A stretch of DNA of 32,739 nucleotides from positions 1 through 32,739 of the IMG/VR virus record IMGVR_UViG_3300032232_000594; one strand, written 5' to 3'. The first letter of the stretch is position 1. Each line of letters starts with the position of its first letter. Source of the DNA: a virus (Duplodnaviria > Caudoviricetes). Of this stretch, positions 1-32,739 are shown one piece after another. The notes beneath the pieces were generated by a model, which worked only from the letters and a program-made list of their open reading frames with translations, was not told the DNA's origin and did not search any database. The position numbers and the translations under genes were made by a program.

Positions 1-345
1 AACAAGGCTCAGGTCTACACCAGCACCAGGTTCTACTCGATGACCACTGGCATCATTGAGCTGGTTCCGCCATCTGCTGACGAATTGACGATCGACATGG
101 TGTACTACGGAAAAATCCCAGCGTTGTCGGTGACAAACACGACGAACTGGCTTTTGACCAAGGCTCCTGACGTCTATCTCTACGGCGCACTCAGCCACGC
201 CGCTCCATTCCTGATGGATGATGCTCGAATGGGCACATTTGGGCAGATATACCTTGCTCGCGTTCAATCGTTGCAGGATGAATCACAAAAATCGCTGCAT
301 AGCGGATCTCCGCTGGTCGCAAGACCGACGCGGGTCTACGGATAA
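1..345 (+). CDS. Head-tail adaptor protein (5'-partial)
   Basis: Frame is open from base 1 (NKAQVYTSTRFYSM...). The YY..IPALS..NTTNWLL...PDVYLYGAL motif is typical of podovirus adaptor proteins; lies just before tail genes. Confidence 0.7.
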   Translation, partial: NKAQVYTSTRFYSMTTGIIELVPPSADELTIDMVYYGKIPALSVTNTTNWLLTKAPDVYLYGALSHAAPFLMDDARMGTFGQIYLARVQSLQDESQKSLHSGSPLVARPTRVYG

Positions 346-354
346 GGAGCTACC

Positions 355-783
355 ATGTCCAAGTCTAACGCTTTTGAAAACTCTCTGCTTAAACTGATCT
401 TCAACGCGACGGCGATCGCCAATCTTGCAGATAACGCGGCGTCATCTCCGCTGACCAATCTCTATGTGTCGCTCCACACGGCTGATCCTGGCGAGGCTGG
501 CGACCAGTCTACCAGCGAGGCGACGTATACGGGCTACGCTCGCGTGGCTGTTCTCCGCACGACTGGCGGCTGGACGGTGACGAACAACAGCGTGTCACCC
601 GTTGCCAACATCGACTTCGCCAACTGTACTGGCGGCACAAACACGATCACCTATTTTGGCGTTGGGTCTGCATCAAGCGGCGCGGGCGTCCTGTACTACA
701 GCGGCACTGTCAGCCCGAGCATTTCTGTCAGCTCCGGCGTAACGCCTCGCCTGACGACCGCATCCACCATTACTGAGGACTAA
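355..783 (+). CDS. Conserved virion structural (tail-associated) protein
   Basis: AGGAG RBS at 346. LYVSLHTADPGE...YARV motif is common in phage structural proteins; beta-rich. Confidence 0.65.
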   Translation: MSKSNAFENSLLKLIFNATAIANLADNAASSPLTNLYVSLHTADPGEAGDQSTSEATYTGYARVAVLRTTGGWTVTNNSVSPVANIDFANCTGGTNTITYFGVGSASSGAGVLYYSGTVSPSISVSSGVTPRLTTASTITED

Positions 784-788
784 AGCCG

Positions 789-2327
789 ATGGCTTTTATT
801 ACAGCAGATCGTGTTCGAGACACATCGAGCACGGCTGGCTCTGGCGCGTTTTCCGTATCGGGAACTGCGCCAACCGGCTATCGGACGTTTTCTGCTGTTT
901 TGTCCGTCAGCGACACTTTTTATTACTGCATCCAGCACCAAACACTCGACGAGTGGGAAGTCGGCCTAGGAACGTACACGTCCGCAAACACGTTCAGCCG
1001 AACAACCGTCTATTCATCATCAAATGCTGGATCGACCGTTACGTTCTCTGCTGGAACTAAAGACGTATTTATCACGATGGCGGCGTCTAGGTCTCCGCAG
1101 TTGAATGCGTCTGGTAATGTGACAGCACTAGGGACGCCTGTTTCGGCGACACTGACAAATGCCACTGGTTTGCCACTTACTACAGGCGTGACAGGTGTTC
1201 TGCCGTTTGCTAATGGCGGCAACCTGGCATGGCAATCCGTTCAGACCGGCAACTTCACGGCTGTTGCTGGCAACGCATATCCAGTTAATACGACATCTGG
1301 TGCAGTGACAGTCACGCTTCCGGCATCTCCTGTTGCTGGGCAAGTTGTTCACATTACGGACTATGCCGGGACGTTCAATACTAACAATGTAACTTTAGGA
1401 AGAAACGGTTCAAACATAAACGGACTTGCAGCTAACGCTGTTCTTTCAACAGGAAGATCAAGCGTCAGTATCGTTTATATTGATTCAACACAGGGCTGGC
1501 TTGCATATTCATCAGTTGCAAGAAGTCCCTTTAATTATGAGGCGACATACCTCGTTGTTGCGGGTGGTGCTGGTGGCGGCGGGTTTGGCGGCGGCGGCGC
1601 TGGTGGTTATCAAACTTCAACTGCAGTTTTAGCAAATGGAACTTCTTATACCATTACGGTTGGTGGCGGCGGCGCAGGAGGCGCAGTTAGCGCTAGAGGA
1701 ACAAACGGAAACAATTCCGTTTTTAGTGCTATTACATCTACCGGCGGTGGCGGCGGTGGCGCGTCAAGTAATACTTTGCAGAATGGCCTATCTGGCGGAT
1801 CAGGTGGTGGGGCTGGGACCGCATCAACAACTCCGTTTGCTACTGGTGCGGTTGGTTCAGGAACGTCAGGGCAAGGAAACAATGGCGGCCTTGCCGTTGC
1901 TACAGGCGGAACTGCCGCTGGCGGCGGCGGCGGCGCAAGCGCCGTTGGTAGCGCGGGCGTAAGCACAACAGGCGGCGCGGGCGGCGCTGGAACCGCCTCG
2001 TCCATTACCGGAGCGTCTGTTACTTACGCTGGCGGGGGCGGCGGTGGCGGGCAAGTTACGCGAGGTTCAGGCGGTGCGGGCGGGGGCGGTGCGGGAGCGC
2101 AGCAAACGGGAAGCCTTGCTGGCGTGGCCGGTACTGCGAATACGGGTGGCGGCGGCGGCGGCGGATATAGTGCAAGTTTTGCGTCGGGGGCGGGTGGCTC
2201 TGGGGTAGTCATTCTTTCTGTTCCAACCGTAAACTATAGCGGCACCACAACAGGTTCTCCGACAGTTACGACCAGTGGTAGCAATACCATTATGACGTTT
2301 ACGGCTTCAGGGAGCTACACGGCATGA
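789..2327 (+). CDS. Glycine-rich tail fibre/adhesin
   Basis: N-terminal ADRVRDTS...EWEVGLGTY...FSAGTKDVF module; T4-fibre-like YPVNTTSGAVTVTLPASP segment; C-terminal YLVVAGG...GGSGVVIL Gly-rich domain. Confidence 0.75.
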   Translation: MAFITADRVRDTSSTAGSGAFSVSGTAPTGYRTFSAVLSVSDTFYYCIQHQTLDEWEVGLGTYTSANTFSRTTVYSSSNAGSTVTFSAGTKDVFITMAASRSPQLNASGNVTALGTPVSATLTNATGLPLTTGVTGVLPFANGGNLAWQSVQTGNFTAVAGNAYPVNTTSGAVTVTLPASPVAGQVVHITDYAGTFNTNNVTLGRNGSNINGLAANAVLSTGRSSVSIVYIDSTQGWLAYSSVARSPFNYEATYLVVAGGAGGGGFGGGGAGGYQTSTAVLANGTSYTITVGGGGAGGAVSARGTNGNNSVFSAITSTGGGGGGASSNTLQNGLSGGSGGGAGTASTTPFATGAVGSGTSGQGNNGGLAVATGGTAAGGGGGASAVGSAGVSTTGGAGGAGTASSITGASVTYAGGGGGGGQVTRGSGGAGGGGAGAQQTGSLAGVAGTANTGGGGGGGYSASFASGAGGSGVVILSVPTVNYSGTTTGSPTVTTSGSNTIMTFTASGSYTA

Positions 2328-2698
2328 GCCACTTCGCCAAAGTTCTGGATGGCAAGGTCATCCAAGTGATCGTCGCTGAACAAGATTTCTTTGACACGTT
2401 TGTCGATAGTTCGCCCGGTCAGTGGATACAGACCAGCTACAATACTCGTGGCGGGATTCACTATGGGCCGGATGGCGATCCAGATAATGGCGAGGCTCTG
2501 CGGGGCAACTACGCTGGCATTGACTATATCTACGATCAGTCCAATGACGTTTTCTATCCGCCGCAGCCCTATCCGTCATGGACTTTGAATCAGACGACAT
2601 GGTTGTGGGAAGCCCCAGTGACCTATCCTGATGATGGGAAGCTGTATCGTTGGGATGAGGCGCAAACCAGTTGGGTCTTGATCGAAGTGCAGGAATAA
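2324..2698 (+). CDS. Fibre-associated protein (probable chaperone of the Gly-rich fibre)
   Basis: ATGA overlap with the fibre. MSHFAKV...WIQTSYN...NYAGI...PQPYPSW...WEAP motif typically follows Gly-rich fibres. Confidence 0.6.
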   Translation: MSHFAKVLDGKVIQVIVAEQDFFDTFVDSSPGQWIQTSYNTRGGIHYGPDGDPDNGEALRGNYAGIDYIYDQSNDVFYPPQPYPSWTLNQTTWLWEAPVTYPDDGKLYRWDEAQTSWVLIEVQE

Positions 2699-2700
2699 AC

Positions 2701-2934
2701 ATGGACACGCAGAACCTATTCAATCTTGTCGCCGGTTCAGCCATCGGGATTGGAGGATGGTTTGCGCGTCAATTATGGGATTCAGTTCAGATGTTGAAGG
2801 ACGACGTTCATCGGATCGAAGTCGATATGCCAAAAACCTATGTCATGAAGGAAGACCTAGACAAGCGCATGGAGCACATTGAATACATGTTTCAGCGCAT
2901 ATACGACAAGCTTGATGGCAAGGCGGACAAATAA
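2701..2934 (+). CDS. Small membrane protein, putative holin/antiholin
   Basis: AGGA RBS, ATG at 2701; N-terminal hydrophobic helix then coiled coil; heads the lysis cassette. Confidence 0.5.
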   Translation: MDTQNLFNLVAGSAIGIGGWFARQLWDSVQMLKDDVHRIEVDMPKTYVMKEDLDKRMEHIEYMFQRIYDKLDGKADK

Positions 2935-3398
2935 TGGACCCGATTACGATCCTTGCAATCGCCAAGGGAAGCTATGAAGCCATTAAGGGCGGTATCGCCG
3001 TTGGCAAAGAGCTTCAGGGGATGGCGAAGGATTTAGGGTCTCTGTTTGATAGCGTCGCCCACATCACGCGTATCGCCGCAGAGCCTCCAAAGGCCAGTTT
3101 GCTATCTGGCAAGACCGCCGAACAGATGGCGATGGAAGCTTATGCCGCAAAGGCCGAAGCCGATCAGATGATGGCTGATCTCAAGAACCATTTTATCAGC
3201 GAGTTTGGGCTTGCTGCATGGGATGAGGTTGTTGCCGCTACAACTCGAATCAAGAAAGAAATCAAAGCTGCGGAAGTCAAGGCCGCTAACGAAAGGGCTG
3301 AGATGATGGATGACGTTGCTACTTGGAGCGTCGGCGTCATCCTGTTCGCTACAGTTCTTGCCATCCTCGCGCTGCTATCAATCGCAATCTTCCATTGA
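2934..3398 (+). CDS. Membrane-anchored coiled-coil protein in lysis cassette
   Basis: TAATG coupling; MDPITILAIA N-terminus; C-terminal TM helix. Confidence 0.55.
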   Translation: MDPITILAIAKGSYEAIKGGIAVGKELQGMAKDLGSLFDSVAHITRIAAEPPKASLLSGKTAEQMAMEAYAAKAEADQMMADLKNHFISEFGLAAWDEVVAATTRIKKEIKAAEVKAANERAEMMDDVATWSVGVILFATVLAILALLSIAIFH

Positions 3399-3407
3399 GG
3401 TGATTAC

Positions 3408-3929
3408 ATGGGCTTGCTTGATCAATTCGGGCCGCTGCTTGGGCAAGTAGCACCTACCATCGCAACAGCCCTAGGAGGCCCGCTGGCTGGCATTGCGGTC
3501 AAGACCATATCCAACGTGCTGCTGGGTCATGAAAACGGCTCTGAAGACGACGTGAAGGCTGCAATGGCCGTCGCGACGCCAGATCAGCTTGCCGCATTGA
3601 AGAGGATCGACGCAGATTTCAAAATCCACATGAAGGAGTTGGATATTGATCTTGAGCGGATTGCCGCAGGGGATCGAGACAGTGCCCGCAAGCTGCAGTC
3701 TGAAACCAAGGACTGGGTTCCAAAGCTTCTGGCAGTTGTCATCACGATTGGTTTCTTTGGCATCTTGGTCTGGATGCTGTTTCATGGGATGCCGCAGACA
3801 GGAACTGAGGCGCTCTTGATGATGCTGGGTGCTCTTGGAACTGCATGGACCGGCGTGATGAACTTCTATTTCGGATCATCGGCGGGATCGAAGGCCAAGA
3901 CCGACGCTCTGGCGGCAAAGGACAAGTGA
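3408..3929 (+). CDS. Holin (GTA 3-TM holin-like)
   Basis: VAPTIATALGGPLAG...DRDSARK...two C-terminal TM helices ending FYFGSS; directly upstream of the endolysin. Confidence 0.7.
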   Translation: MGLLDQFGPLLGQVAPTIATALGGPLAGIAVKTISNVLLGHENGSEDDVKAAMAVATPDQLAALKRIDADFKIHMKELDIDLERIAAGDRDSARKLQSETKDWVPKLLAVVITIGFFGILVWMLFHGMPQTGTEALLMMLGALGTAWTGVMNFYFGSSAGSKAKTDALAAKDK

Positions 3930-3930
3930 T

Positions 3931-4449
3931 ATGAAAGAGAACTGGGACGCCTGCTTTGAAATGGTCATCAAGCATGAGGGTGGCTTTGTCGATCACCCAA
4001 AAGACCCAGGTGGCATGACGAACCTCGGCGTCACCCGCAGAAACTGGGAGAACTACCTTGGCCGCGATGTGTCTGAGGCAGACATGCGCTCTCTGACGCC
4101 CGATCGCGTCAAGCCGTTCTACAAGGCGCTTTATTGGGACAAGATCAAGGGTGACCAGCTTCCGTCTGGCGTGGACTATGCGGCCTTCGATCTGGCAGTA
4201 AACAGCGGTCCAGTGAAAGCCGCCAAACTGCTGCAAGAGATTTCCGGCGTTCCGGTTGACGGTCTCATTGGTCCACGATCGCTCGATGCAATCCATGCCT
4301 GCGATGCCAAGGAAGTCGCGGAAACACTCTGTGACTTGCGAATGGATTTCCTGAAGCGTCTGTCCACGTTTGAGACGTTTGGCAAAGGCTGGAGCAGCAG
4401 GGTGGCCGACGTTAGCGCCAAGGCCGCAGAAATGGTACTATCGGCATAG
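3931..4449 (+). CDS. Endolysin, glycoside hydrolase family 108 with C-terminal PG-binding domain
   Basis: HEGGFVDHPKDPGGMTNLGVT catalytic motif; FDLAVNSG, VDGLIGPRSL and FGKGW..R motifs. Confidence 0.92.
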   Translation: MKENWDACFEMVIKHEGGFVDHPKDPGGMTNLGVTRRNWENYLGRDVSEADMRSLTPDRVKPFYKALYWDKIKGDQLPSGVDYAAFDLAVNSGPVKAAKLLQEISGVPVDGLIGPRSLDAIHACDAKEVAETLCDLRMDFLKRLSTFETFGKGWSSRVADVSAKAAEMVLSA

Positions 4450-4467
4450 TCCAATCGTGGAACAGAT

Positions 4468-5382
4468 ATGGCTGATTTTGGCATAGCATCACAACCGATT
4501 GCCGCCTTTCCCATATCGGGATCGGCGCAGCAGCAGGGTGCTGTGTCCGCCGCCGTTGGAACGGCTGTTGGAACCTCAACGGCAACAGGTATTATCGAGG
4601 CGATTTCTGCCGCTGTTGGTTCTGCGGCAGGAACATCAACAGCCGATGCGTTTACATCCTCGATTGCAGAGGCGGTTGGCTCTGCAGCAGGAACCTCAAC
4701 TGCCGATGCTGTTGGTGCATCTACATCGGCAGGCATTGGCTCTGCAGCAGGAACGTCGACAGTCAGCGCAGTCAGCGAGGCCATAGCGGCTGGCGTTGGT
4801 TCTGCGGTAGGAACGTCTACCGTCACCGCGGTTGGGGCGTCTACGGCGGCGGCTGTTGGTTCTGCGGACGGAACATCAACGGCGCAGGCTGTTGGGTCTG
4901 TCATATCGGCGGCTGTCGGATCTGCCGCTGGAACATCGACGGCGGCGGCGATTGCAACGCCCATAGCCGCGGCAACGGGTTCTGCGGCTGGAACATCGAC
5001 GGCGACTGCGGTTGGGGCTGGGATCAACTTTGTCACTGGCGTTGGTTTGGCGGCTGGGACTTCGACAGCATCCGGCGTTCTTGCAGCCAATGCCTACATG
5101 GTCGGATCGGCTGTTGGGATCGGCAACGCGGCAGGCATTGGATCTTCTACCGCCGCAAGTGCTGGATCGGCGCAAGGAACGTGTGTAGTATCGGCAGTCG
5201 GAAAAGACATTGGCTGGCATCCGATACCGACGCCATCCGACACATGGGGGCCAGTCCCGGCTCCTACGACATCATGGGGCGTCGCCCCGACGCCTGTTAC
5301 GTCATGGGGCGTGGTTCCTGCGCCAGAGAACACTTGGAATGATATTCCAAAGCCTCAGAACACATGGCAGCGAGCCGCATAG
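4468..5382 (+). CDS. Ala/Gly/Ser/Thr repeat virion protein (fibre/shaft-like)
   Basis: About 11 copies of a 20-aa AAVGSAAGTSTA.. unit, then 10-aa W...P.P..T repeats at the C-terminus. Confidence 0.65.
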   Translation: MADFGIASQPIAAFPISGSAQQQGAVSAAVGTAVGTSTATGIIEAISAAVGSAAGTSTADAFTSSIAEAVGSAAGTSTADAVGASTSAGIGSAAGTSTVSAVSEAIAAGVGSAVGTSTVTAVGASTAAAVGSADGTSTAQAVGSVISAAVGSAAGTSTAAAIATPIAAATGSAAGTSTATAVGAGINFVTGVGLAAGTSTASGVLAANAYMVGSAVGIGNAAGIGSSTAASAGSAQGTCVVSAVGKDIGWHPIPTPSDTWGPVPAPTTSWGVAPTPVTSWGVVPAPENTWNDIPKPQNTWQRAA

Positions 5383-5393
5383 GAGACAGTTCG

Positions 5394-6224
5394 ATGGCCG
5401 ATTCATATACCGCAAACCTGAACCTGACGCTTCCAGAGGTAGGCGCAAGCCGTGACTCCTGGGGAACGAAGCTAAATACCGACCTGACAAGCATTGACGC
5501 TCTGTTTGCGGCGGCAGGCACTGGAACCTCTGTTGGCGTTAATATTGGGTCTGGGAAGACGTTGACGGTCAATGGATCGTTTGCCGGGTCTGCAATCCTT
5601 GGGGTGGCTCAGGGTGGAACTGGCGCTGCATCTTTGACTGCAAATAATGTGATCCTTGGAAATGGGACATCTGCGGTCCAACTTGTAGCTCCTGGAACCA
5701 ACGGAAATGTTCTAACCAGCAATGGAACGACCTGGCAGTCTACGGCGCCTGCATCTGGCATTAGCCTCTCTGCCGATAACACATGGACCGGCACCCAGAC
5801 GTTTGCCGGAACCAGCTCCAAGATTGCCGCAGCATTTTACAACATTGTCGAGCCAGCGACGGTTTCAGCCACAGCGGCAACCGGGACCATCAACTACGAT
5901 GTGACGACGCAATCAGTGCTGTATTACACTAGCAACGCATCCGCCAACTGGACGGTCAACTTTCGTGGATCATCTGGAACGTCGCTCAATACGCTAATGA
6001 CAACAGGCCAGATGATTACGGTGGCGTTTCTTGTGACGCAGGGAACGACTGCGTATTACAACAGCGCGGTACAAGTGGACGGCTCGTCTGTCACACCGAA
6101 ATGGCAGGGTGGCACGGCTCCCACGGCTGGCAATGCGTCTTCCGTTGATATCTACACCTACACCATCGTAAAGACGGGAAGCGCGGCTTTCACGGTCTTT
6201 GCGTCTCAGACCAAGTTTGCTTGA
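5394..6224 (+). CDS. Tail fibre proximal/anchor protein
   Basis: AGGAG at 5381, ATG at 5394. MADSYTANLNLTLPEVGASRDSWGTKLN is a conserved podovirus fibre N-terminus; GVAQGGTGA fibre repeat. Confidence 0.75.
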   Translation: MADSYTANLNLTLPEVGASRDSWGTKLNTDLTSIDALFAAAGTGTSVGVNIGSGKTLTVNGSFAGSAILGVAQGGTGAASLTANNVILGNGTSAVQLVAPGTNGNVLTSNGTTWQSTAPASGISLSADNTWTGTQTFAGTSSKIAAAFYNIVEPATVSATAATGTINYDVTTQSVLYYTSNASANWTVNFRGSSGTSLNTLMTTGQMITVAFLVTQGTTAYYNSAVQVDGSSVTPKWQGGTAPTAGNASSVDIYTYTIVKTGSAAFTVFASQTKFA

Positions 6225-6233
6225 GGATAAAAC

Positions 6234-8246
6234 ATGCCGACAGTCATTACAGAGGGTTCAGCATCAGCTCGGGCCTTTGGCTTTGGGGGTTCTGGAGGAA
6301 CCGCGCAGTTAAATTACATCGAAGATGTGTTTTCTACTTACCTGTATGTGGGAACAGGTGCTGCGCGAACAATTACAAATGGGGTTAACCTAGATGGGAA
6401 GGGTGGGCTTGTCTGGTTTAAGGACAGGACAGCCGCAAACCGTGGGAATGTTTTCTATGATACCGAAACTACTGGGGCTTTAAGGGGTCTTAAATTTCTC
6501 ACCAGTTCTGGAACATCATCTTCGCTTATTAGTAGCACAGCGGGCTACACAACAACCACTGGCTCTTCAGGATCAGGTATAGATTTTACAACGTCGGGGT
6601 TTTCCCTTAAGGACGATTCAGCTTGGTCTGTAAACAACTATTATACAAACCACAATTATGTATCGTGGTCCTTTCGCAAGCAGGCAAAATTCTTCAATAT
6701 TGTGTCTTACACTGGCACGGGCGCTAACCGCACAATAGCGCACAACCTTGGCTCAACGCCGGGGTGTATTATCGTTAAGAGGACAGATGCAACAGGTGGA
6801 AACTGGCAAGTGTACCACAGCGGCCTCACATCTGCGGCGTATAGCATTCAACTGAACCTTACAAATGCGCAGGCATCTGCAACAACTGTTTGGAATAATA
6901 CCGCCCCAACTAGTAGCGTGTTCAGCGTTGGGACAGATACCACTGTAAATGCTTCCGGTGGAACATACGTCGCTTACATATATGCCTCCAACGCAGGCGG
7001 CTTTGGCGCGGCTGGCACGGATAATGTGATAACGTGTGGGTCGTTTACAACTAACGGTAGCGGCACTGCAACTGTGACGCTTGGGTATGAGCCGCAGTGG
7101 GTAATGGTTAAAAGCATTACAACGGCAGGAAACTGGCGTCTTTACGACAGCATGAGAGGGATGACCGCTAGTGGAACTGGCGATCAAGAACTCAATCCAA
7201 ACTTAGAAAACGCAGAATCGTCAGACACAGGCGTACGTGTCAATGCAACAGGTTTTGCGTGGGTAGGAGGTCTGGTTTCTGAACCCTACATCTACATCGC
7301 CATCCGTCGCGGCCCGATGAAGACGCCGACTGATGCGACGAAGGTGTTTGGCATCAATGCTCGCACGGGAACCGGCGCAAATGTCACTGTGACCGGCGGC
7401 CAGAAAGATGATGCTGTTTTTATTAAGAACCGTGGCGCTACTGTTGCAAGCCTTCTTTCTTCTAGGCTTACAGGAACTGGGTATCTTTCGACCAGTGCGA
7501 CAACCGCAGAAACCGCTGCTGGTGTTACAATATTGCAGGCCAACCCCTGGGATGTTATGGATGGTGTGAAGGTTGGCACAACGTCAACCATTACAAATGC
7601 TTCCGCTGATACGTTTGTTAACTACCTTCTTCAACGCGCCCCCGGCTTCTTTGATGAAGTGTGCTATACGGGGACGGGCGCGAATACAACGCAAACGCAC
7701 AATCTAGGTGTTGTGCCAGAACTCATGATTGTGAAGGGTAGATCTGGCGCAACCGCATGGCAAGTTTACTCAAGTGCGTTGGCAAACACTGAATATCTTG
7801 TTCTCAATACGACAGCGGCCAAGGCTACGGGCGCAACTCGTTGGAACAGCACAACGCCGACCTCTTCCGTGTTCAGCGTGGGAACTGCATCTGAGGTAAA
7901 CACTTCGACGGCAACATACGTCGCTTACCTCTTTGCCACATGCTCTGGTGTAAGCAAGGTCGGCTCATACTCGGGAACAGGCGCAACGCAAACTATTGAC
8001 TGCGGCTTTACTGGTGGCGCTCGTTTTGTCCTAATCAAGCGCACAGATAGTACTGGCGATTGGTATGTTTGGGACACGGCTCGTGGCATGGTGTCTGGCA
8101 CTGATCCATCTTTGCTTTTCAACAGCACCGCCGCTGAAGTGAACGCCAACAGCGTCTATACCACTAGCGTCGGCTTCCAGATCGTCAGCACCGCCGCAGG
8201 CATCAATGCCTCTGGTGGAACCTATATTTTCTTGGCTGTGGCTTAA
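6234..8246 (+). CDS. Tail fibre/receptor-binding protein with repeated beta-sandwich domains (DUF7483-like)
   Basis: Recurring YTGTG....I.HNLG..P...IVK...W.VY...YVAY modules. Confidence 0.7.
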   Translation: MPTVITEGSASARAFGFGGSGGTAQLNYIEDVFSTYLYVGTGAARTITNGVNLDGKGGLVWFKDRTAANRGNVFYDTETTGALRGLKFLTSSGTSSSLISSTAGYTTTTGSSGSGIDFTTSGFSLKDDSAWSVNNYYTNHNYVSWSFRKQAKFFNIVSYTGTGANRTIAHNLGSTPGCIIVKRTDATGGNWQVYHSGLTSAAYSIQLNLTNAQASATTVWNNTAPTSSVFSVGTDTTVNASGGTYVAYIYASNAGGFGAAGTDNVITCGSFTTNGSGTATVTLGYEPQWVMVKSITTAGNWRLYDSMRGMTASGTGDQELNPNLENAESSDTGVRVNATGFAWVGGLVSEPYIYIAIRRGPMKTPTDATKVFGINARTGTGANVTVTGGQKDDAVFIKNRGATVASLLSSRLTGTGYLSTSATTAETAAGVTILQANPWDVMDGVKVGTTSTITNASADTFVNYLLQRAPGFFDEVCYTGTGANTTQTHNLGVVPELMIVKGRSGATAWQVYSSALANTEYLVLNTTAAKATGATRWNSTTPTSSVFSVGTASEVNTSTATYVAYLFATCSGVSKVGSYSGTGATQTIDCGFTGGARFVLIKRTDSTGDWYVWDTARGMVSGTDPSLLFNSTAAEVNANSVYTTSVGFQIVSTAAGINASGGTYIFLAVA

Positions 8247-8256
8247 GGAGAGCAAA

Positions 8257-8691
8257 ATGGAAATCCGCATCCGCGCCACTGGCGCAGTCATGTATGAGAG
8301 CGAGTTTCGCACGGTTGCAGGCGCTTCATGGGACCACACGACTGTTGAAGTTCTAGACCAACTTGGCGCTGATCCCGTTCTTGAAGGTCCGCAGCCAACT
8401 GCCGAACGCTATCAAACCGTTTACCGCGATGGCGTTGAGCAGATCGGCGGCGAATGGTTCACCAAGTACAGCTTGGCCGACATGGACGACGATACCAAAG
8501 CTTCTCATGATGCCGCACAGGCCAAGAACGTCCGCGAAGACCGAAACATTCGTCTTTCCGACTGTGACTGGACGCAACTTGCAGATGCTCCCGGTGACAA
8601 AACGGCATGGGCAGCGTATCGTCAATCTCTCAGAGACATAACATCTCAGACGGGGTTTCCTTGGGATGTTAACTGGCCGACCAAGCCGTAA
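8257..8691 (+). CDS. Tail fibre assembly chaperone
   Basis: AAGGAG RBS, ATG at 8257; C-terminal R..RN..L..CDWTQLADAP...WAAYRQSLRDIT.Q.GFP..V.WP..P signature. Confidence 0.85.
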   Translation: MEIRIRATGAVMYESEFRTVAGASWDHTTVEVLDQLGADPVLEGPQPTAERYQTVYRDGVEQIGGEWFTKYSLADMDDDTKASHDAAQAKNVREDRNIRLSDCDWTQLADAPGDKTAWAAYRQSLRDITSQTGFPWDVNWPTKP

Positions 8692-8706
8692 TTCGCGGGG
8701 ATTGCA

Positions 8707-10443
8707 ATGCCACTTGCACCAATCAATGTTCCTCCTGGCGTGATGAAGCTGGCGACACCGCTCCAGACGAAGGGGCGTTATTGGGACGCCAATCTAATCC
8801 GCTGGAGGTCTGGAAAGCTGCTTCCTGTTGGCGGGTGGCAGCGTGTAACGTCATCACCCCTTAGCAGCACGATCCGCGGTCTGTTTCCATGGATCGGCGC
8901 AGATGGCGCGACATACACGGCTATTGGATGCGAAAACAAACTCTACATCCTGAGCGGATCAACCTATGATGACAGGACGCCTTCTGGATTCACTTCAGCA
9001 AGTGCAGGATCATATGGCGGGTATGGAGCCTATAACTACGGATACACCTATTACGGGTTAGACACTGATCCGACCTATCCTCGTCCCCCCACGCAGGCTT
9101 TTGTCCCGTCATTCTCGTGGACGTTCGATAACTGGGGTGGCGATCTTCTGGCAGTAGCCTCCTCAGATGGCAGATTGCTGCATTGGAACCATGGAGAGGT
9201 CATCGCTGGTCCAGTTGGAACAAGTACCATCACAACGATCGTGCGCGTCTCGAACGTAGCGACCGTCACCACAGTTGACCATCACGGATATATCGTTGGA
9301 CAGGTTGTCGTCATCAGTGGAAACAGTTTCGGCGCGTTCAATGCAACGCATACCGTTGTGGCGACGCCGAGCGATACGACGTTCACCTTTGCGCTCTCTG
9401 GGACGAATACAACTGGAACTGGCGGATCTGTAACAACGACAACCCCCGTTCCAACAAACAACCGAGGCGTTATCGTCACCCCTGAGCGCCATTGCGTTCT
9501 GATTGGATGCGGCGGAAATGGGCGTCGCGTTGCATGGTCATCGGCAGAGGATTACACCGAGTGGGATTTTGCTGATCCTACAAACACTGCTGGCTATCTC
9601 GATCTAGATACTCAAAACCAGATCGTTATGTGTGCCCCCGTTCGCGAAGGAACGCTGATCTGGACGGAGAACGAAGCATGGCTGATGCGCTATGTCGGCC
9701 TTCCATACATCTACCAGATTGAGCGTATCGGCTTTGGGTGCGGATTGATCGCCCCGCAAGCATTTGCAACGACTGCTGGTCGCTGCATCTGGATGGGCAA
9801 TGAGGCCTTCTGGATTTACGACGGCGGCACCGTTCGTCCTATGCAATGCGATGTTGGATCATTCGTGTTTGAAGACCTTGATCCGCAGACGTCGCACCTT
9901 TGGACGTTTGGATCTGATAACGGCGTCTTTCCTGAAGCCTGGTTCTGGTATCCGTCGAATGGCTCGATCAATCCAGACAAGTATCTGATGTTCTCTTATG
10001 CTGAGACCTGGTGGAGCGTGGGCGAAATGTCTCGCACGGCTGCGTGCGGAACGACCGTCATCAACTATCCATTGGCGTCTGATGAGGAAGGAAACCTCTA
10101 TCAGCATGAGGATGGTTGGACGGCGGCTGGCGATCCGATCACCACAGCCAGATATGCCGAGACCGGCTCGATCAATGCTCAAAATGGGAACATGATCTCG
10201 CATGTTAAGCAGGCGATCACGGATAGCGGCTACGGCTACAACTCGACGCAGTTGACTGTCTATTCATCGTTTACACCTGAAGGCACAGAGACGACGTCTG
10301 GACCGTACAACCCGAGATCAGACGGCTATACCGACATGCGGGTGACCGGGCGTGACTTCAGGATCAAGATCGCCGCAACCGAGGACTCAGAATGGAGCAT
10401 CGGTGAGGTGCGGCTTGAGATGACGGCAGGGGGCGGACGATGA
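8707..10443 (+). CDS. Tail nozzle / DNA-stabilisation protein (P22 gp10-like)
   Basis: 578-aa beta-propeller-like sequence with GGW, DNWG..L, WSS.ED...W, CGLIAP and EAWFWYP motifs; canonical position before ejection genes. Confidence 0.7.
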   Translation: MPLAPINVPPGVMKLATPLQTKGRYWDANLIRWRSGKLLPVGGWQRVTSSPLSSTIRGLFPWIGADGATYTAIGCENKLYILSGSTYDDRTPSGFTSASAGSYGGYGAYNYGYTYYGLDTDPTYPRPPTQAFVPSFSWTFDNWGGDLLAVASSDGRLLHWNHGEVIAGPVGTSTITTIVRVSNVATVTTVDHHGYIVGQVVVISGNSFGAFNATHTVVATPSDTTFTFALSGTNTTGTGGSVTTTTPVPTNNRGVIVTPERHCVLIGCGGNGRRVAWSSAEDYTEWDFADPTNTAGYLDLDTQNQIVMCAPVREGTLIWTENEAWLMRYVGLPYIYQIERIGFGCGLIAPQAFATTAGRCIWMGNEAFWIYDGGTVRPMQCDVGSFVFEDLDPQTSHLWTFGSDNGVFPEAWFWYPSNGSINPDKYLMFSYAETWWSVGEMSRTAACGTTVINYPLASDEEGNLYQHEDGWTAAGDPITTARYAETGSINAQNGNMISHVKQAITDSGYGYNSTQLTVYSSFTPEGTETTSGPYNPRSDGYTDMRVTGRDFRIKIAATEDSEWSIGEVRLEMTAGGGR

Positions 10444-10670
10444 GGCTTAACCTTCCAACTCCGCCCGCCGGATATGACCGCGAGTATTTCCGTTATTCGT
10501 TCAGCGCGATTGAGCGGGCGCAGTTGCTGAACGTCGTCAGGAATGAGGCGGTAGAAAGCATCCTGCTGCAGGCATCGAATGGAACGGTCTGGAAGGTGAC
10601 GGTCAGCGATACTGGAACCTTGCAGACGACATCTGTTCCGCTTGGACAGACGGGAGCGCCGAGCTACTGA
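10440..10670 (+). CDS. Small virion protein
   Basis: ATGA overlap; ILLQASNGTVWKVTVSDTG motif commonly follows nozzle genes. Confidence 0.55.
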   Translation: MRLNLPTPPAGYDREYFRYSFSAIERAQLLNVVRNEAVESILLQASNGTVWKVTVSDTGTLQTTSVPLGQTGAPSY

Positions 10671-11020
10671 TGGAAAAGGCAGAACTGGTCAGGCGCATCA
10701 AGAAGGCTCTGAAGCATGGTTTGGACACTCACAGCTATGATGATCTGGTTGCGGGATTGGATACTGGCGCGTTTCAGATGTTTGCGGACGATGACGGGGT
10801 TGTGGTCACGGAAATTCGGGTTGCGCCCCAAAAGCGATACCTGAATATCGTTCTGGTCGCCGGGGAACTTGAGACGCTGAAGAACATGCAGCCAAGGTTG
10901 GTGGAGTTTGGGCGGGCTAACGGCTGTGAATTTATCCTTGGATCAGGTAGACTAGGCTGGGAAAAGGTTGCAACGCCAGGCTGGAAGAGGCGCTGGGTGG
11001 CTCACACGCTGGATATTTAG
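10670..11020 (+). CDS. GNAT-fold acetyltransferase-like protein (T7 gp13-like position)
   Basis: VVTEI...YLNIVLVAGEL...GC.FI.GSGR.GW motif; lies between nozzle and ejection genes. Confidence 0.55.
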   Translation: MEKAELVRRIKKALKHGLDTHSYDDLVAGLDTGAFQMFADDDGVVVTEIRVAPQKRYLNIVLVAGELETLKNMQPRLVEFGRANGCEFILGSGRLGWEKVATPGWKRRWVAHTLDI

Positions 11021-11029
11021 GAGAACAGC

Positions 11030-11962
11030 ATGTCTGGTGGCGGTGGAACAACAACGCAGGTCAATAAGACCGAATACCCAGAATGGGTTCAGGAGGCTGG
11101 CCGCAAGAACCTTTCTGCGGCCTATGACATCTCCAACACGATGCTGGGGCCGTATGAGGGCCAGCGCGTCGCCAACATGGCTCCCGGTCAGTTGAGCGCG
11201 ATTGGCTCGATCTCGAATAACTATGCAATGGCTCAACCGGCGTTTGCTCAGGCGCAGATGATGGCGGCGCAGTCGGGGCAATACCAACCGCAGCAGGTGA
11301 CGCCTGGCTATTTAGCCAATGCTGATCTGTCAGCCTACATGAACCCCTATACGAAGAACGTCATCGACACTTCTTTGGAGGCGCTGAACACGCAGCGTCA
11401 GACAAACCTAAACCAGGCCTACGCTGATGCGGTCAGAGCCAAGGCGTTTGGTGGATCGCGGCAGGCCATTCAGGAGGGCGTCGTCAATGCTGCGGCGCAG
11501 CAGCAGGCGGGTCAACTTGCGGCCAACCTCTACGGACAGAACTTTCAGCAGGCGCAAGCGGCAGCGCAGGCCGACATTGCTCGCAACTTGCAGGCGCAGC
11601 AGCTCAATCAGGCTGCTGGATTGACTGGTGCTCAGGTCGGCATACAGGGTGCGCAAACGCTGGGTGGATTGGCTGGCGCTGGTCAGGAAGCCTTCCTCAC
11701 CGGGGCAACGGGCGCTCTTGGTGCGCAGTCTCTCATTCAACAGCAGCAACAGGCGCAGTTGGATGCGGCGCGGCAGGCCTATGCTGAGTCGCAGCAATTC
11801 CCGCTCCAGCAGCTCCAAATACCTCTGACGGCTTTGGGCGCAAGCCCATATGGCGGAACCCAGACGCAGACTGGAACTGGCGGAAGCAGCAGCGGGCTGC
11901 TGACTGGTCTGGGTGCGGCATCGTCTGCGGCCACCATCCTTGCGACGCTGGCCTCTCTATGA
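11030..11962 (+). CDS. Internal virion / DNA ejection (pilot) protein
   Basis: MSGGGG start; Q/A-rich; YMNPY and AFGGSRQ motifs; hydrophobic Gly-rich C-terminus. Confidence 0.65.
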   Translation: MSGGGGTTTQVNKTEYPEWVQEAGRKNLSAAYDISNTMLGPYEGQRVANMAPGQLSAIGSISNNYAMAQPAFAQAQMMAAQSGQYQPQQVTPGYLANADLSAYMNPYTKNVIDTSLEALNTQRQTNLNQAYADAVRAKAFGGSRQAIQEGVVNAAAQQQAGQLAANLYGQNFQQAQAAAQADIARNLQAQQLNQAAGLTGAQVGIQGAQTLGGLAGAGQEAFLTGATGALGAQSLIQQQQQAQLDAARQAYAESQQFPLQQLQIPLTALGASPYGGTQTQTGTGGSSSGLLTGLGAASSAATILATLASL

Positions 11963-12648
11963 TCGATACGGCGCTTCAGTTCAGCGGCGGCAAGGACAGC
12001 CTTGCTTGTCTCTATCTCTATAAAGAGAGATGGAACGACATCTATGTTGTCTGGCTGAACACTGGAGCTTCCTATCCTGAGATGATCGACTATATGGAGC
12101 GATGGTCCAAAAGGTTGCCGCACTTTGTTCATCTGAAGTCGGACCAGCCTGCAAACATCGCGGAAAGAGGATGGCCGGTTGACGTTGTACCAGTCGAGAA
12201 CACGGCGCTTGGCAAGGTCATCACCGGCAATACAGGGCCGACAATGCAATCGTGTCTTGAGTGCTGCGCGATCAACATCTGGATACCGCTTTATCAGGGC
12301 ATCAAGGACTTGGGTTGCACCAAGATCATCAAGGGTCAGCGGTTGGGCGATCGACGCAAATCAACGTCCAAGAATGGACAGGTCATCGACGGCATCGAAT
12401 ACATCATGCCGGTTGAGAACTGGACGGAAAAGCAGATATTCGACTATCTGGCTGAAGTCGGGGCAGACATGCCGCCGGGTTATGGGTTGGGCGAAAAGAC
12501 TGGTCGGGATTGCTGGGATTGCACTGGCTTTCTCGATGACAACCGCAAGCGCATCGACAATTTGCCGGAAGCGAAGCGAACCGAGATGCTGCGTAGATTG
12601 GCAATCATCGACAAAGCAATCGACGATCAAAGGATGCGTCATGGCTGA
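11959..12648 (+). CDS. PAPS/APS-reductase (CysH/DndC)-family PP-loop protein, probable 4Fe-4S
   Basis: QFSGGKDS PP-loop, NTG, CC dyad, KGQR..D, P..NWT...I.DY and CWDC motifs. Confidence 0.85.
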   Translation: MIDTALQFSGGKDSLACLYLYKERWNDIYVVWLNTGASYPEMIDYMERWSKRLPHFVHLKSDQPANIAERGWPVDVVPVENTALGKVITGNTGPTMQSCLECCAINIWIPLYQGIKDLGCTKIIKGQRLGDRRKSTSKNGQVIDGIEYIMPVENWTEKQIFDYLAEVGADMPPGYGLGEKTGRDCWDCTGFLDDNRKRIDNLPEAKRTEMLRRLAIIDKAIDDQRMRHG

Positions 12649-13453
12649 CATCAATGAGATTGCAGATTACATCTGGAAGCGCGCAAGGAGCTACAATGTA
12701 GACCCCGCAATGGCTCTTGGTATCGCTAAGTCGGAAGGTTTGAACCCAAAAACCATTGGATCGCCTACCTTTGGGAACAAGGATGCTCGCGGCTATTCTT
12801 ATGGTCCGTATCAGCTTTATTCAGGATCAAGTGATCCGACAAAGGTTGCGCCAGGCGGCATGGCACATGAGTTTGTGCAGAAGTATGGCGAGATTCCATC
12901 TGCATCAAACTGGCAGCAGCAAGTCGATTTCTCTTTGGAGCGAATGGCGAACAAGGGGGTCAAGGATTGGTATGCCGTACGCGATCGTGGGGGCGTTGAG
13001 AACATCACAAAGATTGGCGAAAAGTATGCAGGGGAACTTGGGTTCACAGGTCAACCAGCCCCGGCTCCTGCTGGCGTTTCGCCTCCTTGGTCAAACCCGG
13101 TTAGCGCACTTGGCGATCTAGATCAGAGATATCTCAACGGCGGCTTGAGTTTCCTTGCCAGCCCGATTACTGGGCTTCTGGGCGGCGGATCACCGCAGCC
13201 ACCACCAGCAACCCCGATGCCAGGACAGCGGATGCCTGATATACTGGCTCCAGTGCAAGGCGGCGATGCGCGGCTGGAGCCTGCTGGGATCACTCCAGCA
13301 ACGGCGAAGGAACTGGCAGGGTTGTCGTCGCTAGGTAATGCCTTGATGGCTGCTGGAGCGCCGAAGGGGCCGCCTCCGATGCTGGCTGGTGTGTCGCATC
13401 GTCCAAAAGTGAAAGACGACCTGTTTGCAGGCTTATTCGGATACATGGGGTAA
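12641..13453 (+). CDS. Virion-associated lytic transglycosylase/lysozyme-like ejection protein
   Basis: Start MADINEIADY at 12641; VDP.MALGIAKSEG...SYGPYQL lysozyme-fold motif; Pro/Gly-rich tail. Confidence 0.65.
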   Translation: MADINEIADYIWKRARSYNVDPAMALGIAKSEGLNPKTIGSPTFGNKDARGYSYGPYQLYSGSSDPTKVAPGGMAHEFVQKYGEIPSASNWQQQVDFSLERMANKGVKDWYAVRDRGGVENITKIGEKYAGELGFTGQPAPAPAGVSPPWSNPVSALGDLDQRYLNGGLSFLASPITGLLGGGSPQPPPATPMPGQRMPDILAPVQGGDARLEPAGITPATAKELAGLSSLGNALMAAGAPKGPPPMLAGVSHRPKVKDDLFAGLFGYMG

Positions 13454-13458
13454 AGACA

Positions 13459-15333
13459 ATGGCGACAGCAGCAGAAGTTCAAGACCTTTACAATTCAGTC
13501 ATTGGCCGCACTGGAACGCCGGATGAGGTGGCTTGGTGGCTAAATACTGGAAAAAGCAGGGGAGAGATGCTGCTTGATTTCATTAATGCACGAAACGACG
13601 CCGCACAGGTTCAGCGGGCGGCAGAAATCGTGCAATCTGGAGCAAGCCAGATCACAAATCCGACGTCTTGGAATAGCATCGTTCAAAATGTTGCTCCTAC
13701 AACTACAACTTCCGCAACCCTTCCTAGCGTCATGGGCGGTAAAACAACTGGTTCGACCGCAGATGAAGTGCAGTCGCTCTATAAATCAATCATTGGCCGA
13801 ACCGGAACGCCGGATGAGGTGGCTTGGTGGGTCAATCGCGGCATGACGATGGACCAAATGGCTCCTGAGTTTATGGCTGCAAAGAACAATGCGGCTACGG
13901 TCCAGAGGGCGGCGGACATTGTTAAGTCTGGCGCAAGTCAAGTTGTTAATCCGACGACATGGGCTGATGTTTTAAGCGGCGTTACCAACGCGACAACAAC
14001 TGGTGGGGTAACTGGTGGTTTGTTGGGAGCAACAACTGATGAAACAACTGGTAAGACAACTAGTGCGGTGACTGGTGGTTTGTTGGGAGCAACAACTGAT
14101 GAAACAACTGGTAAGACAACTAGTGCGGTGACTGGTGGTTTGTTGGGAGCAACAACTGATGAAACAACTGGTAATACAACTGATGCGGTAACTGGTAAGG
14201 TAACAACTGGTAATACAACTGATGAAACAACTGGTAATACAACTGATGCGGTAACTGGTAAGGTAACAACTGGTAATACAACTGGTAATACAACTGATGC
14301 GGTAACTGGTAAGGTAACAACTGGTAATACAACTGATGCGGTAACTGGTAAGGTAACAACTGGTAATACAACTGATGCGGTAACTGGTAAGGTAACAACT
14401 GGTAATACAACTGATGCGGTGACTGGTGGGGTGACTGGTGGGGTAACTGGTGGGGTTCAAGGTCCAACAGCGTCTGACATTCAATCGCTCTATAATAGCT
14501 TGATCGGTCGAACGGGGACTGCTGATGAAGTTAATGCTTGGCTTAAAAGCGGCAAAAGCATTTCTCAGATGGTATCTGACTTTATGGATGCCCGCAACAA
14601 TTCTGCTGCTATCCAACAGTCTGCTGACCTCATTAAGTCAGGGGCTAGCCAGGTCACGAATGCCAGCACATGGCAGTCAATTTTGGATAGCATAAAGGCT
14701 AAAGCCACAACTACCGGCACGACGACTGGTGGGTTGCTTGGTGAAACGACAACCGGCGGCGTAAAGCAGACTGTTACAGCGGCTGATATTTCCAATCTAT
14801 ATAGAAATATCATCGGATCAACCGCCGACACAAAAGGTATGAATTTTTGGCTTGGAAAGGCTGCTGGCGGGATGGATCTCGCCACTATGGAGGCCGAGTT
14901 TAGAACGGCGATGACTGATCCTGCATTGCTGGCTCAACGTGCAGCTCTTATCAAGTCTGGTGAAGCGCAAAATGTGACGTCATCTACTATGCCTTCTGGC
15001 TTCACAGGATTCCAATCTGGCATCCGTGAGGTTCCATTTGGAGGAACTGTCGTTGGGCAAAACGTCACTGGCCCTGGCCCGGCATATACTGCGGCTATGT
15101 ACGCACCTTCGATCCAAGATGCTTTCTTGCGGTCGATGCAGTATCAGTCGCAGCTTCCCAACATGCTCCCTGTCTTCAATCCTGCGGCGACACCTTCGAT
15201 CTATCCGCAGATTGCGCAGGAACTGGGCCGATACAACATTGCTGGAGCGCAAGTTCCTTCATGGCTGCGTGTGACGACGCCAACTGATGCAAACACGCTT
15301 GCAACAGCGCGGACCACTTCTACCGGAGAATGA
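13459..15333 (+). CDS. Repeat protein: four DUF4214-like helical repeats plus Thr/Gly tandem-repeat linker
   Basis: Four copies of (E/D)(V/I)..LY...IG.T......(A/F)W...G.....M...F near 13459, 13753, 14467 and 14773. Confidence 0.6.
   Translation: MATAAEVQDLYNSVIGRTGTPDEVAWWLNTGKSRGEMLLDFINARNDAAQVQRAAEIVQSGASQITNPTSWNSIVQNVAPTTTTSATLPSVMGGKTTGSTADEVQSLYKSIIGRTGTPDEVAWWVNRGMTMDQMAPEFMAAKNNAATVQRAADIVKSGASQVVNPTTWADVLSGVTNATTTGGVTGGLLGATTDETTGKTTSAVTGGLLGATTDETTGKTTSAVTGGLLGATTDETTGNTTDAVTGKVTTGNTTDETTGNTTDAVTGKVTTGNTTGNTTDAVTGKVTTGNTTDAVTGKVTTGNTTDAVTGKVTTGNTTDAVTGGVTGGVTGGVQGPTASDIQSLYNSLIGRTGTADEVNAWLKSGKSISQMVSDFMDARNNSAAIQQSADLIKSGASQVTNASTWQSILDSIKAKATTTGTTTGGLLGETTTGGVKQTVTAADISNLYRNIIGSTADTKGMNFWLGKAAGGMDLATMEAEFRTAMTDPALLAQRAALIKSGEAQNVTSSTMPSGFTGFQSGIREVPFGGTVVGQNVTGPGPAYTAAMYAPSIQDAFLRSMQYQSQLPNMLPVFNPAATPSIYPQIAQELGRYNIAGAQVPSWLRVTTPTDANTLATARTTSTGE
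13993..14457 (+). repeat. Coding VNTR built from ACAACTGGT-like subunits (60-bp and 39-bp higher-order units)
   Basis: Exact 60-bp copies at 14011-14070 and 14071-14130; repeated ACTGGTAAGGTAACAACTGGTAATACAACTGATGCGGTA units from 14191. Confidence 0.95.
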
Positions 15334-15336
15334 CCA

Positions 15337-16956
15337 ATGGCTGATGATGAAATCGGCGGCGGGCTGCTTGGGTCCGCTAGTAAGTTTGGCAGCGATGTTT
15401 GGTCTGGCCTAAGTGGGTTGCTAGGTGGCGGCGCTGCGCCGACTACCGGGCAGCAGCAGGACATGCTTGCGATGCTGTCTCCTGAAGATCAGCGCCGTCT
15501 TGGCTTGTCGATGCTTGGGCAGCTTGGCTCTACCTTGCTGGCTGCTGGGCAGCGTCAGACGGGTGCGCAGAGGGCTGAGAAGCTGGCGCAGTTGGGCAAC
15601 ATTGGAACCAACATTGAACAGTCAATCGTTCGAAATGCGATGCTTCAGCAGCAGCGTCAGGCGGCGCAGAGGCAGGCTGAGTTGTTTGCCCCGCAACTGA
15701 CATCTGCAAGGGCTATGGCTGCTGAGAAGGAAATCGCTCTCAGACAGATGCAGGAAACTGTCTCAGCGCAGGAGAACCTTCGCAAGCTTCGTGACGAGAA
15801 TCCAGAGGCTTTGGCGAAAGATCTTGGCATTGATAATGTCGGCCTTATCAAGACGATGCCGATTGACCAGCTTCTGACGATCACGAAGGAAGTCGCGGTT
15901 AAGAAGGCAATGCGGTCTCCGTTGGAGATGGCTGCGCAGGCTGAGATTGCCAAAAGCCTTGGCATCGGCCAGCAAGGTCAGGCTATGCAGCCTGTAGTTG
16001 CTCCCGTGGCTGCTCCGGTTGCTGTTCCTGTTGCCCCTGCAATGGGTGCACTGCAGGTTGGGATTCCAGCTCCTGCTGATAACATGGCGTTGGATTACTC
16101 GCGGTATCCAGAAACCGGGCGGCCTCCGGTTGCTGAAGCACCGACTGTTGCTGCGCCTTCTGCCCCAGCCACTCCTGGTGGCGTAGTATCAATGCCGACG
16201 CCGACCAATCCAGAGGCTGCAAGGCTTCGTGCTCTTGCCAGCAATCCGCTGATAAACGCTGCTGATCCGGCCAAGGCAAAAGCTTTCGCCGAATTGGCGG
16301 ATAAGATTGACCCGGCTGGCGCGGTTAAGGCTGCTGAACGCATTGAGTTGAATAGGGCTGAGATGCGCATCAATCAGCCAAAGGTCGAACAGGCACTCGC
16401 GGGCCAAATGCTGCAATCCAAGAACGTGCTGGATACAATCAACAGGGCGCAGGGCAATGTAAGTAAGTGGTCTGCTGGGCGCGGTTCATTACTTGCTGTT
16501 GTCCCTGAAACGCAGGCTAGAGACCTGCAATCAGATTTGGCGACGATCAAGGCAAATCTTGGTTTTGAGGCGCTTAACACAATACGACAGAATTCGGCAA
16601 CAGGTGGCGCGCTTGGCCCTGTTTCTGAAAAGGAACTTGTTTTTCTTCAGTCCACGATTGATAGTCTGGACCAGGCCAAATCACCAGACGATTTGAAACG
16701 CGCTCTTTCCAACATAGCGACAAAGATAAGAGCGTTCCAAACACTTAAAGAGCGCGCTTACGAAAAGGACTATGGTCAAAAATTTGACCTGAAGAAGTTT
16801 GCTGGTGAAGACATGGGTGAAGGCCAACCGTCTCCTGGTGCTGGAGCACAACCGGCAGCAACGATCCCGGTAGTCAATTCTCCTGCTGAGGCCCGCAAAC
16901 TTCCATCCGGGACTGTCTTTATGACACCCGATGGCAGAAGAAAGGTGGTTCCGTAA
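15337..16956 (+). CDS. Internal virion / ejection protein
   Basis: A/Q-rich helical; LATIKANLGF..L...R..S.TGGALG.VS..EL..L motif; ends LPSGT.F.TPDG. Confidence 0.6.
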   Translation: MADDEIGGGLLGSASKFGSDVWSGLSGLLGGGAAPTTGQQQDMLAMLSPEDQRRLGLSMLGQLGSTLLAAGQRQTGAQRAEKLAQLGNIGTNIEQSIVRNAMLQQQRQAAQRQAELFAPQLTSARAMAAEKEIALRQMQETVSAQENLRKLRDENPEALAKDLGIDNVGLIKTMPIDQLLTITKEVAVKKAMRSPLEMAAQAEIAKSLGIGQQGQAMQPVVAPVAAPVAVPVAPAMGALQVGIPAPADNMALDYSRYPETGRPPVAEAPTVAAPSAPATPGGVVSMPTPTNPEAARLRALASNPLINAADPAKAKAFAELADKIDPAGAVKAAERIELNRAEMRINQPKVEQALAGQMLQSKNVLDTINRAQGNVSKWSAGRGSLLAVVPETQARDLQSDLATIKANLGFEALNTIRQNSATGGALGPVSEKELVFLQSTIDSLDQAKSPDDLKRALSNIATKIRAFQTLKERAYEKDYGQKFDLKKFAGEDMGEGQPSPGAGAQPAATIPVVNSPAEARKLPSGTVFMTPDGRRKVVP

Positions 16957-18458
16957 TGGCAAGCTCTGATTGGGACTCATTTCCGGACGCGCCATCGGCA
17001 AAAAAGGATGATTGGTCTTCTTTTGCAGATGCCGCCCCGTCCACCGAAAAGCCGTTGCTTCAGTCTGCCACAGACAAGCTGCGGTTCTTCAACGACATCC
17101 TGACAATGGGTGGTTGGGACAAGCTTCAGGCAGCGGCTAAGGCCGCCGTTAACCAGAAGAGCTATGCCGACCTTCTTGCGCAGGAACGTGCGAGGACCGC
17201 TGAGGCTCAGAAGGGCCTTGGAACGGCAGAAGAGATTGCATTGCGCACTGCTGGCATCGCTCCTTTGATGCTTGGTGGCGGCCTGTTTGGTGTGGCTGCA
17301 AGAGGGGCAGAGGCATTGGCTCCTGCAACCGCAGCAACGCAAATGGTTCGAGCTGCTGCAAGCCCTACAACAACCACCGGGCGCATTGGCGCTGGTGCTG
17401 CTGAGGCTGGCCTTACGAGTGCCGCTGAGGCTGCTGGACGCGACTACAATATCCCTGAAGCCATGACTACTGGCATGTTGCTTGGCGGCGGCGTGTCTGG
17501 CCTTGGTAGCCTTGCATCTCGCAATGTCACGCCGCCTGCTGCTGCTACATTGCGAAATCAGGCAAACGAGGCTTACGACACGGCTAGACAGGCTGGTGTT
17601 CGAATTGGTCAGAACAGGATTGATGATCTTGTACAGAACGTGACACGAGTTGCCGATGATTTTGGCCTCGATCCTGTTTTGCAACCTCGTGCGACTAGGG
17701 CATTGAACCGCATTCAAGAACTAACCGGTCAGAACGTCGATCTTGTCGATCTTGATACGGTTCGTAAGGTTGCCCAGACTGCTGCTAGGTCTCAGGATCC
17801 TAGCGATAGGGCTGCATCTGCCATGATCGTCAGTGAACTAGACAATTTTGTAAATAGGCTTCGACCTAACGATGTCGTTGCTGGGAATGCGCGAGAAGGC
17901 ATTGATGCGTTTAACCAAGCTCGTCAACTCTGGGGCCGTCAAGCTAAGGCCAATGTCGTTGATGAACTAATTGATCGAGCGGCTACACGCGCTGGTCAGT
18001 TTTCTGGTTCTGGATATGAGAATGCGCTTCGCACTGAATTCAGGCAGCTTGCCATGAACAGAAATAGGATGCGCGGTTTTACGGAACAGGAGCGCAATGC
18101 AATCCGCCGGGTTGCTGAAGGCGGACCTCTCGAAAACGCAGCGCGTTATCTTGGCAAGCTTGCTCCGACTGGTGTTGTTAGTGGCGGCATCTCTGGATCG
18201 GCTGGATATGCGGCTGGTGGTCCATTGGGTGTTGCTGCAATGTATGGTGCTGGGCTTGCCGGACGTCAGGCCGCTACCTCAATGACGGCTGCAAATGCGG
18301 AACGTGCATCGGAACTGATGCGAGCCGGGCGTGCTGGCATACAGCGCAGGCAGTTGACGCCAGAGGAAATGATGTACCTGCGGGCCGCGTCAAACTACGG
18401 CATCATGCAGGGAAATGCTGATGCTGCGATGCAACAAGGCGGATTGCTAGGCCAATAA
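16956..18458 (+). CDS. Large internal virion / ejection protein
   Basis: TAATG coupling; DWDSFPDAP acidic start; Gly/Ala hydrophobic stretches; last gene of the late operon. Confidence 0.6.
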   Translation: MASSDWDSFPDAPSAKKDDWSSFADAAPSTEKPLLQSATDKLRFFNDILTMGGWDKLQAAAKAAVNQKSYADLLAQERARTAEAQKGLGTAEEIALRTAGIAPLMLGGGLFGVAARGAEALAPATAATQMVRAAASPTTTTGRIGAGAAEAGLTSAAEAAGRDYNIPEAMTTGMLLGGGVSGLGSLASRNVTPPAAATLRNQANEAYDTARQAGVRIGQNRIDDLVQNVTRVADDFGLDPVLQPRATRALNRIQELTGQNVDLVDLDTVRKVAQTAARSQDPSDRAASAMIVSELDNFVNRLRPNDVVAGNAREGIDAFNQARQLWGRQAKANVVDELIDRAATRAGQFSGSGYENALRTEFRQLAMNRNRMRGFTEQERNAIRRVAEGGPLENAARYLGKLAPTGVVSGGISGSAGYAAGGPLGVAAMYGAGLAGRQAATSMTAANAERASELMRAGRAGIQRRQLTPEEMMYLRAASNYGIMQGNADAAMQQGGLLGQ

Positions 18459-18477
18459 GTAACTGATTTTTAACCAG

Positions 18478-18519
18478 AAACGGCGGTTGCGGAAAAAATA
18501 TCCGTCACCGCCGTTTTTT
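18478..18519 (+). terminator. Rho-independent terminator of late operon
   Basis: AAACGGCGGT.GCGGA-loop-TCCGT.ACCGCCGTTTTTT directly after the stop at 18458. Confidence 0.85.
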
Positions 18520-18522
18520 CTA

Positions 18523-18551
18523 TGGACAAAATATTTTCTGCCTAATATTCT
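18523..18551 (+). promoter_or_regulatory. sigma70-like promoter for early/middle operon
   Basis: TGGACA-N17-TATTCT; spacer holds the palindrome AAAATATTTT. Confidence 0.55.
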
Positions 18552-18600
18552 ATTTTACATGGGCTGGTGATTCGCACCGCCCTGCAACGGGGGTCAAACG

Positions 18601-18783
18601 ATGAAAAGCGAATTTCCCGTCGAGTACATCAAGCTGCAAGGCGTCGCCCGCGACATCGCCGACTGCGCTTTGCTGGTGTACTACGCAACGGATCAAGCCG
18701 CCCAAGAGCGGCACTATGCGGAACTGATGGTCCACATCAAGCGCATCAAGGAGATAATGGAGAACCTGCAATGTCCAGAATGA
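18601..18783 (+). CDS. Hypothetical protein
   Basis: First ORF after the promoter; preceded by GGGGGTCAAACG. Confidence 0.55.
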   Translation: MKSEFPVEYIKLQGVARDIADCALLVYYATDQAAQERHYAELMVHIKRIKEIMENLQCPE

Positions 18784-18980
18784 AGCAGGTGGAATATTGG
18801 GCGGCGCAGGAAGAGAGTTGGCACAAGAAATACCTGATGGTGGAGGGGCTCTGTGATCGACTGGAGCAAAGGGTATTCGATCTGGAACGGGCTATTCAAA
18901 AAGCTAACGAATATCCGATGCCGTTGGAATGCCGCGAAATGCTCATGGCTGCTTTGGGGGTCAAAAATGAAAGTGTCTAG
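18771..18980 (+). CDS. Hypothetical coiled-coil protein
   Basis: GGAG RBS, ATG at 18771 (MSRMKQVEYW...). Confidence 0.55.
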   Translation: MSRMKQVEYWAAQEESWHKKYLMVEGLCDRLEQRVFDLERAIQKANEYPMPLECREMLMAALGVKNESV

Positions 18981-19164
18981 CCTATACAAACCAACGCTAA
19001 AACTCAGGTTTAACAAGCCAATGGCGCAGAAGCGTTGCCCGATCTGCAACCTGGTGACTGGCAAGATGGTTGGACAGCGAGAGGCATTGCAAAAGCTTGG
19101 ATACCTTGGTGCGGCAGATGCTCACCTGGTTTGCGTTGCCGATGCACAGGAGGCAAGGCAATGA
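18967..19164 (+). CDS. Hypothetical Zn-finger-like protein
   Basis: MKVSSLYK...CPIC...HLVC; overlaps both neighbours in operon fashion. Confidence 0.55.
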   Translation: MKVSSLYKPTLKLRFNKPMAQKRCPICNLVTGKMVGQREALQKLGYLGAADAHLVCVADAQEARQ

Positions 19165-19298
19165 CTGACTACCAACTCCTGCTTCTTAACGTCATCTCAA
19201 CCATGTTCACGCTGGTGATCGTGATCGGATGCAATGGAGCAATCCTGTTCCTGGGATTAAGCATTTGGAAACTTCTACAGGATACATTCAACTGGTAA
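19161..19298 (+). CDS. Small membrane protein
   Basis: AGGAGG RBS, ATGA overlap; long hydrophobic segment (45 aa). Confidence 0.55.
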   Translation: MTDYQLLLLNVISTMFTLVIVIGCNGAILFLGLSIWKLLQDTFNW

Positions 19299-19319
19299 TG
19301 CAAACACGGGGTCAAAACG

Positions 19320-19412
19320 ATGAAAACGGTAATCTACGAAATCGCAAACATCTTCGCCGCACTCTCAACCATCGGCGTGATATTCACCGCCTGCATCCTG
19401 ATGGGAGGCTGA
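19320..19412 (+). CDS. 30-aa hydrophobic peptide (not in ORF track)
   Basis: MKTVIYEIANIFAALSTIGVIFTACILMGG; GGGGTCA upstream; stop abuts the next ATG. Confidence 0.55.
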   Translation: MKTVIYEIANIFAALSTIGVIFTACILMGG

Positions 19413-19413
19413 C

Positions 19414-19602
19414 ATGCCGCCGATCAGATTGCAGAAGGGCTTTGACGGCATCTACGCGGTCAAATACTTTGACAGGGAAATAGGGTGGATACAGGAAAGC
19501 AAGGCGAGAAAAGTATGGAGGGCGCTAAGTTGGAACGGGGACTTGAAGCACACAAAAACACTGCGCGAGGCACGGCGATACCTAGTGGAGAGTTTCCGGT
19601 AA
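19414..19602 (+). CDS. Hypothetical protein
   Basis: GGAGG RBS; IGWI...WRA...KTLREA motif seen in small phage early proteins. Confidence 0.6.
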   Translation: MPPIRLQKGFDGIYAVKYFDREIGWIQESKARKVWRALSWNGDLKHTKTLREARRYLVESFR

Positions 19603-20126
19603 CGGACTGGCAGGCGCACTACAAGGCGATCAGGGCAAAGCTTGATGGTCCAAAGCCAAGGCCAGCACCTAAGCCTGTCGCGTTGCCCATGATCGTCATG
19701 CCACCTAAGCCGGAACCGGAGCCTGAGCAAAAGGAAGAAGAGTTTGATGGAACGTTCAGCAGGGACGACATGCTGATAACAAGGGGTCTGAAGCGCGATA
19801 GGATCAGGGCAATCGTTCTACCGATCCTTCGCAATAGAGACGTTACATGGGAAATCATCAGGGGGCAGAACAGACATGGACCAATCGTCAGAGCAAGGTC
19901 AGAGGTTTTCTTCGCTCTTATCTCAAATGGATACGGATATGCGGAGACCGGACGGATATGTGGAAGAGACCACACAACAGTCATACACGGGGTCAGAAAA
20001 TGGAAGGAACGGAATGGACCAGATTATAGAGGCTACCTTGCAGAGCCGAGAAAAGACGCACGGATCGTACTCAGTACAGTCTGCGATGTCACAGAGGTTG
20101 AAAGGCCATATAAGGACGAGTCCTAA
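19599..20126 (+). CDS. DnaA C-terminal (domain IV) HTH-containing protein; start uncertain
   Basis: IVRAR......GYAETGRICGRDHTTVIHGVRK matches the DnaA domain IV signature. Confidence 0.75.
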   Translation, partial: VTDWQAHYKAIRAKLDGPKPRPAPKPVALPMIVMPPKPEPEPEQKEEEFDGTFSRDDMLITRGLKRDRIRAIVLPILRNRDVTWEIIRGQNRHGPIVRARSEVFFALISNGYGYAETGRICGRDHTTVIHGVRKWKERNGPDYRGYLAEPRKDARIVLSTVCDVTEVERPYKDES

Positions 20127-20298
20127 CTGGCATGACCTGCCAGAGTATATGCGGGAATCACTGGAGATGATTGAACAAAAGATTGCTCGCATCCTAAGCG
20201 GCAACGCCTGCGAGCCGGATCACTGGGTGGACATCATGGGATATGCAGCACTGGTGCTGCGAGAGTTAGATCAGGAGCAACAGCAATCAGGAGGCTAG
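20014..20298 (+). CDS. DUF6378-like conserved phage protein
   Basis: L..R...HG.Y...LEMI..KIARIL.G....DHWVDI.GYA.L motif. Confidence 0.7.
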   Translation: MDQIIEATLQSREKTHGSYSVQSAMSQRLKGHIRTSPNWHDLPEYMRESLEMIEQKIARILSGNACEPDHWVDIMGYAALVLRELDQEQQQSGG

Positions 20299-20299
20299 A

Positions 20300-20581
20300 A
20301 TGTCCGATCTGAAAAACAGCCAGCTGACACGCATTGTTGAGCGCATCGAGAAGCAGGAAGACGAAATCAGCCTGCTAAAACAGGATGTGAAAGACATCTA
20401 TGTTGAGGCCAAAAGCAGCGGATATGATGTCAAAATCCTGCGCAAGATCATCACCCTGCGCAAGATGGACGAAACCAAACGGCGGGAGGAAAGCGCAATC
20501 CTCGCCGTCTACATGAACGAAATCGGCATGACGCCGCTGGAAGTCGCGATCCAGACCAGCTATCCGAAAGCGAGTGACTAA
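20300..20581 (+). CDS. gapR: GapR-like nucleoid-associated protein (DUF2312/UPF0335)
   Basis: QL..IVERIE..EDE......DVKDIY.EAKS.GYDVKILRKII.LRK.D...R.E..AIL..Y...IGM is the GapR consensus. Confidence 0.9.
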   Translation: MSDLKNSQLTRIVERIEKQEDEISLLKQDVKDIYVEAKSSGYDVKILRKIITLRKMDETKRREESAILAVYMNEIGMTPLEVAIQTSYPKASD

Positions 20582-20790
20582 TGGAACGCAACACAGAAGC
20601 CTGTTTGAACTGTAGGTTCACGAAGGAAAAGACTGGTGGATCTCTCACTTGTATGCGCTATCCAAACCAAACACGGGTTGCGCGGACGCAATGGTGCGGC
20701 GAATGGCAGGCAGACAAACTGCCAGTGGAACGTCGCCGCCGATCGTTCACTGACGCCGTTCAGCCGATCATCGAGGAGGGCACCGAATGA
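20581..20790 (+). CDS. Small Cys-rich protein (HiPIP-like Cys spacing)
   Basis: CLNCRF...C.RYP...WCGEW. Confidence 0.55.
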   Translation: MERNTEACLNCRFTKEKTGGSLTCMRYPNQTRVARTQWCGEWQADKLPVERRRRSFTDAVQPIIEEGTE

Positions 20791-21011
20791 GTTATCGCAT
20801 TCGAACAGTCGATGATTTCTTCAGGGTCATCGAGAAGGAACGCAAGCGGCAGGAGAAGTCGACGCGGGCGGTCAGCGACGAAGCCAATATGTCGACGGCT
20901 ACCTACAGTGCATCGAAGAGGGGTAATTCCTGCAATCTGAAAACAGCGATCGCATATGCAAAGGTCATGGGACTGGAAATGAGGCTCGAATGGCCGTCAT
21001 CGTCGCGATAG
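20787..21011 (+). CDS. XRE/Cro-like HTH DNA-binding protein
   Basis: ERKRQ..STRAVSDEANMSTATYS..KRG...NLKT...YAKVMG pattern. Confidence 0.65.
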   Translation: MSYRIRTVDDFFRVIEKERKRQEKSTRAVSDEANMSTATYSASKRGNSCNLKTAIAYAKVMGLEMRLEWPSSSR

Positions 21012-21460
21012 ACCCTGGCGCATCTGGCGCGTTGGCATTCTTCAATCCAGATACTGGTATGCTGGACATCGAGGACATGCCGACGCTTGAGGTGAAGCGC
21101 GGAAACAAAATGAAGCGCGAAATCAGCCCGCCGATGCTGGCTGGGATTATCGCTTCACGCAAACCAGATCGAGCAATCATTGAGCTGGTAGGCGCAAGAC
21201 CAGGGCAGGGCGTCAGTTCCATGTTTGCTTTTGGCAAGGCGTATGGATTGTGCATCGGGATATGCTCAAGTCTGCAAATCCCGGTGGAGTATGTAACGCC
21301 TCAAAAGTGGAAGAAAGCAGTCGGAGCCCGCGAGGGCAAAGACGGAAACAGGATGCGGGCGGCAGAGTGCTTCCCTGCATATGCCCATCTGTTTCGCAGG
21401 GTCAAAGATGACGGTCGGGCGGATGCCGCCTTGATCGCCTTCTGGGCAGCAACGAACTAG
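20990..21460 (+). CDS. RuvC-like Holliday junction resolvase
   Basis: AIDPG..GA, IIE, SMFAFG..YG, VTPQKWKK and DGRADAALIA motifs. Confidence 0.85.
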   Translation: MAVIVAIDPGASGALAFFNPDTGMLDIEDMPTLEVKRGNKMKREISPPMLAGIIASRKPDRAIIELVGARPGQGVSSMFAFGKAYGLCIGICSSLQIPVEYVTPQKWKKAVGAREGKDGNRMRAAECFPAYAHLFRRVKDDGRADAALIAFWAATN

Positions 21461-21471
21461 GGAGAACAACA

Positions 21472-22266
21472 GTGGAAAACGACTACTTTAAGCTGGAGGC
21501 GCTATCAGCCTCTGGAGCCAAGCTACTCGCTAGATCGCCTGCTCATTATAAGGCAGCGATGGAGATGAACAGGACGCCAACGCCTGCGCAGGTGTTTGGA
21601 ACTGTAGTCCATGCGATGATCTTGGAGCCGCACAAATCCCATGCAGACCTGTTCAGCGTCAAAGAACTGAATTGGACGACCAAGGAAGGCAAAGCAGAGA
21701 AGGAAAAGCTGGAACGGATTGGCCTACCCATCATCTCTGTTGCCGATCTAGATAAGGCGCTGCGGATGCGCGATAGCGTCTGGGCAAGCAAACATGCTGC
21801 TGAGTTGCTGACCGGCTGCGTGACCGAACAGCAGACAACTTGGACCGGCTACGACTCCAAGGTTCCATGCAAGGCTGGGATCGACGCCATTGGATCGGCA
21901 GGCATCGTCGATCTGAAGACGACTATCGACGCCTCGCCTGAAGCGTTTGCGAGGGCGATCAGGCAGTATGGCTATTACATGCAAGCGGCGCACTACATCG
22001 ACGGTGTTGCAGAAACAACCGGGGGCATTGCGCCGTTCACATTCATTGCTGTTGAAAAGCAGCCACCATATGCGGTTGCCTGTTACACGCTCGATCAAGC
22101 GGCGCTCAACGCCGGATGGTCAGCCATGAACAGGATCGCCAAGATATATTCCGACTGCATGGCATCGAACGTCTGGCCGGGATATGAAGGGAAGTCTATC
22201 GAGCTATCAATCCCGATTAATCTGGATGTGGCAACCATTGCCGATCTGGAGCTTGAAGACTTCTAA
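21472..22266 (+). CDS. RecE/ExoVIII-like PD-(D/E)XK exonuclease (DUF3799)
   Basis: LSASG.K.L..SP..Y, FGT.VH..ILEP, CKA..D, VDLKTT, YGY..QAA.Y and F.FIAVEK..PY motifs; GTG start with GGGAG RBS. Confidence 0.85.
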   Translation: MENDYFKLEALSASGAKLLARSPAHYKAAMEMNRTPTPAQVFGTVVHAMILEPHKSHADLFSVKELNWTTKEGKAEKEKLERIGLPIISVADLDKALRMRDSVWASKHAAELLTGCVTEQQTTWTGYDSKVPCKAGIDAIGSAGIVDLKTTIDASPEAFARAIRQYGYYMQAAHYIDGVAETTGGIAPFTFIAVEKQPPYAVACYTLDQAALNAGWSAMNRIAKIYSDCMASNVWPGYEGKSIELSIPINLDVATIADLELEDF

Positions 22267-22292
22267 AACGTCGAACCGAAGGAAACGGTAAA

Positions 22293-22874
22293 ATGGAAAA
22301 CGCAAATACACGCATTGTCATCAAGGATGCTCGCTTCGCCTACGTTCACCTGCTGGAGCCTCGTGCTGCTGCTGAAGGCGCAGAGGCTAAATACAGCATC
22401 ACCCTCATTATCCCAAAGTCGGACGAAGCAGGTATCGCAGCCATTAAGGCGGCAATGAAGGCGGCTGTTGCAAAGAAATTTGGGGATAAACCACCGAAGG
22501 GTCTGCGCAATCCGCTGCGGGATGGCGACGAAAAGGATGCCGAGTCTGGCGAATACATGAAGGGAGATGAGTTCCGTGGGAACTGGTACCTCTCAGCCAG
22601 CAGCAAGAAGCCAGTGCGCGCCCAGGCAGGAAAGGCTCGCCTTCCAGCGACAGAGGAACATCTGCAATCCGGCAACTATGGGGCAGCAGAACTGAACTTC
22701 TACGGTTATGACGCTGCGGGCAATCGCGGTGTGGCGGCTGGTCTGAATGGCGTCTGGATCACCCGCAAGGGCGAGCCTCTGGGTGCAGGCGCTACAGACT
22801 GGGGCGTGATCGAGGCGGAGGACTTCGGTTCACCGGCTGGCAAGCCTGAGTTGTCCGGCGACGACATCTTCTAA
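22293..22874 (+). CDS. ssb: Single-stranded DNA-binding protein, T7 gp2.5-like (DUF2815)
   Basis: RFAY..L.EP, KYS..LIIPK, PLRDGD, SG.YG and GNRGVAAGLN motifs; acidic C-terminus ending in Phe. Confidence 0.85.
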   Translation: MENANTRIVIKDARFAYVHLLEPRAAAEGAEAKYSITLIIPKSDEAGIAAIKAAMKAAVAKKFGDKPPKGLRNPLRDGDEKDAESGEYMKGDEFRGNWYLSASSKKPVRAQAGKARLPATEEHLQSGNYGAAELNFYGYDAAGNRGVAAGLNGVWITRKGEPLGAGATDWGVIEAEDFGSPAGKPELSGDDIF

Positions 22875-22915
22875 AAAGAAAGACGGCGCAGCGGGGGTCA
22901 GACTGCTGCGCCGTC
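22875..22915. terminator. GC-rich hairpin after ssb (U-tract on minus strand)
   Basis: GACGGCGCAGC-N12-GCTGCGCCGTC preceded by an A-run. Confidence 0.5.
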
Positions 22916-22949
22916 GATCGCCTCAACGCCTGGGAGGAAAGCGGAGGCA

Positions 22950-23225
22950 ATGACTAAATTTAACACTCTCAAAGACACGCTGCAAACGGCAGATGAGTAT
23001 TTCGCCTATGTCGGGCTTTATGCACGGCTGGCAAGAGACTTTGTATCAGTTGGCGATTTGCCGGGAGCGAACTACGCTCAACGATCCTTGGTTGCATATG
23101 TCAGGGCGGCGCAGCGGGAGTTGTCCGCCGCGATGGACATTAGCATTGCAGCCAAAGAACAAGACGAAACAGATGCGGTTGCCGGTCAGGGCGATGAGGT
23201 CAGCGCAGATGAATGGTGGAAGTGA
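22950..23225 (+). CDS. Hypothetical protein
   Basis: GGAGG upstream; coupled to the VapE gene by GTGATG. Confidence 0.55.
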   Translation: MTKFNTLKDTLQTADEYFAYVGLYARLARDFVSVGDLPGANYAQRSLVAYVRAAQRELSAAMDISIAAKEQDETDAVAGQGDEVSADEWWK

Positions 23226-24589
23226 TGAGGAATACATTCGATGATGACGATTTCTTTGCTGATCTTCAGCACGACCTAGACGCCAAAGCGGAGGCGCTGG
23301 AAGCCAAGAAGCCGGTCAAGCAGATCAGCGGCAACACGCCGGAGGAGCAGCCGATCAAGCGGACCCTGTTTCTGGGCGATCCGTGGGAGGACAAACTTGT
23401 CGTCGATCCAAAGGGATGGGCGATCAGCAACCATGCAAACCTTGCCCACACAATCCGTCATCATGGCGAATGGACGGAGACGCTGGCCTACAACAGCTTC
23501 ACAGGTCGCAAGATCCTGCTGAAGCCTATCCCAGGCACCCCGATCGACCGATCCTTCAAGCCGCGGGAGATTGAGGACCGCGACATCTTGAGCGCGACAG
23601 CATGGTTCAACCGGAACCTTTTCCCCAGAGCGGCCAAGAACCAGGTCGCCGACGCCATTGACGATGTGGTGTTCGACGCCATCATCAATCCCGTGAAGCA
23701 TTTCTTAGAGGACTGCGAAGCGGCTTGGGATAGTCAGAGCAGGTTAGCCGATTGGCTAACTTTGTATTGCGGCGTTGAAGTCGAAGACCCGATGCACAAG
23801 CAGTATGTCGAAGAGGTCGGCATCAAGTGGTGTCTGAGCGCGGTTGCAAGGGTCATGGAGCCGGGCTGCAAGGCGGACGGTGTATTGATCCTAGAGGGTA
23901 ACCAAGGGGCTGGGAAAAGCACCGCAGCCAAGGTGCTAGCCGGAACAGAGTTCTTTGGTGACAGCCTTCCTCCGATGCACAGTAAGGAAGCCAGTGGATA
24001 CGTCAGGGGTCGCTGGATCATCGAACTGGCCGAACTTGCCAACGTCAGTAAGGCCGAGGTGGAGGTGGTCAAGGCTTTCATCAGTAGATCAGAGGAGCGG
24101 TTCAGGCCGCCTTACGGCAGGAACGAAGTCACCTTTCCCCGGCAGTGCGTGTTCATCGGTTCTACCAATCGGACGGACTATCTCAGGGACGACACTGGGA
24201 ACAGGCGGTTCTGGCCGGTGAAGGTCGGCAAGATCGACACAGAAGGCCTCCAACGGGACCGTGTGCAGCTTTGGGGAGAGGCAGTCCATAGATACCGTCA
24301 GGGCGAGCAGTGGTGGCTTACAAGGTCTGCGGAGACGATTGCAGCCACGGAGACGAAGGCAAGGCTCATTGACGATCCCTGGACGTCTGAGGTGCTCTCC
24401 AAGGTCATGGGCAAGTCTGAGACCTGCGTGAGCCAGATCCTGTCCGACATGCTGATCGAGGTGGGCAGGCGCGACAGGATGATGAGCAACAGGGTGGTTT
24501 CGATCCTGCTTCAGAACGGGTGGGCGCGGGATGGACAGTTCACAGCGCAGCCTCACAAGGGACAGGCCAAGTTTGTGAAGAAAGGGTGA
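23225..24589 (+). CDS. VapE/VirE-family P-loop ATPase (replicative helicase-like), no primase domain
   Basis: ARV.EPGCK.D..LILEG.QG.GKS Walker A; WIIEL.EL; K.FIS; R.PYGR; TN...YLRD.TGNRRFWP. Confidence 0.88.
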   Translation: MRNTFDDDDFFADLQHDLDAKAEALEAKKPVKQISGNTPEEQPIKRTLFLGDPWEDKLVVDPKGWAISNHANLAHTIRHHGEWTETLAYNSFTGRKILLKPIPGTPIDRSFKPREIEDRDILSATAWFNRNLFPRAAKNQVADAIDDVVFDAIINPVKHFLEDCEAAWDSQSRLADWLTLYCGVEVEDPMHKQYVEEVGIKWCLSAVARVMEPGCKADGVLILEGNQGAGKSTAAKVLAGTEFFGDSLPPMHSKEASGYVRGRWIIELAELANVSKAEVEVVKAFISRSEERFRPPYGRNEVTFPRQCVFIGSTNRTDYLRDDTGNRRFWPVKVGKIDTEGLQRDRVQLWGEAVHRYRQGEQWWLTRSAETIAATETKARLIDDPWTSEVLSKVMGKSETCVSQILSDMLIEVGRRDRMMSNRVVSILLQNGWARDGQFTAQPHKGQAKFVKKG

Positions 24590-24592
24590 GGG

Positions 24593-24623
24593 TTTACCCC
24601 AATAGCTCAGCCATTGGGGTAAA
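24593..24623. terminator. Inverted repeat between convergent genes
   Basis: TTTACCCCAAT-N9-ATTGGGGTAAA between the VapE stop (24589) and the minus-strand stop (24632). Confidence 0.6.
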
Positions 24624-24631
24624 TTATGGGG

Positions 24632-24871
24632 TCACTTGATGCGCCAGACGCGGAATACACCGGCAGGTCGGTCAAGCCTGCATGTAAATTCCATGCCCTT
24701 ACGAAGTAGGTAACGATGCACCAACTTTCTTATCCTGCTCTCTACAAAAGTTGGGTCATCCAATCTGAAAACTGCGCACTGCCCAACTTGCATATCACGG
24801 AATGGGTAGAAGCATCTCGTAGGGGCAGTTGGGGGAGCTGGTATGTCGTTATGAAGTTCAAACTCCGGCAT
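24632..24871 (-). CDS. Small putative DNA-binding protein (YPF..M.VG...GV.RVWR family)
   Basis: DIPAP...YPFRDMQVG...FTCR....GVFRVWR is a recurrent small phage protein pattern; AAGGA upstream. Confidence 0.65.
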   Translation of the reverse strand: MPEFELHNDIPAPPTAPTRCFYPFRDMQVGQCAVFRLDDPTFVESRIRKLVHRYLLRKGMEFTCRLDRPAGVFRVWRIK

Positions 24872-24978
24872 GTCACTATGTCCTTGTGTCGTATTGGCTC
24901 CTAATCGCCAATGTCTACCTAGTTACCCTGACCAACCAAGGAAGTCTATCCTTTAATGGGCTGATGATGCTGAAACAG

Positions 24979-25188
24979 GGGAAGATAGGAGGGAAGACAG
25001 AATGAAAGAATTTGACACTTTTGGCTCAAACCCGTCTACCTCAAGGAGGGGAAGATAGCAGTCGACTGTTTGGACTTTCCTTTTAACTTTAATTAAGTAA
25101 TTGATATATAGGCATAATATATTTGCCGGGAAGATAGGATGACGTATCATAGCGCTATTCTGAAAGTCTCGGTGAAACGTATCTTCCC
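24979..25188. promoter_or_regulatory. Putative replication origin: GGGAAGATAG iterons flanking an AT-rich tract
   Basis: GGGAAGATAG at 24979, 25049 and 25128; GGGAAGACAG at 24991; inverted TATCTTCCC at 25180; AT-rich 25076-25124. Confidence 0.5.
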
Positions 25189-25232
25189 GTCGACCGAAAT
25201 GCAAAGCACAAGCACGAAAACAGGGTCAACTA

Positions 25233-25802
25233 ATGAGCAGGACGAACATCGCAATGGCCGACAGAACCATAAACAGAGCAAAGACAGCGCAGCACGCTGG
25301 CCTATGGGCGGCGGTACAGGCAGCAGACCAGGCAGCCATCAAATACGAAGGCGAGTGGGGCATCGGCAGGCTGGAGCGGCTCGCCCCGCCAGACCTTGCA
25401 GCGAAGTTCGCCATCGCCCGGCATCAGCTAGATGAGGCCATCCAAGCCGTGGACATCGAGCTGGCGGGTAAGAAGGCGATGGCGATGGCGAGGGGCTGGG
25501 AGGCGCTGGACAGGGCTGCGAAGGCCGCAGGGCATAGACCTGAGGATGTAGGCCAAATGTGGTTCCACGGCTCTCCTGATGGCCGCAGGCGCTATTGCTT
25601 CGTCCGAAGTCCGCATGATGTTCCAGATGCAGCCAAACGGCATCCAGACCACATTGTAGTGGCCTTCGATGAGGTGGTGGCATTGTTCGAGAGGCCGGAC
25701 GCAGCCGGGTTGATCTATGAGATCAAGAAGCAGTTTCCAGGGGCTTACATGCAGAACAAGAACACGACGGGAACATTGATAAATGATGCGATCCCGTTTT
25801 GA
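25233..25802 (+). CDS. Hypothetical protein
   Basis: 189-aa ORF with coherent codon usage; WGIGRL..L motif; ends DAIPF. Confidence 0.7.
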   Translation: MSRTNIAMADRTINRAKTAQHAGLWAAVQAADQAAIKYEGEWGIGRLERLAPPDLAAKFAIARHQLDEAIQAVDIELAGKKAMAMARGWEALDRAAKAAGHRPEDVGQMWFHGSPDGRRRYCFVRSPHDVPDAAKRHPDHIVVAFDEVVALFERPDAAGLIYEIKKQFPGAYMQNKNTTGTLINDAIPF

Positions 25803-25899
25803 AAAAATTTTCGGGAAAAATGAGGTTTGAAAATCGTGGTCGATTGGGTTTTCGAAAAATTTTCGGGAAAAATGAGTTCTAAAAATCGTAGTCGATTGG
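25796..25899. repeat. 52-bp tandem duplication rich in A/T tracts
   Basis: Copies at 25796-25847 and 25848-25899, each with AAAAATTTTCGGGAAAAATGAG and ending in the IR AATCG-N4-CGATT. Confidence 0.9.
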
Positions 25900-25903
25900 A
25901 TGA

Positions 25904-26159
<256 letters not shown>

Positions 26160-26169
26160 TATGCCAATC

Positions 26170-26385
26170 CTATCGTTGCAAACGCCTACGCCTCATTAGC
26201 TCAAAGGTAATGCCATCCATCTCGGCTAGCAGCTTGGCAACGTAAGGGTCACGCGTGTCACGCTCGCGGTATATGGGGAGCGTCGCCGAAATATCCCGCA
26301 AAGCGCCATTTAATTCTGCGATGGTTTTTGAGCGTGCACGGGCTTCATAATAGGCCAAGCTTTGGTAGGATGGTTCGATTTTCAT
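26170..26385 (-). CDS. Hypothetical early protein
   Basis: 71-aa helical ORF; GGGGTCACCTA precedes the ATG. Confidence 0.6.
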   Translation of the reverse strand: MKIEPSYQSLAYYEARARSKTIAELNGALRDISATLPIYRERDTRDPYVAKLLAEMDGITFELMRRRRLQR

Positions 26386-26438
26386 TAGGTGACCCCTAGG
26401 TTAAGGTTTCGTTTTAAGGTTACGCGCAAACGCAAAAC

Positions 26439-26471
26439 AAAAAAAAGCCGGACACATAGCCCGGCCTTTTT
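26439..26471 (-). terminator. Rho-independent terminator (possibly bidirectional)
   Basis: A8-GCCGG-N9-CCGGC-C-T5 on the + strand. Confidence 0.75.
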
Positions 26472-26472
26472 A

Positions 26473-26553
26473 TTACAGAAAACACAAGGCGCAAACGCTG
26501 CCCACGAAAAGCCAAGCGGCAAGCGCCGCAATGGCTTCAATTATTGACCCCAT
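26473..26553 (-). CDS. 26-aa hydrophobic peptide (not in ORF track)
   Basis: MGSIIEAIAALAAWLFVGSVCALCFL; GGAAAGGGT upstream; stop directly before the terminator. Confidence 0.5.
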   Translation of the reverse strand: MGSIIEAIAALAAWLFVGSVCALCFL

Positions 26554-26573
26554 GGTTTTTACCCTTTCCAGAA

Positions 26574-26888
26574 TTACCACGCGCCCAAATCTTCTAAAGC
26601 GCGCCTATCTTTATCTAAGCCATATTTCAAAATAGCTTGGACCTTTGGTGGCAAGCTTTGCCAACAATTCTCAATTTCATTATAAATTTCACGCTGTTCG
26701 GGGCGCATCATGATTTGCGCATAAATCCCGACTTTGAACGGGTTTACATTCATCATTGCGGCCGACCACGCCGCGTATGCATCGGTGCGCATTTTAGGCG
26801 CGCTTGAAAGCAATAGGCCCTTGCGCGGACCACGCTTGCACATTGCATCGGAAAGCGCCTTGTGCGCCTTTTCGGAAAGCTTAAGCAT
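26574..26888 (-). CDS. Hypothetical early protein
   Basis: AAAGGA RBS; 104 aa; co-oriented with gp88. Confidence 0.65.
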   Translation of the reverse strand: MLKLSEKAHKALSDAMCKRGPRKGLLLSSAPKMRTDAYAAWSAAMMNVNPFKVGIYAQIMMRPEQREIYNEIENCWQSLPPKVQAILKYGLDKDRRALEDLGAW

Positions 26889-26911
26889 TGCATTATTTCC
26901 TTTCTATAGGG

Positions 26912-27631
26912 TTAAGACGTTCTAACAACAAAGCCGCTCGCGTCGCGCTTGGCTTTTCCGCCTTTAGGCGAAAGCGCCACAACATGTCCGCGTGGGTCTA
27001 AATGGCGAAGATCATGCTCGTCGCCGTTTATGGTTGGGAAGCCGTTCCATGTAGCAGGGAAAGCGCCGGCAAACACGACAGCAACATTGCCGCCGGCGCG
27101 CAATATTTCGATGCATTGCGGCTCATTAATTTCACTTCTAGAAAATGTTAAATGATAGTTTGCAGGAAGCTTGCCTTGCGCGTGGGCAAGCGCGCGTTTG
27201 AACGATTTGGTGTAATCCGTGAATTGGACTGTCGGAAAAGCGTCCATCATGGTTAGGCCATTTTCGTCGCGAATAGCTTCCCATGCAATGTCGGTTGAAC
27301 CATTGGGCCTAATGCAAAGCTTAAGAGCACCATTGATAGCTTGGCGCATTGCGGATTGAATGGCGCGCCACATGTCGCGCATATAGGCCTTGCGCTGTTT
27401 CATAAAGCGCCTGGCCTTTGCAATTCGAGATTGCATCACGCTAGGGTAGTAAATGGCCGCGCCGGAATGTTCGCCTAGGCATAGGTTAATGCAACCTGGC
27501 GACGCATTGCCACAAAGGTTTCCAACGCCAGCAAGCCTAGCAGGCGCCATATAGTGAATTCCATTCAACCATCCAAACGATTGCGCCTTGCTCGCCTTTG
27601 GATTGTCGACGCTAAAAATCCGATTTTTCAT
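26912..27631 (-). CDS. Gp88-family protein (radical-SAM-like fold, C-x6-C-x3-C)
   Basis: NLC..AS.GC...CL, R.NGSTDI.WE, QF.DYTK, NYHLTFS.SE, NVAVVF and GD.HDLR..DP motifs; GAAGGA RBS before ATG at 27631. Confidence 0.8.
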   Translation of the reverse strand: MKNRIFSVDNPKASKAQSFGWLNGIHYMAPARLAGVGNLCGNASPGCINLCLGEHSGAAIYYPSVMQSRIAKARRFMKQRKAYMRDMWRAIQSAMRQAINGALKLCIRPNGSTDIAWEAIRDENGLTMMDAFPTVQFTDYTKSFKRALAHAQGKLPANYHLTFSRSEINEPQCIEILRAGGNVAVVFAGAFPATWNGFPTINGDEHDLRHLDPRGHVVALSPKGGKAKRDASGFVVRTS

Positions 27632-27690
27632 TGCCGTTTTCCTTCGTTTGCAGCGTTGCCAGGCAGCACTATCCACTGCCTATAACAAAA

Positions 27691-27719
27691 ACAATATGCA
27701 ACGCATGATGCGTTGTAAA
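27691..27719 (-). promoter_or_regulatory. sigma70-like promoter of minus-strand early operon with palindromic operator
   Basis: TTTACA-N17-TATTGT on the minus strand; overlapped by CAACGCAT-G-ATGCGTTG (27699-27715). Confidence 0.6.
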
Positions 27720-27745
27720 TAGGAAACCAACCAACCATCCATCTA

Positions 27746-27820
27746 TTTTCGCCATATTATGACCCAAAATGGTGTTGAGAACGCAATTTGACGAAATACG
27801 CATTTTTCGCCATATAATGA
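27746..27820 (+). promoter_or_regulatory. Putative terS/late promoter with duplicated 17-bp element
   Basis: TTTTCGCCATA(T/A)ATGA-type element at 27746-27762 and 27804-27820; TTGACG at 27788 and TATAAT at 27813. Confidence 0.5.
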
Positions 27821-27846
27821 GAACGAATAGGGAAAGGGTCGACATT

Positions 27847-28665
27847 ATGGCCAAGGTCATGACAGAAGAGCAAATAGTCGCAAGGCGAGAGCGGATCGCC
27901 AGACGGGCTGGACGCCCGCCCACGCGTGTTAAGGTTCCACAGGAAGTTTATGTGAAACAAGGGAAAATCACAGGCAGGCCAAGTTTAAAGACGCCGGCTG
28001 TGATTGATGAAATACTGGCTGGGGTTGCGGCAGGGCGATCGCTGGCGAATGTATGCAAGGATAATGAGAACCTGCCTGACGTTAGGAACGTGTATCGGTG
28101 GATGGACCAGGACGACGGCTTCCGTCTATCGTATTTGCGCGCTTGCGCCAACCGATCGCTCGTCTACGCTGACACTATCGGCGACATTGCATCAGGAACG
28201 CTCGCAGGCAGGATTGACCCTAATGCGGCCCGCGTCGCGATAAACGCTTATCAATGGGTGGCGTCAAAGCTTTCACCGGGTACATATGGGGAGAGACAGG
28301 AAGTCACTGTAAACCATCAGCATTTACACTTGCACGCTTTGCGGCAGCTGTCGGAAGCGGCGAAGGTGGGGCAGGATGCGATTAGGCAGCGTGAGCTTGA
28401 ATTGCGTGTGATGCAGGGTGACATGGATGCAGGAGACCCCCCCGGCAGCCCCGATGGGCGGGGGGCGGTAGCTGTAGCGGCCACCCCTGCCTCCACGCAC
28501 CACCTCACCACAGCATCCCCTGCTTCCACGCACCACCTCACCACAGAACCACCTGCTCACACGCACCGCTTCACCACAGCACCCTCAGAAACCTATGAAG
28601 CCTTGGAAACCAGTGAAGCCAGTGAAACCGTGGAAGCATCGCAAACCGTCCACACCCGGCTGTAA
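27847..28665 (+). CDS. terS: Terminase small subunit with low-complexity C-terminal extension
   Basis: GRPS......DEIL..VA.GRSL..VC......P....VYRW...D..F...Y..A and W.ASKL.P..YG motifs (Sf6/P22-like TerS); directly upstream of terL. Confidence 0.85.
   Translation: MAKVMTEEQIVARRERIARRAGRPPTRVKVPQEVYVKQGKITGRPSLKTPAVIDEILAGVAAGRSLANVCKDNENLPDVRNVYRWMDQDDGFRLSYLRACANRSLVYADTIGDIASGTLAGRIDPNAARVAINAYQWVASKLSPGTYGERQEVTVNHQHLHLHALRQLSEAAKVGQDAIRQRELELRVMQGDMDAGDPPGSPDGRGAVAVAATPASTHHLTTASPASTHHLTTEPPAHTHRFTTAPSETYEALETSEASETVEASQTVHTRL
28486..28650 (+). repeat. 3 x 33-bp repeats followed by 9/18-bp GAA(A/G)CC repeats within terS 3' end
   Basis: Units at 28486, 28519 and 28552 (PASTHHLTT..); GAAACC/GAAGCC series at 28588-28650. 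Confidence 0.85.
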
Positions 28666-28754
28666 CAGGTAATCAGGCAGGACGGGGTGGACCCCCCTCC
28701 CCCCCTACCGGGGTTGCCTTGTCCGCCCAATCTTCCAAAAAAAAGAAATCATAG

Positions 28755-30158
28755 ATGACAGTTCAGAACCTCGACGCTGACGCCTACATCGACTTCATCC
28801 GCACTTATTCAGGTGATCCGGTTGGCTTTGTCATAAATGTCCTGAAGGCAGACCCTCTGCCTTGGCAGAAGGATTTCCTGAACAAGATCGCCAAGGGCGA
28901 ACGCCGCATCAGCGTCAGAGCCGGTCACGGTGTGGGCAAATCAACCGCCTGCTCATGGGCGTTGATCTGGCATATGACCTGCCGTTATCCGCAGAAGGGT
29001 GTGGTGACGGCTCCCACTGCGGCGCAGTTGTTCGACGCCTTGTTTGCTGAGCTTAAGTCATGGATTAACAAGCTTCCACCTGTCTTGCGGGAAAGCTTTG
29101 AGGTGTTCTCCGATAAGATTGTGCTGAAGGGTGCGCCAGAAAGCAGCTTCATATCGGCAAGGACCAGCAGCGCAGAGCGTCCCGAGGCTCTGGCCGGTGT
29201 CCATTCCGAGCATGTCTTGCTGGTGGTTGATGAGGCGTCTGCCGTTCCTGAAGCAGTCTTCGAGGCGGCGGCTGGCTCGATGTCCGGGCATTCGGCGACG
29301 ACGATCCTGATCTCCAATCCAACCCGGTCATCCGGTCTTTTCTACAAGACGCACCATGATCTGGCATCCGACTGGAACAGGATGCACGTCAGTTGTCTCG
29401 ATAATCCGCTGGTCTCGACGGACTTCGTGCGGCAGATTGCGGCGACCTATGGCGAGGCGTCCAACGCTTTCCGTATCCGCGTCTTGGGCGAGTTCGCCCT
29501 GGGCGATGACGACACGCTGATCCCGGCTGAGCTTGTCGATGCAGCCTTTGATCGGGATATTACCGTGCCCATGTCAGAGCCTATTATATATGGAGTGGAC
29601 GTCGCCCGTTTTGGGTCTGACAGGACTGCGCTCTGCAAACGGCGCGGGAACGTCGTTGTCGAGCTAAAGTCATGGGGCGGTCTTGATCTGATGCAGACGG
29701 TTGGTGCAATCGTCAATGAAGCCAAGATGGACCGGCCAGACGAGATTTGCGTTGATACGATCGGCCTTGGTTCCGGCGTTGCCGATCGACTGCGGGAACA
29801 GGGCTACAACGTCAGGGACGTGAACGTGTCGGAAAGCTCCGCCATGAACCCGAATGCCAATCGGCTGCGGGATGAACTGTGGATCTCGGTAAAGGATTGG
29901 CTGGGAACCAGGGCGGTTAAACTGCCACGGGATGAATCGCTGCGACATGAACTGGTCGCACCACGTTACACGTTTTCCAGTTCTGGCAAACTCGTGGTAG
30001 AGTCCAAGGACGGAATGAGAAAACGCGGGATGCGTTCGCCCGACTTGGCGGACAGCCTGTGTTTGACGTTTGCAGGAACCGCCGCAGGGGTTGGCGGTCG
30101 AGCATTGGCATGGAGGCCGGGCAGACCGCTCCGGCGCTCAATTAGCGGGATCGTGTGA
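28755..30158 (+). CDS. terL: Terminase large subunit
   Basis: WQ motif, GHGVGKS Walker A, LLVVDEA Walker B, SNP coupling motif, GVDVARFGSD nuclease and SPD.ADS. Confidence 0.95.
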   Translation: MTVQNLDADAYIDFIRTYSGDPVGFVINVLKADPLPWQKDFLNKIAKGERRISVRAGHGVGKSTACSWALIWHMTCRYPQKGVVTAPTAAQLFDALFAELKSWINKLPPVLRESFEVFSDKIVLKGAPESSFISARTSSAERPEALAGVHSEHVLLVVDEASAVPEAVFEAAAGSMSGHSATTILISNPTRSSGLFYKTHHDLASDWNRMHVSCLDNPLVSTDFVRQIAATYGEASNAFRIRVLGEFALGDDDTLIPAELVDAAFDRDITVPMSEPIIYGVDVARFGSDRTALCKRRGNVVVELKSWGGLDLMQTVGAIVNEAKMDRPDEICVDTIGLGSGVADRLREQGYNVRDVNVSESSAMNPNANRLRDELWISVKDWLGTRAVKLPRDESLRHELVAPRYTFSSSGKLVVESKDGMRKRGMRSPDLADSLCLTFAGTAAGVGGRALAWRPGRPLRRSISGIV

Positions 30159-30460
30159 TGGCGAAGACGCCTGCTTGGCAGAGAGCCGAAGGCAAGAACC
30201 CCAAGGGCGGGTTGAATGCCAAGGGCCGTGCATCTGCAAAAGCTGAGGGGATGAACCTCAAACCTCCTGTAAAGGCTGGCGATAATCCCCGTCGTGCGTC
30301 ATTCTTGGCACGTATGGGAAACATGCCGGGGCCAGAACGAGATGAAAAGGGACAGCCAACACGTTTACTTTTATCGCTGCAAGCGTGGGGAGCGAGTTCA
30401 AAGGCGGATGCCAAGACCAAGGCAAAAGCCATCTCGGCGAGAAATAAAGGAAAGGCTTGA
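30158..30460 (+). CDS. Basic conserved phage protein (DUF6321-like)
   Basis: AWQR.EGKNPKGGLNAKGRAS...RRASF.ARM. Confidence 0.7.
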   Translation: MAKTPAWQRAEGKNPKGGLNAKGRASAKAEGMNLKPPVKAGDNPRRASFLARMGNMPGPERDEKGQPTRLLLSLQAWGASSKADAKTKAKAISARNKGKA

Positions 30461-30462
30461 CC

Positions 30463-30615
30463 ATGAAGAAGCCTGTTTGGAAAACCAAAGATCCCACGAA
30501 GTCAGACAAGAAGCTAACGCCAGCTAAGAAGACGGCTGCAATGGCGGCGGCAAAGACGGCTGGCAGACCCTATCCAAACCTGATCGACAATATGCGGGCG
30601 TCCCGCAAGAAGTAG
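30463..30615 (+). CDS. 50-aa Lys-rich peptide (not in ORF track)
   Basis: MKKPVWKTKDP...KKLTPAKK..A.A.AK.AGRPYPNLIDNMRASRKK; fills the gap exactly. Confidence 0.7.
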   Translation: MKKPVWKTKDPTKSDKKLTPAKKTAAMAAAKTAGRPYPNLIDNMRASRKK

Positions 30616-30624
30616 GAGAACGCA

Positions 30625-30864
30625 ATGGCTTCCTTTTTGATGAATGGCCGCACGTTTGATGATGCGGTTGCGATCACAACTTCCGCTACAGCAGACAACA
30701 GTTTTGGATCAATCTATGTCGGCGGTGCTGGCAATGTGGCCGTTGTGACTGAAAAGGGAACAACAGTGACATTCAACGCTGTGCCAGTTGGAACAATCCT
30801 CCCCATCCGCACGTCAAAGGTGCTGGCTACGTCAACAGCCACTCTTATGGTTGGCTTCAAGTAA
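30625..30864 (+). CDS. Head spike-base/decoration protein (RcGTA Rcc01079-like)
   Basis: AVAIT.S...IYVGGAGNVAV....G.TVTF..VP.GTILPIR...V.AT; AGGAG RBS. Confidence 0.65.
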   Translation: MASFLMNGRTFDDAVAITTSATADNSFGSIYVGGAGNVAVVTEKGTTVTFNAVPVGTILPIRTSKVLATSTATLMVGFK

Positions 30865-30874
30865 GGATCACATC

Positions 30875-31381
30875 ATGCCGCGCCAGATGGAAGACGATAT
30901 GGGCATGGGTCCAGAACCCATTGACATGGAAGACAGCGAGCGCGGCGATTCCTGCCCGCAGGCTACCGGCGACGTCACCCTGAACATGAAAAACAGGGGC
31001 AAGGCGATCGACAAGGCTGACTATGGACCGATGGACCCGAACAAGCCTAACGATCAGTATTGGACGAAAATGGGTCGCCGCTGGAAGGTCTCTGGCGAAG
31101 AAGCCAAAGACATGCTCTGCGGCAACTGCGCTGCGTTCAATCAGAAGAAGCACATCATCGACTGCATCGAGGAGGGTCTAGGGGATGGAATGGCAGATGA
31201 CGCGATGGAAGTCATTGATGCTGGAGATTTGGGCTTCTGCGAAATGTTTGACTTCAAGTGCGCTGCTAAACGTACGTGCGCCGCGTGGATCGTCGGTGGA
31301 CCGATTACGGACGATGCCGAGGGTGACGATACAGATGAGTATGAGGACGAAGGCGGGTCTGAAGAGGGTGAATATAAATGA
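30875..31381 (+). CDS. Acidic Cys-rich conserved phage protein
   Basis: CP.AT.D...N..NR..AI...YGP..P; CGNCAAF; GFC..FDFKC...RTC.AW. Confidence 0.7.
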   Translation: MPRQMEDDMGMGPEPIDMEDSERGDSCPQATGDVTLNMKNRGKAIDKADYGPMDPNKPNDQYWTKMGRRWKVSGEEAKDMLCGNCAAFNQKKHIIDCIEEGLGDGMADDAMEVIDAGDLGFCEMFDFKCAAKRTCAAWIVGGPITDDAEGDDTDEYEDEGGSEEGEYK

Positions 31382-32022
31382 ACCTTAGCATCTGCGTCCC
31401 AGCCCGAGAGACTGTGAACACAGGTTTCTGTTATGACCTGGCAATGCTGACGGCGCGGTTCTACGGCACAGCCAAAGAAGGAACGACATTCAACCTCAAC
31501 TTTATCAACGGAACCCTGATCGCCGATCAAAGGACGAAGCTGATCGAAATGAGCCTGAAGGAAGGGGCGACGCATATTCTGTTTCTGGACAGCGATATGC
31601 GTTTCCCATCCAATCTCGTGGAGAAGCTGGCAAGGCACGATAAAGACATCATCGCCTGTAATTACGCCACCAGGCGTTTGCCAGTGAAGACAGTTGCGTT
31701 CAAAGATTTCTCAACCCTGTCTTACATCTATTCCATAGACAAGACGGGGCTGGAGGAGTGCGATGCCGTGGGTATGGGCGCAATGCTGATCAAGGCGGAC
31801 GTGTTCAAGAAGCTCGCCTATCCCTGGTTTCAGATCCACTACCTGCCAAATGCCAGAATGTGGGCGGGTGAAGATATGTTTTTCTGTCAGTTGGCGAAGG
31901 CTGGCGGCTATCAGATATGGATCGACCATGACACGTCAAAAGACGTGAGGCATATCGGTTCATTCGAGTTTGGTCATGAACACACGGAGGCCGAATATGA
32001 AAAGCTTGGACAAGATCGCTAA
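31378..32022 (+). CDS. GT-A fold glycosyltransferase (family 2-like)
   Basis: ICVP, HILFLDSDM (DxD), GMGAMLIK..VF, GED..FC and HIG motifs. Confidence 0.8.
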   Translation: MNLSICVPARETVNTGFCYDLAMLTARFYGTAKEGTTFNLNFINGTLIADQRTKLIEMSLKEGATHILFLDSDMRFPSNLVEKLARHDKDIIACNYATRRLPVKTVAFKDFSTLSYIYSIDKTGLEECDAVGMGAMLIKADVFKKLAYPWFQIHYLPNARMWAGEDMFFCQLAKAGGYQIWIDHDTSKDVRHIGSFEFGHEHTEAEYEKLGQDR

Positions 32023-32164
32023 AGTGATGGACGAGTACAATCGCGGCAAGCTTCATGCTGGCGTTAATCCAAAAGGCCCGAAGAAGGCTCCGCTGGCCAA
32101 GTCTCGCAAGCAGGCAGTTGCGATTGCTCTGTCAGAAGCTGGGATGAGCAAAAAGAAGAAGTGA
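31997..32164 (+). CDS. Small basic protein (DUF6496-like)
   Basis: KIAKVM.EY..GKLH.G...SRKQAVAIALSEAG. Confidence 0.7.
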   Translation: MKSLDKIAKVMDEYNRGKLHAGVNPKGPKKAPLAKSRKQAVAIALSEAGMSKKKK

Positions 32165-32721
32165 TGGATCACTTTTACGAACAGATCCAAGGTTGGTTTA
32201 ACTTTGCAGATCCCTATCGCCGGGCTGTCAGAGAAGCATCTGATGGCTCGGTGTTTGTCGAACTGGGGTGCTGGAAGGGAAAATCTGCCGTCTTTCTTGG
32301 CGTTGAGGTCATCAACTCAGGAAAGGCGATCTCTGTTCACTATGTCGATCACTGGGGCGGATCAAATGAACCTGAGCACAAAACTGATCCTGATCTTGAA
32401 CGTGTTTTTGGGCTTTTTATGGATGGCATTGACCGCCTGCATGGTCTTGATTGCAAGGTGCATCGAGGCCGGACAGTGGATGTGGCGGCAGAGTTTAGAG
32501 ATGGCAGCGTTGATTTCGTCTGGGTCGATGCAGGCCATGAATATGACGAGGTATTGGCTGACATCAAGGCTTGGTGGCCGAAGCTAAAGGTGGGCGGCGT
32601 CATGGGCGGTGACGATTACCCTATGGATGGTGTAAAGTCTGCGGTGGAAGAGTTTTTCCCCCAACACGAAGTCGGCTCCGAAAGCGGCTGGCAGTGGTGG
32701 CGGGTCAAGAAGCGAGGCTAA
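32164..32721 (+). CDS. Class I SAM-dependent methyltransferase (Methyltransf_24-like, small-molecule/sugar type)
   Basis: VELGCWKGKS, VDHW, DFVWVDAGHEY..V..D...W...LK.GG...GDDY. Confidence 0.85.
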   Translation: MDHFYEQIQGWFNFADPYRRAVREASDGSVFVELGCWKGKSAVFLGVEVINSGKAISVHYVDHWGGSNEPEHKTDPDLERVFGLFMDGIDRLHGLDCKVHRGRTVDVAAEFRDGSVDFVWVDAGHEYDEVLADIKAWWPKLKVGGVMGGDDYPMDGVKSAVEEFFPQHEVGSESGWQWWRVKKRG

Positions 32722-32722
32722 A

Positions 32723-32739
32723 ATGGCAAACCCCGTCAC
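32723..32739 (+). CDS. Start of next gene (3'-truncated; portal expected from synteny)
   Basis: AGCGAGG then ATG GCA AAC CCC GTC; identity is inference only. Confidence 0.3.

Follow-up and report, generated by a model that had tools for sequence, protein, structure and literature searches.

The window analysed here is a single 32.7-kb phage contig (32,739 nucleotides) that carries SU10-type adaptor, fibre and ejection genes, as annotated with Pfam and PHROG. One of the genes among those for ejection, at 11959..12648 (plus strand), encodes a protein with the fold of PAPS reductases, and viral cysH genes are widely counted as sulfur auxiliary metabolic genes. The question raised by this locus is what such a protein does directly behind the gene of a pilot protein. 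The reading that we favour, with a probability of roughly 45%, is that the 11959 product works during assembly, where it adenylates the free C-terminus of the pilot and caps it.

The 11959 gene encodes a PP-loop protein with a PAPS-reductase fold

The 11959 product is a PP-loop protein of 229 residues, with SGGKDS at residues 9-14, CC at residues 102-103 and CxxC at residues 185-188 (C102, C103, C185 and C188). The gene begins in an ATGA overlap with the 11030 gene (11959-11962) and ends in an 8-nt overlap with the 12641 gene (12641-12648), and the motif ECG(L/I)H is absent from the 229 residues. The reading frame, the three motifs, the missing ECG(L/I)H and both overlaps had been reported in a first-pass annotation and are all reproduced. 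The match to Pfam PF01507 lies above the cut-off (E 2.9e-14) and places the protein in the PAPS-reductase/PP-loop superfamily, and comparison with close homologues gives dN/dS values of 0.04-0.12 in 10 of 10 pairs, which reveal purifying selection. A CC-x(~80)-CxxC spacing is that of the 4Fe-4S ligands in APS reductase, and from this spacing the 11959 product is predicted to be a 4Fe-4S protein.

The AlphaFold model (pLDDT 96) is matched best by structures of PAPS/APS reductases (Z 13.5-15.2, rmsd 2.8-3.6, 163-177 residues aligned), among them 7rge (Z 15.2, rmsd 3.3, 163 aligned), followed by CysD (Z 12.2), GMP synthase (12.2), FAD synthase (11.8), TilS and NcsA (both 11.0) and LarE (10.6). 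A second structural comparison returns the same top family. By itself, this likeness to reductases proves no function.

A homologue search with the 11959 product retains 560 of 725 candidates at E <= 0.001, and a profile search yields 557 representatives at E 1e-10. The family is present in 43 phage records; four members are found in bacterial genomes, where the remaining matches are weak and mostly CysD. The CC..CxxC set is present in 120 of 120 close homologues and in 141 of 150 distant representatives, and the SGGxDS pyrophosphate loop in 118 of the 120 close ones. Some representatives are fused to other domains, either a CxxCxxCC domain or N-terminal domains with an HExxH-like motif that have no Pfam match (P0178, P0212, P0126 and P0138).

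The family differs from CysH

Relatives of the 11959 gene are already annotated in cultured phages. The "PAPS reductase" genes of Lessievirus and Gervaisevirus phages (Bcep22 gp73, JC1 gp65, CSP3 orf41 and that of GP4) belong to the same family, with 36-40% identity, and lie in the same order of GNAT, pilot, enzyme and ejection genes. In the available portions of PMC9144972 and PMC10269572 they are called sulfate-reduction morons, with no link to S74 or to the pilot C-terminus, and the function given for the CSP3 enzyme is much as in JC1 (PMC10269572, same portions).

If the proposal for JC1 and CSP3 held here, the 11959 gene would be an auxiliary metabolic gene for sulfate assimilation, encoding a CysH/APS reductase. 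The top structural matches to PAPS/APS reductases favour this, as does the cysteine spacing, which CysH and the 11959 product share along with the fold. Unlike CysH, however, the 11959 product has an intact SGGKDS and no ECG(L/I)H tail; in the model, this tail is replaced by two predicted helices, and the motif is present in 0 of 270 homologues (120 close and 150 distant). Scores against TIGR00434, TIGR02055, TIGR02057 and PRK02090 are 22-32 bits, where the curated cut-offs are 154-254, and no cys genes lie near 11959. In a tree that sampled three CysH and four CysD sequences (DndC left out, the mis-trimmed P0138 disregarded), the family groups apart from both, with weak support (76). We consider sulfate assimilation extremely unlikely, and the earlier view that this is not a sulfur-assimilation gene is upheld by the missing catalytic tail and by scores far below the NCBIfam cut-offs.

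The pilot gene is the constant neighbour

The upstream gene, 11030..11962 (plus strand), encodes a pilot (first ejection) protein of 310 residues without an S74 tail, which is the likely substrate. It matches PHROG 4287 (DNA ejection protein) with E 1.7e-14, and its homologues occur with and without PF13884. The PHROG match and the position suggest a gp14 role, and T7 gp14-type proteins are described as water-insoluble and outer-membrane-inserting (PMC8954989). In the homologue alignment, the pilot ends in a hydrophobic, Gly/Ala-rich segment (11894..11962, plus strand) whose last residue is Leu, and the stop falls where homologues start the Ser-Asp of S74.

A survey anchored on the enzyme comprises 111 loci in 58 clusters. 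In 57 of the 58, the enzyme follows a pilot-like ORF with a hydrophobic tail, a count that is partly circular since the upstream ORF was picked by tail hydrophobicity, so that the pilot-anchored counts below weigh more. The gap between the two genes is at most 60 nt in 53 of the 58 clusters. The last residue of the 57 upstream ORFs is F in 32, L in 20, M in 2, Y in 2 and I in 1, and the custom S74 profile finds no S74 in any of them. The upstream pilots fall into 7 BLAST families (8 with the exception, L108), and 52 downstream ORFs fall into 31; the downstream genes vary, and the constant partner of the enzyme is the upstream pilot. L108, where the enzyme lies away from the pilot, is the sole exception among the 58 clusters. 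Two other members (L306:3958-4689 and L305:1507-2238) are flanked by a likely small-terminase gene on one side and the large terminase region on the other, with no pilot beside them. Apparent pilot-enzyme fusions in L103-L105 and L079 were rejected, as the genes overlap out of frame.

The order GNAT, virion protein (pilot), enzyme and ejection genes is found in Bcep22, GP4 and JC1, the position matches in a Manatee Spring phage and in phiA008, and full-length homologues sit directly after the pilot gene. The gene order is already annotated in Lessievirus genomes, and 11959 is not unique to one phage. These neighbourhoods across distant podophages support the tie to ejection genes proposed at first pass, which an absence of linkage among homologues was to have refuted.

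The enzyme and the S74 tail exclude each other

Among the best 120 homologues of the 11030 product, 32 carry a Peptidase_S74 tail as an extension; the short ones end one residue ahead of the S74 Ser-Asp. MYRF is reported to be cleaved before the equivalent serine (PMC8326128). Both pilot forms would then mature to the same end, given that the short form stops at the preceding residue. Peptidase_S74 (as in endosialidase and MYRF) thus occupies the same place on homologous pilots as the enzyme-linked stop, but it acts in cis and without ATP, and its fold is unrelated to that of the 11959 product.

Across three pilot families, 166 dereplicated loci comprise 48 with the enzyme, 60 with S74, 58 with neither and none with both, where in families A and B the "neither" calls come from the custom S74 profile, so that some of them may hide divergent tails. 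Family A contributes 155 loci, of which 39 were dropped (18 with a short flank, 11 cut and 10 weak) and 116 kept (45 enzyme, 27 S74 and 44 neither); dereplication leaves 21, 26 and 29, respectively, and none of all 34 S74 rows of this family has the enzyme in its flanks. Family B (80 loci, 14 dropped) gives 2 enzyme, 18 S74 and 23 neither after dereplication, and family C (65 loci, 5 dropped) gives 25, 6 and 16 before Pfam, which moved 10 of the 16 to S74 (9 above the cut-off and 1 weak) with the same junction. Divergent tails starting Ser-Ser-Lys in place of Ser-Asp, detected by Pfam and missed by the custom profile, are present in L413, L416, L420, L430, L432 and L435 of family C.

An enzyme hidden elsewhere in the S74 or neither genomes was also considered and rejected. 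The family is absent from 29 whole records of these two states, which include 9 that are at least 90% complete and one complete GenBank genome, and 3 of 3 controls are positive; in 25 further records searched with PF01507, one has a distant-subfamily gene elsewhere. A natural pair comes from Manatee Spring, where MW202711 carries the enzyme and a short pilot, and MW202496 carries an S74 pilot and no enzyme.

The last residue of the pilot follows the same division. It is F, L, M, Y or I in 48 of 48 enzyme-linked pilots, compared with 14 of the 58 neither pilots; the latter mostly terminate in G, R or K. In half of the 14 hydrophobic-ended ones (7), the slot is taken by another small gene, either a 149-aa ORF or DUF7694, and neither of these has features of an ATP enzyme. 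The 149-aa gene follows S74-less pilots ending in Ile (L251:4791-5240, also L248, L252, L255, L267, L273, L274, L277 and L279), and its product has no Pfam, PHROG or Atlas match. The DUF7694 gene (100-103 aa) lies directly after pilots that end in Ala-Phe, as enzyme-linked ones do (L383:3304-3606, L337, L344 and L349); the complete L383 genome has no PF01507 gene.

State changes are frequent. Near-identical pilots differ in state (L183/L192 and L246/L258), from which it follows that the 3' end of the pilot gene is a cassette that can be exchanged. Explaining the enzyme state on the tree of family A takes 8 changes, at least 3 of them forced by strong branches. Well-supported branches provide 3 independent pairs, for which a sign test is not significant, and the loci are related to each other. 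Two of the 150 distant representatives (P0239 and P0267) have the enzyme fused to a C-terminal Peptidase_S74; the search for their genomic context gave unfused relatives only. The N-termini of enzyme-linked and S74 pilots are alike, and the pilot N-terminus was rejected as the enzyme's target on this ground. The first-pass annotation had named virion proteins, DNA or a host target as substrates; the S74 exclusion, unseen there, directs attention to the pilot C-terminus.

Proposed capping of the pilot C-terminus

The terminal carboxylate of the pilot would be the simplest substrate to become exposed exactly when S74 is lost. We infer that the enzyme acts during assembly and outside the particle, where it would bind the hydrophobic C-terminal helix of the pilot, and its SGGKDS loop would adenylate the free carboxylate with ATP, by analogy with LarE and Cap9. 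Given the predicted Fe-S site, a thioacid would be the first choice for the cap; a methyl thioester or ester may be formed where a partner methyltransferase is present, and an amide is also conceivable. The cap could mask a nonpolar C-terminal degron and strip the charge from a membrane-inserting helix, a job that an S74 tail would do in cis.

Capping is favoured because 57 of 58 clusters place the enzyme behind a hydrophobic-ended pilot and none behind S74, no locus of the 166 has both, and all 48 enzyme-linked pilots share the hydrophobic last residue. It is also favoured because the stop codon falls at the residue before the S74 serine with pilot N-termini alike in both states, and because the 150 representatives include the two enzyme-S74 fusions and 14 fusions to a SAM methyltransferase. 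This class I methyltransferase family occurs on either side of the enzyme or fused to it, at scattered places in the enzyme tree (L080:3711-4391, L091:1050-1712, L090 and L111; P0122 and 13 other fusions). It lies adjacent to the enzyme in 4 of the 58 clusters, and two clusters have a methyltransferase between pilot and enzyme; a genomic context for the fusions was looked for and not found. Such a methyltransferase might perform a second step on the cap.

A complex of the enzyme with the last 45 residues of the pilot, ATP and 4Fe-4S was predicted. It scores 0.33, compared with 0.00 for the best control, with contacts agreeing in at least 18% and a partner pLDDT of at least 42. Among solved pairs, 116 of 157 reach the mark, as do 2 of 215 mismatched ones; 18 of the 157 and both mismatches do so at 0.60 or under. 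The result, which comes with no interface, gives binding weak support.

Known PP-loop enzymes offer partial parallels. LarE converts a carboxylate to a thiocarboxylate (PMC8584467) and shares the SGGxDS loop with the 11959 product (Z 10.6, rmsd 3.2, 148 residues aligned to the 4Fe-4S form), but its substrate is a small molecule, its cysteine set is CxxC-C and the identity is 13-17%. Cap9 of type IV CBASS, a QueC-like enzyme, modifies the terminus of a protein encoded by a neighbouring gene and aligns with the model at Z 9.5, rmsd 4.5 and 160 residues; unlike 11959, it belongs to the QueC family, conjugates a deazaguanine to the N-terminus and serves host defence. As for the degron, reporters in Mycoplasma pneumoniae are degraded faster with a C-terminal F or L and reach higher levels with K (PMC7246954), but for E. 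coli, neither ClpXP nor ClpAP degraded bulky hydrophobic tags in vitro (bioRxiv 2024.01.29.576913).

Several further observations weigh against capping. Neither S74 nor the enzyme accompanies 58 of the 166 pilots, 14 of which are hydrophobic-ended, and cassette exchange alone could give the exclusion, as near-identical pilots switch state. Simple hydrolysis by S74 would leave a carboxylate without a cap. Some members of the family lie away from pilots (L108, L305/L306), and all four cysteines show the conservation seen in APS reductase, with no obvious free iron for sulfur transfer.

Alternative explanations

The enzyme might instead serve as a chaperone or escort in trans, which would shield the hydrophobic C-terminal helix until packaging with no covalent change and replace S74 in its role as an intramolecular chaperone (PMC8326128). 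All of the linkage and exclusion evidence fits such an escort, as do the unrelated small proteins in the same slot after hydrophobic-ended pilots; an escort would leave the PP-loop Asp, invariant in 139 of 139 sequences, and the four nearly invariant cysteines to be explained, and the repeated fusion to SAM methyltransferases hints at chemistry. We regard it as unlikely, though not negligible. Similarly doubtful is that the slot favours recombination and takes up late cargo, where the enzyme modifies some other target (a small molecule, the host, the pilot N-terminus or another virion protein) and the S74 exclusion reflects cassette replacement. The frequent switching among near-identical pilots, the members outside the slot (L108, L305/L306), the likeness of the methyltransferase partner to small-molecule enzymes and the N-terminal precedent of Cap9 would suit this account. 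Cargo could equally follow an S74-tailed pilot, yet it does so in 0 of 60 cases; moreover, the switch point is the same in three pilot families, and the last residue tracks the enzyme in 48 of 48.

The first-pass annotation suggested a packaged or ejected enzyme, active in the host at entry, which the position among ejection genes and the translational coupling would allow. Table 6 of PMC9144972, however, lists among 16 proteins found by mass spectrometry of the JC1 virion gp64 (the pilot), gp67, gp68 and gp69, and neither the enzyme homologue gp65 nor the GNAT gp63; whole-lane mass spectrometry may overlook low-copy proteins. On this table, the suggestion is not borne out, and we hold it to be very unlikely. 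A similarly low probability is given to an enzyme of the DndC/SspD/TdpC kind that introduces phosphorothioate into the DNA or RNA of the phage (PMC12914056). The fold family and the intact SGGKDS are shared, and PADLOC returns weak matches to SspD (E 4.4e-4, residues 6-57) and BrxP (E 0.009), but these cover little past the PP-loop. DndC, SspD, BrxP and TdpC act on DNA with NTPase partners, and the 11959 product matches their profiles weakly; no Dnd, Ssp or Brx partner is found among six other window proteins scanned or in the Pfam/PHROG annotation, and the neighbours of 11959 are GNAT, pilot and ejection genes, with no adjacent P-loop NTPase. Phosphorothioation would also leave the tie to the pilot end unexplained.

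Relation to annotated viral cysH genes

The gene and its position were known from cultured phages; a literature search covering mostly open-access main texts finds no published link of the "PAPS reductase" gene to the pilot C-terminus or to S74. At least one widespread "cysH" set (557 representatives at E 1e-10) behaves like genes for morphogenesis, and the 11959 family offers a handle on how a water-insoluble first ejection protein stays intact and primed before outer-membrane insertion. Beyond capping, a broader scheme, which we put forward as a long shot, would have the pilot C-terminus mature by two convergent routes, through ATP-dependent acyl-adenylation in trans by the Fe-S PP-loop family (thioacid or methyl thioester) or through an N-to-O acyl shift in cis by S74. 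Either route would activate one and the same terminal carboxyl, which could then be passed to a lipid or partner protein. These routes may be likened to ubiquitin-like and Hedgehog-like processing, and, if they exist, one class of viral "cysH" genes would be virion-maturation enzymes.

Neighbouring genes

The gene at 10670..11020 (plus strand) encodes a GNAT-fold protein. Profile searches give no sequence-family GNAT match, but Foldseek with the AlphaFold model (pLDDT 88) retrieves mainly GNAT acetyltransferases (E about 1e-4, TM 0.55-0.68), so the earlier GNAT label holds for the fold and finds no counterpart in sequence profiles. The proposed ejectosome-modification system of this GNAT and the enzyme is not supported: the 10670 family precedes 43 of 44 enzyme-linked pilots and also 17 of 24 S74 and 12 of 42 neither pilots, and an unrelated gene takes its position in L088. 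A dedicated pair is rejected on these counts, and the protein is a general companion of pilots, independent of the enzyme.

The next ejection-module gene, 12641..13453 (plus strand), had been labelled a virion lysozyme; its 8-nt overlap with 11959 stands, and the lysozyme identity has weak support (Pfam E 0.09-0.11; a sequence match in the PDB is absent). Its product is probably no substrate of the enzyme, as the downstream slot is variable and the family also follows pilots without the enzyme (L246 and L258). Further along the ejection module, positions 13459-15333 encode a 624-aa Thr/Gly-rich repeat protein with DUF4214. Glycosyltransferase-like and methyltransferase genes lie at 31378-32721, downstream of the large terminase, and short tandem repeats at 25827-26210, which read as Gln-Pro-Ala-Ser, are probably non-coding.
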